Source: Diplonema japonicum (Eukaryota; Protista; Euglenozoa: Diplonemea). Taken from it: a stretch of DNA of 64,000 nucleotides. A model generated the notes under the pieces. It was not told the origin of the DNA and did not search any database. It saw only the letters and a program-made list of their open reading frames with translations. The stretch lies in contig OZ025662.1 in the NCBI GenBank assembly GCA_964019335.1, forward strand, positions 496,001-560,000, in the 5' to 3' direction. Position 1 is the stretch's first letter, and each line of letters begins with the position of its first letter. A program made the position numbers and the translations under genes. Positions 1-64,000 of the stretch are shown here, piece after piece.

Positions 1-1031
1 TGGCGAACCAATTGCTGGGAGCATACATCAGTCGGCAAGGGTCGGAAGCCACGGCAAAGACACGGGAGCCAACACCGCACACAGCACTGCAGCCGTCGAG
101 GTCCGCCACTGCACTGTCGCAGTACAGCAGCATCGTGTCGCGAGCGACAACTTCTGCGATGGCCTCACCTGCGGCCCTTCAGCAGATTCATGTGCACCAC
201 CACCACCACCATCACCATCACCATCACCATCATCAACAGCAGCAGTTACAGCGAGAACAACAACAGGAGGTGCAGGAACGGTGCATGGAAACCATGGCAA
301 CAATGGAGAGGGAGAGCAGCCCGCGGTACCTGTCCCTGTCGCCGCTGCTGAACGATGCGGAGGCGATGCGAGCAGAGCTGGAGACGTGCAAGGCACCGTC
401 AGGGGTGAGGGTGGTGACGGCTACGGACGAGGAGGTGGTACGGGAGCTGCTGTCGAGCAGGAGTGTCGCTGAGCACTTGAAGCACAAGATACACGAACAG
501 CAGTACGAGATACGAACCTTGCGGGACAAGGTGACCCTGTTCACGGAGGCAACGGAGCGAGACGGGCAGGACGCACTAGCGATCGTGCTGGGGCAGCTGG
601 CGGAGGCGGAGAGTATGATCGCAACGCTGCGTGCGAACATCGACGACAAGGAGCAGGTCATCAGCGGGTTGCGGCACTCGATCGAAGGGGTGCAGCACGA
701 CAGCGAGATCCTCCACCTGGAGGAGTCGCTGCGGGAGCTGCAGCGCAAGAACGACGTGCTGGCGGCGGAGAACAAGGTTCTTGCAGAGCGGGAGAAGCAC
801 TCCGCGTTGGGGGTCGTGTCGCAGAGGCACTGCAACCAGTTGAAGCAGAAGAACATGCAGCTGACGAACGAGAACCAGGAGAGGACGAAGAACCTAAAGG
901 ACCTGGAGACAATCCTGCGGCTTCACCTGAACCTGCGAACCTCCTCCACGGAAACGCAGATGCTGCAATGCATGTCGGGCGGCGGCATCACCACCAGCAA
1001 CGTGATCCCCGCCTCCGAGCGCATGATGTGA
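1..1031 (+). CDS. Hypothetical coiled-coil protein with poly-His/poly-Gln tract, probably 5'-partial
   Basis: Open frame runs off the window edge (no upstream stop); H/Q tract then heptad-rich region; GC3-rich codon usage; TGA at 1029-1031. Confidence 0.7.
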   Translation, partial: ANQLLGAYISRQGSEATAKTREPTPHTALQPSRSATALSQYSSIVSRATTSAMASPAALQQIHVHHHHHHHHHHHHHQQQQLQREQQQEVQERCMETMATMERESSPRYLSLSPLLNDAEAMRAELETCKAPSGVRVVTATDEEVVRELLSSRSVAEHLKHKIHEQQYEIRTLRDKVTLFTEATERDGQDALAIVLGQLAEAESMIATLRANIDDKEQVISGLRHSIEGVQHDSEILHLEESLRELQRKNDVLAAENKVLAEREKHSALGVVSQRHCNQLKQKNMQLTNENQERTKNLKDLETILRLHLNLRTSSTETQMLQCMSGGGITTSNVIPASERMM

Positions 1032-1184
1032 GCTGGGGAGGAGAGAGGAGGGAGGGGGTGTGAGTTGAGGAGAGAATGGAGGTTGTTGTACTTGTAGACT
1101 AAATATACTATTCTGTTGTACTGTCTTTCGTATTATTCTTGATGCCATCCTTCACACCACAGCACGACACACACATTTACTAAA

Positions 1185-1526
1185 ATGGCCGACGCCCTTT
1201 TCGCGAAGATGTCCGCAGCCCTCGGGACCCCTGCTGGTCAGGCTGCGGCGAAGAAGATCAACGAGGTGATCACGTACGAGTTCCCCGACACCGGTGTGTC
1301 GTACGTGATGGACCTGAAGGCGGGGAAGGCGTACAAGGGGAAGCACGACGACCCCGCGTGCACCTTCAAGATGGACGAGAAGGTGTTCATTGAGCTTTCG
1401 GGGGGCAAGGCGGACCCCATGGGCCTCTTCATGGAGGGGAAGATCGAGCTCGACGGGGACACCGACATCGCCATGAAGATCGGCAAGGTCCTCAAGACCC
1501 TCGAGAAGGAGATCGCCTCTGCGTAG
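1185..1526 (+). CDS. SCP2: SCP2 sterol carrier/lipid transfer domain protein, copy 1
   Basis: 113 aa with SCP2 signature DDPACTFKMDEKVFIELSGGKADPMGLFMEGKIELDGD; AAAATG start context. Confidence 0.9.
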   Translation: MADALFAKMSAALGTPAGQAAAKKINEVITYEFPDTGVSYVMDLKAGKAYKGKHDDPACTFKMDEKVFIELSGGKADPMGLFMEGKIELDGDTDIAMKIGKVLKTLEKEIASA

Positions 1527-1774
1527 GCTTGCTGACAGGAAGGCGGCCACAGAAGGGGAAGGGTCGCGTGCTATGTAATTTTCTGATGAGTATTTCTTCT
1601 TATTCTTCTCCACTCCCTTGCTTTCTTCTTCTTCAGTTTGAATGGTAAGAAGCCGCTACTTCACGGCTCATACCCTTCTTTCCCCCCTCCTTTTACTTCT
1701 TCAAAAAAAGAAGCATTTCTCTTTTTCGTTTATTTCCCGAAAAAAAAAAAAGACGAGAAATAAAAAAGGTGAAA

Positions 1775-2221
1775 ATGGTAAAATGTAAAATCCTAGCACG
1801 AGACATAGAAGACTACAGGAGAGCTATGGAAGAGATACTAGTACTGAGAGAAGAGACGGACGAGGTGATGTGCCGGATGGAATTGAGGCAGAAAAGGATT
1901 GCGCAGATTGTGATTGGAGTGCTGGACGAGGTAGCAGGGACAGAGGAACCGAGGACGGAGAGGAAGCGACCGGAGGAAACGGAGCTTCTCAGCTTGTTCA
2001 GTGAATCAGCCGTACCTCAGGAAAAGCCGAAGCCCGCACAACTAACGGCCCACGACGCTCTGCTCAGCGAGGCCTTTGTTGATTCGCTGGAGCAAGCTTG
2101 CCAGGGGGCCGATGAGTCTGCGATCACCTTGCACAAGCTGTCATCGCGATACCACAAAACAGACGAAGCAGTCGCGTTGATCCGAAGGTCCGCTGATGTC
2201 CTCACGGACATTACCGCTTGA
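1775..2221 (+). CDS. Hypothetical helical protein
   Basis: ATG at 1775 after A-run, ~148 aa, coding-like composition, no motif recognised. Confidence 0.55.
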   Translation: MVKCKILARDIEDYRRAMEEILVLREETDEVMCRMELRQKRIAQIVIGVLDEVAGTEEPRTERKRPEETELLSLFSESAVPQEKPKPAQLTAHDALLSEAFVDSLEQACQGADESAITLHKLSSRYHKTDEAVALIRRSADVLTDITA

Positions 2222-2317
2222 AAAGAAAGAAAAAGAATATTTGTTACATTTAGAATGAATATACCCCCCCCCCCCTGTTTTCCCAAGAACAAACAAAAGG
2301 CGTATTGAAAAAAGAAA

Positions 2318-4946
2318 ATGCCCGGGAAGAAGTCGGGAAAGCGGAAGAGGGACGATTACAAGGAAGAAGAAGAAGAGGAAGAAAAAGATGAAGAGGAGCC
2401 TATTCTGGAGCATGCACGCCTGATGCCGGAGGCGCTAGTTTCATGGGACAGATCGCAGCTGGTGACGAGCCCGGGGATGGGACAGTACTCGTGCTCATCG
2501 ATGTCAGTGAACTCAGAAGGCTACGTTGCGATTGTGACTAGAAACGAAACAGCGAATTTGACAGATTATATCACCATTATGGACCCTATCACGGACCCCT
2601 ACGGGGAGTACGTGGCACCAGCCGTTGCCGTGAAGCTCGCCGATGCAGAACAAGACGCCGGGCCCTCGCAACATATTGCAAGATGTTTCGTTGCCGGACG
2701 TGCTACAAGGGTATCAAGCCTTGTCTGGGGACCCCCTTCGATAGTCATCAATGGAGGCTGGGTCATCCCACTTGCCTTCGTCACCGTCGATGGCCGCGTA
2801 GGTCTCATCACGTCACACAGAGAAGGCGGCGTCATCGTTACAAAACCGCCTATTTACATAGAATTAGATTTCTTCGCGACAGCTGTGGTGTGGCGTCCGG
2901 TCCCATTGGACCGTGCGGAGAGGAAATGCGTCTTGGCAGTCGGTGACTTAGACGGTTTCATCACCTTATGGACTGTTGGTATCTCCGAGGCAGGGATTGA
3001 CTGCAGGCGTCGCTCGAAGACGAAGGCGCCCGTGAGGCAGCCGATCATCGCGTTGGACTGGGTGACCAGAAGCAGCTGGGACAACATGGTGGTGCTCAAA
3101 AACCACGGGGTTATGCAAGTGTGGGGTTGCACCTTGAAAGACGGCCAGCTTTACATGAACTTGAACTTAGAAACGTCTTCTGGACAGGGCCTCCCTTCGC
3201 CGTGCCAGCTTATTAGATGCATGATCATGCATGACGAACGGATGTACATCTACCACGCGTGCAAGAATACCATCATCTCCTATGTCGTTGACGAAGAGAG
3301 GAACGTCTCCGACGCCATAGTGATCCCCACCGTGCACAAGGGGCCCATCACAGGCTTCACCATTTCCCCTCACTGCCTCGTCACCACCTGTTCTGACGGA
3401 TGGGTGGGGGTGCACCCCATCAACGGCCTCAGCAAGGAAGGCTTTTGCATCGCTGACGAAGAAAAGGATGTGTCCCCACACGGTATTGTCCTCCAGAAGT
3501 GCCCCGGGGGGCAAACAGCCGTCTCTGTCTCTTTCACGTGCAACGGCTCCATGCTGCTGATGTACATCGTGAAGTACCAATCCGACAGAATTTATCAAGG
3601 AAGGCAGAACCCGCACAAGCTTGTCCCTTTCTTTCCCTTTGCCGCCATGAGCGCGCAGGATCAGATGAAGTTGTTCCTCCTTGGGACCGCGATGGGTCGT
3701 ACATCGGAAGAAGCGACGTTCAGTTCCGGCGGTGTCATCTCCTGCGTTGCGTCGTCATGTCTCTCTACAGAGCTGCGCGCCACCGCCTACGAGTGGTACC
3801 CCGCGATGAGGCACGCGTTCGATGAGCACCTCAAAAAACTGGAGAAGGATTTTTTCAGCCCGAAGCACACGATGCTGCTGAAACTGAGCTCCGCGCTGTT
3901 GCATCTCTTACCCCCATGGTCGGCATCAACCACTCCTGTCACCCCTGACCCTGCTTTCCCGGCCTGCACCCCTGCATCCACTACCACCGTTGTCAGAACC
4001 GAGGTATGCATTTTGGTGGAAGAAAATACTTTTAAAACAGATTATACGCTGTATGGCACGCGCTTCTCTTTACAAGCTTGTTACTTTATCACCGAAGAAT
4101 CTTAAGCAGCAGGAGCTGGTCTCCGCGCTCTCTCTCGCAACGCTTCTCGTCTCCGTCGCGGCACGTGCTGCTACAATATGGGTATGGTCAGGGCCGACGG
4201 GAAACAACACCACGAAACAGATCCCTTCCTTCTCCGAAGCCTACGAACCGAAAGAAGAAGGGGAGCAGAAGGTAGACGCGAAGCTCAAGGTACGTAAACA
4301 CGCCGACAGCACACTGCACACCACACAGAGCACCGATATTACATACGACCCTTCGGTGGGAGCTGAGAGCTTGATACTCTCCTTTAAGCGGTCCACCATG
4401 GACCTCGCACTAGCGAGAAAGGTAGCCCTGGCTTGCGGGGCATCGGGAAAGGTATGATAGTGATAAGTCATATTACAAACACAACAGAGCCTGCTGGACA
4501 CGATGAAGCAAGTACAAGGTGCCGTGAAGGCAGTCAACAAATCATGCCAGAATGCCACAGGAGATAATTGGGAGCTACCGCAAGTGAACTCGGAAGCTGT
4601 CGCAGAATGGAAGCGTGCCAGGGAGGCGCTGATGTTGGAACGCAACTGCTCGACATGCGGCGAATCTTTACGTTTTGACCTGTCGGTGCACACCCTGTCA
4701 GAGAAATGCCCCGAGGGCCACATCAACCAGCTCTGCCCAGCTACGCTCCTCCATCTCCAGGGTATCGACAAAGGCCTCATGCACAAGGTGTGCATGGCTT
4801 GCGGCACTTCCATGTCGCATCCATTCGGCCATCTATGCCTCCCAGAGTCCAAGAGCCGTCTGGCCTATGCTTGGCTCGACATCCCGACCGTCACGTGCTG
4901 TCTCATCTGCGGGTACCGGTTGAATTACAACGCACCCCGATCTTGA
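2318..4946 (+). CDS. WD40 beta-propeller protein with C-terminal Zn fingers, TFIIIC tau60/GTF3C4-like; introns 4004-4040, 4290-4328 (tentative), 4452-4487
   Basis: GT..AG introns join ORFs 2318, 3990 and 4503 in frame; WD-like strands (LAVGDLDGFITLW, LVTTCSDGWVGVH); C-terminal CxxC..C.xGH..C..CxxC..CxxC pattern resembles zf-TFIIIC. Confidence 0.65.
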
Positions 4947-5024
4947 TGTTCTCTTTGTATTATTCAGCCGTGTTTGCTTTTTTTTTTTTTTCTCCTCCCT
5001 TTATTTATTTACAGGAATTTCAAA

Positions 5025-6140
5025 ATGATGTCTCGTGCGCTCTCGATGGTGATGTTGGGTGCTGTGTCCGCCACGGCACTCACCATCCCCCTTGCCAAGA
5101 CCAGCGGCCACAGGTCGCTTGCTGCTGACCATGCTGTTCTCAGCAGGAAGTACGGTGCTGCTGTTCCTTCTGTCCCGATCACGGACTTCGAGAATGCGCA
5201 GTACTACGGGCCCATCACTATTGGAACCCCTCCCCAGCACTTCAAGGTGATCTTTGACACTGGCAGCTCCAACCTGTGGGTTCCGGGACCCGAGCCTAAG
5301 GTGGTCGGCGACGCCAGGTACTACTCCGACAAGTCGTCGACTTACGTTGCGAACGGCACCAAGTTCTCGATCCTGTACGGGAGCGGTGCTCTTGAGGGGA
5401 TCATCGACCACGATGTCTTCGGTGTTGCGGGTGTGAACGCTAGCTTGAACTTCGGTGAGGCGACCAAGATGCCTGGCATCACATGGGACGTCGCGAAGTT
5501 CGACGGTATCTGTGGCATGGGATGGCCTAGCATCGCTGTCGACGGTGTGGAACCGCCGTTCTTCGTGCTTCTCCAGCAGAAGAAAATCGCGGCAGGCAGC
5601 TTCGCGTTCTATCTGACAAGCGACGACAGCAAGGTTGGGGAGCTCACCATCGGTGGGACCAACCCTGCTCACCACAGCACTCCGTTCGTGTACATCCCTG
5701 TCGCGAAGAAGGGGTACTGGCAGTTGAATGGTGATGACGTGTCCTTCAACGGGAAGTCCCTTGGCACGAACGTGCACGCTGTGATGGACTCTGGTACCAG
5801 TCTGCTTGCATTCCCCAAGAAGGTTGCCAAGGAGATCAATGCCCAGCTTGGATGCAACGAAGGTGTCACTGGTGAGTGCACATACACCACTTGCCCCAAG
5901 GAAAACACTCTCCCTGACCTTACCCTTACCATGCAGGGCCACACATTCACCCTTAAGCAGGTTGACTACATCATGAAGATCCAGCAGGGAACTCAGACTA
6001 CCTGCCTCAGCGGCTTCATGGGGATTGACGTGCCCCCTCCCATGGGCCCTGTCTGGATCTTCGGTGATGTCTTCATGAGGAAGTACTACCTGGACTTTGA
6101 TGTTACCAACGCCCGTGTTGGTTTCGCCCTCGCGCAGTAA
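5025..6140 (+). CDS. Pepsin-family (A1) aspartic protease, cathepsin D-like, with signal peptide
   Basis: QYYGPITIGTPPQHFKVIFDTGSSNLWVP, YGSG flap, FDGICGMG, second catalytic DSGTS, WIFGDVFMRKYY; polypyrimidine-CAG just upstream of the ATG. Confidence 0.95.
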   Translation: MMSRALSMVMLGAVSATALTIPLAKTSGHRSLAADHAVLSRKYGAAVPSVPITDFENAQYYGPITIGTPPQHFKVIFDTGSSNLWVPGPEPKVVGDARYYSDKSSTYVANGTKFSILYGSGALEGIIDHDVFGVAGVNASLNFGEATKMPGITWDVAKFDGICGMGWPSIAVDGVEPPFFVLLQQKKIAAGSFAFYLTSDDSKVGELTIGGTNPAHHSTPFVYIPVAKKGYWQLNGDDVSFNGKSLGTNVHAVMDSGTSLLAFPKKVAKEINAQLGCNEGVTGECTYTTCPKENTLPDLTLTMQGHTFTLKQVDYIMKIQQGTQTTCLSGFMGIDVPPPMGPVWIFGDVFMRKYYLDFDVTNARVGFALAQ

Positions 6141-6503
6141 GAGATTTCCCACTACTTTGCACGAAAGTCTTTTTCTTTTTTTTTTTTTTTTTGAAAGAAG
6201 AAAAAAGAAAAAAAGAAAAAGACAGTCAAACAGCTAACGTGGCATGATAAGTGTTTTTTTTTTTTGTCTCTTCAACAGTGAGCACCCCTCCCCCCCCTGC
6301 GCACTGAGGCTTTATCGAAATATCTTTTTTGTTTTTTTCTTCTTATTTTTATTTCCCCACAAAATAAAAGGAAGGAAACAAACAAAAAAAAGCTCCTTCC
6401 CCCCCCCACCGTTTTTATTTTTTATTTTTCTGATAATCCCCCTCCCCCGGAAAATCGAATTCATTTTTGCAAAAAGCAAAAAAAAAAAAAAAAAAAAAAA
6501 AAA

Positions 6504-7252
6504 ATGCCGAAGGATATTAAGAGCGAGGAGGAATTCACGCAGCTCGTTGCAGGCGACAAGCTGACCATTGTTGACTTTTACGCGTCGTGGTGTGGTGCTT
6601 GCAAGGTATGGAAAAAAAAAAAAAGAAAAAAAAAAAAAAAAAAACCCACCCATTCTCCTTCCTCTCTCAGACATTCATGCCTAAATACGAGGAGCTGGAG
6701 AAGCAGTACAGCAACGTGCAGTTCCTCAAGGTGGACGTTGACGAGTTGGAGGAGATTGCGGGGGACATGGGGGTCAACGGCTTGCCCTACATTGTATTAA
6801 TGAAGGGAGGCAAGAAGGTAGAGGACCTGAGCAAAGTGTCTGAGAAGGCTGTTATCGAAAAGCTGGAGAAATTGGGCGGAAGCGGTGGGGCCGTACCGGC
6901 TGCAGCACCAGCATCCGACTCTGCTCCTGCTCCGTCGAAGGCCCCTGTCACGAAGGTCAAAGTTCCCGAGTTTGATGGGGTGGACTTCTTTCAGCTCGAA
7001 GACCCTAAGAGCAAGAATATTCTCTCGTTCCGTGTAGATGGGGACAAGATCTCCTATGATGTGAACGGGGAACCCCGCCCCTCCTTCAAGCAAGCAGTTT
7101 CTGACGGTGGGTTCAAGCTCCTGTTCAAGGACATCAACAAGGGCGCTACTCTGCCCGCCCACAACGTGCACATAAACCTTGCCTGTTTGAAGGCAATGCT
7201 CAAAAAGGTTGGTGGTGAGGCGATTGACTTCCCTACTGAAATCTCGCTTTAA
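6504..7252 (+). CDS. Thioredoxin-domain protein (WCGAC) with C-terminal extra domain; intron 6606-6670
   Basis: Removing the 65-nt GTATG..CAG intron gives VDFYASWCGACK|TFMPKYEEL...FLKVDVDE. Confidence 0.9.
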
Positions 7253-7390
7253 GAAAAAAAAAAGTTTTTTTTTTTTCAATGGGATAAAGCAAAGAGACGC
7301 GGTTGTTTTTTTTTTTTTTTTTTTTTTTTGATTTTTTTTGAGATGTTGTGATGATTCCTTTAACACCTTTGCTCTCTTTCTTCTTCTTCT

Positions 7391-7429
<39 letters not shown>

Positions 7430-8074
7430 CCTCCCTTCTTTATTATATTGCTGTATATCGAGAGAAAGGTGTGAAGAAGGGGTAGGGGGAAGGGAAAGAA
7501 AAAAAAAAAAAGAAAGAAAGAAAGAAAAAGTGAGTGTAAAAAAAAAAAAAAAAAAAAAAAAATTAAAAAAAAAACGAAAAGAAAAAACTTTTTTGGTTCA
7601 AAAAGAATTATTGGTTGGTTGATGGACTTCTTCCCTATAGTCTTTCTTCCTTTCCTTGCTTGTTTTTTTTTTCCCCCTTTTATTTTTTCTTTTTCTTTTT
7701 GAAAAGCTCTTTTTTTTTTACGTCTTTTCCCCAGGTTCCCTCCCTACGGCTTCAGGTAGCAAAAAACGAAAAGAGGGGGCGTGATATAGATAGGAAATTG
7801 TTTGAAAGAGCGAACCAATGCAAAAAGAAAAAAGAGAAAAAAAGAAAAAAGAAAAAAGAAGTTTGGATAAGGGAAGAAGCCATCTTTCCCCTCTGCCAAA
7901 AAAGAAAAAAAAAAAAGAAATCCGTGTCTCGAGGGTGGTATTCCTCTGTTCCCTTGGTTTTTCCCTTCCCCCGTATCCCTTTTTATTTCCATTCCTTCCA
8001 TCTTTTTGTTTCCCCCCTTTTCCCCCCTCCGCTCTCTGTTCCTTACCATATCAACACAACAGCTAAAGAACTAA

Positions 8075-9439
<1,365 letters not shown>

Positions 9440-9850
9440 GTGGCACAACGGCTTAGGAAGATTCTTTTTCTCTCTTCCCCCCCTTAACCCCCTTAACCCC
9501 CTTGTAACTACCCCCCTTTTTTCTTTTTTCACCATTCTCTTTTTTTTGTCCCCCTTCCCCTCCTGCAATTTTCCGTTCTTTTTCTCACCCTTTTTTTTTC
9601 CCCCCCTCTTCCGTCTTCCCAATAGTTTGGGAAAACACGACAAAAAAAAAAAAAAAAAAAAAAAAAAAACGAGAAACAAAAAAAAAAAGGAAAAAAAGAA
9701 TTGTAAATCGCCCCATCCACCCCCTTTTTTTTCCCTCTTTATTCTCCACCCATTAAAAAAAAAAAAAACACAACAAAAATCCATACAAAAAAAAAGAGTC
9801 TTTTACATTGAAAGAAGAAGGAAAAAAAAAAAAAAAACATGCTGGTATAA

Positions 9851-9892
<42 letters not shown>

Positions 9893-9896
9893 CCAC

Positions 9897-11324
9897 ATGC
9901 CTCAAGATGGATGGGGAATAGAAAACTTTCTTTTAAGAAGAGAATCGACGGTGCCTGATGAGGAGTTTGTTAAAATGATGGAGAAGATAGACGGTCACCT
10001 GGAGAGGTGCCGAGGTGCGAGGGGGTTGAAAACGGTAGGAACGTGCCCAGACGACGACAGCGGTGTAAGAGTGAGGTTAGAAAGGTTTTACTACAAACAC
10101 GCTCCAAGCCACATCGGCAGTGTGGATATAGTACTGGAGTTCTTTTTAGGAAGAGAAGAAGAACTGTTCAGAAAGCTAGAAGAAGGCTACGGCCCTGAAC
10201 CCACTCCACATGAAACTCTAACAGCCGACGTAGTAGTAAACCACCCTGGCGTTAAAATGCGAGACCACCACGGTTTCATTGTTGAGAACTACAAAGCTTA
10301 CCTAAAAGTGAAAGACCTATGCTTCAACACCCCGGAACGAGATGAAACGTTTGAAAAAATCCGGGGAGCTAACCTGGATTTCAAAACGCTTTCAAATTCA
10401 GCCAAAAAGTGCACATTATACCAGTACGGCCTCCCAAATGATCTCAGACCTTTGGCATGGGCACAACTCACCTCCGCATCTGTAAATCAAAAATCCCACC
10501 CTGACGAATATCGAGCGTCCCTCGCATCGGCGCTGTCTTTGAACAACGAGGCCACGGTGGCCATCTCGAAGGACATGAACAGAACGTTCCCAAACTGCAC
10601 ATTGTTCGAGGAAGGCAGCGAAATGTACACGTCGCTTCACAGGGTGTTATCTGCCGTTTCATTCAGCACAGAGGAAGGGTACTGTCAATCGATGAACTTC
10701 GTGGCTGGAATATTGCTTTTGGTTTTGAAAGATGAAGAGGTGTCGTACTGGGTGTTGAAGGAGATGGTGTCCGGGGCAAAGTACAACCGTGGGTACTACG
10801 ATGTGACCATGAGGACTCTGATGGTTGACCAGGTAGTTATGAAGAAATTGTTAGAAGATTCTCAAACCGCCGATAAATTAGCGGATCTCGGGGTTTCCCT
10901 GGAAAACTTCACCATCAAATGGTTCTTATGCATATTCATCGATGTGATGCCCTTGGAGACCGTTCTGCACCTCTGGGATATATACCTCATGGAGGGTGTT
11001 ACGTTTCTTCTCCGGTTCTCGCTTGTGTTGTCAAAGGAGATGGCCTCGCTCTTGGAGAACACAGAAGATTTCACAACCGCGTTGTCGGTGATAGACGACT
11101 ATTTGTCGACATTGACATTGGTCGGGCCTCTTGTAAGGGAGGCTGCGCAGATATCCTTGTCGCCGAAGCAGTTGGAGGGGTTGAGGGCGACGTGCCAGCC
11201 CCCTACGGCGTACAGCCCGCAACAGTCCGATGCGGAGACTGTTGAAGAGAACACGGCGGCGTCGCCTACGAAAAAACTAAAAAAGAAAGTTCGGAATATT
11301 TTCAAACGTGGGAAGAGATCGTGA
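9897..11324 (+). CDS. Rab-GAP TBC domain protein
   Basis: ATG 9897 after A-run; GLPNDLRPLAW, ISKDMNRTFP (Arg finger), GYCQSMNFVA (Gln finger), WFLCIF, LHLWD. Confidence 0.9.
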   Translation: MPQDGWGIENFLLRRESTVPDEEFVKMMEKIDGHLERCRGARGLKTVGTCPDDDSGVRVRLERFYYKHAPSHIGSVDIVLEFFLGREEELFRKLEEGYGPEPTPHETLTADVVVNHPGVKMRDHHGFIVENYKAYLKVKDLCFNTPERDETFEKIRGANLDFKTLSNSAKKCTLYQYGLPNDLRPLAWAQLTSASVNQKSHPDEYRASLASALSLNNEATVAISKDMNRTFPNCTLFEEGSEMYTSLHRVLSAVSFSTEEGYCQSMNFVAGILLLVLKDEEVSYWVLKEMVSGAKYNRGYYDVTMRTLMVDQVVMKKLLEDSQTADKLADLGVSLENFTIKWFLCIFIDVMPLETVLHLWDIYLMEGVTFLLRFSLVLSKEMASLLENTEDFTTALSVIDDYLSTLTLVGPLVREAAQISLSPKQLEGLRATCQPPTAYSPQQSDAETVEENTAASPTKKLKKKVRNIFKRGKRS

Positions 11325-11521
11325 GTTTTTGGCCCTAGGGGAAAAAAAAGAAGAAAAAGGATTCGAAAACGATAGCGAAACGGATTGTCGATTTTGTTTT
11401 GTTTTGTTTTGTTTTTTTGTCCTTTCCCCCCTCCCCGTTTCCAAAAAAAAAAAAAAAAAAAAAAAAAAGAGAGGAGGGGGGGGGGGAAAAAGAAAGGGAA
11501 ATAAAAAAATAGAATAAAAAA

Positions 11522-12469
11522 ATGAAACCCATCACACTCGCGGTGTGCCTGTTGTTCATTGCGATAATATCCTACCCGACGCAAGGTGAAGGGTTCCAGC
11601 TTTTCGGCAACGACAACGGGAACACGGACAGCCGCGACTGCAAGGCTTGTAAGAAACTAAGGTTCTGCAAAGGGTTCCTTGGCCACCGAGCGGCTGACTG
11701 TGAAGGGGACGACGAAGACGAAGATGCTGAAGACAAGTGGGAGAGCAGGACAGGAGCAACATGCAACGCAGAAGCTTATAAACATTTCGTGTGCGTTCGT
11801 AAGATGGACCCTTGCGATGCAGAAGGTCACGTTATACCAGTTTGTAGATCGGCCTGCATCGAAGGCAAACGAACGTGTGAAAAAAAGACAAACGCAGCAG
11901 CTGTCGAAAGCTGTGAAGGACTACCGACAGAAAAGTGCTGGGGCGACCAGTATACATTTTCAAAATGCGAGGAGACCTGCCAGAGCTTAGAATTCTGCGA
12001 CATGTACTCCGGGAAGAAATCTCTTAACTGCTCTCTGGACTGGAAAGCCAAGACGGCCATGGAGGATCTCCTCTCTTCTGGCTTCCGGCCAAGCAGAGCA
12101 CGATGCCCCGAAATATTTGTGAAGTCGTATATATGCCATGCTACGCTGCGTCCTTGCAACCAGCAAGATGTTGCTCCCAAGCCCTGCTTCTCTGATTGCT
12201 ACAGGTTCCAGCACCACTGTCTTGGTCTTTCTGAAGGCGCTGCACGAAAACTCTGCTCCGCCCATTCCACTTTCTACTGCGACTCCCTTTCCGAGGATAC
12301 TTCTTCCAGACGTGGGCAGCTCTCGCTTTACTCCGACACCTCCCAAACAAGCAGCATTCTTGTCACCGTCGTCCTCGTTTTCTGCTTTTTCCAGGTCTGT
12401 GTCTTGCACTACCTCCGGGGCTCGGCACCGTCCCTTAACTTTCTTCGTAGCAGGAGGATCTTGCCTTAG
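11522..12469 (+). CDS. Signal-peptide, Cys-rich single-pass membrane protein with two Frizzled-CRD-like repeats
   Basis: Hydrophobic N-terminus, two ~10-Cys modules (PVCRSAC / PCFSDC), C-terminal TM ILVTVVLVFCFFQVCVL. Confidence 0.7.
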   Translation: MKPITLAVCLLFIAIISYPTQGEGFQLFGNDNGNTDSRDCKACKKLRFCKGFLGHRAADCEGDDEDEDAEDKWESRTGATCNAEAYKHFVCVRKMDPCDAEGHVIPVCRSACIEGKRTCEKKTNAAAVESCEGLPTEKCWGDQYTFSKCEETCQSLEFCDMYSGKKSLNCSLDWKAKTAMEDLLSSGFRPSRARCPEIFVKSYICHATLRPCNQQDVAPKPCFSDCYRFQHHCLGLSEGAARKLCSAHSTFYCDSLSEDTSSRRGQLSLYSDTSQTSSILVTVVLVFCFFQVCVLHYLRGSAPSLNFLRSRRILP

Positions 12470-12614
12470 TTACGTCTTCTTTTTTTGCTTCCCTTGTGAG
12501 TACTGAGAATCTTTATCGAGTTTTTTTTTTTTTTTTTTTTTTTTTAAAGAAAAGCAAAAAAAGATTTACGCAGCAGCATTTTTCCGTAGAAGAAAAAAAA
12601 AAAAAATCATCATC

Positions 12615-13821
12615 ATGAGCGGTGCGGACGAAGTGAACAGGAAGGTTGTCCTGAGCTTCTTGGACTTCGTGAAGGAGTCGGGGTATGTTGATTTGGAGTT
12701 GACAATTCAATAAAACCACTCACAGGAAGCTCGAAGGTGACCAGCTGGAGGTGGTGCAGTCTGTGCTGCAAACAGCATTCGAGATCACACCGGATGAGAG
12801 CAGCAGCGTGAAACTCCTGGAAATCTGGCCGAAGGAGGTGGCTGAGAACCAGTTCGAAGGCGAGAAGTGGAACGAGTTCATCGAGGTGTTGACAACAAAG
12901 GGGTACTTCAAGGGCTGCGAGGAGGGCAGCGAGGAGTACGCCGCAAGGACGGAGAGGGCAAAGACGAAGTTCGCGGCAAGGAGCAACCCGTACGAAGGGC
13001 TCACACCCGAGCAGCTGAAGGGGAAGGGTAACGACATGATGACCAAGGGCCAGCACAAGACCGCTGTCGGGTACTACTCGAAGGCAATCGAGATGGAGCC
13101 TGACAACGCTGTATTCTACTGCAACAGAGCCGCTGCGTACACCCACCTGAACCAGTTCAAAGAAGCCGTGAGAGACTGTGAAAAGGCAACCCAGCTCCGC
13201 CCCGACTACAGCAAGGCTTACTCCAGGCTTGGTCTTGCTCACTTCTACCTCAACGACTTCGTTCCTGCCGTGGTCGCATTTAAGGAGGCGTGCGAGCTGG
13301 AACCCGAGAACGAGACATACAAGAAGGATCTTGCAGCAGCGGAGAGCAAGAAGGCCTCTGCTGTAGGCGGCCCCCCTGCAGGCTTCGACATGGGCGCCAT
13401 CTCCAGCATGATGTCCAACCCCCAGTTCCAGCAGATGGCACAAAATGTCATGCAAAACCCTGCGTTCACACAGCTTGTCCAGAACATGGCTGAGAACATG
13501 GGAGGTGGTGAAGGAGGCATGCCTGACATGTCCCAGATGGCTCAAATGTTCGGCCAGGGTGGTATGGGTGCTCTTCCGGGTATGGAAGGTGCGGAAGGCG
13601 GTGCTGACGGGGACATGATCCCCACCCCCTTCGGACCCCTCTCTAAGGAAAAGCTTTCCAAGCTCCACGAGGACCAGGACATCAAGAACAACCCCAAATT
13701 CGCGCAGTTGTCCGAAGACCTCAAAACCGAGGGCCCCATGGCAATCATGAAGCACATGAACGACCCCGAGGTGATGGAGGCCATCGGCAAGTTCTCCCAG
13801 CTGCTGGCGAAGGATGAATAG
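12615..13821 (+). CDS. SGT: SGT (small glutamine-rich TPR co-chaperone); intron 12683-12725
   Basis: Spliced N-terminus [23 protein letters not shown]|[10 protein letters not shown] (SGTA dimer domain), 3 TPRs ([23 protein letters not shown]), STI1-like [12 protein letters not shown]. Confidence 0.92.
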
Positions 13822-14158
13822 GCAACAAAAAAAAAAAAGAAAAAAAGACCGCGCATCATTTATTCCCTGTTGATTCCCTTTTTCTATCCTCTTGGTTTTT
13901 TTTATTTTTTTATTTTTTTTATAGTCCCCGGCGCGATGTTCCTGTTTCTTGGTCTACCCAACCCTCCCCTTTCTTTTTTTTGATTTCTTGTTGGAATTTT
14001 TTTTTTAATGGCTTCGTGGGTAAAAGTAATACAAGTAAGTCTTTTTTTTTCCACACCACCTTCCCCCCACCTCCCTGAGACCTTTTTTTTTTTCCACCTT
14101 ACGTTTCTTTTTTTCTTCTATTCTCCTTCCTGCACAAAAGTAAAATCAAGAGACGGGG

Positions 14159-17100
14159 ATGCAATGCAGGCCGCTCCTCACCGAAAGTCCTGATGGGTCC
14201 GTGAAGGTAGGCGGTGGTGCGGAGGATTTACGAGAAACAACTGAAGAGATAGGAGTGGTGGTTGTCATCTCGGAGAGAGATGAAGGGAGAGAAATAGTGG
14301 TAGAGGGCTTAGTGGGCAGTGCCGGTGGGTGGGAAAGAGGTCCCCGTGTTGCCACGGCCATGTACAGGCTTGAAGAAATATGTAATAAGTACTCTGAGCC
14401 TGTTCTGCCTCTTGTTGTTGACACAAAAGGTTACTCACGCACCCATACTCCTTCTCATGCCGGACACCAGATCCTCAGTAGGCTGTACACTGCCTGCGAC
14501 ATGATGCTCCTGTACGGGGGATCCACTCCTAGTACCTGTTCTGATTTCCTATCTTGGGCGCTTTCTCTCTTTTCATCCCTTCCTGTTCCCCCACTGCATG
14601 CGAGGCGGCCTGCCTTGTCTCTTCTCACGGCCCACCCTTCCACTGTCAACTCCCTCTTCGCAAGCACTGCTAGGGACACTCTCTCAAAGCACTTCAGCCG
14701 CATCCACCCCGCCCTCCCCGACACCGAAGGCTTCAGGTCGATCATCCTGGAACGGTTACGTCCTTCTCGCACGGGCACCAAGCTTCGCAGAGTGCTGTCC
14801 GCGTCGGGTGCGGCCAACGTCAGCTCGGAGGCTGTGCAGATATACAGGTCGCATGTGCAGGCGGGTGGGGACTTGCAGGCAAACCATACTGCTGGGGAGC
14901 TCGAAGCACATGCACACATCACAGCCAACACCTCACCCTCAGACGTCAAGCTACAGCTCAAAGCGTTGCGGCAAGGCATAGCCGTCGAGCACCATTCGGC
15001 AGCGCGTGCTCTTCGCACGGCCTCGAAGAAGTCTTGTACATCGCTGATCACCTCTCTGTGCACAGATATCGAGATGCGACTGAAGAGCAACACCCACCAC
15101 ACATGGGAAGAATGGGAGGCCGATGTCCGGCACATCACCGACGCATACCAAGCCCAAGCCTCAGGCCCCGAGAAGGGAAACGTCCTCTCAGAAACCCTTC
15201 TACGATGGTTCCTCCCCAACTGCATGCTTGTCCACCACCGATTGAGCTCCAAGCAGCAGCAGCAAGCTGTTGTCTCCTTCAAAGGGTTCGAGAACACTGA
15301 AGCGACTTTGGCAAGGCTGGAGGAGACCTTGGACAGGGATCGGGACAGGGACAGGACGCTCGCAATGGAGGAAGGAGAGTCTCAAGAAGTGCTGGAGTTG
15401 AAGGGGAAGCTGTCCGAGGCAGCAAGGGAGGTAGATGTGGTGACACAGCTCTTGAGACAAGCAACGGAGGACGCGGAGCAGTGGCAGATGCACGGCATGC
15501 AGCTAAGAGAGAGGTTCACACAAGTAGAAGGCATTCTAGCATCTGAACGGAAAAGCGCGCGGGAGATGCTCTCAGCAGAGGTGCAGGAGAAGGAGAAACT
15601 ACAGCGGCAGATACATGACCTCCGTGCGGCGCAGAGCAAAAACAGTGAAGTAGCTGTTGTAGCTTCCCAGCTGCGCGCAGCCGAGAAAGAGACGCAGAAG
15701 GTGCGGTCAGAGCTGGCTGGGACAGTCACGAGCATGAGGACGGAAGTAGTAGAACGGACCACAAAGACACGTGAGTTGGAGGCAAAGCTACACGAGCTTC
15801 AATCCGAGAACACCTCCTTAAAGTCGCGCATCAAGGTAGTGACCAGTGAACACGACGGCATCAGACAGCAAGCGGATGCCACCATCAAGCGGCTCTGCTC
15901 CGAACTGAACGAAGTAAGGCAGACTGGCATGGTCGACACACACGCTGAGATGACCTCTGTACTATCTAAAGAAATAGGCCACATAAGGGAAGAGCTGCAC
16001 TCCAAGCGGCACCAAGAATACGCCCTAGTGGACCTCAAGGAGGAGCTCAGTACTAGGGACAAGGAAAGGATCGAAAGTATTGTCAAATGCAACCAACTGG
16101 AGTGTGAGGTGTTGCAGCTACGAAGCGAGGTGGCCGCGCTTACAACCAGCTTGGAAGACACGCAGAGCAAGGTTGCAGTGGAAGTACTTGCAAAGGAGGC
16201 TTATGAGGAAGAACTGAGAATGTGTAAGAAGCGACATGCCGATGCTGCCGAGGACTTGGAATTCACAAAAACACAGATAACGACCGACACACATGAGAAA
16301 CTGGAGCATAAGCTCAGACTGGAGTCAGCGCTGTCCTCGCAATCGCAGAAAACTGCGCAGCTCGAGGCTGAAAACGAGGGGCTGCGCGCATCAAACGAGC
16401 ATTTTGAGGAACAGCTGTCCATCGTGAAGGCAGACATGCAGGAGCTGGAGACCTTGTTCAGCACATCGCGAACAGAAAACACCGGGTTAAAGGAGCGCAA
16501 CAGAATGCTTGATGTCCAGCAGCAGGCTGTTGAAAAGGCGAACGCACGTCTCGAGGTCGCCGTCAAGGAGCACCAAGACGCGTCCCGAGCCCTTCAAGCA
16601 CAACTGGTGCAAGCAAGGGACGAGGTGCACGAGATACGCAACATGAACAGCGATGCCACCAACAACACCCGCATGGAGTTGTTGGACATGCAGCAGAAGG
16701 TATCAGCATCTGAAGGAGCCGTGGGAAGGATACAGCTGGAGAAGGAAATTTCGGAAAAAATGGTGAAGACAATGGAAAAAGAACGGGAAAAAGCGCAAGC
16801 CGAGTGCGTGAAACTTACAGCACAACTAGAGGAGGCCAGGCAGAAAAGGAAAATGGACGTCAGAGAGCTGAGGGAGGAAGTCACTGTACTGAGCAGCGAG
16901 AAAAACAGCTTAACTGTGAAAACGCAAGGAGAGAATGCGATCCTGCAACAGGAACTAGAGATGGCAAGGGAAAACCTGCGAGCTTGCAATGAGAAGTTAG
17001 AAAAAGCTACAGAGAAGTGTGCTGCACTGGAGGCCGAAGTGTCGTCACTGGGTCTCATGTGCGAGACACAGAGCAAAAGGGCAGAGAGCAGTTCACAACA

Positions 17101-18283
17101 GCTAGAGGCAGCACTGAGCAACATCGAGACACTGCGCAAGGACGCCGCTGTAAAAGGCGAGTCACACACTGCCGATCTGAAGCTATTCCAAGAACACTCA
17201 GAAGCGGAGCAGCACAGGCTGACAGACATCATCAAGGCACTGCAGGACGACAGCCACAAACTTCGAGAAAGCAACTCACGCTTAGAAATAGAGGCCGCTG
17301 CTCTGAAGAGGAAAGAAGCACACTGCGCGAATCTAGAGAAAGAGCTTCGGGAGGTGTTCAAGGAGACTGCTGAAAAGACCTCGCAGCTGGCAGAGGCGTC
17401 CACGAAGATAGGGGTGCTGAATGTGCAACTGGGCGCCATGCAGGACAGTGACAGGGCGAAGGGTGTCGGGAGCGAGAACTTGATGAAGCTGCACGACAAG
17501 AAGACCGAGCTGTACGAGGAACAGGTGCGGGCTGCAAACGAGAACTGCGGCGTACTAAAGGGCGAGGTGAAGAAGCTAGAGGCAGATAAGAGACAGCTGC
17601 AGGTGGCCTTGGACGAGGCAAAGGCGGAAACTGACGCAGCGAAGCTGAGCGGACAAAAGGAAACATCGGAGCAAACCGCAGGCCTGCAAAACGAGGTGCA
17701 GAAGCTAAAGTTAAAAGCGACACGAGACGCAGGACTGATGGAGAACTTCAGGGCAGAAACTGATGCACTTCGGCAGAGTGTCGAGAAATGGAAGGCGAAA
17801 GAAGGAGGGTGGGGACGTGTGGAGGCCGGGTTGAAGAGAGAAGTGGGAATGCTTCGAGAGGAGAACAACAAGTTGGAAGCCATCGGAAAAGAAATGGGAA
17901 AGAAGCTTGAAGAGTACAAGGCGGAAGGTGAAAAAAAGAAAAAGATGCTAACAAACGTAGAGCAAGCTTTGGAGAAGGAGAAGAAAAAGATGAGGAGCGC
18001 AAGGTTAGAGCTCACGGTCTCCGGGCTGCATCTGCAGAAAGAGATAACTGAAAGGGAGGCGAGGGCCCGCTCCAACTCTGCTTCGTCACGCTTAAGCGAT
18101 CGCCGTGCCCGCCTTCAGACCAACAAGGAAGTTCTTGACGAAATTCGCTCCGATCCAGGGACCTTCTCACCACCTTCGCGGTCTATCTCTCCGTCCTCTC
18201 GGCACCTCACTCCCACCCTAATACCGCATCCTAGACCTTCCCCTAGATTACCCCCCAGGAAGATGACACTCCCTTCATCTTAG
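14159..18283 (+). CDS. Large coiled-coil protein with a degenerate guanylate-binding-protein (GBP)-like N-terminus
   Basis: 1374 aa; N-terminus resembles GBP (IGVVVVIS, LVVDTKG, YQAQASGPEK) followed by ~950 aa of heptad repeats. Confidence 0.75.
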   Translation: MQCRPLLTESPDGSVKVGGGAEDLRETTEEIGVVVVISERDEGREIVVEGLVGSAGGWERGPRVATAMYRLEEICNKYSEPVLPLVVDTKGYSRTHTPSHAGHQILSRLYTACDMMLLYGGSTPSTCSDFLSWALSLFSSLPVPPLHARRPALSLLTAHPSTVNSLFASTARDTLSKHFSRIHPALPDTEGFRSIILERLRPSRTGTKLRRVLSASGAANVSSEAVQIYRSHVQAGGDLQANHTAGELEAHAHITANTSPSDVKLQLKALRQGIAVEHHSAARALRTASKKSCTSLITSLCTDIEMRLKSNTHHTWEEWEADVRHITDAYQAQASGPEKGNVLSETLLRWFLPNCMLVHHRLSSKQQQQAVVSFKGFENTEATLARLEETLDRDRDRDRTLAMEEGESQEVLELKGKLSEAAREVDVVTQLLRQATEDAEQWQMHGMQLRERFTQVEGILASERKSAREMLSAEVQEKEKLQRQIHDLRAAQSKNSEVAVVASQLRAAEKETQKVRSELAGTVTSMRTEVVERTTKTRELEAKLHELQSENTSLKSRIKVVTSEHDGIRQQADATIKRLCSELNEVRQTGMVDTHAEMTSVLSKEIGHIREELHSKRHQEYALVDLKEELSTRDKERIESIVKCNQLECEVLQLRSEVAALTTSLEDTQSKVAVEVLAKEAYEEELRMCKKRHADAAEDLEFTKTQITTDTHEKLEHKLRLESALSSQSQKTAQLEAENEGLRASNEHFEEQLSIVKADMQELETLFSTSRTENTGLKERNRMLDVQQQAVEKANARLEVAVKEHQDASRALQAQLVQARDEVHEIRNMNSDATNNTRMELLDMQQKVSASEGAVGRIQLEKEISEKMVKTMEKEREKAQAECVKLTAQLEEARQKRKMDVRELREEVTVLSSEKNSLTVKTQGENAILQQELEMARENLRACNEKLEKATEKCAALEAEVSSLGLMCETQSKRAESSSQQLEAALSNIETLRKDAAVKGESHTADLKLFQEHSEAEQHRLTDIIKALQDDSHKLRESNSRLEIEAAALKRKEAHCANLEKELREVFKETAEKTSQLAEASTKIGVLNVQLGAMQDSDRAKGVGSENLMKLHDKKTELYEEQVRAANENCGVLKGEVKKLEADKRQLQVALDEAKAETDAAKLSGQKETSEQTAGLQNEVQKLKLKATRDAGLMENFRAETDALRQSVEKWKAKEGGWGRVEAGLKREVGMLREENNKLEAIGKEMGKKLEEYKAEGEKKKKMLTNVEQALEKEKKKMRSARLELTVSGLHLQKEITEREARARSNSASSRLSDRRARLQTNKEVLDEIRSDPGTFSPPSRSISPSSRHLTPTLIPHPRPSPRLPPRKMTLPSS

Positions 18284-18455
18284 TGCGTCTGTTGTATATT
18301 ACTCTTTAGATCGTACGGGGCACTAAGAGGGCATCAGTTTATTCAGTCATTTACCTTATGCACCCGGGGGGTAATTGATTTTTGACCTCCAAAAAAAAGT
18401 TATTTTCACAGTACGGGTAATTAAGAGATCCCCCTCCCTCATCCCCTTCGTTTCT

Positions 18456-18511
<56 letters not shown>

Positions 18512-18598
18512 GCCTTGTTCAACGAACCAAAAAAAAAAAAGAAAAAAGAAAAAAGAAAAGAAAAAGGAACACAGAAAAGAAAAGGAACCCTCAGAACA

Positions 18599-20493
18599 AT
18601 GGGACAGAACAGTGAAATGATGACCTCCTTCTGCGATGACCTGATGATACGGCCGAAACAAGGTATGAACGAAAAATATCCCTCCTCCCCTCCCACCTTC
18701 TCCCTACAGATGAGATGCCGTTCGACGACGTAGAGATCCCAGCTGACGCAACTTCGCAGAACGTGATCTGCGTCTTCAACCTTCCTCAGGAGACGAAGGA
18801 TGACCAATTGCAGAGCTTCTTCGGTGCATTTGGTAAGATCGACAAGATCTACACAATCAGGGACAAATACAAGGGAGAAGGCGTCCCTCCCACAGAATGC
18901 AAGTGCAAAGGGTACGCGTTCATCTACTACGCCGAGATGGAATCCGCCCACCGTGCCAGGGACGAGGCCAACAATGCCGAGTTCAAGGGAAGGACCATTA
19001 GGGTAGACATCTCCCTCACTGCTAAAAAGGAGAGAGTTGAGGCACCTCTTAGCGACGTGCTTGGTGTCTTCGGTCTTCCTGGTGACGTTGCCCCCGAAGA
19101 GGTCAAGGCTGCCTTCCTGGAGCGAGGCACGGACGCTTCCCGCGTCAATCTCGTAAGAGAAAAGCCGTCCGGTAGATGCAAAGGCTTCGGGTTCGTGTAC
19201 TTCCCGTCAGTCCCCTCAGCAAAGGCTGCCAAGGAGGCCTGCCACGACCTTGTCATCAAGGGGCACATGGTGCGTGTCGACTACTCCCTCACAAGGGAAC
19301 CCCGCGAGGCCGAACAGAAAGCAAAGTCCCCCCCCGCCACCTCCTTCCCCCGTGGTGCACGCCCCTGCAACGTCCTCGGCTGCTTCGGCCTCCCCGCCAC
19401 AACCATCGAGCAAGATGTCAAGGCCCTCTTCAACAACTACGGGCAGGTCTTCAAGGTGGATATTGTGATGGACAAGGCGACGGGGCGGTGCAAGGGGTAC
19501 GGGTTTGTGTACTTCACGAAGACGGAGGACGCAACGAAGGCCTTCGAGGCCTTCACTTCGGGGGAGCTGACGCCGTCTGTGAAGGGGCAGAACATCAGGA
19601 TTGACTACTCCCTCACCACCGCACCGCCGCAGACAAGGTCCAACGCCGACGGTGGCCTCGGCGATGAGGAAAAGCCAAGCCGCGGCAGTGGCGGTGGTGG
19701 TGGTGGTGGCAACACCGGCGGCATGGGTGGTGGTGGTGGCGGCGGCAAGCGAGGTGGGATGCGCAGGGAGTCGGGGGGTAAGTCCGACAGTGGGGACTCT
19801 CCTCAGTACGGCGGGCAGCAAGTGCTGCAGTTCCCAAGCGGGGCCGGCGGTGGCGCAGGGGGTGGCGTCCCACACCAGTTCAGTGGGATGCAGCAGATGG
19901 CGCAGCAACACAGCGCATCGCACCAGCCCGGCGTTCTGAAGCTTGAAGGGGTGCCAGAAGACCTCCTTGCATGCTTCCCCCTCCCCCCGCAGCAGGAGCT
20001 GGACAAGGCTGTGGGCTACGCCCGCGGGTACGACGACTGCAGGGTATCCATGCTGAGCACGATGGACGGCCTCATCAAGGCAGGCAGGCTGATGTGGAAC
20101 CCGATGCAGATGGGAGCGGGCATCAACGGCATGACAAGCATGCAACCCGGTCTGGGGGCCATGAATATCCAGGGGCTCAACGGCATGGGTAGGCAAGGCA
20201 TGATGTTGGGGCAGCAGCCCGACATCAACCAGCAGGTGCAGCATATGCACCAACAAGATTTGGTATGTGCAGGGGGGTAATTATTAAAACAAGAAAAAAA
20301 TAAAAATTAAAAATAAAAAGGCTGGGGCTGCACGACTTGCGCCTGCCGGAGGCCAAAATTCACAGTCTGGCAATGCAGGCTTCATTGCGCCGCAGGTATA
20401 GAATAAGGGGGAAAAGAAAAAGAGGGGGGGAAAAACCCTTAGACTCTGCAGCACTTTTACTTGCCATCGCAGTCACTACTGCCATCGTTGTAG
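18599..20493 (+). CDS. RNA-binding protein with three RRMs and Gly/Gln/Met-rich tail; introns 18663-18709, 20263-20320, 20396-20442 (last tentative)
   Basis: RNP1 motifs KGYAFIYY, KGFGFVYF, KGYGFVYF; IRVD(Y)SLT motif as in Tra2-type RRMs; introns restore frame; 3' end uncertain. Confidence 0.85.
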
Positions 20494-21307
20494 GTGCAGA
20501 ATATGAAGTGAAAAAAAAAAATGAGGAAAAAAAAGGAGGAAAAACGATTTTCGCTCTGTCCCCTTCTCCCCCCCTTTTTTTTCTTTTCTCTTTTGTCTCT
20601 TCCCGATTTCTATCTTACTACAGAAAAAAAAAACTTTTTTTTATACCTCTCCTGCCCATTCCCTTTGAATATTTATGCAAAAGAATTTGAAAAAAAGGAA
20701 AAAAAAAAAAAAAAAAATTGAAAAGAAAAAAAAAAAGAAAAATTAAAAAAAGGAAAAAAAAAAAAAAACCAGAAAATAAATATATTTTTTATTTCTTTTT
20801 TTTTTTTTTTTTAGAACGAACAGAGGAACAGGGAAAAGAAAAAGGGAAATGGAAAGGCCAGAAGAAGGAAAATGGAATTGAAAAAAAAGGGGAATATGAA
20901 ATTTCTCCCTTCCCCCCCCTCCTGCAATTGAACTTTAATTTCTGAACAGAAACAAGAAAACAAGACGAAAAGGAAAAACTATGAAAAGGTTTGGGCACAA
21001 TAGAATACAATGAGAATTGCCCCTCCCCCCTACCTCTAGGACAGCAGTGGGATGAAGAGAAACAAAGAAGAAAACCGTACATATAGTACAATCGAGAGGG
21101 AAATCTGATAAAATTAATAAGGTTGGCCCTACTGCAGTCTTTAGTGGCCCGTGTCACGTTGCATACAGACATTCCCACCTCCCCCCCATCCGCCTTTTTT
21201 TTTTTTTTGTTTCAAAAAAGAAAAAAAAAAGAAAAAAAAAAAAGAGAAAAGAAAGAAACTTTTGATTTTCTCTTCTTTTTTTTTTTTGAGTCTTTTTCGC
21301 ACCTATG

Positions 21308-21338
<31 letters not shown>

Positions 21339-22071
21339 CTGTGTGTTCTTCCCCCCCCCCTCTCTCTTTACCCTCTCCCAAACACACGCACACACACCCT
21401 TATTTAATTTTTTTTGAGAAAGGTGGTGGAAAAAAAAAAAGAAATATAGTCACCTCTCGGGAAAAAAAAAAAGAAAGAGGAAACCAAATAAAAAAAGAGG
21501 GGGAAATAAACAGGGAAACAAAAAAAAGAAGGGGGGAAAAAAAAAGAGGGGGGGGGAAAAAATAGCACATGTCACAATAACCCCCCCCGCCCACCCCGCC
21601 CCCTTACCTTACGACTTTTTTTTTTTTTAAATTTCCTTTTTTTTTTCTGGAACAGTTAGGGTGCCATCGTTGCAAAAAAGTTTTTTTTCCCCTCTGGAAC
21701 TAAAAAGGGGGTGTCGTGCACACCCCCCCCCCCCCCCCCCCCGTGGCAAAGAGTCTTCAAGGCTCGTTAGATAGGTTGCCGTGACTTCATCATCTGCAAC
21801 TCCTCTACCTTTGTCTTTCTCTCTTTCATATTTGGCGGCACAATTGCTTGGTGTATAGTTAAGGAACAGAAAGCAAAAGTTTAAAAAAGAAAAGGGAAAA
21901 AAAAGCCCCCCCGGTCAGTGTTCCGCATTTCCCTTCGTTTGTGATTTTCTCTATTCTCTCTGTTCCCCTTCCCTCCTCCCTGTCACCCCCCTTTGAGAGA
22001 ACATACAAAACACAGAGAAGTGTAGCTGTATCCGAACTGCTGCCGGTACATAAGAATAAAAGAGGAACTTT

Positions 22072-22103
<32 letters not shown>

Positions 22104-22537
22104 CACATCTAAAGGAAACAGGAATAAAAGAGAAAAATAAAGATCATTCACAAAGGGAAAAAAAAAAAAAAAAATAAAGAGTTGAAGAAAAGAAACCCCG
22201 AAAAGCTTAGCCGCGGGAAAAAAAAAAAAAAAAAAAAAAAAAAAACAAGTTTTTTTTTTCTTTTTTTTCCCCAACTCTTTTTTCCCTTTTTTTTATCCAA
22301 AAAAAGAAAAAAAAGAAGAAAAAAAAAAAGAAGAAAAAAGAACAAACAAAACAAAAAAAAAAAGTGAGCTTTTTCTTTTCTGTTCCATTTTTTTTTTTTC
22401 TATTTTTTTTTCTCCTCGTGTGTCCCCCCCCCCCCCCCCCCCCCCTTTCCGTCCCTCTCCTCACCCTGAGTGAAAAAAATTTTTTTTTTAAAAAAAAATA
22501 TTTACTCCGCGGAAGATTTAAAAAAAAGGGGGAGGGT

Positions 22538-23422
22538 ATGCACCACGGGGAGCATATATTTGACCTATGGAGCCACGCCACTTCCGACGCAGAGGATAGG
22601 GAGCCCCCGGCTCAAGTAGAGCCAGAAGAGGGACTTGACAGAATGTACGGTGATTTTTCCGACATAAGATGCATGAAGAGGGGGCGATTTTCGTCTATTT
22701 ACAAGGCAAAACACAAAATAGACAAAAAGCACTACGCCATAAAAAGGCTGGAAAAGCGAATACTCAGCGAAAGCGACCGCCGCTCCAAGCAGATGGAAGC
22801 AGAAATTCACGCAACATGTTCGGGGCACCCCAACATCATCAGATACCACAACTCATGGGTTTCTCCTACGGGTGTGGTCAACATTCAAATGGAATGGGCA
22901 GGCGGCGGCACCGCTCGTAACTACTTGAAAGAGGAACGGGAGAAGGAACACGTAAACGCATTACTGCAAATTGGTAAGGGTCTTGTTCACATACACGAGA
23001 AGGGCTTTGCCCACTCCGACATAAAATTAACAAATGTCATGATAAGGTCAGACGCCGCACCAGATCGTCTTTACGCCATTACTGATTTTGGGGTATCTAG
23101 GCTGCTTCGTGAAAAATTAGATCTTGACGGCGACGTGTTGTACCTTGATCCGCTGGGGCTGAACTCAGTTTCTGAGGGTACAGATGCGTTTGCTCTAGGG
23201 ATCTCGCTTTATGAGTCAGTTCGGAGGGAGCCTTTGCGGGAGTCAGAGTTCACTTTCCTCCGCTCGGGCTCGCCGGAGGTTTTTTCTTGTCTTGCTGTTG
23301 CAGCGCCTCAGCTTTCTAAGCTGCTTAGTGCGCTTATCGATCTTCCTGAACGCAGAAGAGACCTCTGTGGTGTTGTTGCGGATGCTGTTTCACTTTATAC
23401 CAATGGGACGCTGGTTGAGTGA
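22538..23422 (+). CDS. Wee1/Myt1-like protein kinase
   Basis: GRFSSIYK, YAIK, HPNIIRYHNSW, IQMEW, HSDIKLTN, DFG, DGDVLYL (Wee1-type EGD..YL). Confidence 0.8.
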   Translation: MHHGEHIFDLWSHATSDAEDREPPAQVEPEEGLDRMYGDFSDIRCMKRGRFSSIYKAKHKIDKKHYAIKRLEKRILSESDRRSKQMEAEIHATCSGHPNIIRYHNSWVSPTGVVNIQMEWAGGGTARNYLKEEREKEHVNALLQIGKGLVHIHEKGFAHSDIKLTNVMIRSDAAPDRLYAITDFGVSRLLREKLDLDGDVLYLDPLGLNSVSEGTDAFALGISLYESVRREPLRESEFTFLRSGSPEVFSCLAVAAPQLSKLLSALIDLPERRRDLCGVVADAVSLYTNGTLVE

Positions 23423-23585
23423 GGAAAAAAAAAAAAAAAAAAAAAAAGAAAGAAAGAAATAATGCGCTGTAGCAATCTTCGATAAGGGAAGATTTCTTTC
23501 AAAAAAAAAAAAAGATTTAAAAAAAAAAAAAAAAGAGGGATTTTCCCTTTTTTTTTTTTTTTTTTTTTTCCTCCCACGCTTGCTT

Positions 23586-23673
23586 GGAGTACTGCGCACT
23601 CTTGCTTGGTCAACCCTCTGGGGGGAGGGGGAGGGGGGTTGTTATTGATTACCAAGCGAAGGGCAGTACTTCC
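23586..23673. repeat. Long imperfect hairpin downstream of the kinase
   Basis: Nested inverted repeats ggagtactgc/gcagtacttcc, ttgcttggt/accaagcgaa, caaccc/gggttg. Confidence 0.6.
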
Positions 23674-24409
23674 TTCTCTCTTCCCCCTTTACTTTCAAAA
23701 AAAAAAAAAAAAAAAAAAAGATATAACTTTGGTTGTCTTTAACCTAACTGTCTCTGACTTGTGAACAAACAACAAATGTTCAACTTATGCACACTGAAAC
23801 CTTATCGATTTTTTTTTTTTTTTCTTTCCCTCTCTCTTTTTTTCAAAAAAAAAAATCTGAAGAATTTTGTCGGTTCTCTATAATGAATCAGCAAAAATAA
23901 AGGGGTCTGTGGGACGTCTCAGGATAAATTTGTTATTGCTAAAGAGTAGAAAGTAGCATTGCATTGCAGGGTTTCCCCCCCTTCCTCTTTTTTTTTTTCC
24001 CCCCCCCTTCTTGCTCGAACAAGAAAAAAAAAAAAGAAAAAAAAAGAAATATTGATAATGAATTGTTATTTTGCTAAAAATAAGTTTTCTTTTTTTTTTC
24101 TTTTACACGTCCCAATCTTCAAGCAATGGGTATTTTTTCTTTCCTCTTTTTTTTCTATAATATATTATATATATGAGCTCGGCCAGATTACATTTTTCCG
24201 GACGAGCTCATATAAATACAACAGTGAAGGAGGGTCAGATTCAAATCTAATGGCCGTTGCTGTATTTTGATGAATAGGGATAGGACTCCTAATCGGGATG
24301 CGGCTCAGATAGTAACCCACGGTTTGAGACAATATTGAGGCGAACGTTTTGGTCTTAAAACCTGTTGAGCGCTCCAATTTTTTTTTTTTTTTTTTTTTTT
24401 CCCCAATGA

Positions 24410-24517
24410 ATTGTTCTTGCTAAAAAGAGGAGTGGTAGCATTGCTGGGCTTATCCTTCTACAAGTTAACCCCCCCCCTCCCCCCCCGGCTGTGCACAAGC
24501 AACAATCAACCGACTCT
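24410..24517 (+). repeat. Dispersed ~90-110 bp repeat family D (also 23930-23965, 28201-28267, 33462-33549)
   Basis: Shared ATTGTT(A/C)(T/C)TGC..TATCC(T/C)T..CGGCT(G)TGCACAA core; AATCA(A/G)CCGACTC-T-run tail in two copies. Confidence 0.65.
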
Positions 24518-24705
24518 TTTTTTTTTTCTTTTCTTTTTTTTTTTTTTTTTACCACCGCAGTAAGAACCCGCCAGAGCCCCCAGAACGGGGACAACGGAGA
24601 CTAAGTACGCGCGGCCGGTGAGCGCAAAAACGCATACCTTAAAAGAATAGTTTTTATTTATTTATTTATTTATTTATTTTTTTTTTTGCGCTCAGTGCTT
24701 TTCCT

Positions 24706-24911
24706 TTCTATCGACTCGGCATCTCATCGTTTCGAGGTTTCCAAGCAACACGTTCAAAAAAAAAAAATGTTGGTTCAAATCCGAGGCACCGTCCTGCCAT
24801 TTAGAACAGCTTGAGCAGGGGGGGGGGGGGGGGGGGGGGGGCGATGTGTGAAACATGAGTTTTTGGAGGGGGGGAAAAAATAAGTGGGCTTTTCGTGGTA
24901 CTTTTTTTCTT

Positions 24912-24947
<36 letters not shown>

Positions 24948-25045
24948 TCTCTATCGAGTTTTCCAAGCAAATGACGTTCAAAAAATGTTGGTTCAAATCC
25001 GAGGCACCGTCCTGCCATTTAGAACAGTGAACCATGAGTTTTGAG
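24706..25045 (+). repeat. Direct duplication of a ~90-bp unit containing a Pol III B-box-like motif
   Basis: TTTCCAAGCAA..ACGTTCAAAAA..TGTTGGTTCAAATCCGAGGCACCGTCCTGCCATTTAGAACAG present twice; GGTTCAAATCC at 24772-24782 and 24990-25000. Confidence 0.7.
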
Positions 25046-25478
25046 GAGGGGGGGAGGGGGGAATAGGTGGAGTCAGGTGAACGAAAGGCTTTCTTGTAAG
25101 TTTTCGTCGTTTGACGCTTGATGTAATTCAAGGCCTATCCAAGGAGGGGGTGGTGTTTTGTTTTTGTTTTTTTATATCGGACATTTTGGTTTGCTTAGTG
25201 GCTGTATTGAATAGGCACACCGTAGCTTCAATGGCCGTACCCCCGTTTCCCTCTTATGTAGAATTTCTGCTCACCAGAGAGCCTCCTTTTTTATCTCACC
25301 TCTCTCCCTTTTTCTCTTCTTTCTTCTTTTTTTCTCTTTTTAGAGTAAAAAAAAGGGGGTGGGAGCCTACACCAAAGAACTTTGCTCAGGCTTACCCCAC
25401 CCCCAGTTTAAGATTTCTTTTTTTTTTTTTTTTTTTTTTTTTATTCTTCTTTTTCCTATTTGTCACAACTTCGTGTAA

Positions 25479-25514
<36 letters not shown>

Positions 25515-25674
25515 AAGGTTTTAGTGTGCCAAAGAGAAAGCAATGCCATGAGATGTTTCAGAAACAAAAAAGAAATCCTGGCCATAGGCAGGCAGTTGAA
25601 CTCTCACACGATGCTATTTTTTTTCTTTTTTTTTTGATGAGAACAAGGGGGCGTCTCACAAAGACTTCCTTTAA

Positions 25675-25724
<50 letters not shown>

Positions 25725-25930
25725 TTTTGGCGGGCCGTTGCTAACCACTTCGTTCCTATCATAGTGAATTTTTTTTTTTTGATATGCAGGAATTTCAATG
25801 ACAAGCAGCGAATAATGGGCCATATGGTTTGAAAAATGATAACAAACATATTAGTTGTGCCGAGCAAGGGTTTACTTCTGCAATTTCTTTTACCTTTGGT
25901 GTCATGAAGAAGAGCTCGACTCCTACCTAC

Positions 25931-25963
<33 letters not shown>

Positions 25964-25964
<1 letters not shown>

Positions 25965-26039
25965 GGGACCAATGTTTCCAACCTCCCTGTGGTGGTTCCT
26001 GGTAATTGTGGTTTGGAGAAACACAAGCGAAAGGGAAAC
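25964..26039 (+). ncRNA. HDV-like self-cleaving ribozyme (family B)
   Basis: P1 GGGGACC/GGTTCCT (G.U first pair), P2 GTTTCC/GGAAAC, P3 ACC/GGT, L3 TCCCTGT, P1.1 CC/GG, P4 TTGT-GTTT/AAAC-ACAA, J4/2 GCGAA (catalytic C 26028). Confidence 0.85.
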
Positions 26040-26412
26040 TCTCGTTCTAAAGCCGTACACGTGGGGAAACCTGGACGGGGGTGGAGAGCCCACCCTACGC
26101 GTGGCGCCAGTTAGCATCGCCCTCAACGGAGAGTCCCTTATCCCATTACATCGAACAAGGAGGTGGCTTCACCAGGTCAGGCAAGTAGCCTCCCCGCGGC
26201 ATCGTGCCAGTGAAGCAAGCCTCGCACAACTCTCCAGTTGGTGTTTAATTGCTTCTGTGGCCCCTCTCCCTATTCCAATTTCCAAGCTTTCTTTACCTCT
26301 CCACTTTTACTTTCTACGGGACCACAGGGAACTTGGGAGGCTTCGGGGCGAAGTTTCACAAGGGTGGCCGCTGTGTCACATACTGCATGGCACCACTAAA
26401 ATCGAGACAACT
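25964..26412 (+). mobile_element. Family B SINE-like element, full-length copy, headed by an HDV-like ribozyme
   Basis: Homologous to 29232-29606 (-) and 43182-43393 (+); flanked by T-runs on both sides. Confidence 0.8.
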
Positions 26413-26433
26413 TTTTTTTTTTTTTTTTTTTAA

Positions 26434-26715
26434 GCTGGTGGGGAGAACATGGAAAATATAAGAAGTACATCAGATGTGTTGTTCGCTGTTGACCTCCTCG
26501 TCGGTAGCGCCCGAGAGGAACGTAATGCAGATGCTCAGGGTGACGAACAGGCAGCAAACTAGTCTTGGTCATCGGGTCGCCCCGGCTGGGGTTGAGCTGT
26601 ACACCGCACGCATTAAGGACACAACGCAGAACGCAGAAGAAGCTACAACTCGGCCGTGCGCCCCCTGTAATCAAATAGGGAGATAGTTCTTGTGCCAACA
26701 ACGGCCTCCTTTAAC
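26434..26715 (+). mobile_element. Family A SINE-like element, copy with a 10-nt deletion in the ribozyme
   Basis: Aligns to 36213-36527 but lacks CATCACCGGT (the P1 3' strand). Confidence 0.8.
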
Positions 26716-28031
26716 TCTTATTTTTATATTTTAGTAGGTCGTTCACGCTTGAACGCCACCTAGTGTTGCAATCAAAGCCCCATCTTTTTTTTTTTCTTTT
26801 TCTGTTTCAGCGGCAGCTGCACCAGACCTTTACGAGCTGTTCATCAGCTATGGGCGTGCCGCCCCAGTTTAAGAGGGGGGGGGACAAAAATAAAAAAGAA
26901 ATTGTAAAAATGAATTTTTTGTTTTATTTTCTAAAAAGAAACGAGAGTCGGCAGCTTTGTTCGGATTTAACCCTTCTGGTAAAAAAAAAAGCCGACTTTT
27001 TTGCGCAAAAATAACAATGCCGCCCAACTCTTCCCCCCCCCCCCCTTTTCTACTTTTTCCAATGCAACATACAAAAAAGAAAAACTGGTTGTCTAAAGCA
27101 AAAAGGGTACGGAGGCAACGTGTTTACGGGTTATAAGCCTCTCCAGGTTCTACCCCATCACAAATGAACAAGTGTGACGACTCAAGACGAAAGAGATGAC
27201 GCAGCTAAGTGCGGGCCAGTACCTCGTAGTGGCCACCAAGGCCGACACGTATAAGCAATGTCCCTTTCTTTTTCGCACTCTATAGATAAAGTTAGTAGGA
27301 AAAAAGAGAAATTATCCCCTAAACGCCCAAGCATTTGTCCTTATTTCAAAATTTGCTTTTTTTTTTTAATTTTTTTTTTATTTTTTTTTTTTTCAAAATA
27401 TATGGCATTTTGTTTTAACTATATTTTGCGTTAAAAGTATTGCTTTAATTGAAAACCGGCAGGACGGGCTTTTAGCAAATTAGCCCTTGTGCATGCTGCC
27501 CCTTTTTTTTTTTTCCAGCATTCAAAGCAACAATGAAAAAATGGGAGATAGGCTCCCGGCGTTTAGGGGTTAAGAAGAAGAAGAAAAAAAGAAAATAAAA
27601 AAAATTTTTTTTTGAAGCGAGGAAAAAAAAAAAAAAAAAGTTGCTGAAGATCCTCCTCTATCTCCCTATCCCCTCTAAATAAAGAGAATAAAAAGATTTT
27701 TTTTTTTAAAAGATCTACCTGGTGCAAGCCTCTAGCTTAAAGCCGACACTAAATTTCTGAAATTAAGGTCACTCGATCGAAGGAAAAAGAACCAAGGATT
27801 TCCAGAAGGTATCTGCTAAAAAAGAAAAAAAAAAAAATTCCTGTTTCAGCAGGGCATGCAGCTCTCATTTTTTTTTGTTTTGTTTTGTTTTGTTTTCCCC
27901 GTTTGGGGGTGAATCCGTTCTTATCCTCATTACGACCTCTCAACACTGGCCCCCTTTATCTCATTTTTTTTTTTTTTTTATATTCGATATTATTTTTTCA
28001 TTCTTTTGCAAGAACCTTGTCTAGACAAGAG

Positions 28032-28098
28032 GAGTGCCGTGATGCTACCACTGGATGTATTATGGCTGAACGCCTCTAAGCCAGAACCCAGTCTAGAG
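28032..28098 (+). pseudogene. Isolated LSU (28S-type) rRNA 3'-domain fragment
   Basis: GCTACCA....ATTATGGCTGAACGCCTCTAAGCCAGAACCC matches the conserved eukaryotic LSU segment GCTACCA..GGATTATGGCTGAACGCCTCTAAGTCAGAATCC; no flanking rDNA. Confidence 0.8.
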
Positions 28099-28332
28099 AG
28101 ATACGTGACTAGTCAGGTAGGAACGTTTAAGCTTCACTAGGTTCATTTTTTTTTTTTTTTAAAGCATGAACAAGAAGAACAACATTCGTTTTGAAAGTGC
28201 ATTGTTATTGCTACAAAGGGTAGCAGTTGTTTACTATCCTTCTACATGATCCGGCTGTGCACAAACAAAAAAAAATAAAATAAAAATATCAGTCTCAACA
28301 CCCTTCGGGACAGACATTCTTTCACAGTTCAC

Positions 28333-28400
28333 GCCGCTGAAGGGTGATAGGGGCCTTAGACACCCCAGATCAGGATTTCTTTATTTCCTTTTACCTCTTT
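28333..28400 (+). mobile_element. Short 3'-terminal remnant of the non-LTR retrotransposon at 30659-31842
   Basis: GCCGCTGAAGGG(T/A)GATAGGGGC...CCCAGATCAGG...ATTTCCTTTTACCTCTTT shared with 31767-31842. Confidence 0.75.
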
Positions 28401-28522
28401 TATATCCCCCCCCCCAACACTGGCCCCCCCCCCCCCCCCCCCACGATTACTTGCAAGAACATTTTATCTAAACAAAAAAGGGGGTGAGCGTTGGCAGCGT
28501 GTTCTCCTTCTCCTTTTTTTTA

Positions 28523-28710
28523 GGGGTGGGGATAACATGGAAAATATAAGAAGTACATCAGATGTGTTGTTCACCCTGCCAGGGTCGCTGCACGCATTAA
28601 GGACAGAACGCGGAATGCAGCAGAAGCTGCAACGGCCGAGGTACGCCCTCCAATCAAGTAGACAACGCTTGGGCAGGGTGCCACCAACACTGGCCTCAAT
28701 GGCCTTAAAT
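28523..28710 (+). mobile_element. Family A element, internally deleted copy
   Basis: 5' GGTGGGGATAACATGGAAAATATAAGAAGTACATCAGATGTGTTGTTC and 3' CACGCATTAAGGAC..AATCAAGTAGAC retained; ribozyme core missing. Confidence 0.75.
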
Positions 28711-28765
28711 TCTTTTTTTTTTTTTTTGCCACTTTTTTTTTTACACAGTAAATTTCCCCCCTCCC

Positions 28766-30198
28766 CATAGCCTATAACGCAAGCATGTTATCAAATTGAT
28801 ATTTTAAAATACCCGGTATCAAATACCATAACGCAAAAAAGGGCCCATAATCTTGTTACGTACCCGTTATTTTAACGATATCGAATTAAATAACGTTATT
28901 TTAATCGGGCAAATATTAAAATAACGTTATTTTATTCGGAATAACGTTATTTTATTCAATGGATGATCGATGATCAATTTTTTTTTTTTCAAAAACCCTA
29001 TTTTCGAATCCGTCCAGAAAGAATGTGTTCAACAGCTTTTCGGGAAAATAATCCTTTTCTATGTCGTTTCGATACTCTAGTGGGCCGGCTTTGTGTATCT
29101 GGGGCCCCCGGGAGACGAATAGAAGGGTTGTAATGAGTATGGTTTCGATGCTCGCCTCCCATTTTAATTTTGACTTTTGATGTCGCTCCTAGTTAAAATT
29201 TAAACATGAAGGGGGGGAAACTGGTAAAAAGGTAGTCTCAATTTTAGTGCCATGCGGTATGTGACACAGCAGCCACCCCGAAGCCTCGCAAGTCCCCTGT
29301 GGTCCCGTAGTAAGTAAAAGCGGAGAGGTAAAGAAGGTTTTTCAAAAAGGGAGGAGCCACAGAAGCAATTAAACACCAACTGGGGAGTTGTGGGAGGCTT
29401 GCTTCACTGGCACAAGGCCGCGGAGAGGCTACTTGCCACCTGGTGAAACCACCTCCTTGTTCTATTTTTATTGGGATAAGGGACTCTCCATTGAGGGCGA
29501 TGCTAACCGTGTAGGGTGGGCCTCCACCCCCGTCAAGGTTTCCCCACGTGTACGGCTTCAGAATGACCCAGGAACCACCACTGGGAGGTCGGAAACATCG
29601 ATCCCCTAAAAAAGGGGGAAACTAACTTTTCTGGAAAATAATCCTCGTGCACTCGTTAGCTTTCTCTGGAATATCCGCACCAGCACTAAAGAGAGTCCTT
29701 GTCTCCAGACGTTCCTGCCACCACGGACTACTCGTGTTGTAAGAACAGGCTTTTACCCTCTGCTTACGATGCAGCGGACAAAGCGCTGTTCCCTCATGCA
29801 TCTCATGCATCGTCTGGAGTCCCACTGACTCGGGAATCTCTTCTAAGTACTTTCTGGGGGTAGCCATGCCTTCCAAACACCCACAAGTACCCCTGGCTCT
29901 ATCCCTCCCTGTTGCATTCTTGAAACAGCGTCTTCTCATTCTCCAAATTTTCACCGATTAAAATAACGTAAAATAACATAAAATAACGCACCCAAAATTC
30001 GCTAAAATTGGGGTGGGCTTCGGATGTTAAGTTACCCATGTTCATGGTCTCCAAAAATCATATTTCGTGTTTCTGGACCCCATCTCGACATCTGCGGGGG
30101 TATAGAGGACCTCGGCGTGCCCAGGCCAATTTTGCACTATTTAAATACCCGAACCGATTAAAATACCCGATTGGTATCGGTATAACGTGCAGGCTATG
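28766..30198. mobile_element. Non-autonomous DNA transposon with CATAG..CTATG termini and 6-bp TSD CCTCCC; contains a nested family B copy
   Basis: CATAGCCT / AGGCTATG termini; cctccc at 28760-28765 and 30199-30204; AAATAACG subterminal repeats at both ends; shares internal sequence (reverse complement) with 52820-54246. Confidence 0.7.
29232..29606 (-). mobile_element. Family B element, antisense copy with ribozyme P4/J4/2 deleted
   Basis: Reverse complement reads TTTTTTA|GGGGATCGATGTTTCCGACCTCCCAGTGGTGGTTCCTGG...GGCACTAAAATTGAGACTAC. Confidence 0.8.
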
Positions 30199-30298
30199 CC
30201 TCCCCCCTTTTTTTTTTCCTGCGACACAGTCCCTACCATTAATGGAGGGAGAAAATTACCAGTTTTTTTTTTTTTAAATTAAAGTCACTCGAGTGAAC

Positions 30299-30330
<32 letters not shown>

Positions 30331-30658
30331 GAACCACTGTCCCCCCTTTTTTGTTTATCAAGCTTTGCGATACTTTTGAGATGACGACCGGTATCCTTGT
30401 ACGCAACATAGGAAGAGCAGCCTGCTAGGGAGAAAAAGCCGCGTGCCTGCGGTACATCCTCAATACAGTGCAGACATTTGCGGCAAAAGGGCAATAAGAG
30501 TCCGCCCTTCTTGGAAAAACCAGAGTCTACGAGGAAACCTGGGCGCACCATCGATGCATAGCCACGACAAAGAGAACCCTAGCTCACGTCACACCCATGA
30601 TGGCACACAGCCGTATAGAATCCTTTTTTTTTTTTTTTTTTTTTTTATTTATTTTTTT

Positions 30659-31842
30659 GATGCGGGAGAGGCTGAGGGTGGGACGCTCAAAAAGCATCGA
30701 ACAGGTGAGGAGGTCGATGCGAGACCTGGGGGAAGGAGCGGACCCGAGTACGAACGAGCTCTGGCAGCGGCTGAGGAAGAGCAACGATCCGATAGCAGCC
30801 AGGGCCTTACAGCGGGTGATAACCGGGGGAGTTTTCTACATCAACCCCAGGGGGTGGCACACGGACGCCAAGAAGAACATCGAACCGCCGAAGGAGGGAG
30901 AGGACACCACCTCAGGAGAGGAAGAAGAGGAAGAAGAAGAGGAAATGACGCGACCCACGAGGCAGCAGCCAGCACAGTACGTCAACTGTGACATCTGTGA
31001 ACACGAGGTGCATGAGCACGACATGCTCAAGCACGCGCTGTGGGACTGCGAGTTGGCAAGGGAAATACAAAACAAGGAAGCTAACAGAGCAGTGGTGGAG
31101 GAACGGACGGCCATGCCGAGGTGCATGCAGCTGCACGGAGTGCTGCCGCGAGGACACGACAAAGAGCATCTCAATCTACCTCCTGGAGGTGGTAACAGAA
31201 CGAGACCGCCGCCTGCAAGAAAAGAGGGCACTGGAGAGGTACACGACTCACCCGTGGGAAGTGATCACAGAAGGAAAAAGACACCCGACACCGACATGGA
31301 GAGAACTACGACAACATGTAGGGGGGGGGCTCATGAAACAGTACGGACAGGAGATCGTCAAATGGCTAGGGCAGCTCAAGTGGTACCGGGGCCCGAGGAG
31401 AACAACGGTCACGACAATAGAGCTTGCGCTAGACTTCGAGAACAGCACAATGAAGTCGCTGGTGGGTGAACGTGGAGACCTGACACTAATAGGTAAAAAG
31501 GCGAGACGGCTGCATGGCCTGCTGGTGAGGCTGCAGGAAGGCTGGCAGGACGCGCGGATAAGGAGGAAGGTCAGGGGACACAGAGCCATACCGGCGGAGC
31601 AACGGCGGAACCACGGCCTGAGGACCATAGGGGGGAGAAAGGTCTTGGGCTGGGACAGAAGACCGCTGCACGTCTCGGAACAGACGAAGAAGGACCTCCA
31701 GAAACTGAGACAGGAGCGGGTGAGCGCCATGAGGGAGCGGGCTCAGCCCAAAAAGGAAAGACCGAAGCCGCTGAAGGGAGATAGGGGCAGGTAGAAGAAC
31801 AAGACAGGACGTCCCAGATCAGGGATTTCCTTTTACCTCTTT
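30659..31842 (+). mobile_element. 5'-truncated, frameshifted non-LTR retrotransposon (C-terminal part of ORF2)
   Basis: CDIC..H.LWDC (zf-RVT-type CCHC finger), PRCMQLHG.LP, then after a frameshift VKWLGQLKW..ELALDFE; purine-rich sense strand; flanked by T-runs; 3' end repeated at 28333. Confidence 0.7.
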
Positions 31843-31878
<36 letters not shown>

Positions 31879-31927
31879 AACGAACACAACAAAATCAAAA
31901 AAAAAGAAAAAGAAAAAAAAAGGGGGA

Positions 31928-33201
31928 ATGTCACATAATGCCGACCTGCACGCCTCGGACGATGACGACTTCGTGATAAACACACCAGGCACAGGGGAGT
32001 GCCCGCAGGAGCTGACACCGCCGTGTGCTGACACAGCTGACACAGACGACGAAGACGAGCAGCATGACTTCATCCTGAGCAAGATCGGCATGGGAGAGGG
32101 GATGTCCTTCCTGACGACGAAGAAGGATGACGCCCTGATCATGGATGTTCTGGACGACCTGTCCCCAGAGTACACATGCCTCCGCAGAAAAATGGGTGAA
32201 ACAATACCATTTTGGAAACAGCACAGTTGCCCTTCTGCCACGAGCATAGCCGCGCAAGTCACACTAGCCACTGTTGAGCTCATCGGCCCGAGTGCAAAAA
32301 TGGAAGACAACTACGCGGTCGAAAACATCAATGGGGCAACCTGCGGTGTCGTGTGCGACGGTCATGGCGGTTCAGAAGTCGCTGCTTTATCGGTTCAGGA
32401 CGTTATCAAGGAGATCAAAAAAGGCCTCGAAAAAGGTTATGTGGACCTGCCCCACGTTGTGTTCGATGCCATTTTAGAGGTGGACTTGAAACTGTTCCAA
32501 CTCTCAGAGCAAAATAATAAATTCAACAATCAAGGCAGCACCATAACCGTTGTCACCATAAAGGATCATGAAGGCGTCGTGGGTTGGCTGGGAGACTCCA
32601 GAGCGGTCCTTTGCGTGAATGACAAGGCTGTTGATCTAACAAGAGACCACAACCAAAATTCTAATGAGGAGAAGGATCGCCAAATGCGAATTATGGGGGA
32701 TGAGCATCTTCAATTGCCCAGTACAACCCGCGCACTGGGTGATTTTACCGGTAAAAGCACACTGAAAGACCGCAAGGATCAAGCAGTGTCAAACCAGGCT
32801 GAGGTCACATCATTCCGGATAACAGAAAACACTCAATTCATCATTTCTGCGTCAGACGGACTCTGGGATGGGATGTCCTCGCAGGAGGCTGTTGAAATTG
32901 TGAACGGTACCCTGCGCAACACGCAATTTGCTAAGGAAGATATAGATAAGTTGCTGTCCACCCCTGTCGGAGTGCATAGATGTGAGGAAGATTTTGTCAA
33001 GGCGATATGTAGTTCGTTGATCACAAAGGCCACCCAGTCGAGGTCCAATGATAACATCACCGTTCAGGTCTTCCTCCTCCACGACATCCATAGTTATTGG
33101 AGAAGCTCCTCCGCCCAAACTGGTAGCGTCGGCTCCGTTGCTGTTGGCGGGGCATTGCATTACATGTGCGAGTCGCCTGCTGCAGAGCAGATTCATCGTG
33201 T

Positions 33202-33236
<35 letters not shown>

Positions 33237-33288
33237 AATTCCTGCAGCTCACCATTGCCCGCCATACACACCTCCAAGGCTGAACTGA
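31928..33288 (+). CDS. PP2C/PPM-family protein phosphatase; probable intron 33198-33247
   Basis: MED, VCDGHGG, GST, WLGDSRAV, LTRDH, TRALGD, ASDGLWD, DNIT motifs; the poly-A stretch is best explained as a GT..CAG intron. Confidence 0.9.
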
Positions 33289-33597
33289 AGAGATCTTTTT
33301 TTTTTTTTTTTTTTTTTTTTTGAAGATTTCTTTTTCTTTCTTCGATGGAGAGGGAAGAGGGAGAGGGAAGAAGGAGAAAGAAGAAAAAGAGAAAGGGGGA
33401 AAAAAAAAAGTGTTTTTTTTTTTTTTTTTTGCTGGAACAGGTAAACAAATTTTTGAAAAGAATTGTTACTGCAAAAAAGAGTAGAGGCAGCTTGTCCGTT
33501 TATCCCTACTATAGGTGAAAACGGCTTGCACAAACAATCAGCCGACTCTTTTTTCTTAATACCGCGTTTAAATATTGATCTTTCTTTCCTCCTACCC

Positions 33598-33602
<5 letters not shown>

Positions 33603-33652
<50 letters not shown>
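33603..33652. repeat. (CT)n microsatellite; a (TA)n tract lies at ~25678-25706
   Basis: Direct inspection. Confidence 0.9.
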
Positions 33653-33657
<5 letters not shown>

Positions 33658-34917
33658 CTCTCAATTTTTTTCTACTATCTTTTTTTTTGGGGGGGGTGAT
33701 TATGGAAGAGAGATTTAAAAAGAAAAAAAAAAAAAAAAAAAAAAAAAAAAACATGATTGTGTGTTTCTTTTTTTTTTTTTTTTCCTTCTCACTTTTGCAT
33801 TATCGCGATTTTTTTTTCTCCCCCTCCTTTCGTAGAACAATGAAGGGAAAAAAAAAAATGAAAAAAAAGACGGAAAGAAAAAAAAATGAAAAAATGAAAG
33901 GAAAAAAAAAAACCACTGAGAGAGATTAGCTTTGACTGAAAATGTCCCCCTTTTTTTTTTTTAGAAAAAGGCAACTGGCGGACTGATGGAGCGAGTATGT
34001 CCCTCTCAGGACACCGTTTAAAGCATTTTTAAAGGGTCCGTCAGGATCCAATTTATCCACTCTCCCTCTCCCTTTCCCTCTCTTCCCTCAAAGAAAATGA
34101 AGACGCTGAAGTGTTGCTTGGCCATGGCAGACAGATAGTAAGCGGTGCTGGACACGATTCTCTGAAAATACTTCATCAGAAGGCACGAAAGCCTCAAGCC
34201 CAACTTTGTTGGGGCATCCTTGCATTTCGCGCGTGTGAACTTTAAAACATGCTAAAGTGGGCACACACAGTGCGAAGGGCTGACTCCTCCCCACATTTTT
34301 TCTTTTTCTTTTGTAATGGGTTACAGGGGTGCGTGAAAACAATTTTTTCAGAGAACGTGAAATTTAAAAAAAAAAAAAAGAAACCCCGCCTTTTTTTTTT
34401 TCTCGTTCTTTTTCTTTTTCCCCCCACACTAATTTTTTTTTTTAAAAAAAAAAAGGGGGATGGGGGGGGGGGGGTCAACCGCTGCTCTGGAAGACAACCG
34501 CGAAGAAAAATACTTCAAAAGTTCACCAAGTGGAAAGTACGGTCCCCTTGCATTACAGTAGTCACATTCTTGTTCAAGGATAGTCCCAGTGCAAATGGAT
34601 TAGAAAAAAAAGGGGGGAGGGGGAAAGAAATCGGGGTGGGGCAACAATTCTTTTTTAAAATAGGCAACTGCCGGACTACTGTATTTAATTTCGTCACAGC
34701 AAGGGACTTTATCAATATCCTTTACTGTCATTGATGGTGTTTGTTAGTGGACAGGAGTTGTATTGCACAGGACGTGTGTGTGTGTGTGCGCAAAACAGTG
34801 AACATGAGAAAAAAAAAAAAGTGAACATTGGAAAGGACATGATTATTTTGGCAAGTTCCTCTTTTTTAAAAAATGAGAGCGGTCCCTTAAACTCCCCCCC
34901 CCCCCCCCCCCCCCCCC

Positions 34918-35051
34918 TAGGGCTATGCGGCAGGAAACGTGGAAACGGCTTCCTTCTTAAGGAAACATAAGGAAACGTTTCCGTTTCCGTTTCCGTTCCC
35001 CTTTTTTTCAGAAAATGCATGGAAACGCGTTTCCATGCCGGCATAGCCCTA
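34918..35051. mobile_element. Small MITE with TAGGGCTATGC TIRs and GGAAAC subterminal repeats (hAT-like)
   Basis: TAGGGCTATGC (34918-34928) / GCATAGCCCTA (35041-35051); multiple GGAAAC/GTTTCC copies inside. Confidence 0.7.
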
Positions 35052-35484
35052 GGGGGGGTCATATGGTCCTTAAAAAGGGCCACTTTTTGCCCTTTTTCAG
35101 GCTCTTCGCCAAGGGCATTTTGGGCCCTTAAAAAAACTGTAACCACCCCAAAAGTGCCCACAAATCACCCAAACCCCCGTTTCCCGATGGTTTCCGGCCC
35201 CAGAAGTGCCCAGAATCATGTTCTAATTTTGGGGGCCCCGTTTGGTACTTTCCCTATGTAATCCTAGGGGCCCCTATTTTATGTTCCCTAGGATTACATA
35301 GGGAAAGTACCAAACGGGGCCCCCAAAATTAGAACATGATTCTGGGCACTTCTGGGGCCGGAAAACATCGGGAAACGGGGGTTTGGGTGATTTGTGGGCA
35401 CTTTTGGGGTGGTTACAGTTTTTTTAAGGGCCCAAAATGCCCTTGGCGAAGAGCCTGAAAAAGGGCAAATAACGACCCCCCCTA
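35050..35484. mobile_element. Foldback/MITE: near-perfect palindrome with 184-bp arms
   Basis: Arms 35086-35269 and 35286-35469 (one mismatch seen), 16-nt loop; outer TAGGGGGGGTC / GACCCCCCCTA. Confidence 0.9.
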
Positions 35485-35668
35485 CCCCCCTCCACCCCCT
35501 TTTTTTTTTATATTCGGTTCTCAGTTACGGTCCGTACTTATTAAAGCCGCTTCTGTGCTTTATCGCAAAAGAAAAGGGAAGAGAAAGAAGAGAAAAAGAA
35601 AAAAGAAAAGAGAATTTTTTTTTTTTTTTTTTTGTGAGGATAAAACATGAAAACATAGGGAAGCGGGG

Positions 35669-35704
<36 letters not shown>

Positions 35705-35909
35705 GATCAAATAGTGCTGCCTTGACCGGACCAACGGTTTCTTTATTGTCTCTGCTCTCTCACTTTTAAAAAAAAAAAAAGATTTTTTTTTTGAATTTTT
35801 TCTAAGGTTTCATTTTTCCCACAGCCCCCTTTAAAAAGGATCAGCGAGAAGTTATGCAAGTAGGAAATAATGGGATTTCCCCCCGCTTTTTATCTCAATG
35901 TTTGTTTTT

Positions 35910-35943
<34 letters not shown>

Positions 35944-36151
35944 TTTTTTCGTGCATTTGATGATTTAATAATACGCCGGTGCTGACCCTCCGAAAATTTC
36001 AAATCAACGAGTAAAAAATGGGAAAGGGGCACCGGGGGGGGTTTTTTTTTTGGTGGGCCGTTGCTAACCACTTTGTTTATCGTGGTGAAATCTTTTTTAA
36101 GGTTCTACAGCATATAGCTACATTGTGAAAATGCAGCTTTCTGTAAATGTG

Positions 36152-36185
<34 letters not shown>

Positions 36186-36212
36186 ACACAAGGGGGGGAC
36201 TCTTTTTTTTCA

Positions 36213-36341
36213 GGTGGTGGGGATAACATGGAAATATAAAGAAGTACATCAGATGTGTTGTTCGCTGTTGACCTCCTCGTCGGTCATCACCGGTAGCGCC
36301 CAAGTGGAAGAAGCAGATGCTCTGGGTGGCGAACAGGCAGC
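36213..36341 (+). ncRNA. HDV-like self-cleaving ribozyme (family A) with J1/2 hairpin insertion
   Basis: P1 GGTGGTG/CATCACC, P1.2 GGATAACAT/GTGTTGTTC, P2 GCTGTTG/CAGGCAGC, P3 ACC/GGT, L3 TCCTCGTC, P1.1 CC/GG, P4 CGCCCA/TGGGTG, J4/2 GCGAA (C 36330). Confidence 0.8.
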
Positions 36342-36527
36342 AAACTACACGGGCTCAGAATCTTGGTTACCCGGGGCGCCCCGGCTGGGGTTGAGCTGCA
36401 CACCGCACGCATTAAGGACACGACGCGAAACGCAAAAGAAGCTACAGCTAGGCCGAGGTGCGCCCCCTGTAATCAAGTAAATGGTGCTTGTGCAGGGTGC
36501 CCCCACCGGCTTCCTTTAAATCATCGA
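36213..36527 (+). mobile_element. Family A SINE-like element, most intact copy, headed by an HDV-like ribozyme
   Basis: Homologous to 26434, 28523 and 60586 copies; between T-runs. Confidence 0.8.
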
Positions 36528-36797
36528 GTTTTTTTTTTGTTCGGTGTGTTACCTACATCTCATCTCCATCACTAGTGAATTATTCACCCTCCCCCCCCAT
36601 TTTTTTGAGCGTCCGACGCAGCAAGGGGGAAAAGAAAAAAATAAGATGGAAAAAAAAAAATGTAAAGCGGTAGATTTGTGCAGTTGAAAGAAGGGCCCGT
36701 TTTCCCCCCCACATTCCTCTCACCCCCCCTCCCCCTTTGTTTGTGACGCCTTTCACGTTCGATAATAAGAACTTGGATCCTTCGATAAACCACTAGC

Positions 36798-36851
<54 letters not shown>

Positions 36852-36920
36852 CGAGTTGGCGGCCCTGATTGTAACGAGTTGTTGAGAGAATATCAATTAT
36901 CAATCAAGATTATATTTGGT

Positions 36921-36959
<39 letters not shown>

Positions 36960-37559
36960 CCCTCCTCTGTTTTACAGCAGTCACCAACGTTGCAAATGTT
37001 CCTTTTCTTTTTATATTTTTTTTTTCTTCCTGCTCTTCGCCATTCTGTCCCCCCCCCGTTTTGTGGGTGGTGTTTGGGGTACCATGAACCCCGGGTCCTC
37101 CTTAGGGCCATTTTTTTAATTTATTTCCAGGAAGATTTTTTTTTAAAAAAAGAAAGGAAAGAAGAAAAAGGGGGTGGAAGAAATAGACAGATGCCACCAG
37201 TCATCAGAGGAGGCTTATCTCATGCATCTCCTTTCTATATATTTTTTCCCCTGCCCTAAGCAGAGCAACAACCAAGATAAGCACATTTAAAAAAAGGGGG
37301 AGGGGGAGGGAGGGATCTGCGACTTAGTTACATCTTTTAAGTTTTCTTACCAGCTATATATATTTTTCTTCCCCCCTCTTCTGGAATTTGTGCAAACACG
37401 TATATCAACAATAGATAGATTAAACACAGAACGAATGAAGAGACAGAAAATAACTTTCTCAGGTTTTTCAAAAAAAAAAAAAAAAAAAAAGGCCCTTCTC
37501 TAATTTTTCTATTCTTTTAGACTTCAACTTCAAGGCCCATGTGGTGGCGAATAAGGACT

Positions 37560-37590
<31 letters not shown>

Positions 37591-37661
37591 CATTCTTTTT
37601 TTTCCCCCTTAAAATAGCCTCTTATGTGCAGAGTAAGAGATGTAGTTTCATCACACGAGAT

Positions 37662-37697
<36 letters not shown>

Positions 37698-38025
37698 CGG
37701 GGTTAACCGTGGTTGTTTAGCTTAAACCGTCACCAGAAAAAAAAAGGAAAAAAAAAAAAGGGAAACTAACTTTGCCTACAGAATTCTCTAAGGAAACACA
37801 GCACACGGATTTTTATTTAAAAAAAAAAAAACACAAAATATTAAAGAAAAACACTCCCTGTTTTTTCTTCCTCTTTCCCCCTCCCCCAATAAAAGAAACA
37901 GAGTGTACGCAGATCACCGTACTGGGGCAACTTGTTTAAGGAGGGGTGACGAGCCCCTCCCTTTCTAAACGTAGTAGTTTCGGACCAGGTAGTTGCAACC
38001 ATGGGAAAAAAAGAAACAAAAAAAC

Positions 38026-38076
<51 letters not shown>

Positions 38077-38758
38077 ATTAAACCAAAAGGAGGGGAAGGA
38101 AGCAGATAAAACTATTACTTTGTTCAAGAAAACAACTATCATTTTCTTTGAAAAAAAGGGGGGGGGGGGGAGGAAACTGACCGAATACAGAAGGGTCTTT
38201 TTTTTCTTTTTCTTCTCCCCTTCTCTTCTTCTTTTTCCTTTTTTTTTCTTTTTCTTCTCCCCTCTCTTTTAGCAGAAAAGGTGCTTCATTGACAAACAAT
38301 AGGTTCACCCGCAGACCTGTCTTCCTCTTTTTTTTTTCTTTCTTTTTTTTTCTTCATTCCCCGATTGTCCCCCCCCTTTTTTTTTATTACATTTACTTCA
38401 ACAAAAAGAAAAAAAACGGTTCATTTGGCGGCAAGTAAGTGGTCCTCAAGGGGATTTGCCCTTAAACATCGCCTTCTTCGTAAAAAGGTGGAACAATATA
38501 CGACATCTGTTGCCTTTGACATCTGTTGCCTTTGACCAGTGTTTTTCTTTACCTGTGCGACTTGAAATCCCAGTTTTAAAGAAGTTTTTTTCGCGATTTT
38601 TTTTTTAAAAGAAATTTGCACGCGAAACAAAGTGTAGCGCAGCTAGGGGGGAGGGGAACGACGATAAAAAAAAAAATTATTCCCCCCCCCTCCCCATTAT
38701 TTGCACAAAAAAAAGAAAAAAATATATAAGGAGAGCGGGAAAAAAAAAAAAAAAAAAA

Positions 38759-39916
38759 ATGGAGGATGACAAGATTGAACCAGAAAGCAAAGAGAAAAAA
38801 CCCGCCTTACGCCACGCGGAGAAAGGCAGAGACGCATCGCACCCCATGGCAGATGTGATCGCAAACGAGGTATTAAGAAAATACCGGGACCTGGGAATGG
38901 AGGTAGAAGGACAAACATGTGTTGCGGGTGTAGTTATGATAGAAAAGGACAACAAGGTGGAATGCGTAACAGTTGGCCAAGGGACAAAGTTCATCCCACC
39001 TGAACTATTAACCGACGATACGGCAGGACACAGGGTACGGGACTGCCATGCAGAGGTTCTCGCGAAACGAGCGTTCAAAAAATATTTGAAAACCCACACT
39101 ATACCACCCGACACAAGAATCGCCCTGTACTGCAGCTCCGCACCCTGCGGAAACAGCTGCGTAAAGAAATGGGCTAAAAACTCCAAATCCAATATCGACT
39201 CTCACCCACATCCCGTTTTCAACGTCTCTGCAAGACCAGCTGGCCAAGTCGCTGCAACTGTTAAAGGCGAGCACCCTTTAAACGACACACTTCTCAACCC
39301 CCCTGTAGACGGCCTTCGATCTTGGAAACCGTTGTCAACAATGTCCGTCCCAGTCGGCACCACCCCGGCAGAATCTCTTATAAACACCGCAGGTGGTTAC
39401 ATAGCATCTTGCAGCGATAAAATCGCGACATGGTGCGTCGTCGGTATGCAAGGCAACACCGACGGCCCCTTCATCTACCCCGACATCGTCGTTGTTGGTA
39501 GAAAGTTCGGCGACGCTACTCTACGACGTGCGCTTTGCTGCAGGCTTGCCATCCCTTCATTCCGATCAAACGTGAAGCACCCTTTGATATATAGGACTTC
39601 TGTGCAGCTTGATACTTCGGTTTACGAAGAATCGAAAGGTGCCGTCTTTGCATCCACAACGTGTGGGTGGTGGTCTAAAGGGATGGAACTACCTGAGCAG
39701 CTCAATGGATCCACGGGGATGACTCTTTCGGAAACACCTTCGCTTCTCTGCCCTCTACGCGTCAACGGGGCGGGTGGGAAAAAACGGCATGAGAAGTATG
39801 ACAGATTGAAGGCTGTGCTGTACGGCGACAAAAAGCTCCTTCATGGGTACCCTTGGAAGGGTGGTCTTGCATGTGCAGGCGAAACGGGCGGGAAGAGGAA
39901 ACGGGATACTGAGTGA
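38759..39916 (+). CDS. A_deamin-family adenosine deaminase, ADAT1/Tad1-like
   Basis: GQGTK, DCHAE, SAPCG, SCSDKI..W.V.G.QG motifs; no dsRBD. Confidence 0.88.
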   Translation: MEDDKIEPESKEKKPALRHAEKGRDASHPMADVIANEVLRKYRDLGMEVEGQTCVAGVVMIEKDNKVECVTVGQGTKFIPPELLTDDTAGHRVRDCHAEVLAKRAFKKYLKTHTIPPDTRIALYCSSAPCGNSCVKKWAKNSKSNIDSHPHPVFNVSARPAGQVAATVKGEHPLNDTLLNPPVDGLRSWKPLSTMSVPVGTTPAESLINTAGGYIASCSDKIATWCVVGMQGNTDGPFIYPDIVVVGRKFGDATLRRALCCRLAIPSFRSNVKHPLIYRTSVQLDTSVYEESKGAVFASTTCGWWSKGMELPEQLNGSTGMTLSETPSLLCPLRVNGAGGKKRHEKYDRLKAVLYGDKKLLHGYPWKGGLACAGETGGKRKRDTE

Positions 39917-40001
39917 ATACTTTTTTTTTTTTTAAACCCCCTTCTTCCCTCTCAGCTCAAACACAGATTATCTCTTTTCGTTCCACCCTCAACTAAACAA
40001 A

Positions 40002-40343
40002 ATGGCCGACGCCCTTTTCGCGAAGATGTCCGCAGCCCTCGGGACCCCTGCTGGTCAGGCTGCGGCGAAGAAGATCAACGAGGTGATCACGTACGAGTTC
40101 CCCGACACCGGTGTGTCGTACGTGATGGACCTGAAGGCGGGGAAGGCGTACAAGGGGAAGCACGACGACCCCGCGTGCACCTTCAAGATGGACGAGAAGG
40201 TGTTCATTGAGCTTTCGGGGGGCAAGGCGGACCCCATGGGCCTCTTCATGGAGGGGAAGATCGAGCTCGACGGGGACACCGACATCGCCATGAAGATCGG
40301 CAAGGTCCTCAAGACCCTCGAGAAGGAGATCGCCTCTGCGTAG
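40002..40343 (+). CDS. SCP2: SCP2 domain protein, copy 2
   Basis: CDS appears identical to 1185-1526. Confidence 0.9.
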   Translation: MADALFAKMSAALGTPAGQAAAKKINEVITYEFPDTGVSYVMDLKAGKAYKGKHDDPACTFKMDEKVFIELSGGKADPMGLFMEGKIELDGDTDIAMKIGKVLKTLEKEIASA

Positions 40344-40577
40344 GCCAATTTCTTGAATAAAGCACAGTAATGTAAGACGCCGGCCTTTGCGGCTCTTGCT
40401 TGCTGTGCGAACCAGCAACACAAACCACCAAATACGTGTTCTGGGTGTTTTTTCTTATTACAGATTTTGTTATTTTCTTTTTCTCCTTTTTTACCACCGT
40501 TCTGTTCCTTTTTTTTTATTTTTATACCCGTTTACCATTTTTCTTTGGCTGTGCTCCTCTAACCCCACCTCAGGAAG

Positions 40578-42745
40578 ATGCTCTCGCGCAGGGGAAGTTC
40601 CAATGTAGACATAGAAGGGGAACTGGCGGAGATCGACAGGCTGCTTGCGCTCAACCAAGCAGAGCAGCAACGAGCAGCCGCTGGAATGAAGGCATGGCAG
40701 AATGTGGTGGGCGAGAGCGAGCGGCGAGACAGGGCAGGGGCGGGGGTACGCGTCAAAGCAGCTATGCCAGACGTGGTGCACCACCACCATCAGCCACAGC
40801 ATGTCGTCGAGACGCATTTCATGCACGGCCCCCCGGCTCCTCCCCCCCCCATCGATCCACAAACCGCCTGCCCGACAGACAGCAGTGCTACTGTGCTCAC
40901 CCACCGACACTATCAGAATATGTTGAAGGCCTCGAAAAAATCCCAAAACCTTGTCACCGAGCAGGCCGAGCGCCTTTCCGCTGTCCAGGAACGCCTTCGT
41001 GCTCTTGAAGCTAATCCCGTCCGCAGTCATTCCAGCACACCTCGGGTCCGTGAAGCTATTACTTCCGTTGACCCCCCCAAGCCCAGCAGGGAGGACCCCC
41101 AGCAGGCTAAGGTGCTGGTCGACCTCACAAACCAGTTGTCTGGTGTCGTCAGGGAAGTTGCAGAACTCAAAAAAAGCATGACCAACCAGCCACCCGTGCA
41201 GCATGTTGTGCAGCCTGCTCCTCCTGTGCACGTGCCTCCTCCGCCAGCTCCTGCAGCGCCGCCTGCACAGCTCGCCCCAGCACCTCTCCCTCTTGATAGA
41301 GATACCGCCGACCTGTCCTTCGAACGGAAGCAAGTTACTAGCGAGCTTCTGGAGCTTGAGCGCGACATGGTGAAGCAGCTGAAGACGCTGGTGAACAGGG
41401 TGGACGGTCAGCAGGCAACGACAATACCGAAGATCCCCATTCAGATAGAGCACCACCATGTACATCACCAACAGCCCGAGAACCAACGTGCTGCTGGCCC
41501 CATGGTAGCGGCTCCGATGGTAACACCATTTGCACCTCCTGTGGCGGCACCTGTCGTTGCACCTAATACTCTTTCTGTTCCCACCCACCATCCACGGGTC
41601 AGCCCGATGCCTGGGTCACTTACTCGGGACTCTGTGTTTGAGCCCGGTCCCTCGAACTCCTACCAACACAACTTCAACGCCAGCAACCACAACTACACGC
41701 TGCCCCAAAGCTACCAGGCCGCATCGCGAAGTGGCAGCAGCAACAGCTTGTCGGCTGCTGCAAATTATCACCAGATGCCGAGAATGGAGAGGCGTGTCAG
41801 CACCCCAGCTTCTAGCTACGGGCTCCCGGTTCAACAGAGTGTGCAGCGGCAACAGTCGCTCCCCGACTCTGGGCTGCACTTGTCCCCCCCGCGGTCGGTG
41901 CACTTGTCGCCGTTTGGCCAGCTGCCGGTGTCACCGCGTTCGCAGCGCGCCGAGTCGCAGCGGCAGTTGACAGAGTCGCAGGCCTTACGTGAGCCCCAAC
42001 CACAACACCGGCCGTTGCAGCTGCAAAACCCTGATTTTGTGCAGCAACGGGCGCAGGTGAGTCACCGGCCATTGGGGCATGTTGGCAGAAGGAGCCCTAC
42101 TCCAAAGGATGATGACAATGTGAACCGCATTGACAGAGAGGGGATGACGCCTTTGCTGGAGGCGTGCCATGCAGGGGATGCAGGGAAGGTGAAGGAGCTT
42201 CTCATGCTCGGGGCGTCTGTGGAGATACCAGGTATGCGTGTAAAGATTGTTTTCAACTCCTACCAGACCCCGACGGGTGGACACCGCTGCACGTGGCGGC
42301 GCAGAAGGGGCATGTGGGGTGCATGAGGGACTTGATCGATGCGAGGGCCTGTCTGGACAGCAGGGACTGCGACGGGTCAACACCGCTCATCGTGTCTGCG
42401 CTGGAGGGGTGTGTGGAGGCGGTGAGGGTGCTGCTAGTGTCGGGAGCGAATCAAGATGCCGCAGATGACGATGGGGCCACAGCACTCATGGTGGCTGCGC
42501 AGGCAGGGCACCACCGAGTGATCGACCTCCTGCTGCGCAACAGTGCCAATCCCTTGAAGGAAGACTCCTCTGGGAATACTGCGCGCCTTCTGGCCGTCTC
42601 TTCTCGTGCTCCCCCGTCGTGCCTTGCTCTCCTCCAAAAAGCTGAACAGCTAGCAAGCCCCCCCCGCCCCGCTGCCCCTTGTTCAGCCTCGCATTCTAGG
42701 CACTTCTCCGTGTCGCCTAAGCAGAATCTGTCATTTGTCTTCTAA
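40578..42745 (+). CDS. Low-complexity/coiled-coil protein with C-terminal ankyrin repeats; intron 42232-42266
   Basis: 35-nt GTATG..CAG intron joins ankyrin repeats GMTPLLEAC, GWTPLHVAA, GSTPLIVSA, GATALMVAA. Confidence 0.88.
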
Positions 42746-43181
42746 AGAATGAGTGCCTTGAGCATTATATGAGAAATGAGGGGAATGGAGATACATTTAA
42801 GGGGTAAAGATTTTTTCGTTTGTATTATTCTAGAGTTTTTTTTTTCCCCCCCCTTTTTTTTCCCGCCTTAATGTTTTCTTGTTCGTGTGTTTTTTTTTTT
42901 AAACCTGAAGGACACGGGTTAAACTTTTATTCTCACCCTTTCATCAGGGGCCTGAGAACGGGGCACGGTCATAGCATCCACGAACGGGCAATTGTACGAA
43001 GGTGCGCAATATGTTACATAGCTGGGCATGGCAGCCTGCCCTCTTTCTCCTCTCTTTCTTCCCCGTCTTTCTGCACGGTATCGATAGCTGCACGGCATTT
43101 CTTCCCCCCCCCCCTTTTTTTGTTTCGGTTTTTCTTTCTCCCCTCCGCATCTAGATATTTCTTTTTTTAAATACTGTAAAA

Positions 43182-43393
43182 CAATGTTTCCAACCTCCCA
43201 TGGTGGTTCCTGGTAATTGTGGTTTGGAGGGAGACACGTAGCGAAAAGGAAACTCTCGTTCTTAAACCGTACTCCAGGGGAAACCTGGACGGCTAAGCTT
43301 TCTTTACGGACTTGGGATGCTTCGGGGCGAAGCTTCACAAGGGTGGCAGCTGTGTCACATACCGCATGGCACCGCTAAGAAATTGAGACAACT
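43182..43393 (+). mobile_element. Family B element, 5'-clipped and internally deleted copy
   Basis: AATGTTTCCAACCTCCCATGGTGGTTCCTGGTAATTGTGG..GCGAAAAGGAAAC..GGCACCGCTAAGAAATTGAGACAACT; P1 5' strand missing. Confidence 0.8.
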
Positions 43394-43488
43394 CTTTTCC
43401 CTTTTCATTGCTCGTTTCCCTTTCTCATCATAATAATAAGACAAAAAAAAAAAGAGGGAAGGAGAAAGGGATATTAAAAAAAAAAAAA

Positions 43489-45471
43489 ATGTCCGTAATC
43501 CCATACTGCGAGGGGAGGTTCATGTGCTTGTTGGGCACAAATGTCAGATGTGTGTTTAATAGAAAAAAATATCAAACGGACAAGAACAAAACCGGGTGGG
43601 AGGCCACGAAGGAGTACCTAAAAGGCCTAGGAGAGGGGTCGTCGGACCTTCTGAGGTACAAACTGCAGGCCATGGTGAAAAACCCATTCAAGGTGGGTAT
43701 GTGGGGTGTCGGGATTGCGAGGGAGACAAAAGCCGCGGCCAGAAAAATCGTCAGCATGAAGCTGGCAATGCACACCCCAGTGCGGCACACCGAGTTCGTA
43801 AAGCAGAACGATGGCAGCATGGCACCGATCTCACAAAGAATATTCGTCTCGTGCTGCAACACAAGGGCGTTTATGTACGAAGAGAACAGCATCTCCGATC
43901 TTCTCCGCCTCAGCCACGCCTACCTACAAAGCGCATCAGATCAAACTGAAAGGGAGGCCAGGTATATGGAAATCTTCACAGGTATACAACGAGGTGTGAG
44001 GCACCTCTCGAAAACCAGCACAAAGAAGTTTCTAAGTCACGTCCCACGGTTGCCTGTTGAGTTCATCGATCTGACGCGAGTTGCTAAGGTCCCACACAAG
44101 ATACTCCATGCACTGTCGTTGGCGAACACGTTCTCCTTGCTGACGACGAAGAGAGCGCTTCGTTGCAAAGCGGTTACTTTCTCTTTGCGATCGCTGTCCG
44201 CTTCCGCTATGGATGGAACCTGTTCCCCTGAACAGGCTTGCAAGACCTTATGGTCGATCCTCGAAGCAGCAAACGAGCAACGGTATTCATATAAAGATTC
44301 GCTGCCCCTGGCCCTACGTGTCCTCTTTAACATCCATGAAATTATAGATGTGCATAGTGAGGCGTTGTCGGTGATCGGGTGGTTTAAGGACAGAGGGGGC
44401 GAGCTTGACGAAATTGGTTTGATGTTGGCTGCGCATATCCTCGCGATGCACTGTCCTGACGTCGCTGTGAAGTTCATCTTGAGTGAGAAGAAGATCGGAA
44501 CTAGTACTAAAGCTGCGTGGGCGGCGTTGATATCCATCTCTGTGGTGAACCCCCGCATGAGAATAGATATGGAGTACTGTCTGTCGCAGTACAGGGAAAG
44601 CAACGGAGACGACGAAGACTTGACACGGGATTGTATAAAGTCGCTGTTGAAGCAGAAGCGGGTTGACTTGCGTCTTCTCGGAACGCTCGTTGACAGGCTC
44701 CCACAGCGCGACCCGGCGTCCTTGAAATCTTTTGTAATCTACGATGAGCTGACAGCCTGTTCCCTGTCGGGACGGTGCGACCGCGGGTTGTTCCTCGCAA
44801 ATTACATTGTGTCACACCACAGAAATCGTTTCGTCTCATCGCTCCCCATGATGGGTGTCTATCGGCACATGGTTCTGATACACTGCCGAATGGGGAACAC
44901 CCGCGATGCGAAAAAGATAGTTACGGACCTTGCGGCTGTGAATAGCCCCCCTGGGGCCGCCCTATGTGCGTACATACGGGAGACGCACAATTTGCTTAAC
45001 GTTGCTGAAGCATGTCGGCTCACAGTCGAGATATGGGATGAGATTCTCGCTGAAAACATGAAATGGCTTTCTGGCTTGAGAAATGTAGAGTACGCACTTA
45101 TCAGGAAATCGTTGGACTTCGAGGACTGTGTTGTTGGTTTACAGTCCTACGAGAAGTGGCTTCAGAACAACGGTGTGAAGTTGCAGGATCGCAGAAAGGG
45201 CGCGTCAGCTTGCTACAAGAAAGACTCCGGCACCCCGCCCAGCTTCTCCGACCTCGCGTTGTCCGGATCTTGGGAGACCATCCGCTCCCAGTTTGCCGTT
45301 TATGCGAAGCAGTCGCACACCCATGGGTGGTCCGTGTTCGAAGAACCACTCCGAACAAGCACCGATCACTTGAAACGACTTCGAAAAATCCGCCTTGCCG
45401 ATAGGATATGGGACCTCGCAATGGAGTCCCAGATTCCCGAGGGGCTGAGGGAGGCACTTAAAAACAGATAG
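43489..45471 (+). CDS. Hypothetical alpha-helical protein, possibly with degenerate PPR-like repeats
   Basis: 660-aa ORF; VYRHMVLIHCRMGNTRDAKKIVTDL resembles a PPR motif. Confidence 0.65.
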   Translation: MSVIPYCEGRFMCLLGTNVRCVFNRKKYQTDKNKTGWEATKEYLKGLGEGSSDLLRYKLQAMVKNPFKVGMWGVGIARETKAAARKIVSMKLAMHTPVRHTEFVKQNDGSMAPISQRIFVSCCNTRAFMYEENSISDLLRLSHAYLQSASDQTEREARYMEIFTGIQRGVRHLSKTSTKKFLSHVPRLPVEFIDLTRVAKVPHKILHALSLANTFSLLTTKRALRCKAVTFSLRSLSASAMDGTCSPEQACKTLWSILEAANEQRYSYKDSLPLALRVLFNIHEIIDVHSEALSVIGWFKDRGGELDEIGLMLAAHILAMHCPDVAVKFILSEKKIGTSTKAAWAALISISVVNPRMRIDMEYCLSQYRESNGDDEDLTRDCIKSLLKQKRVDLRLLGTLVDRLPQRDPASLKSFVIYDELTACSLSGRCDRGLFLANYIVSHHRNRFVSSLPMMGVYRHMVLIHCRMGNTRDAKKIVTDLAAVNSPPGAALCAYIRETHNLLNVAEACRLTVEIWDEILAENMKWLSGLRNVEYALIRKSLDFEDCVVGLQSYEKWLQNNGVKLQDRRKGASACYKKDSGTPPSFSDLALSGSWETIRSQFAVYAKQSHTHGWSVFEEPLRTSTDHLKRLRKIRLADRIWDLAMESQIPEGLREALKNR

Positions 45472-45616
45472 AAAGGAATGTGTTGAGCCGCATCTTTTAT
45501 TTAATTTTGAAGAACTCTCTGTGTAGCTTCCAGAAAATAAAACATGCTGCTCGTTCATAACAAATAAAAGGGGGTTGGAGGGGCAGTAACAAAAAAAAAA
45601 AAAAAAAGAGAGAGAA

Positions 45617-48600
45617 ATGTCGTTTATAAGCGAAAGACCACTGTATAGCAACAGTGGGGATGCGTTCAGCTCACCGTTTGCCCAACGTGGGTCGCTGAGC
45701 CCGCCTGTGAAGGTACGTGGCGGGGAAGCTGTGGCCGATGCGGTTCAGTTACAGGAAAAGCCGGCTGACTCTCCCAAGCCGCCGTCTGTGGACAAGAACG
45801 CTTTGAGTGGAGACTTTCGGTCGATCAGAGGGATTCCAAACTGGTTGCTGGACACACTTGACGAATACAAACTACCAGTGCCCCGGCCGTTACAAGAACG
45901 CTCGCTGCACTTGCTGAGCAAACACTGCAACGTGATGACTGTGAGCGGGAGGCGTGAAGGGAGGGGTGTGACAATGGCCATTGGAGGCTTGGGGAAGCTA
46001 AACTTCGCCTGCAGAGGCCTACAGGTCGTGATATGCACCGTGGACACCGCAGCAGGGAACATGATCTCCGAGTACATGCGTTCTATGCTTCGAAAATCGC
46101 TGAAAGACGCCGACGCGGTGTCAGAAAGCGCCTGGCACACCATGATACTCTCTGCTACGGACACCACAGAGATCGCTGACAACATAGAAAGGCTCAGCAG
46201 TGCTGGGATGAGATCCGAGCCGTATTGCATGGCGGTGGTAGGGTCCCCTTCGCGTCTCAGGGAGCTTATCGAGCTTGACGCTGTCGACCTCGCACCCTTG
46301 CGCTTCTTCGGCATCCATCACACATCGGAGTTCGCTACCGAGGCCACCACCCCTGATCTAGCAGCCATCGCGTCGTCCTTACCCCCCAACGTTCAGATGC
46401 TTGCCATGCTCGACAAGCCCCTTCCCGTGTCGGGGTTCGATGCCTCCATCCTCGGAGACAGCCCGTTGACCTTTGAACAGGAGCCCTCGGAAAAACCACG
46501 TTTCGTGATGCAATACCACGTTAGTGTAAAGGAGAAGGGGAGGTTCGAGGCTGTGGGACAGATATGCGAGTCGAACCCAGGCGAGAAGATCATTCTGATC
46601 TGCGAATCGAAGCGAACGTGTGAGAACCTCGCCCGCAGCATGCAGCTAACGAGATTCGGTCGCGGCCGAACTGTGTACATACACGGGGGCTTCACTAACG
46701 CTGTGAAGGAAGAGGCTGCCGAGCTGTTCTGCAACGGGGTGTACCCGCTCCTTGTAACTACCGATGCCATCCTTGAGGTCATGCCGTTTCAAACAGTCCG
46801 GCTGGTTGTTGGTTATGATGCGCCTCCGTCCAGCATCGCGCACGTGAACCGCACCACGCTGCTCTCCCCTCTTGTCGAAGGTTCCTCCCTCATCACCCTC
46901 TACACACCCTCCGACAGACGGTCCGGCGGCTTGAGCAGAGCAGGCACCCCTGCACGCTTGGACACCATCCCCAACCTCCTCACCAAGACGCGCACGCCCC
47001 TTGCCACCACCACGAACACTACTCAGGACAGGCCCAAGTGGAAGCGCATCACCGAACGCGAGCGTCCAGTACGAAAGGTCGTCCAGAAGCAGCCCCTCCG
47101 TGCACCACCGACACCCCCTCTGAAGAAATGGGCCCCATCAACTAAATGGGGTACACGTGACCCAGGACCCAGCCCAAAGAAGCCCTCCCAGACTCCGCCC
47201 ACTCCTTCCCGGAAGAAGTGGTTCCCGGCAGGGAGCTGGGATCTCAACAATCTGCGGCATATGGTGCAGTCGCCCACCCAGACACAGAGGAAATACTCTG
47301 CCAGCAGTTCATACAAAGAGGAGCCAACACCCATCCCTCCACCATTGCCCGCACTGGCACCCCCTACGCCTCCCACGGCAACGTACAACCCTGCAGCCAG
47401 GCATTTGGAGTTCGCAAGTTCGAGGAAGCAGCCACCGCCGAAGCCTGCTGCGCTGAAACTGCCTGACACTGCGACTGACACCGAGGATGAGGTGCAGGGG
47501 ACAGAGGCGGGAGTCGACGACTCGTTAGAGGAGGCGACACAGCCAGTAGAGCCGCGGTATATGGAAGAAGAACAGGAGCAGGATGAGGTACTGCAGGAGG
47601 AATCGTCACTGGAAGAGCCGGAGTCAATACAGGCGGAACATACGCGAAGATGGGAGACAGAGGACCAACAGTTCGCACAGGGAGAGGGGTCGCTCTCATT
47701 GGCAGAGGAAGCTCAAATGTCGCAATCTTCGTCGCATGCATCAGAAGCACGCGAACAGATGTCGCAGTCGTCTTCCTCGCATGCTAGAGTGGGACGTGAA
47801 CAAATGTCGCAATCGTCTTCCTCGCATGCAGCAGAGGCACATGAACAGATGTCGCAGTCGTCTTCATCGCATGCAAGAGAGGCACGTGAACAGGTGTCGC
47901 AATCGTCGTCGTCGCGTACTGAGGCGCGCGAACGAGTGTCGCAGTCGTCTTCATCGCATGCAAGAGTGGGACGTGAACAAATGTCGCAATCGTCTTCCTC
48001 GCATGCAGAGGAAGCACGTGAACAGATGTCGCAGTCGTCTTCCTCACATGCAAGAGTGGAACGTGAACAAATGTCGCAATCGTCTTCGTCGCATGCAGCA
48101 GAGGAAGCACGCGAACAGATGTCGCAATCGTCTTCCTCGCATGCAGAGGAAGCACGTGAACAAGCGTCGCAGTCGTCTTCTTCTCATACAGGGGAGGCAC
48201 GTGAACAGATATCGCAATCGTCTTCCTCGCATGCAGAAGAAGCACGCAAACAAATATCGCAAGCGTTTTCGTCGCATGCACGTGAACAGATGTCACAGTC
48301 GTCGTCGTCGCATGCAGAGGAAGCACGTGAACAGATATCGCGGTCGTCTTCTCACGTGTCGCGTGAGAGTTCGCACACTACACGGCAGTCCTCCACCTTG
48401 TCGCAGCAGGTACAACGCGAGGAGGCGCTTGAGGGGAATGCATCGCGGTCGTCATCCGCATCGCAGGTGACGACACGGTCGAAGAGCAGCTCTGTTCATA
48501 AGTCGAGCGACTCGAGCTTCGGGAGGGAGGGCTTGACGCTGCAGATGGAGGTGGACTCCTTCCTCCCCGAGGAGCGGATGCTCTCTGAAATGTTCATGGT

Positions 48601-49015
48601 GGCAGACGAGGACGGGAACGGACTGATCTCCTTCGAGGAGCTCAAAACACTTCTCTACGAAACCACAGGAGAAGAGCTCACGAGGAACCAGTACGGGCAG
48701 CTTCTGGACGACGATGAAGTCCAACCTAGCGGGCTAGTCCTCTTCGGGTTCTTGAAGTCTTGCCTGGACAGGACACGTGGTGTCCAAGCCGTTTACTCAG
48801 AATGGAAGAAGACCATGGCTGAAGAGGAGTACTACGATAGCTTCCAAAACATGTCCTTTCAACGGCTTGAGACGGAAGGCGAAGATGACATTGAGTTAAA
48901 CGATGAGGAGGCTCCTTCCTTCCGCCGCTTAACCTCCCGGAAGTCATCGTCAATGCACTCCATCTTGAAGTCCATTCGAAGCGTGAATTCAGAGAAAAGC
49001 CTTACTAGCATGTGA
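45617..49015 (+). CDS. Degenerate DEAD-box (eIF4A-like) helicase fold + Pro-rich linker + 15-aa Ser-rich repeats + EF-hand
   Basis: Motif order retained but catalytic residues lost; EF-hand DEDGNGLISFEE. Confidence 0.75.
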   Translation: MSFISERPLYSNSGDAFSSPFAQRGSLSPPVKVRGGEAVADAVQLQEKPADSPKPPSVDKNALSGDFRSIRGIPNWLLDTLDEYKLPVPRPLQERSLHLLSKHCNVMTVSGRREGRGVTMAIGGLGKLNFACRGLQVVICTVDTAAGNMISEYMRSMLRKSLKDADAVSESAWHTMILSATDTTEIADNIERLSSAGMRSEPYCMAVVGSPSRLRELIELDAVDLAPLRFFGIHHTSEFATEATTPDLAAIASSLPPNVQMLAMLDKPLPVSGFDASILGDSPLTFEQEPSEKPRFVMQYHVSVKEKGRFEAVGQICESNPGEKIILICESKRTCENLARSMQLTRFGRGRTVYIHGGFTNAVKEEAAELFCNGVYPLLVTTDAILEVMPFQTVRLVVGYDAPPSSIAHVNRTTLLSPLVEGSSLITLYTPSDRRSGGLSRAGTPARLDTIPNLLTKTRTPLATTTNTTQDRPKWKRITERERPVRKVVQKQPLRAPPTPPLKKWAPSTKWGTRDPGPSPKKPSQTPPTPSRKKWFPAGSWDLNNLRHMVQSPTQTQRKYSASSSYKEEPTPIPPPLPALAPPTPPTATYNPAARHLEFASSRKQPPPKPAALKLPDTATDTEDEVQGTEAGVDDSLEEATQPVEPRYMEEEQEQDEVLQEESSLEEPESIQAEHTRRWETEDQQFAQGEGSLSLAEEAQMSQSSSHASEAREQMSQSSSSHARVGREQMSQSSSSHAAEAHEQMSQSSSSHAREAREQVSQSSSSRTEARERVSQSSSSHARVGREQMSQSSSSHAEEAREQMSQSSSSHARVEREQMSQSSSSHAAEEAREQMSQSSSSHAEEAREQASQSSSSHTGEAREQISQSSSSHAEEARKQISQAFSSHAREQMSQSSSSHAEEAREQISRSSSHVSRESSHTTRQSSTLSQQVQREEALEGNASRSSSASQVTTRSKSSSVHKSSDSSFGREGLTLQMEVDSFLPEERMLSEMFMVADEDGNGLISFEELKTLLYETTGEELTRNQYGQLLDDDEVQPSGLVLFGFLKSCLDRTRGVQAVYSEWKKTMAEEEYYDSFQNMSFQRLETEGEDDIELNDEEAPSFRRLTSRKSSSMHSILKSIRSVNSEKSLTSM
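47714..48368 (+). repeat. Coding minisatellite, ~45-bp unit x ~15 (QMSQSSSSHAEEARE)
   Basis: Direct inspection of DNA and translation. Confidence 0.9.
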
Positions 49016-49412
49016 TGGCGCGGAGGCGCTTTTATTTATTTATTTTTTTTTTTTTTTGTTAATCTAGAAGCTTTCCCTTTCTCCCCCCTCCCCCTTTTTG
49101 TTTTGGGCTTGTCCGTTCTTTTTTTTTTAATTTAGATTTTTTTTTTTGGAACCCCTCCATTCCTGTGATTATTATTTCTTTCCCCTGCTCAAGTTCATTT
49201 GAAAATTGAGGGTCGGTGACTAGGACACCCCCCCTTTTTTTTTCTTCTATTCTGGAAAAAAAGAACTTCTTAAATGAAAAACTATTACTCACCCCCCCCC
49301 CCCCCCCCCTAATCCCTCTTTTTATTTGTTTTCAAGGATCTCTCAACAACTACAAATAAAAGAACGCCGACAGTCCCTGCTATTACACGAAAAAAAAAAA
49401 AAAAAAAGAACT

Positions 49413-49690
49413 ATGGGCCACCATCGGCATGGACACCACGGTCGCCATCTTCAACATGGGCATCATGGCGGTGGTATGAGAACACGAGAGATTTTAAAAA
49501 AAGATTTTTTTTTCCAGGCCACAGTCACCATCAGAGTCATGACCACGTCTTTGTGAAGGGGTCGGCCCACCATTTCCATAATTTTCACGTGACACAACAT
49601 CACTCCTCGGATTTCCCTGATATACCAAGCTTGGGGACAAATGACGGTGACTTGCCAAACCCAAAGCCGATGAAGTGCAAGTGGGCGTGA
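49413..49690 (+). CDS. 77-aa histidine-rich microprotein; intron 49474-49517
   Basis: ATG after A-run; removing the GTATG..CAG intron continues the His-rich frame to TGA at 49690. Confidence 0.7.
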
Positions 49691-49886
49691 GATTGGGAGG
49701 TGGATGAAACGAAACAAAAAAAAAAAAAAAAAAAAAAAAAAGAAGAAATTATATACATTACACCCCCTTTTTTTTAGTATTTTCTTTTTTTTTTTTTTTA
49801 TAATATCTTTCCTCCTTTTTTTATCCTGAAAGGGGATTTTTTTTTTTTTTTTAAAAAATCTTTTGGGGGAAAAAAAAAAAAAAGAA

Positions 49887-50402
49887 ATGGAAGGGATCTC
49901 CCGACCTGAGTTCAAACGGGAGCTCCACGAGCTTTTTCAAATGCTCGATCAAGACGGGAGTGGGACCATAGATATTGTAGAGGTCCAGTCTGCCGCAAGC
50001 ATGTTCCTAGGACGGCCTATGCCGAAGGAGGAAGCAAGGCAAATGATAATGGACGCGGATGTGAACGGAGACGGCACCATAGATTTCGAAGAATTCCGGG
50101 AGCTGGTAGAGCACAAAGCTCGCCCAGAAACAGGTTTGGAGGATCTCCGCCTTGCGTTCAAACTGTTCGAGTGCAAGGACTCCCCCGGCTTCATCACCCT
50201 CTCCTCTATGCGAGATGTCTGCGACCACATAGGAGAATCAGTCACTGACGATCGCCTACAAGAAATGCTCAACCTAGTCGGGAACGGTGACGGGTTGGTT
50301 GATTACATGGGTTTTGTAAGATCGCAAACACTTCTTCAACAGTTGGACGAAATAGAGCGGGAGAATGCAAATACAGGCTTGGACGAGCAGGCTGTCGGGT
50401 GA
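49887..50402 (+). CDS. Centrin/calmodulin-like EF-hand protein
   Basis: DQDGSGTIDIVE, DVNGDGTIDFEE, AFKLF, GESVTDDRLQEM. Confidence 0.9.
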   Translation: MEGISRPEFKRELHELFQMLDQDGSGTIDIVEVQSAASMFLGRPMPKEEARQMIMDADVNGDGTIDFEEFRELVEHKARPETGLEDLRLAFKLFECKDSPGFITLSSMRDVCDHIGESVTDDRLQEMLNLVGNGDGLVDYMGFVRSQTLLQQLDEIERENANTGLDEQAVG

Positions 50403-50527
50403 ACTACCTGTGGTGTATTTACATACTCCCACCCACCTATATACGTTATTTATTTTTTTTTTTTTTTTTTTTTTTTTTGTAAAAAAAAGAAAAAAACAAA
50501 GAGGGACAAAAAAAAAAAAAAAAAAAA

Positions 50528-51727
50528 ATGATGCGCACACGGAGAAAAACCTCGTCAATTACGAACATAATGCTGAACCTGGTGCTGTGCATGTCGATCA
50601 TGGCTGTGATCTATCTGATCAAGCAGGCAACCGGTGCGGACGGGCTGTTCTCGCCAGACGTGGTGATAGAGGAACGAGGGTCCGAGGCCGGCATGAAGCT
50701 CATTCAAGACGACATACGGGACTTCCTACTGCACCACGACGCGACCCAACCGGCACTCGCCCGCCAGGACTTCAAAGAAATCAGGCAAATCAAACGAATT
50801 CCAGCGAAGAACCTCTCCTTCAGAGACTTCTACGACAACTACGAGATGACCGGGACCCCCCTCGTCATCAGCAACATCACCGTTAAAGGGAAATGGACGC
50901 TCAAGGACATCGGTGAAATCTGCAAGGACTCAACAGTAAACCCTCTCACTCCAACGAAACGTAAGGGGACGAACTGGGCAAACTTAAAGGCCGCGGAGAA
51001 AGGCATCACCGTGAAGGAGTTCGTCAAACAACTGGACGACAATGTCCAGCCGTCCCCTTACATGCACGACTGGTCTGTTCAAAAAAACTGCCCAAAACTC
51101 TTGGAAGAGTACGTGGTGCCCAAGTACTACGCGCAGGATTATCTAAGAAACCTTGAAACGGAGGCTTCTGGTGCAGCAGGTGCTTTTGGAGGAACAATGC
51201 TTACTTACGGGGAAACATGGCCTTCTTTATTTGTTGGGGAGAAAAGCACAGGCAGTGGGTTTCATGTTGACTCCGGTGACACACACTTCGTAATGCATAT
51301 GATAGAAGGGAGAAAACACTTCAGGTTGATCCGGAACCTCGACCGTGTCGCAGCGTACGAGGACCGCAACCGTGGAACGTTTACTTCTGATTTGTTTAAA
51401 CCCGATTTCGGTGAACTGCCTTTGCTAGCGTTGCTCACCGTTTACGAGACAGTGTTGGGTCCAGGGGAGATTCTCTTCGTCCCTGGTGGGTCTGCGCACC
51501 AGGTCGTCAACCTCAGCCCTACCATCGGGATCTCCACGAATTTTATCGACAATTCAAACATACAAAGATGCATCTCGCAGTTCGAAACTCAGCTTATGTT
51601 CGACGTTGCTGATGCACTCAAAGACGGCCTCAAAACCAAGTCCCTGGCCACAGAGATGGACCCATCTGATTTGAACCTGTTGGATGCGAATAGACACAGG
51701 GCTAGATATGGCAAACGGAAGCCATAG
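50528..51727 (+). CDS. JmjC (cupin) 2-oxoglutarate dioxygenase with N-terminal signal anchor
   Basis: PLVISN, WPSLFVG, GSGFHVD (HxD), GRKHF, PGEILFVPGGSAHQVVN (distal His). Confidence 0.88.
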   Translation: MMRTRRKTSSITNIMLNLVLCMSIMAVIYLIKQATGADGLFSPDVVIEERGSEAGMKLIQDDIRDFLLHHDATQPALARQDFKEIRQIKRIPAKNLSFRDFYDNYEMTGTPLVISNITVKGKWTLKDIGEICKDSTVNPLTPTKRKGTNWANLKAAEKGITVKEFVKQLDDNVQPSPYMHDWSVQKNCPKLLEEYVVPKYYAQDYLRNLETEASGAAGAFGGTMLTYGETWPSLFVGEKSTGSGFHVDSGDTHFVMHMIEGRKHFRLIRNLDRVAAYEDRNRGTFTSDLFKPDFGELPLLALLTVYETVLGPGEILFVPGGSAHQVVNLSPTIGISTNFIDNSNIQRCISQFETQLMFDVADALKDGLKTKSLATEMDPSDLNLLDANRHRARYGKRKP

Positions 51728-51974
51728 AGAGCGGTTGGGTGGGTTTTATGTTAAACTCCTGTTTTTTTTTTTTTTTTTTTTTTTTTAATTGTGTTCGATA
51801 TATATTTCCGTTTGTTTGGCTGTGCGCGGCGCTCTATTCCTTCATTTCTTTAATGAAGCTAAAAAAAAAAAAGAAAAAAAAAAAAAAAAAAAAAAAAGAA
51901 AAAGCAACTGCAGCAAGGCAAGTGTGGAATTCCTAACAAAAACTACGTCGTTGAGGTATTTGAAGGATGGACTT

Positions 51975-52010
<36 letters not shown>

Positions 52011-52720
52011 GCCGGAGATTTGGACCTTTTTTTTTTTTTTTTTTGCGAAATTGTTTGTTTTTGCAGTATTCTTTTTTTCTTTCTTTTATTTTTTCTTTTT
52101 TTTTCTCTGTGTTTGATGTCCCTTCTCCCTCCTTATGATTTTTAGTAAAAAGACATAAGTCATTTTCGATTTTTTGAGGGGCATCTCACAAAGACTTCTT
52201 ATTTCTTTTTTTTTTTCTTCATTGGTTCTCGCTCTTATTTTCTTTGTGTTTTTTTTTATTCACCCCTGTATCTCTAAAACCCGTCTGGGCAATTTTGAAC
52301 TGCTTAGGAGGTGCAGAAGGAAGTTTTAGGATGGTTGGGAAAAGTCTTTCATACAAAAGCCAACCCTTTTGAAAAATTGCAATTTCCCGCCCGTGTCCTC
52401 CTACAAAAAGGGATACTGGACAGGTTTTAGAAAGATGGGGTGTTGTTATTTTTTTTTTTTCTTCCTTCCCTCCCACCTTTTACCCTTCTAAAATCTCGCA
52501 TTGTCAGTCAATAACGATGGGAGTGAGGGGAGTTTTTCTTTTTTTCTTTTTTTTTTTCTTTTTGGAAATTTAAAGATCTCCACCAGGGGGGAAATTCCCC
52601 ACTCACGCACAAAATTATTTTCTATGAATAAAGGGGGAGAGAAAAACACAAAAAAAAACAAACAAAAAAAAAAAAAAAAAAAACAAAAAAATAAAGTGAA
52701 AAGAAGCGGAGTTAAGACGG

Positions 52721-52757
<37 letters not shown>

Positions 52758-52895
52758 CAAAAAAAAACAAAAAAAACAAACACATGGAAGAAAGGGAAGG
52801 GAAAAAAAAAAGGGAAAAACATAGTATCCAGGGTTAACCGATCACCCGCGGGTTTTTAATTCAATCGGGTTTTAAATTGACGTCAAATGAAAGGC

Positions 52896-53590
52896 GAGCA
52901 TGCAACCATGCTTAAAACCCTTATATTCGTATCCCGGGCCCCCCAGATACACAAAGCCGACCCCAGGGAGCATCAAAACGACTTAGAAAAGTTTTATTTT
53001 CCCGAAAAGCTGTTTTTTCGCTTTTTTTTGGCGGGTTTTTAATTAAAAGCGAAACAACAAAAAAAATCGAAAATCAAAAATTAAAACAGGAGGAGAGCAT
53101 GCAACCATGCTTAAAACCCTTCGTTTCGTCCCTCGTGGCCCCCAGATACACAAAGCCGACCCCAGGGAGCATCCAAATGACATAGAAAAGGATTATTTTC
53201 CCGAAAAGCTGGTGCTTCCCTGTTTCAGGCAGGGTCCTAATTGGGAACGAAATCAAAAGTCAATAATTAAAACGGGAGGAGAGCATGCAACCATGCATAT
53301 AATAACCCTTCTATTCGTCCCCCGCCCCCCCCAGATACACAAAGCCGACCCAAGGGAGCATCAAAACGACTTAGAGAAAGATTATTTTTCCGAAAAGCTG
53401 GGTTTTCCCTTTTTTTTGGCGGTTTTTCTTCTTTTTTCTGTTTAAATAGGAGCGAAATCAAAAATCAATAATTAGAACGGGAGGAGAGCGTGCAACCATA
53501 CTTATAACCCTTCTATTCGTCTCCCGGACCTCCCAGATACACAAAGCCTGCATCGAAACGACTTAGAAAAGGATTAATTTCCCGAAAATC
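52896..53590 (+). repeat. Tandem ~190-200 bp repeat x ~4 within the transposon
   Basis: GAGCATGCAACCAT..CCAGATACACAAAGCC..CCGAAAAG units at 52896, 53095, 53281, 53486; reverse copy at ~29030-29190. Confidence 0.9.
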
Positions 53591-53645
53591 GGGATGTTCA
53601 CCCACAGAGAACTGAATGCACGCACACAGCGATGAACGTTCAATT

Positions 53646-53861
53646 TCACACGACGTCTGGTGTGAGGCGGACGCGACATTGCATCTCTCCGGACTTGGCG
53701 CCGATCGAGGAGAACACCGCGTCCACGGCTGTTACCACGAGCTGCGTGTACAGCAGCGACAAGGCCCTGTCATGCAAAACAGGGAGAGCAGCTTTCTGAG
53801 CCAGCCACCACGCTTCGATATCGAATGAGGTCGCCTCAAGGCTGTGGTCCATTTGGGCCAT
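53646..53861 (-). pseudogene. hAT transposase C-terminal dimerisation domain remnant
   Basis: FDIEAWW....ALPVLHDRALSLL......AVDAVFS.......RVRLTPDVV follows the hATC pattern WW..P.L..A..L...ER.FS...R.RL.P. Confidence 0.75.
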
Positions 53862-54330
53862 TCCCCCTCAGACACGTCTTGCAGGGGTAGGCTGTCGCGT
53901 ACCGTTGCGAAGCCGCGCTAGAAAAACACGACGGTACATAATAACAAGTCTGAAAACCAGTTTTTTCAAAACTGCATTTAAAGCCTTAAATAAGGCTCTA
54001 TTTTGGGTTTTAATGGCTGGAAGGGGCTCAGATCGTCAAAATAGGGTTTTTGAAAAAAAGAAATTTGAGCATGGTCTTGGTATTTCTTGCCAGAAATATG
54101 GGTTTTGGACCGATCAAACCGATCCAAAATTACAAAAAAACCGATCCAAAATTACAAAAAAACCCATCATTAACCCGACAGTGATCGAAAATCTCAAATT
54201 GCTCGGGTCGGGTTTTAAAACCCGAAGGTTAACCCTGGATACTATGGAAAAAAAAAAAAAAAAAAAAAAAAAAAACAGTGAGGGAGATATTTCGTGTTTT
54301 TTTTATATTTCTTTTTTTTTTAAAAAAGAA

Positions 54331-54362
<32 letters not shown>

Positions 54363-54419
54363 CCAACCACCTCCTTCAAAGAAAAGAAAAAAAGAAATTA
54401 CACACAAAAGAAAACAACA

Positions 54420-56531
54420 ATGACAAGTATCAGAAAGCGCTCCTCGTTGATAACAGACGAAGGCGACAATGAAGGCAAAGAGGTGACACCCAAGAACACC
54501 ACAAAACGGCCTTCACTCCTACGAAAGTCCGCGAAGCCCGACAACATCGACACCACAATCCGCGAGAAGAAACGGGGCACCGTCCTCCAACCCTTGGAGG
54601 ACTTCTTCGTCTCCCCCCGGACAGCAGCACGGCGAAGCACAATCCTCTCACCAATAGACCGAAAAAGAGGCACTTTAATACTATCTGAGCAGAATGTAAA
54701 AACACTGGGTTCTTCAAACGTAGCATCTCCTGTGGTTGACAGAGGAAGACTTTCCGGTGTTTTGTTAGGAAATGATTTCACATTTGGGGAACAAGACGAA
54801 GAGGACGACATATTAAACATAAGCAACATTTCAACGGGGAATGAAACTCATTTGAAGTTCCACCAGGCGAGAGCGCGAAAAACAATGTGGGACGAGGAAA
54901 AGGAACACAGAACATCGATGAAATTCATGAATTCAGAAGCAAGGCGAAGCGTCGCGTCCGTTGAAAAAAAAGAAAGAAGACTACGACAGGGCGTCGGGGT
55001 CCGTTTACACCTGTGGCTCCGCGTCATTTGCAGTATAAATCTCACACAAAAAGTCAAATCTGGCACTGTTGAATTTCAATCCCTCCAGCGATTGCGAAAA
55101 TGCTTCCTCCCCTTATTCTGGAGATGGAGGTGGGTTCGCCACAACAAGCAGATCAGACGCGAACGAGAAGCTGCCGTAGAACTCCTTATCGAACAAAAAA
55201 CAGTCGACCCACCCTCACCAGAACACCTACGTCGAATCGAACTCTTTCAAAACTGGCCCGACCGGTCTTTAAGAACCGTCTCAAGATCCATGAAACCCTG
55301 CATCTTTAAACCCAACGAGTACATTTTAATGGAAGGCGATTGGGGAGGTGATTGTTTGTACATCATTGGGAAGGGTTCTGTGGACGTTACCGTTCGAAAC
55401 CCAAAGGAACGGGGGATAAAATCGCACAAGGATCCGTCAAGGGTCCACCTCGCCACCATAAGCGAGAACACCGAACGACCGTTTTTCGGCGAATTTGCGG
55501 TTCTGCTTAACGAACCTCGCTCTGCAACCGTTACCTCGAACACCCTGTGCTACTTATGGTCCCTCAACAAAAGTGTCGTTGACGACATGCTCAGCATGGT
55601 CCCGGAGATAGTTAGAAAAAAGGTTGAGATTCTTGCTGCGTCTAGACGGACACAGATCCTATCAAGGCTGTATCCATTATCGACAGATTTGTTGAGGTCT
55701 GCAAATGAGATCTTTCGGTGCTGGAACGAAACCATGTTGACAAGCCTTGTCGAGCAGTTCCTCCCGAAGGTTTGCTCTGGTAACGTCCGGGTGTTTGAAG
55801 AGAAGGCAGTCGGGGATTTCTTCTATTTCATAGCAAACGGGCAGGTTTCCATTCAGATCGACGGGGTTGAGGTTGAGAACCTCACGTCTGGAGAGTCTTT
55901 CGGTGATGTTTCGATTTTGTTCCTCGAGCGCCGTTCCGCTTCAGCTATCACACGCCGCCCCACCGACTTCTGGATCCTACCCAAACAAAAGCTTCTTGAC
56001 GCTTTATTCTCCAACCCTTCATGGTTCATCGCCGCTAAAGAAACCGTCAATATCCGTCGAGCCTCATGGATGCCCAAAACAACCGTTGCAATGTGGTTGT
56101 CCACACCCCTTGGGGATTACACACCGCCCGTCGTAATGAGACGCATTCTTCAAGATGCCCGCCCGATTGTCGCGGAGAAAGGACATAGAATCATTTCAAC
56201 CCACGGGGCAATGGACAATATGTATCTATTGGTGTCCGGTCTTGCGAGATCGCCGGACAGAACTAAAACATACACCGGTATAAGTATAATAGGTATTTAT
56301 GACGTGCTGACCTTTCAGCCAGGGTGGACCGTCACAATCGTCGCCGAGGAGAAGTGTGAGGTGTGGGCCATCCCCATAGATATCTTTTGGAGGGCGTTGC
56401 TTGCTAAGAAGGCTTTTTACCGAGGGCTTGTCTCCACGGAGGTGCAGCATGACCTCACCACCATTCACACCCTCCCCTTACGGAGCCCTTCACAGGTGCT
56501 CCTTAAATACGCCCCTAAAATCCCCTCTTAA
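54420..56531 (+). CDS. Cyclic-nucleotide-binding domain protein (2-3 cNMP domains)
   Basis: EGDWG..LYIIGKGSV, FFGEFAVL..EPRSATV; FYFIANGQV, SFGDVSIL..RRSASA; third domain degenerate. Confidence 0.88.
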   Translation: MTSIRKRSSLITDEGDNEGKEVTPKNTTKRPSLLRKSAKPDNIDTTIREKKRGTVLQPLEDFFVSPRTAARRSTILSPIDRKRGTLILSEQNVKTLGSSNVASPVVDRGRLSGVLLGNDFTFGEQDEEDDILNISNISTGNETHLKFHQARARKTMWDEEKEHRTSMKFMNSEARRSVASVEKKERRLRQGVGVRLHLWLRVICSINLTQKVKSGTVEFQSLQRLRKCFLPLFWRWRWVRHNKQIRREREAAVELLIEQKTVDPPSPEHLRRIELFQNWPDRSLRTVSRSMKPCIFKPNEYILMEGDWGGDCLYIIGKGSVDVTVRNPKERGIKSHKDPSRVHLATISENTERPFFGEFAVLLNEPRSATVTSNTLCYLWSLNKSVVDDMLSMVPEIVRKKVEILAASRRTQILSRLYPLSTDLLRSANEIFRCWNETMLTSLVEQFLPKVCSGNVRVFEEKAVGDFFYFIANGQVSIQIDGVEVENLTSGESFGDVSILFLERRSASAITRRPTDFWILPKQKLLDALFSNPSWFIAAKETVNIRRASWMPKTTVAMWLSTPLGDYTPPVVMRRILQDARPIVAEKGHRIISTHGAMDNMYLLVSGLARSPDRTKTYTGISIIGIYDVLTFQPGWTVTIVAEEKCEVWAIPIDIFWRALLAKKAFYRGLVSTEVQHDLTTIHTLPLRSPSQVLLKYAPKIPS

Positions 56532-58638
56532 AAGTCCTGTTGTGTGCAATACTGATAAGTATAATGGGTATATGCATGACTTCGGGGGGGCTGCCCTTTT
56601 TCACAAAAAACCAACTTTTGTTTCCTATTATTCCCTAGCATTGTGGAAAAGCTGCTCCCCTCCCCCCCCTTGGGGCTACGTTGTCGGCCAATTCGAACTT
56701 ATGCCGTACGCACTTTAGATTTTGCTGTGTGTGCATTCTATGCGGGTGGCACACCCACAGAAGAAAAAAAAAAAAAAATAATAGTGACTACGATTACAGA
56801 AAATGCCTAAGCCAGCACCTAAGACAATGAAGGGGGAAATCTCTTCCATTCCATTTTGTGCCCCACTTCACTTCGCCAACACAGGTCCTTGGTTTTGCTG
56901 CGTACGCGTCTGTTGGCAACGTAGCCCTGGTAGGGGGGGTTAATATTTTTTTGATTACCCTATTCAGTTGTTGAGTTATACCCCCCCTCTCTTATAAAAG
57001 CTATTCGTCGGGGCAGCTCACAAACAGCTGTCAGAGTAGTGATTCTTTTGTTGGTGTTGTGCATACCGCGTGAGTAGAGTATTTCTGTCTTTATCAAGTA
57101 AGATTCCTATGTGTGATATTTTTTTTATTTTTCCCCCCCCCTTTTTTTTTCGCCATCCCGACGGCCGGCACCAAGTCCACGGTGGGCACCAACTTGCGCA
57201 CCGCAAACAATAACAAAAAAAAAAAAGATCGAATTTCTTTTTCCCTTCTTCTTTCTCGTTTGCTGCTCTCGGACTTTTTATAGTACAAAACAAGCTTTAC
57301 AGAGATTTCACCGGATCTCTAAAGTGTGTCTGGCTAAGGGTACACACCAGGAAACGTCGATATTGCTTAAGGGTTTCAAAATAAAAAAGAAAATAAATAA
57401 AATAAAAAAACAGGGCAGTTGACAACGCGTTTCTCCATTTGTGAAGCCCCCCCCCCCCCCCTCTTCTCGTAATCTTTCCATTTTACATCTCTTATTCGTT
57501 TGTGTCCCTTGTCCTCAGTCCCCCATTTTTTTTTTCCTCCTTCCCAATTAGCTCTGTTGCATTTATTTCATCTTTTTTTTTTTTTTTTTTACACTTCTTA
57601 TAGTAAATTTCCCTTTATTGGTTTTTCTTTTTTTCTTTTTTCTTTTTTTTAAACATACCGCAGGTACCCTTAAATGTCTCTTTTTTTTTTTCTCTTTTTT
57701 TTTTTAAATATTTTTTTCTCTCTCTCTGTTGTATACTCGCGGAAGAGCGTAGTGATATAAACGCCACTTGTTTTCGATTTACAGTGACTACCCTCCCCAC
57801 CCCCCTTATACTACCCCCTACGGCTCTTGTTGTCGGGTCTGCGAACTCTCCTTTTGCGAGCCATGGAAAAAAGGCAAACTTTTCCCGCCTGCCACCAAGC
57901 TTCACGGAAAGAACAAGATGCCCTGCACGTCAGAGAGGTGACCGCCACACAACTCCAAACTTTGGAGCCAACCTGATGGCGGGACAGATCGACGTCATGG
58001 TTGCATTGTGTTGCTTTTTTTTCTTCTTTTTTCCCCCCCTCTTTTTTCTTCCTTCTCCTTTCATTTGATCCCTTCTTTCGTCATGGTCCCCCGCATGGAT
58101 TGCCAACCAGAACAAAGGGAAGATGGAGGACAACATATCTCGAGAAATGCTGCATCTTCTTTGTGTTTCGTGATGCAGATTGAAGATAGTTATGACGCTT
58201 TGGTCCGAAGTAAAACGTTTCCCGTTTCACATTTTATGTGGGCGAAAAATGGGACAGGGAAGGATGCTACTCGTAGGGATGATACACGTGTGCTCATCAA
58301 GACTTTCAACAAAGGAGGAAAACCTTGTCTGTCCAAAGAGGTGTGTGGACATCTTCAGACACCACGCCCATTTTTCAGTATTAAAAAAAAGAAAAAGAAA
58401 AAGAACTTTCCTTGCAATCCCAGTTTGCGCGTCTTGGAACCATCGATCCAGCCTTTACAGGCCTGCGAAAAGGAGGTTCTTATCGACGCCCTTGCCGAGG
58501 ATCGGAACCAGCATCACAATGCCTGTTTGAATTTTTAAATTCTTCAATATGTGTGAATTTCTTTGTTCACCCTGAAAATTGTGTCGCGTTATTTCTTCGA
58601 TCCTAATCCACTACAGTCGGCAATCTACACAACAAGAC

Positions 58639-60609
58639 ATGAACCCGTCTGTGAACCTTCAGAAGTACGAGCATGGGGAGTGCCTCGGGTCCGGCGGACA
58701 GGGGTCGGTGTACAAGGCGGTGAGGAAGCTGGATAGAAGAACCTTTGCGATGAAAATAATAACTGCGCTCACAGAAGAATTACACAAGAAGAACGTGAAA
58801 GAAGTAGAGCACATGCTGAAGCTGAGCCACAGGAATCTGGTTCCCTGCCATGACTTCTTCGAGACGACAAAGCTAGTGTCAGAGGACCCCCCTGACAAGG
58901 TGTGGCGAGTTCACATCGTGATGCCCCTGTACGAAAATGGGGACCTCTACTCACACATCAAAAAGAAGGGACCCCTCTCTCGGGAAAGGGCGGAAAGGCT
59001 TTTGAAGGAGATGGGAGGGGTCCTTCAGTACACTCACAGCAAGGGCTTCATCCACAGGGATGTGAAGCCTCAAAACATCATGGTGTCCACGCCCCTTTCT
59101 GCGGCCGGTGTTGGCGGGGAGGCAGAGTTCATTCTGGCAGACCTGGGACTGTCGAAGGAGGCAGCCTCCGGTGGAGCAAGCACCTTGGTGGGCACACCAG
59201 CCTTCATGGCGCCCGAAGTGCTCGGAAGCCGCTACACCAACAAAGTGGACATGTGGGCCCTCGGGGTGACGATGTGCTACGTGGTGCTCCAAGAAGACCT
59301 GAGGGACCTCTTTCTGGGTTACCTGCAAACGAATCGGGAACTTGTGATTGGGAAGCTTCAGACTCACCTCCCTTCAGCCCTCGGGGCACCGCTTTGTGAG
59401 GTTGTGCTCCGTCTCCTTTCCACTGATCCTTCGGAACGCCCCAGTGCAGAGGAGTTGAGGAGTGAACCTGGACAGGAGCCGGAGTCCTCAAGCCAGGGTC
59501 CGCACCTTGATGAGTGTGCTAAAACGATCCAGAGGGCTGTCAAAAGATTCCTTAACAGACTTGCATATTGGAAGATACTTAGACCGTGGAAGGAAGAAGA
59601 GAAGGAAAGGATGTATGCGATACAACAAGGGAGGGGGGGGGGGGGGGGGGGAAGAAGGGGACCACAGGCAGCGTCTTGCGTCTGGCAAACCGGGTTTCAT
59701 TGGATTCGGCATCGGTTCAAAAATGGCGGTATGGACCTTATTTTTAAAAAGAAGAAAAAAGAAAGAAGGGGGAAAAAATAAGGGAAAAAAAAAACAGATT
59801 AATGTTCTGAGCAAGCATGTACGGGAGAACGGCTTTGAGCTTGGTGACGTCATCGTGTTGGTGCAGAGGAAGGGAAGGGGTGGGGTGCAAGTCAATTGCC
59901 CAACGCCAACAAAAGAAGCGCTCTTAGAGGCGGTTAGTCCGCAGAGTGAAGTGTTCGAAGGGACAGTGATTTTTATCACTGTTGTGCGCAATCCTGAAGA
60001 ACAGAAGATGTGGAGGTGGATGAGCAAGAAACACTCTTCGGTATCACTGGATTCTTGGATGCGTGCCATCGCAGATGTCGAGACCGTGACACTCCCGGTT
60101 ACGCTCAGAGAAGTTTCCGCTGAAGAATTGCATGATGCTCTCAAAAGATGCAGCAGGACCGCTGGTGCGATAGACTCTACATTAATTGTTGATGTTTTGT
60201 ATGGCCATGTCAGAAGGGGAAGGGGAAAAAAAAAAAAAAAAATAGGTGCAACCCTATTAAGTTCAAGGCGTACACTAAGCAGGTTTTCAAAACTGTATAT
60301 GAAGAAACCGCTGTCACGCACGGCTCTTTCAACAAGGCTCTAGAGTATGATGAGATCGAGTTGGTTTGCGACCGTGTTGCAAGACAGATGGGACGCCCCC
60401 CACCTTCAGGCGAGGAACTGAGAAAGATGTTTTATAACATGGATGAGCGATGGGATGGGTATGGGGGAAAAGAAAAAAAGGGGGGTATTCTAAACAGTGA
60501 GGTGGATTTCGAGGGTTTCTTCCCGCACTTTCGTCTCTTTCAAATGAAAGCTATTGCAAAAATGCTACATCGCAGCCAAGAGCCGGAACGCAGAAGAACC
60601 TACAACTAG
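58639..60609 (+). CDS. NEK-like Ser/Thr kinase + IQ + PDZ-like + EF-hand; introns 59613-59667, 59729-59797, 60199-60245, 60459-60497
   Basis: GSGGQG, AMK, HRDVKPQN, DLG, GTPAFMAPE; four GTATG..AG introns join three ORFs in frame. Confidence 0.85.
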
Positions 60610-60687
60610 GCCGAGGCACGCCCCCTGTAATCAAGTAGACGATACTTGTGCAGGGCGCCCTGCCAAATACTGCAGGCACCCTTAAAT
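60586..60687 (+). mobile_element. 3' fragment of family A overlapping the kinase stop codon
   Basis: GAACGCAGAAGAACCTACAACTAGGCCGAGGCACGCCCCCTGTAATCAAGTA matches the 26630 and 36430 regions. Confidence 0.75.
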
Positions 60688-60786
60688 GGTCTCTTTTTTT
60701 TTTCTTCTTCTTTTTTTTTTTTTTTTTTTAGAAAAAAGACGGCAAAAAGAAAAGGAGGAAAAAAAAAAAAGAAAAAAAAGAAAGAA

Positions 60787-61446
60787 ATGGCAACGAAGAT
60801 ATACATAGTCCGCCACGGGCAGGACGAAGATAACGCAGCATTGATCCTCAATGGGCACAGGGACATGCCCCTTACTGAGATGGGGAGGGAACAGGCGAAG
60901 GCAGTGGCAGCGAAGATAGCCACGATAGGTGTGGATGCTGTCTTAGCGTCACCGCTGCAGAGGGCGAATTTCACGGGGAGAGCAATCCGTATGAGCATAA
61001 TTAATTTTTATCTTATTCCCCCCCCCCCCCCCCACCCAGATGAAGCGTGCAACCTTCCAAAGGAAAACTTCCACACGATTGACATTCTCAAGGAGCGTGA
61101 TTTCGGTGTCCTCACGGGTCAGCCTGTCGCAAATATCCAAAAGGTTGCCGGTGATTCTATCCTCCAGACAGATAAGGTGACCTACTTCCTCGAAGTCCCC
61201 GGAGCAGAAGTCTTCCCCGACCTCCTCACGCGAGGCAGGACCATACTCGACTTCGTCAACGAGAACTTCGCAGGCAAAAAGGTGGTGTTAGTTGGGCACG
61301 GCGACATCAACAAAATGATCAGAGCGGCATACCTCAACTGGACGTGGGAGGAAGGCCTGAAAACAGCATATGTTGGGAATACTGATGTCATCGAGCTCCC
61401 ACCAGCTGACGGAACGGATCCTCATCAGACAATGAAGTTTGAGTAG
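60787..61446 (+). CDS. Histidine phosphatase / phosphoglycerate mutase family protein; in-frame intron 60989-61039
   Basis: IYIVRHG, PLTEMGREQA, SPLQRA, LKERDFG, LVGHG. Confidence 0.92.
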   Translation: MATKIYIVRHGQDEDNAALILNGHRDMPLTEMGREQAKAVAAKIATIGVDAVLASPLQRANFTGRAIRMSIINFYLIPPPPPHPDEACNLPKENFHTIDILKERDFGVLTGQPVANIQKVAGDSILQTDKVTYFLEVPGAEVFPDLLTRGRTILDFVNENFAGKKVVLVGHGDINKMIRAAYLNWTWEEGLKTAYVGNTDVIELPPADGTDPHQTMKFE

Positions 61447-61537
61447 GGGGAAAAAAAAAAAGAAAATAAAAATAAAACCCCCCCTCCCCCCCTACAAACC
61501 CAATGAAAATACATAACCAGAAGGAAAAGAAAAAAAA

Positions 61538-61975
61538 ATGCCTCCAAAGAAGAACCAACCAGCGGAGCCCGAAGAGCCTGAAGAAGGCACAGGGTCTTAC
61601 GTGTTCGAGGACGGTAGCAAGTACACAGGGGGTTGGATACTCATCGGCTCGGACAGCGACCGGTGTATCAAACGGCATGGGGAAGGGAAGATGGTAGAGA
61701 ATGGCAATGTCTACGAAGGGGGCTGGGTCAACGACGCGATGGAGGGGAAAGGTGTATTTGAGTTTGAAGGGAAGGGCACCTACACAGGACAATGGATGCA
61801 GAATAAGTACGAAGGCGAAGGCACCTACACATGGCCCGACGGGTCCCTCTACTCAGGTTTATGGAGAGGCGGCCTGATGCACGGCGAGGGAGTCTACACC
61901 GACAACACCGGTAAGCACTGGCACGGGAAATTCTACAACGGTAGCGGGCCTGGGTTGAGTTTAGGTTGTACATAA
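61538..61975 (+). CDS. MORN repeat protein (MORN2-like)
   Basis: Repeated YxGxWxxxxxxGxGxYxxxDG. Confidence 0.92.
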   Translation: MPPKKNQPAEPEEPEEGTGSYVFEDGSKYTGGWILIGSDSDRCIKRHGEGKMVENGNVYEGGWVNDAMEGKGVFEFEGKGTYTGQWMQNKYEGEGTYTWPDGSLYSGLWRGGLMHGEGVYTDNTGKHWHGKFYNGSGPGLSLGCT

Positions 61976-62073
61976 CATTTCTTTTTTTCCTCCCTCCTTT
62001 CAATTTTTTTTTTTTGTGTTCTTCCGTCTTTTCAATTTTTTTTTTCCCCCAGGGCCCAGGGGGGGAGTGAGAA

Positions 62074-62412
62074 ATGCTTAGAAATGCGTTGTGGCGGCAG
62101 GTACGATGCAAAGCTGTCCGTCCCGCGGGCTTCATCGATCGCATGGTGAGAAAGGAGGCAAGACTGGACACCGTCTCCGCGCCGAATTCTGTTGAAGATG
62201 TCATTGCAGAGCAGGAAAAGGGAGCTGGTCACAGAAATGATCAGCAACGCTTTCCTCTTGTCTTCATTGGGTGTATTCTGCTTGCGTATTTACCTTGGTG
62301 GTTGTTCGGATACTCAACAACCGGGGTCCTGATAGAAGGGAACAAAGAAGATACACTTGAGATCCAAAGAGCACGAAAACATCAACGGCCTGGGTTGAGT
62401 GAGAGATCCTGA
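62074..62412 (+). CDS. Small single-TM protein with mitochondrial presequence-like N-terminus
   Basis: MLRNALWRQVR start; TM FPLVFIGCILLAYLPWWLF. Confidence 0.6.
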   Translation: MLRNALWRQVRCKAVRPAGFIDRMVRKEARLDTVSAPNSVEDVIAEQEKGAGHRNDQQRFPLVFIGCILLAYLPWWLFGYSTTGVLIEGNKEDTLEIQRARKHQRPGLSERS

Positions 62413-62514
62413 GAGATCGTGAGAAAAGTACTTTTTTTTTTTTCATTCTTTTTATTTTCCCTGTCCCCCCCAACACGTTTCCAGGAAGAAGGGGGGGCGG
62501 GTGTGTGAGGGGGA

Positions 62515-62898
62515 ATGGACGAAAAACGTGTTGTGGTGCTGCTTACAATAGTTGGCATAATAAGTATCATAGCAGCTTCGTATGTACAAAAAAAAAAAAA
62601 AAAAAAGAAAACATATAGGAATGAAGTGACAGCCCAAGGCACCCACACGTGGAAGTCGAGTGTCCTGTTCTATCTCGGCCTTGCGTTTCTTCTTCCCATT
62701 ACATTTCCCGTCTTTTTGTGTATGTGCTACTTCCCGCTTTGGTGTGCTGGCACTGTTATGCGGCCGTGCTGTGCTGCAGAGGACAGGGACTCGGAGAATG
62801 TATCTGACGAGAACACACCCCTCATTGCCTCAGAGCCGTGTGACCACGTACTAGAGGACTACCACCTAACACGTGTGTACAAAAGTGCAACGGACTAG
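62515..62898 (+). CDS. Small membrane protein; in-frame intron 62580-62618
   Basis: The poly-K stretch is a GTATG..TAG intron; two hydrophobic segments, Cys cluster, ENTPLI dileucine-like motif. Confidence 0.65.
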   Translation: MDEKRVVVLLTIVGIISIIAASYVQKKKKKKKTYRNEVTAQGTHTWKSSVLFYLGLAFLLPITFPVFLCMCYFPLWCAGTVMRPCCAAEDRDSENVSDENTPLIASEPCDHVLEDYHLTRVYKSATD

Positions 62899-63490
62899 AT
62901 TTTTTTCATTTTCTTTTTTGTTAGGGGGTGGTCCTCAAGTGGGATTCATCGCCTTTTGTTTGTTTTGTTTTTTACACAAAAAAGACCGCGCCATTGTATT
63001 CTCTGTCTCTATCTCTCTCTTTTTTTTTCTCAGGGGGGGATCAAAAGGTGTTACCTTTTGTCTTCCCCTCCTCTCCCTTTCTTTCTTTCTGAGCGGCTCT
63101 TCCGACTTCAAAAAAAAACAAAGAGGGGAAGAAGAAGAAGAGGGAAAAAAAAAAACGCTGGCAACGGGCAAAAAAAAAAGCCCCCTTTTTTTGTCGGGTG
63201 GGTGGGGTGGGGGGGTCTTGAGGATCACTTTTTTTTGTGTTCTTGATAGACTCCAAATTTGTCGCCGGTTCTTTTTCGACACCGCAGGGTTGATCTTCGA
63301 TTAGTTAAGCGACAAGATTTAAGGGGTTTTTTTGATACCCTCCCCCCGGGGTGAGTAAGTAATTTAAAAAAAAAGGATCAAAAGGCACATGACCATTTCT
63401 TCCCCCTCCCTCATTCTTCGAAAGAGAAAAACAAATAATAACAACAACAACAACAACAAAAAGGAACGAAATAATATTTTAAAAAAAAAT

Positions 63491-63778
63491 ATGGGCTTCC
63501 GAGATATCTCAAAGGATGTTCTGGCGTTGGGTGGTATGAGGGAGAGGGGAAACAAATGAGGAGAAAAAAAAAGAGAAAAAAAAACAGTAATTCTTGGTCT
63601 TGGTTCTTCGTATTACACATGGAAGCCCCTGATGGATGACCCTGATGGGTTCCGTAGATCGGCTGCTGAGGCAAAGCAGGAGAGCGATGAGTTGAGAGAA
63701 CGAATTAAATTCAAGCAGGAGCAGATGCAGCTGCAGAAGACACTAGAAGCGGCGCGAAAGAGTGACAAGGATGAGTAG
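63491..63778 (+). CDS. 77-aa single-TM + coiled-coil microprotein; intron 63534-63587
   Basis: Spliced product MGFRDISKDVLALGVILGLGSSYYTWKPLMDDPDGFRRSAAEAKQESDELRERIKFKQEQMQLQKTLEAARKSDKDE. Confidence 0.75.
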
Positions 63779-63899
63779 GAACTGCTTTTTTATCTTTTCT
63801 GTTTTTTTTTTTTTTTTTTTTCAACATCGCCTTTCGTTTCCCCCACGTTAACATTTGAATATAAACAGTTATTAAAAAAAAAAAAAAAAAACACACAAA

Positions 63900-64000
63900 A
63901 TGGCCGACGCCCTTTTCGCGAAGATGTCCGCAGCCCTCGGGACCCCTGCTGGTCAGGCTGCGGCGAAGAAGATCAACGAGGTGATCACGTACGAGTTCCC
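63900..64000 (+). CDS. SCP2: SCP2 domain protein, copy 3 (3'-partial at window edge)
   Basis: First 101 nt identical to copies 1 and 2. Confidence 0.9.
   Translation, partial: MADALFAKMSAALGTPAGQAAAKKINEVITYEF

What the first reader, a model, noticed from the sequence alone, without database searches (positions are those of the whole stretch)
25964..26039. HDV-like self-cleaving ribozyme forming the exact 5' end of repeat family B
Seen in sequence: every element of the HDV nested double pseudoknot occurs in the correct order. These are P1 GGGGACC (25964-70) / GGTTCCT (25994-26000) with a G.U first pair, P2 GTTTCC/GGAAAC, P3 ACC/GGT around a 7-nt L3 TCCCTGT, P1.1 GG (26001-02), P4 hairpin 26006-26026, and J4/2 GCGAA with C26028 in the C75 position. 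The predicted cut site, 5' of G25964, coincides with the repeat boundary defined by the 29606 copy, where a C>T change in P1 still pairs as a wobble. Established: HDV-like ribozymes head R2, RTE and trypanosomatid L1Tc/ingi/SIDER elements. Inference: this sequence shows no evident similarity to the ingi 77-nt signature, so it may be an undescribed family. One imperfection is two extra unpaired nt before the P2 3' strand.
Basis: partly seen in the sequence, partly recalled or inferred. Interest (0 to 1): 0.92.

Follow-up and report, generated by a model that had tools for sequence, protein, structure and literature searches.

The report
Self-cutting RNA heads a retroposon
The first 76 bases of an abundant, recently active 448-base retroposon in a diplonemid-like protist genome have every sequence feature of an HDV-type self-cleaving ribozyme, a known way for such elements to cut themselves out of longer transcripts, though cleavage itself has not been tested.

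Summary

Chance is unlikely. A strict HDV descriptor hits the real window twice, both times at the head of a repeat family. It hits in 8 of 60 dinucleotide shuffles. Rfam HDV models match end to end but below their gathering scores (30.4 bits against 50; 22.4 against 44).

G25964 is the exact first base of a 448-nt SINE-like element:
- At least 95 near-intact copies exist; 58 have an identical ribozyme.
- Copies sit in T-runs with T-rich target duplications.
- 5'-truncated copies exist.
- In every clear case the element has the same orientation as the flanking genes.

APE+RT LINEs of the same genome begin with the same fold but have different P1, P2 and P4 sequences.

One detail is wrong. The 29606 copy lacks P4, J4/2 and the P2 3' strand, and it belongs to a larger composite repeat.

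Best reading (0.8): a canonical HDV-like ribozyme that frees the retroposon RNA from polycistronic transcripts. This is a new member of a known kind, in a host group where none of my three paper searches returned a report of one.

No RNA-end or cleavage data could be obtained. Other notes of this scan flag similar ribozyme-headed elements elsewhere in this genome.

The parts
25934..25963 (+). Target T-run (29 T) plus A. The last 21 nt (25943-25963, T20+A) form the upstream copy of the target-site duplication.
   Evidence: the same T20A follows the element at 26412-26432.
25964..26039 (+). HDV-like ribozyme, 76 nt. Predicted cleavage is 5' of G25964.
   Evidence: RF00094 30.4 bits, model 1-89; RF02682 22.4 bits, model 1-74; descriptor against shuffles; 58 identical copies in the genome.
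25964..25970 (+). P1 5' strand GGGGACC. It pairs with 25994-26000 (GGTTCCT); the first pair is G.U.
   Evidence: Read from the sequence; descriptor.
25974..25979 (+). P2 5' strand GTTTCC. It pairs with 26034-26039 (GGAAAC) to form the outer pseudoknot.
   Evidence: Duplex energy -5.6 kcal/mol.
25981..25993 (+). P3 (ACC/GGT) around L3 TCCCTGT. C25985-C25986 pair with G26001-G26002 (P1.1). The U at L3 position 1 and the G at position 6 are kept in all related heads.
25994..26002 (+). P1 3' strand GGTTCCT followed by the P1.1 GG.
26006..26026 (+). P4 hairpin: TTGTG/CACAA, a bulged G, TTT/AAA and a GGAG loop.
   Evidence: Also predicted by MFE folding. The base stem TTGTG/CACAA is kept in the older subfamily.
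26027..26033 (+). J4/2 GCGAAAG, with C26028 in the catalytic C75 position and A26030-A26031 in the A77/A78 positions. It is one nucleotide longer than in genomic HDV.
   Evidence: aligned to GGCuAA of RF00094.
26040..26411 (+). Body of the 448-nt retroposon (family B). It ends ...AAAATCGAGACAAC. No ORF, no Rfam match, and no similarity to the LINEs I fetched.
26412..26432 (+). 3' T-run (20 T) plus A: the downstream copy of the target-site duplication.
29228..29606 (-). Old family-B-derived copy. P1-P3-P1' are kept (C>T wobble in P1), but P4, J4/2 and the P2 3' strand are deleted. It is part of a larger composite repeat.
43176..43396 (+). Decayed copy of the older subfamily. The first ~6 nt are lost or mutated and there is an internal deletion.
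36213..36342 (+). Second descriptor hit: an HDV-like head of repeat family A with a 45-nt J1/2. This is a separate finding, listed here for context.

Best explanation
Window 25964-26411 is one copy of a 448-nt non-autonomous retroposon (family B) in a diplonemid-like euglenozoan genome. Its first 76 nt encode a canonical HDV-type self-cleaving ribozyme.

Proposed mechanism:
1. The element has no recognisable promoter. It lies in the sense orientation inside long one-strand gene arrays, so it is transcribed as part of a polycistronic precursor (inferred).
2. The nested double pseudoknot folds and C26028 catalyses cleavage 5' of G25964 (inferred). This releases an RNA whose first base is the first base of the element.
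3. An APE+RT LINE of the same genome reverse-transcribes that RNA by target-primed reverse transcription. The LINE nicks the A-run strand of a T-run target and primes on U residues read through at the RNA 3' end (inferred from the insertion anatomy).
4. This gives T-run target duplications, 0-7 extra T after ...CAAC, occasional 5' truncation, and extra bases at the 5' junction.

Shown here: the motif, its rarity by chance, the exact common 5' end, the insertion anatomy, the orientation bias, and the same fold at LINE heads. Inferred: catalysis, co-transcription, the identity of the LINE partner, and U-run priming.
For: Motif:
- All HDV elements are present in order at 25964-26039.
- RF00094 matches model positions 1-89 at 30.4 bits, E=0.0065 for the 221-nt search. 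RF02682 matches 1-74 at 22.4 bits and starts at 25964.
- The strict descriptor gives 2 hits in the real window, both at repeat heads. In 60 shuffles the mean was 0.27.
- Given the core alone, shuffled flanks complete the fold in only 0.19% of trials.

RNA 5' end:
- 30 of 30 copies begin at GGGGACC after unrelated T-rich flanks. One copy (L020) has a partial 5' duplication.
- Target duplications are a T-run plus one base, 6-21 nt.
- 5'-truncated copies exist: L126, L129, L130, L132, L137.
- The 3' 200 nt gives 273 candidate copies against 171 for the 5' 200 nt.
- Retrocopies of other RNAs in this genome keep their spliced leader (L045, L167, L047). Family B copies carry none, so their 5' end is not made by trans-splicing.

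Activity of the family:
- Among the 150 scored candidates, 58 ribozymes are identical and about 37 score 98-110 bits.

Same device elsewhere:
- LINE-1 and LINE-2 heads (APE+RT) start at GGGGCT, with P1 GGGGCT/GGCCCT, P2 CTGGGGA/TCCCCAG, P3 ACC/GGT, L3 TCCACGT, GG, P4 and GCAAA.
- Between the two LINE families, P4 shows one C-G to U-A double change and two wobble-compatible changes. 97.3% of cells pair, against 51-70% with slid partners.
- Metagenomic sequences sharing the core have other P1, P2 and P4 pairs.

Orientation:
- The element has the same orientation as the neighbouring long ORF in 20 of 20 clear flanks.

Precedent:
- R2 (PMC3774820) and L1Tc/NARTc (PMC3185411, PMC4035085) use 5' HDV-like ribozymes in this way.
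Against: - There is no cleavage assay and no RNA 5'-end data. The public runs were available only as contigs.
- Both Rfam matches are below gathering score, and the match is lost in the whole-window scan.
- Nested-only MFE folding prefers an alternative helix, GGGGAC with GUUUCC, and gives z = 0.40. The proposed P1+P3+P4 scores -13.8 against an MFE of -19.2 kcal/mol, before adding P2 and P1.1, which the folding model cannot represent.
- J4/2 is one nucleotide longer than in HDV.
- True covariation is thin. There is one double compensatory event, and it is in the LINE heads, not in family B itself. The cross-family comparisons use a descriptor that demands pairing.
- No autonomous partner shares the family B body or its 3' end.
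Confidence: 0.8

Rival explanations
1. The 76 nt are a relic or mimic of an HDV-type fold that no longer cleaves. The exact 5' end of family B RNA would come from transcription starting at G25964, driven by an internal promoter as the Pr77 DNA element of L1Tc does. This function could also exist alongside the ribozyme.
For: - Pr77 of L1Tc is both a promoter and a ribozyme (PMC3383444), so a 5' head can serve transcription.
- The Rfam scores are below gathering.
- MFE folding favours an alternative helix.
- J4/2 is longer than usual.
Against: - Every position known to matter in HDV ribozymes is kept: G1.U37, two G-C pairs in P1.1, the U...G pair in L3, and C followed by NAA in J4/2.
- 58 copies keep the motif identical.
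- The two subfamily-defining changes I identified (A25980 to G, T25988 to A) fall in unpaired positions; the C>T change in some 29606-type copies makes a wobble pair.
- LINE heads keep the fold although their helix sequences differ.
- The orientation bias fits co-transcription.
Confidence: 0.13
2. The match is a chance resemblance in a T/G-rich repeat end, with no structural meaning.
For: The motif is short, and I wrote my descriptor after seeing the sequence. 8 of 60 shuffled windows give some hit somewhere.
Against: - A chance hit anywhere in 128 kb is already uncommon. Landing on the one base and strand that begins the repeat is roughly a 1-in-a-million event per position.
- The only other hit in the window is also at a repeat head.
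- Two independent Rfam models align end to end.
- The core recurs at LINE heads.
Confidence: 0.03
3. The element is really on the minus strand, a poly(A)-tailed retroposon ending ...GGTCCCC(A)n. The motif would then lie on the antisense strand at the 3' end and would never be made as RNA in this sense.
For: Both ends abut T-runs on the plus strand, which are A-runs on the minus strand. The flanks alone are therefore symmetric.
Against: - Copies are truncated from the GGGG end, not from the CAAC end.
- There are more 3' than 5' parts.
- Non-T extra bases and a partial duplication lie at the GGGG junction, for example aacat and aag. They would interrupt a poly(A) tail.
- The LINEs with the same head carry their ORFs in this orientation and end in T-runs.
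Confidence: 0.02

Closest known systems
HDV-like ribozymes at the 5' ends of non-LTR retrotransposons (R2 and others)
   Same: - A nested double pseudoknot at the very first base of the element, releasing the element RNA from a co-transcript (PMC3774820 abstract).
- The core ACC-UCCNNGU-GGU, then the P1 3' strand, then GG is the same as in many environmental HDV-like motifs.
- Non-autonomous derivatives that keep the ribozyme are known, namely the R2 SIDEs (PMC3414825).
   Different: - The host is a diplonemid-like euglenozoan.
- Insertion is not site-specific in rDNA.
- The likely mobilising LINEs have an APE endonuclease, not the R2-type restriction-like one.
- Insertion is into T-runs, and the 3' end is a sense-strand T-run instead of poly(A) or an R2 3' UTR.
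L1TcRz / Pr77 of the L1Tc-ingi clade and its short derivatives NARTc, RIME and SIDER (trypanosomatids)
   Same: - The host is also a euglenozoan with polycistronic transcription.
- A ribozyme of about 77 nt sits at the 5' end of both a LINE and its short non-autonomous elements.
- It releases the element RNA from read-through transcripts (PMC3185411, PMC4035085).
   Different: - L1Tc starts CCCTG, and its P1 and P1.1 depart from canonical HDV (PMC4035085; primers in PMC3185411). This one starts with G and fits the canonical pattern.
- INGI elements have poly(A) tails and an RNase H domain (PMC12278014). Here the tails are T-runs, and Pfam sees no RNase H in LINE-1.
- I saw no sequence similarity by eye; no formal alignment was done.
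Hepatitis delta virus genomic ribozyme (Rfam RF00094) and HDV-F-prausnitzii (RF02682)
   Same: - Full-length alignment to both models.
- Shared CCUCC...GG core, a G.U first pair, a GC(N)AA J4/2, and the P4 position.
   Different: - Scores are 30.4 and 22.4 bits, below the gathering scores of 50 and 44.
- P4 is shorter and the helix sequences differ.
- The context is a retroposon, not a circular RNA replicon or a bacterial locus.

Membership tests
HDV-like self-cleaving ribozyme | P1 helix of 6-7 bp that starts at the cleavage-site nucleotide, with G1 paired to U. | tested here: met
   GGGGACC 25964-70 pairs with GGTTCCT 25994-26000: 7 of 7 pairs, including G25964.U26000.
HDV-like self-cleaving ribozyme | P1.1: two G-C pairs between the L3 CC and the GG that directly follows the P1 3' strand. 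| tested here: met
   C25985 and C25986 pair with G26002 and G26001. The pairs never vary in the LINE heads.
HDV-like self-cleaving ribozyme | P3 of 3 bp closing a 7-8 nt L3, and a P2 pseudoknot joining the segment 5' of P3 to the 3' end. | tested here: met
   P3 is ACC/GGT, L3 is TCCCTGT, and P2 is GTTTCC/GGAAAC with 6 bp.
HDV-like self-cleaving ribozyme | A catalytic cytosine in J4/2 followed by NAA, after a P4 hairpin. | tested here: met
   P4 is 26006-26026. G26027, C26028, G26029, A26030, A26031 align to GGCuAA of RF00094. One extra unpaired nucleotide lies before P2.
HDV-like self-cleaving ribozyme | Reaches the curated Rfam gathering score. | tested here: not met
   RF00094 scores 30.4 against 50; RF02682 scores 22.4 against 44. 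There is no hit at gathering threshold. These models are built on a narrow set of sequences, so this lowers but does not remove the membership claim.
HDV-like self-cleaving ribozyme | Covariation supporting the helices. | tested here: inconclusive
   Family B copies are nearly identical or are dead copies. The LINE heads show one double compensatory pair and two one-sided changes in P4. Across families, P1, P2 and P4 differ while still pairing, but those segments were chosen by a descriptor that demands pairing.
HDV-like self-cleaving ribozyme | Site-specific self-cleavage that gives a 5'-OH product and depends on the J4/2 cytosine. | not testable with these tools
   This needs in vitro transcription or 5'-OH end mapping. 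The public runs were available only as contigs.
L1Tc/ingi Pr77-hallmark elements | The conserved 77-nt Pr77 sequence at the 5' end. | tested here: inconclusive
   I compared only by eye with the L1Tc 5' fragments implied by the primers in PMC3185411. L1Tc starts CCCTG, this element starts GGGGACC, and no alignable stretch was seen. No reference sequence was on hand for a formal alignment.
L1Tc/ingi Pr77-hallmark elements | A poly(A) tail, and an APE-RT-RNase H LINE partner. | tested here: not met
   Family B and the ribozyme-headed LINEs end in sense-strand T-runs. LINE-1 has APE and RT only in Pfam. INGI features are taken from PMC12278014.
R2 retrotransposons | Site-specific insertion in 28S rDNA, and a restriction-like endonuclease. 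| tested here: not met
   Copies are dispersed on many contigs in T-runs. The LINEs carry an APE-type endonuclease.

The most novel reading that the evidence does not exclude
This genome may host a guild of promoter-less retroposons: family B, family A, and the LINE-1 and LINE-2 families. They would pair a canonical HDV-type 5' ribozyme with a mirror image of L1 integration. The endonuclease nicks after an A-run, and the A-run primes on an oligo(U) 3' end that is read through from the previous insertion site. The elements therefore land in, and recreate, the polypyrimidine tracts of polycistronic units in the sense orientation. That would be an undescribed non-LTR lineage and priming mode in diplonemids.
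Probability: 0.35. Interest if true: 0.7.

Novelty: new member of a known kind. Interest (0 to 1): 0.5.

Why it matters
HDV-like ribozymes that free retrotransposon RNA from co-transcripts are established in animals and in trypanosomatids. Here the same device appears in canonical form in a diplonemid-like marine protist. Neither the Diplonema genome paper (zero uses of the word "ribozyme") nor my three paper searches report it for diplonemids.

The element is young and abundant: 58 copies have an identical ribozyme. That makes it a clean substrate for testing ribozyme-dependent retroposition in an organism that transcribes its genes polycistronically.

The surrounding anatomy is the less expected part, and it may be the more interesting lead:
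- insertion into T-runs, with T-run 3' ends;
- strict sense orientation relative to neighbouring genes;
- LINE heads whose ribozyme overlaps the start of ORF1;
- spliced-leader-headed retrocopies in the same genome.

Tried and rejected
- **Rfam at gathering threshold on the window:** no hit.
- **Whole-genome RF00094 search:** no match at E<=10, because 30 bits is not significant in 62.5 Mb.
- **Whole-window E-value scan:** only A/T-hairpin noise; the HDV match was lost to the filters.
- **RNA evidence:** the runs holding the element are available only as Logan contigs, so no starts, ends or strand could be read. The one true RNA run laid nothing.
- **The look-up of encoding contigs:** I could not fetch Diplonema papillatum LINE loci to look for orthologous heads.
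- **MAFFT alignment of ribozymes from different families:** misaligned P1 and P4. The single-sequence model R1 also aligned the 3' halves of distant relatives poorly. I therefore ran no pooled covariation count across families, only the count on the homologous LINE heads.
- **MFE folding:** gives no support (z = 0.40). It cannot represent the pseudoknots, so I do not count it as evidence against.
- **Search for an autonomous partner by similarity:** none of 22 RT-bearing loci shares the family B body or 3' end. L006 and L021, which diverge after about 200-260 nt, are fragments next to ordinary genes.
- **Minus-strand poly(A) reading:** rejected on the truncation polarity and the junction bases.
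- **Formal alignment to Pr77:** not done. No reference sequence was available through the tools, and I did not type one in.

Full report
**1. Observation**

The sequence at 25964-26039 (+) reads GGGGACC AAT GTTTCC A ACC TCCCTGT GGT GGTTCCT GG TAA [TTGTGGTTTGGAGAAACACAA] GCGAA AG GGAAAC.
- P1 has 7 of 7 pairs, and its first pair is G25964.U26000.
- P3 (ACC/GGT) encloses a 7-nt L3. The L3 bases C25985-C25986 can pair with G26001-G26002 (P1.1).
- P4 is 26006-26026.
- C26028 sits in a GC(N)AA J4/2.
- P2 (GTTTCC/GGAAAC) closes the outer pseudoknot.
- The U at L3 position 1 and the G at position 6 are also present. From my own knowledge of the HDV structure, these are the positions of the U20.G25 pair of HDV.
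- The "two extra unpaired nt" are A26032 and G26033. Relative to genomic HDV this is one extra nucleotide.

**2. Is it more than chance?**

- Rfam at gathering thresholds finds nothing in the window.
- In a targeted 221-nt scan, RF00094 (HDV_ribozyme) aligns over its whole length (1-89) at 30.4 bits, E=0.0065. RF02682 (HDV-F-prausnitzii) aligns over 1-74 at 22.4 bits and starts exactly at 25964. Both are below gathering score.
- I wrote a strict descriptor. It requires P1 of 6-7 bp starting at a G, P3 of 3 bp, L3 of 6-8 nt with CC at positions 2-3, GG directly after the P1 3' strand, P2 of 5-7 bp, a P4 stem, and GC.AA in J4/2.
- On both strands of the real window it hits twice: here, and at 36213-36342, the head of a different repeat family.
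- Sixty dinucleotide-preserving shuffles gave a mean of 0.27 hits, and 8 of 60 had any hit. The chance of a hit starting on one given base and strand is therefore of the order of 1 in a million.
- With the core held fixed and the flanks shuffled, the full fold appears in 0.19% of trials.
- The descriptor was written after I had seen the sequence, but its features are the textbook HDV ones.

**3. What the element is**

*Copy number and ends*
- The first 200 nt recur at 100% identity on many contigs of the 62.5-Mb assembly.
- A covariance model built from this one sequence and its P1/P3/P4 pairs (R1) finds 143 matches among the 150 candidates scored. 58 are identical, about 37 score 98-110 bits, and a decayed tail runs down to 23 bits.
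- In all 30 fetched loci, similarity starts exactly at GGGGACC after unrelated, T-rich flanks.
- The element is 448 nt and ends ...AAAATCGAGACAAC, followed by a T-run.

*Insertion anatomy*
- Target-site duplications are a T-run plus one non-T base, 6-21 nt long. Examples are TTTTATT, TTTTTC, TTTTTTA and T20A in the window copy.
- There are 0-7 extra T between CAAC and the duplication.
- Some copies have extra bases at the 5' junction (aag, aacat, G-runs). One has a partial duplication of the first 14 nt.

*Polarity*
- Copies truncated from the GGGG end exist.
- The 3' 200 nt has more candidate copies than the 5' 200 nt, 273 against 171.
- Together these fix the polarity: GGGG... is the 5' end of an RNA copied by target-primed reverse transcription.
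- The body has no ORF, no Rfam match and no similarity to the LINEs I fetched.

*Other copies in the window*
- The window holds two further, defective copies.
- Its closest relatives in the genome share a conserved upstream flank (TTCCAGAAAAGTTAGTTTCCCCCTTTTTTA). This is therefore a larger composite repeat carrying a dead family B head, not a clean witness of the boundary.

**4. Host and context**

- All long ORFs of the window lie on the + strand.
- A 39-nt spliced-leader-like sequence (...AGCTACAGTTTCTGTACTTTATTG) is fused to some LINE copies.
- The LINE protein has a 100%-identical entry from a EukProt transcriptome, so it is transcribed. Its next named relatives are Diplonema papillatum LINEs at 33-48% identity.
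- The genome is therefore a euglenozoan, most likely a diplonemid.
- In 20 of 20 flanks with a clear long open frame, the neighbouring gene has the same orientation as the family B copy. This fits co-transcription within polycistronic units. It could also result from insertion into sense-strand polypyrimidine tracts.

**5. The same device at LINE heads**

- Two related LINE families (LINE-1, a 2034-aa ORF with APE and RT domains; and LINE-2) begin at GGGGCT after a T-run plus a few A.
- They fold as follows: P1 GGGGCT/GGCCCT, a 40-45-nt J1/2, P2 CTGGGGA/TCCCCAG, P3 ACC/GGT, L3 TCCA(C/A)GT, GG, P4, and GCAAA.
- Rfam does not detect this fold, presumably because of the long J1/2.
- On an alignment of nine LINE heads, P2, P3, P1.1 and P4 pair in 97.3% of cells, against 51-70% when the partners are slid.
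- P4 shows one C-G to U-A double change and two wobble-compatible changes between the two families. That is only one compensatory event, so it is consistent but thin.
- These LINEs also end in a sense-strand T-run.
- Family B copies are found inserted in LINE T-tails (L045, L164).
- I found no LINE that shares the family B body or 3' end, so the partner is inferred only from the shared head type and T-run ends.

**6. Wider family**

- A scan of metagenome contigs for the core AACCTCCNNGTGGTGGN{1,2}CCTGG returned 70 loci. Most are bacterial coding-sequence look-alikes.
- About a dozen are clear HDV-like motifs with quite different P1, P2 and P4 sequences: L058, L061, L076, L082, L086, L089, L093, L098, L101, L115, L121.
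- Model R1 recovers several of them at E of 1e-4 to 1e-7 in that search space.
- The family B head therefore shares its invariant core with a broad natural class of HDV-like motifs. The helices differ while still pairing.

**7. Points against**

- No cleavage or RNA-end data exist. The runs that hold the element are available only as contigs.
- The Rfam scores are sub-threshold.
- Nested-only folding prefers an alternative helix (1-6 with 11-16) and gives z = 0.40. P1+P3+P4 evaluates to -13.8 kcal/mol against an MFE of -19.2, before adding P2 (about -5.6) and P1.1, which the model cannot represent.

**8. Comparison with what is known**

- 5' HDV-like ribozymes that release element RNA from co-transcripts are established for R2 (PMC3774820) and for L1Tc/NARTc and the ingi clade (PMC3185411, PMC4035085). 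Non-autonomous derivatives that keep the ribozyme are also known (PMC3414825).
- This head works like those.
- It is not a Pr77-type element by the features I could check. L1Tc starts CCCTG and departs from canonical HDV in P1 and P1.1. INGI elements have poly(A) tails and RNase H.
- It is not R2-like in its endonuclease or its target.
- The Diplonema papillatum genome paper never uses the word "ribozyme" and defers a rigorous treatment of transposable elements (PMC10161547).

**9. Verdict**

- It is a new member of a known kind in a new host lineage.
- The T-run and oligo(U) integration anatomy is the more novel, still inferred, aspect.
- Other first-stage notes of this scan flag ribozyme-headed elements on this window (s1-862124, s1-862114) and elsewhere in this genome (s1-866383, s1-862095). 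I tested the first three in part and did not test the last.

Noticed in passing
L045 (reverse strand, about 8720-8760); L167; L047:1750-1788: Some LINE retrocopies carry the 39-nt spliced leader at their 5' end. In a LINE-1 copy (L045) and a LINE-2 copy (L167) it is fused at the same place, ...CTTTATTG|GGCTGG, which is LINE nt 3 and is not preceded by AG. A third LINE family (APE+RT+RNase H, 1963 aa, A-rich 3' end) has the full leader directly before its 5' UTR. Whether this reflects trans-spliced templates or template switching is unresolved.
   Followed up: partly
L046 (reverse strand) 8588-8475; L048:1682-1791: In LINE-1 and LINE-2, the ATG at the J1/2-P2 junction opens a 585-592-aa ORF. 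P2, P3, L3, the P1 3' strand and P4 of the ribozyme are therefore coding. This ORF lies entirely inside the 5' part of the ~2030-2050-aa ORF, which is open in another frame.
   Followed up: partly
window 36213-36342, 26434-26560, 28512-28593: Repeat family A has its own HDV-like head: P1 GGTGGTG/CATCACC, a 45-nt J1/2, and L3 TCCTCGTC. The copy right after the family B element (26434-) lacks CATCACCGGT (the P1 3' strand plus P1.1) and so is defective.
   Followed up: partly
window 29607-29640 (-) and loci L146-L149, L153, L156, L159, L161, L163: About ten copies share the flank TTCCAGAAAAGTTAGTTTCCCCCTTTTTTA upstream of a ribozyme-dead family B head. This is a composite repeat that has spread as a larger unit.
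   Followed up: partly
30 family B loci (L001-L030) and LINE 3' ends in L045/L046: Family B and the ribozyme-headed LINEs end in sense-strand T-runs and duplicate T-run targets. This implies nicking after an A-run and priming on a U-run at the RNA 3' end, a mirror image of L1.
   Followed up: partly
window 1182-1481, 39999-40298, 63895-64000: A stretch of at least 300 nt occurs twice at 100% identity, 38.8 kb apart. It begins again at the window's end.
   Followed up: no
window 47654-48365: A tandem array of 45-nt units (12 registers, 61-90% identity) lies inside the 1132-aa ORF 45617-49015.
   Followed up: no
L051:1723-1800: A LINE copy keeps the LINE-1 head only as far as the P1 3' strand, then diverges (P4, J4/2 and the P2 3' strand are replaced). 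It still carries ORFs of 582 and 1370 aa (APE+RT).
   Followed up: no

What the first reader, a model, noticed from the sequence alone, without database searches (positions are those of the whole stretch)
36213..36341. Second, unrelated HDV-like ribozyme heading repeat family A, with a structured J1/2 insertion
Seen in sequence: P1 GGTGGTG (36213-19) / CATCACC (36285-91); an inserted hairpin GGATAACAT/GTGTTGTTC; P2 GCTGTTG/CAGGCAGC with one bulge; P3/L3 ACC-TCCTCGTC-GGT, close to the UCCUCG loop of HDV and R2-type ribozymes; P1.1 GG; P4 CGCCCA/TGGGTG; and GCGAA with C36330. The repeat starts at the P1 G in the 36213 and 26434 copies and within 1 nt of it at 28523. The 8-nt L3 (usually 7) is also present in the 26434 copy, so it is a family trait. 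Families A and B share only the ribozyme core, implying two separate ribozyme-bearing lineages.
Basis: partly seen in the sequence, partly recalled or inferred. Interest (0 to 1): 0.9.

Follow-up and report, generated by a model that had tools for sequence, protein, structure and literature searches.

The report
Ribozyme-headed short retroposon, known design
The first 129 bases of a 316-base jumping element, present many hundreds of times in this protist genome, fold on paper into a complete HDV-type self-cutting RNA that would trim the element out of the long host transcripts it rides in; this strategy is already known from other retroposons, so it is a well-supported new example, not a new kind.

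Summary
Window 36213-36341 (+) contains every element of an HDV-like double pseudoknot in the right order. These are a 7-bp P1, a closed J1/2 hairpin, P2, a P3/L3 that aligns without gaps to HDV, a GG for P1.1, P4, and GGC-GAA with C36330.

A fixed descriptor hits only twice in both strands of the window, at 36213 and at family B (25964). Shuffles give 0.11 hits. Both hits sit at the 5' edge of a repeat.

The repeat is a 316-bp SINE-like element (36213-36528). 525 genomic copies carry the exact core. Copies have T-rich target duplications and a (TA)n/T-run tail instead of poly(A). They point the same way as flanking genes (49 of 54 ORFs).

The two subfamily consensuses differ at 28 substituted sites. 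None lies in a helix or core position (0/76 versus 28/240, p=4e-4).

Weak points:
- no covariation
- Rfam HDV score of only 16 bits
- a G-C pair instead of G·U at the cleavage site
- no RNA data

The structured J1/2 insertion and the 8-nt L3 are both known features. The 26434 copy lacks the P1 3' strand and is dead. Other windows of this scan already reported this family.

Verdict: a probable ribozyme and a new member of a known kind.

The parts
36213..36528 (+). One young copy (97-99% identical to its subfamily) of the 316-bp SINE-like element 'family A'
   Evidence: similarity to 30 genomic copies starts at G36213 and ends at ...TCATCGAG 36528.
36213..36341 (+). Predicted HDV-like self-cleaving ribozyme, 129 nt; predicted cut is 5' of G36213
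36213..36219 (+). P1 5' strand GGUGGUG; G36213 is the predicted +1 nucleotide
   Evidence: Pairs with 36285-91; all 7 pairs are standard in 29-30 of 30 copies.
36221..36263 (+). J1/2 peripheral hairpin, equivalent to P1.2: 9-bp stem 36221-29/36255-63 with a 25-nt loop
   Evidence: MFE -7.1 kcal/mol. The stem is invariant between subfamilies, while 5 loop positions differ. It closes J1/2 with only G36220 as linker.
36264..36270 (+). P2 5' strand GCUGUUG
   Evidence: Pairs with C36334 and 36336-41, with A36335 bulged (helix 3, 99.5% of cells paired).
36271..36284 (+). P3 (ACC/GGU) enclosing L3 UCCUCGUC
   Evidence: Aligns without gaps to the Rfam RF00094 consensus gCC-UCCuCGcU-GGc. The fourth L3 position is T, C or A in different copies.
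36285..36293 (+). P1 3' strand CAUCACC followed by GG of P1.1
   Evidence: GG 36292-93 pairs with C36275 and C36276.
36297..36328 (+). P4 stem-loop: CGCCCA/UGGGUG with a 20-nt loop
   Evidence: helix 6. The older subfamily has 6 more nt in the loop and a changed outermost pair.
36330..36333 (+). J4/2 CGAA; C36330 is the predicted catalytic cytosine (C75 equivalent)
   Evidence: GGCGAA aligns to the GGCuAA of the Rfam HDV model. CGAA is unchanged between the two subfamily consensuses; single copies carry point changes.
36334..36341 (+). P2 3' strand C-[A]-GGCAGC
36200..36212 (+). Upstream T-run plus CA: insertion-site context and part of the target duplication
   Evidence: positions -12 to -3 are 77% T across 64 copies; position -1 is A in 49 of 64.
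36529..36538 (+). T-run directly after the element's 3' end
   Evidence: There is no poly(A). The older subfamily has (TA)n and then a T-run.
26434..26717 (+). Old, decayed family A copy (79% identical) that has lost the P1 3' strand through a 10-nt deletion
28522..28690 (+). Family A copy with an internal deletion that removes P2 through P4
   Evidence: 41.6 bits.

Best explanation
Window 36213-36341 is the 5' head of a non-autonomous, SINE-like non-LTR retroposon, and it encodes an HDV-like self-cleaving ribozyme. The element lies in T-rich spacers in the same orientation as the host genes, so host read-through (polycistronic-type) transcription copies it as part of a longer RNA (orientation shown, transcription inferred). 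The RNA would fold into the nested double pseudoknot P1/P1.1/P2/P3/P4 (the fold is drawn from sequence and pair counts, not probed), and the J1/2 hairpin would hold P1 and P2 together (inferred). C36330 would then catalyse cleavage 5' of G36213, leaving an element RNA whose first nucleotide is the first nucleotide of the repeat (inferred). A partner reverse transcriptase would copy that RNA into a new T-run. This gives T-rich target duplications of 6-15 bp and a (TA)n/T-run 3' junction instead of poly(A) (the junctions are shown; the priming mechanism and the partner are inferred).
For: 1. All helices are present, in HDV order, with standard pairs.
2. P3-L3-P3'-P1' and GGCGAA align without gaps to Rfam RF00094.
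3. The descriptor hits only at 25964 and 36213 in 128 kb, against 0.11 expected, and both hits are at repeat 5' ends.
4. The predicted cleavage site equals the family's 5' boundary in more than 60 copies. Positions -2 and further upstream are not conserved.
5. The young and old subfamily consensuses differ at 28 substituted sites plus indels. None falls in the 76 helix or core positions, against 28 in the other 240 (Fisher p=4e-4). The differences fall in the P1.2 loop, the P4 loop and the body of the element.
6. 525 genomic copies carry the exact 28-nt core, against 0 for the reversed control. Young copies are 97-99% identical, so the family was active recently.
7. 49 of 54 flanking long ORFs lie on the ribozyme-sense strand (p=4e-10).
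8. There are precedents. HDV-like ribozymes head L1Tc, NARTc and SIDER elements (PMC3185411, PMC4035085) and R2 (PMC3774820). Stable J1/2 helices activate large HDV-like ribozymes (PMC4908430).
Against: - Rfam RF00094 scores only 16.3 bits (E=9; gathering score 50) and pairs the P1 3' strand with GUGUUG 36255-60 instead. No Rfam family reaches its gathering score in the window.
- There is no covariation: every pair is invariant or changes on one side only.
- The cleavage-site pair is G-C, not the usual G·U wobble.
- P2 has a bulged A.
- The nested MFE is no better than that of shuffles (z=+0.59).
- Position -1 is A in 77% of copies, so the RNA 5' end could lie one nucleotide upstream, or nucleotides may be added at integration.
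- No RNA data could be obtained.
Confidence: 0.78

Rival explanations
1. The fold is a real HDV-like relic or a weak ribozyme, but the element's 5' end is set by something else. One candidate is an internal promoter that starts transcription at or next to position 1, as Pr77 does in L1Tc. Another is processing at the A(-1)G(+1) dinucleotide that follows the upstream T-run.
For: [quoted passage not shown] Position -1 is A in 49 of 64 copies, and a T-run followed by AG looks like a splice-acceptor context. The G-C pair at the cleavage site departs from the canonical wobble.
Against: The constraint between subfamilies follows the ribozyme helices exactly, with loops free and stems fixed. A promoter alone would not predict that pattern. 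No spliced-leader sequence is attached to any copy. No tRNA-like Pol III head was found.
Confidence: 0.12
2. The resemblance is chance. The conserved 5' region is a protein-binding or reverse-transcriptase-recognition structure that merely happens to be drawable as an HDV fold.
For: Low Rfam score, no covariation, and an unremarkable folding energy.
Against: The descriptor expectation is 0.11 per 128 kb, yet a hit lies exactly at the repeat's first base. The L3 and J4/2 residues match HDV. A second, unrelated family in the same window shows the same arrangement.
Confidence: 0.07
3. The element is really on the minus strand, so that the upstream T-run is its poly(A) tail, and the plus-strand 'ribozyme' is antisense and meaningless.
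For: T-runs of variable length (8-40 nt) precede G36213 and its equivalents in most copies.
Against: The variable simple-repeat tail, (TA)n in 0-8 units followed by T-run, lies at the other end. 0-2 variable nucleotides separate the T-run from GGTGG, and several copies have none or no T-run at all (L006, L002). Target duplications flank the element directly at both ends. The plus strand is the gene-sense strand.
Confidence: 0.03

Closest known systems
L1TcRz / Pr77-hallmark ribozymes of trypanosomatid L1Tc, NARTc, ingi/RIME and SIDER elements
   Same: An HDV-like ribozyme occupies the first nucleotides of a non-LTR retroposon, including short non-autonomous ones. It cleaves at the element's +1 position and frees the element from host co-transcripts in a euglenozoan with long same-strand gene arrays. 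L1TcRz also lacks the G·U wobble (it has C1-G) and is still active (PMC3185411, PMC4035085).
   Different: By inspection there is no sequence similarity to Pr77; for example, T. congolense L1Tco has CCACCTCAACGTGG in place of ACCTCCTCGTCGGT. Family A is 129 nt long with a structured J1/2, against 77-126 nt. Its 3' tail is (TA)n/T-run, not poly(A). The host is not a trypanosomatid: the best protein match is 100% to a EukProt transcriptome and the next is 46%. Family B of this window is the one that looks Pr77-like.
R2 (and R4, Dong, Baggins, RTE) retrotransposon HDV-like ribozymes
   Same: The P3/L3/P1.1 core is close to HDV. J1/2 is large and variable, P4 is variable, and P2 can carry mismatches. 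[quoted passage not shown]
   Different: R2 is autonomous and specific for the rDNA site, and its P1 often uses upstream 28S sequence. Family A is a dispersed 316-bp non-coding element whose P1 lies wholly inside the element.
drz-Agam-2-1, a large HDV-like ribozyme with a P1.2 peripheral helix
   Same: A stable helix in J1/2 brings the ends of P1 and P2 together. In family A the helix is 9 bp at -7.1 kcal/mol, above the roughly 4 kcal/mol plateau reported (PMC4908430), and it is separated from P1 by a single nucleotide.
   Different: The host is different (mosquito) and the sequences are unrelated. Activation by the helix is measured there and only inferred here.
Hepatitis delta virus genomic and antigenomic ribozymes (Rfam RF00094)
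   Same: The topology is the same. L3 is UCCUCG.. with 8 nt, GG forms P1.1, and GGCGAA carries the catalytic C followed directly by P2 (alignment).
   Different: Family A has a 44-nt J1/2 (linker G36220 plus the 43-nt hairpin 36221-36263), G-C instead of G·U at the cleavage site, a different P4 and a bulge in P2. It scores 16 bits, below the family threshold of 50.

Membership tests
HDV-like self-cleaving ribozymes | Nested double-pseudoknot order: P1 - J1/2 - P2 - P3 - L3 - P3' - P1' - P1.1 - P4 - J4/2 - P2' | tested here: met
   all 34 pairs can be drawn and 97.7% of cells are paired in 30 copies.
HDV-like self-cleaving ribozymes | P1 of about 7 bp whose 3' strand directly follows P3' | tested here: met
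   36213-19 pairs with 36285-91 over 7 bp with no mismatch.
HDV-like self-cleaving ribozymes | G·U wobble at the cleavage-site end of P1 | tested here: not met
   G36213 pairs with C36291 in all 30 copies. This feature is not universal: the active L1TcRz has C1-G (PMC3185411).
HDV-like self-cleaving ribozymes | 3-bp P3 closing an L3 that carries U, CC and G; the CC pairs with GG after P1' to form P1.1 | tested here: met
   ACC-UCCUCGUC-GGU followed by GG, aligned without gaps to RF00094; the P1.1 pairs are CG in 29-30 of 30 copies.
HDV-like self-cleaving ribozymes | Catalytic cytosine in J4/2, directly before the P2 3' strand | tested here: met
   G-C36330-GAA is followed by C36334, which pairs with G36270 next to P3. 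The sequence and position fit; the chemistry is untested.
HDV-like self-cleaving ribozymes | Score at or above the Rfam gathering threshold | tested here: not met
   RF00094 scores 16.3 bits against a threshold of 50, E=9. There is no gathering-level hit in the window. The long J1/2 displaces P1 in the model.
HDV-like self-cleaving ribozymes | Covariation supporting the helices | tested here: inconclusive
   No pair shows changes on both sides; the copies are too similar. Indirect support: the subfamily differences avoid all helices.
HDV-like self-cleaving ribozymes | Site-specific self-cleavage that gives 5'-OH and 2',3'-cyclic phosphate ends | not testable with these tools
Ribozyme-headed non-LTR retroposons (NARTc/RIME/SIDER-like SINEs) | Dispersed copies with target-site duplications and a defined 5' end at the cleavage site | tested here: met
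   Informative duplications of 6-15 bp were found in 13 of 64 copies, and the 5' boundary lies at G1.
Ribozyme-headed non-LTR retroposons (NARTc/RIME/SIDER-like SINEs) | Poly(A) 3' tail | tested here: not met
   The 3' end is followed by a T-run, or by (TA)n and then a T-run.
Ribozyme-headed non-LTR retroposons (NARTc/RIME/SIDER-like SINEs) | An autonomous LINE partner that shares the head or the tail | not tested
   The genome has at least 150 RVT_1 matches with open frames of up to 2185 aa.
Pr77 hallmark of the L1Tc/ingi clade | Sequence homology to the 77-nt Pr77 consensus | tested here: inconclusive
   Compared only by eye with the T. congolense L1Tco head printed in the supplement of PMC4035085. 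Family A does not resemble it; family B does.

The most novel reading that the evidence does not exclude
Family A, with family B and their unseen LINE partners, may represent a retrotransposition mode that uses no poly(A). In this mode the element RNA, cut at its 5' end by the ribozyme, would be primed on a U-rich 3' end by the A-run of a nicked T-tract. Insertion would then be confined to sense-strand polypyrimidine tracts. The 500 or more intact ribozymes embedded in host transcription units would also cut host pre-mRNAs and so shape the expression of neighbouring genes, as proposed for SIDER2 in Leishmania.
Probability: 0.2. Interest if true: 0.65.

Novelty: new member of a known kind. Interest (0 to 1): 0.4.

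Why it matters
It extends ribozyme-headed retroposons beyond trypanosomatids, into a poorly sampled euglenozoan-like protist. It also shows two unrelated HDV-type heads in one genome: an HDV/R2-type core with a P1.2 helix in family A, and a Pr77-like head in family B. With 525 exact cores, this genome offers a large natural set for studying how HDV-like ribozymes tolerate a G-C cleavage-site pair, changes at the fourth L3 position (T, C or A) and a peripheral J1/2 helix. The tail-less, T-tract-targeted insertion mode is the more unusual aspect and deserves its own study.

Tried and rejected
- Rfam at gathering level found nothing in the window. At E-value level it gave only a 16-bit HDV hit with an alternative 6-bp, one-mismatch P1 at 36255-60. 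I rejected that P1 in favour of the perfect 7-bp P1 at the element's first base.
- The plain MFE fold was uninformative because of the pseudoknots.
- Covariation counting found no variation.
- A covariance model searched over the genome returned only the top 150 near-identical copies and no divergent relatives.
- A metagenome scan for the core with a free P1' gave 120 loci. Eleven passed a loose P1+P2 check, and all of those are GC-rich, coding-like sequences unrelated to the element, so I treat them as chance.
- A looser descriptor produced only low-complexity false hits besides families A and B.
- No tRNA-like head was found.
- The minus-strand, poly(A)-tail reading was rejected on tail, junction and orientation evidence.

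Full report
**What is in the sequence**

The exact coordinates are:
- P1: 36213-19 with 36285-91.
- Linker: a single G at 36220.
- J1/2 hairpin: 9-bp stem 36221-29 with 36255-63, and a 25-nt loop.
- P2: 36264-70 with C36334 and 36336-41; A36335 is bulged.
- P3: 36271-73 with 36282-84.
- L3: UCCUCGUC, 36274-81.
- P1.1: GG 36292-93 with C36275 and C36276.
- P4: 36297-302 with 36323-28.
- J4/2: C36330-G-A-A, directly followed by the innermost P2 pair, C36334-G36270, which abuts P3.

The nested part (P1, hairpin, P3 and P4) evaluates to -24.3 kcal/mol with 25 standard pairs. The hairpin alone folds at -7.1 kcal/mol.

**Is it more than chance?**

Rfam finds nothing at gathering level in the window. 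With permissive thresholds, the HDV model RF00094 matches 36253-36342 at 16.3 bits, E=9. That is below any threshold. The alignment is still informative. P3-L3-P3'-P1' and GGCGAA align without gaps to the HDV consensus. The model cannot span the 44-nt J1/2, so it uses GUGUUG 36255-60 as a poorer P1.

I wrote a descriptor that requires:
- a 7-bp P1 directly after P3';
- a 3-bp P3;
- an L3 of 7-8 nt starting with UCC;
- a GG for P1.1;
- a P4 stem of at least 4 bp;
- C-N-R-A in J4/2;
- a P2 of at least 5 bp.

It hits twice in both strands of the 64-kb window, at 25964 (family B) and at 36213. One hundred dinucleotide shuffles give 0.11 hits per window. One parameter, the spacing between the catalytic C and P2, was widened after the first run to allow for the P2 bulge. 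Both hits begin exactly at the 5' edge of a repeat.

**What the repeat is**

The stretch is the head of a 316-bp element, 36213-36528.
- Genome searches give about 1,300-1,400 first-look candidates. There are 525 exact matches to a 28-nt core pattern and none to the reversed control.
- A young subfamily is 97-99% identical to the window copy. An older subfamily is 83-92% identical.
- Similarity begins at G36213 in more than 60 copies. Position -1 is A in 49 of 64 copies, T in 13, and C or G in one each. Position -2 is not conserved.
- The 3' end is ...TCATCGAG followed by a T-run in the young subfamily. In the older one it is ...CTCA, then (TA) in 0-8 units, then a T-run. There is never a poly(A).
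- Informative target duplications of 6-15 bp, all T-rich, flank the element directly. Examples are T10CCA, TTTACT, TTTTTTTAA and TCTTTTCT.
- The variable simple-repeat tail marks the plus-strand 3' end, so the ribozyme strand is the element's sense strand.
- No tRNA-like head is present.

**Context**

The window has long open frames almost entirely on the plus strand, carrying ordinary Pfam domains. One of the proteins is 100% identical to a EukProt Trinity transcript, and its next-best match is only 46% identical. The host is therefore an under-sampled protist. Other notes of this scan call it a euglenozoan, probably a diplonemid, which I did not verify.

In 83 loci, 49 of 54 long flanking open frames lie on the same strand as the element's ribozyme strand (p=4e-10). 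The element is therefore expected to be transcribed as part of host read-through RNA. That is the setting in which a 5'-processing ribozyme is useful.

**Constraint**

Within the family no base pair covaries, because the copies are too alike. The two subfamily consensuses, however, differ at 28 substituted sites plus three indels. None of the differences lies in the 76 positions of P1, the hairpin stem, P2, P3, L3, P1.1, CGAA or the five inner P4 pairs. All 28 lie in the other 240 positions (Fisher p=4e-4). If both sides of the outermost P4 pair are counted as constrained, p=0.02. Five differences fall in the hairpin loop and a 6-nt indel falls in the P4 loop. This is the pattern expected if the copies that founded subfamilies needed the fold.

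The fourth L3 position (U23 in HDV numbering, from my own knowledge of the HDV sequence) is T, C or A in different groups of copies, so it is tolerant.

- The 26434 copy has lost TCATCACCGG, so it has no P1 3' strand. Only 4 genomic copies carry this deletion. It is a dead copy, not evidence about the family.
- The 28522 copy has lost P2 through P4.
- An 8-nt L3 is the length in the Rfam HDV model.
- A long or structured J1/2 is known. R2 ribozymes have J1/2 loops of 216-498 nt, and P1-P1' spacings from 23 to more than 700 nt (PMC3774820). A stable J1/2 helix, P1.2, accelerates drz-Agam-2-1 by up to about a thousand-fold, with a plateau above about 4 kcal/mol (PMC4908430).
- The G-C pair at the cleavage site departs from the usual G·U. 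The active L1Tc ribozyme also lacks the wobble, having C1 paired within a G-C-rich P1 (PMC3185411).
- Families A and B show no similarity beyond chance (local score 20, against a shuffle mean of 18.6 and maximum of 30). 'Unrelated' is therefore fair.

**Mechanism and rivals**

The best reading (confidence 0.78) is a functional HDV-like ribozyme that cuts 5' of G36213 and so defines the 5' end of the retroposon RNA within host co-transcripts. The rivals are:
- the fold is real but the 5' end is set by an internal promoter or other processing, as in the dual Pr77/L1TcRz system (0.12);
- a chance resemblance in a conserved protein-binding region (0.07);
- a minus-strand element with a poly(A) tail (0.03), rejected on tail, junction and orientation evidence.

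**What could not be done**

- No RNA run holds the stretch.
At least 150 RVT_1 matches exist, with open frames of up to 2185 aa.
- A metagenome scan for divergent relatives gave only chance hits, judged from their GC-rich, coding-like sequence.

**Novelty**

No paper in the held library combines diplonemids with HDV-like ribozymes. Ribozyme-headed non-LTR retroposons, long J1/2 regions and P1.2 helices are all established. Other agents of this scan have already described what appears to be the same family on other pieces of this genome (s1-861305, s1-865580, s1-866996). I treat those notes as leads, not as evidence. The finding is a well-supported new member of a known kind. The tail-less insertion into T-tracts is the more unusual feature, and it belongs to the neighbouring 'system' finding.

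Noticed in passing
window 25964-26039 (+): The family B head passes even the strict HDV descriptor: P1 is GGGGACC/GGTTCCT with a G·U at the cleavage site, and L3 is TCCCTGT. By eye it resembles the T. congolense L1Tco Pr77 head printed in the PMC4035085 supplement. Rfam gives no HDV hit there at E<=10.
   Followed up: partly
64 family A copies in L001-L090; window 36211-36212: The nucleotide before G1 is A in 77% of copies and C in only 1.6%, although the upstream context is pyrimidine-rich. A C at -1 could extend P1 by pairing with G36292 and so disrupt P1.1, an effect described for L1Tc and R2. In some copies 1-2 extra nucleotides (CA, AA or A) lie between the target duplication and G1.
   Followed up: partly
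3' ends of family A copies, e.g. window 36529-36538; L032-L080: There is no poly(A) tail. The older subfamily ends in (TA)0-8 followed by a T-run, and the young one in a T-run of 3-50 nt. Insertions sit in sense-strand T-tracts. This suggests priming on a U-rich RNA 3' end, or a partner endonuclease specific for T-tracts.
   Followed up: partly
G000, whole genome (listing): The strand of family A copies is uniform over whole contigs (for example all minus on C21 and all plus on C16, C17 and C19), as expected if the copies follow large same-strand gene arrays.
   Followed up: no
L058:1-1300 and L059:400-1300: There are tandem or nested arrays of partial, older family A copies (78-89% identical) next to a full copy.
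   Followed up: no
L022:1700-1800: Two family A copies lie head to head on opposite strands, only about 25 nt apart.
   Followed up: no
G000 contigs C51, C52, C61, C13, C18: Reverse-transcriptase (RVT_1) matches with intact open frames of about 1430-1445, 1960 and 2036 aa occur in clusters. They are probably several active LINE families and candidate partners for families A and B.
   Followed up: no
window 26380-26410 versus 36510-36528: Families A and B share only a short 3'-terminal motif: A has AAATCATCGAG and B has AAAATCGAG(ACAAC), each followed by a T-run. This might be a common recognition site for a partner reverse transcriptase, or it might be chance.
   Followed up: no
window 31928-33283 (+): The PP2C-domain protein is 100% identical to a EukProt Trinity transcript over 94% of its length. 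The next-best match in 5.8 billion proteins is 46% identical, so the host lineage is very poorly sampled.
   Followed up: no
window 36150-36185, 36800-36960, 37559-37700, 38000-38100: The spacer that holds the element contains many long A- or T-homopolymer tracts of 25-50 nt, and these recur throughout the window.
   Followed up: no
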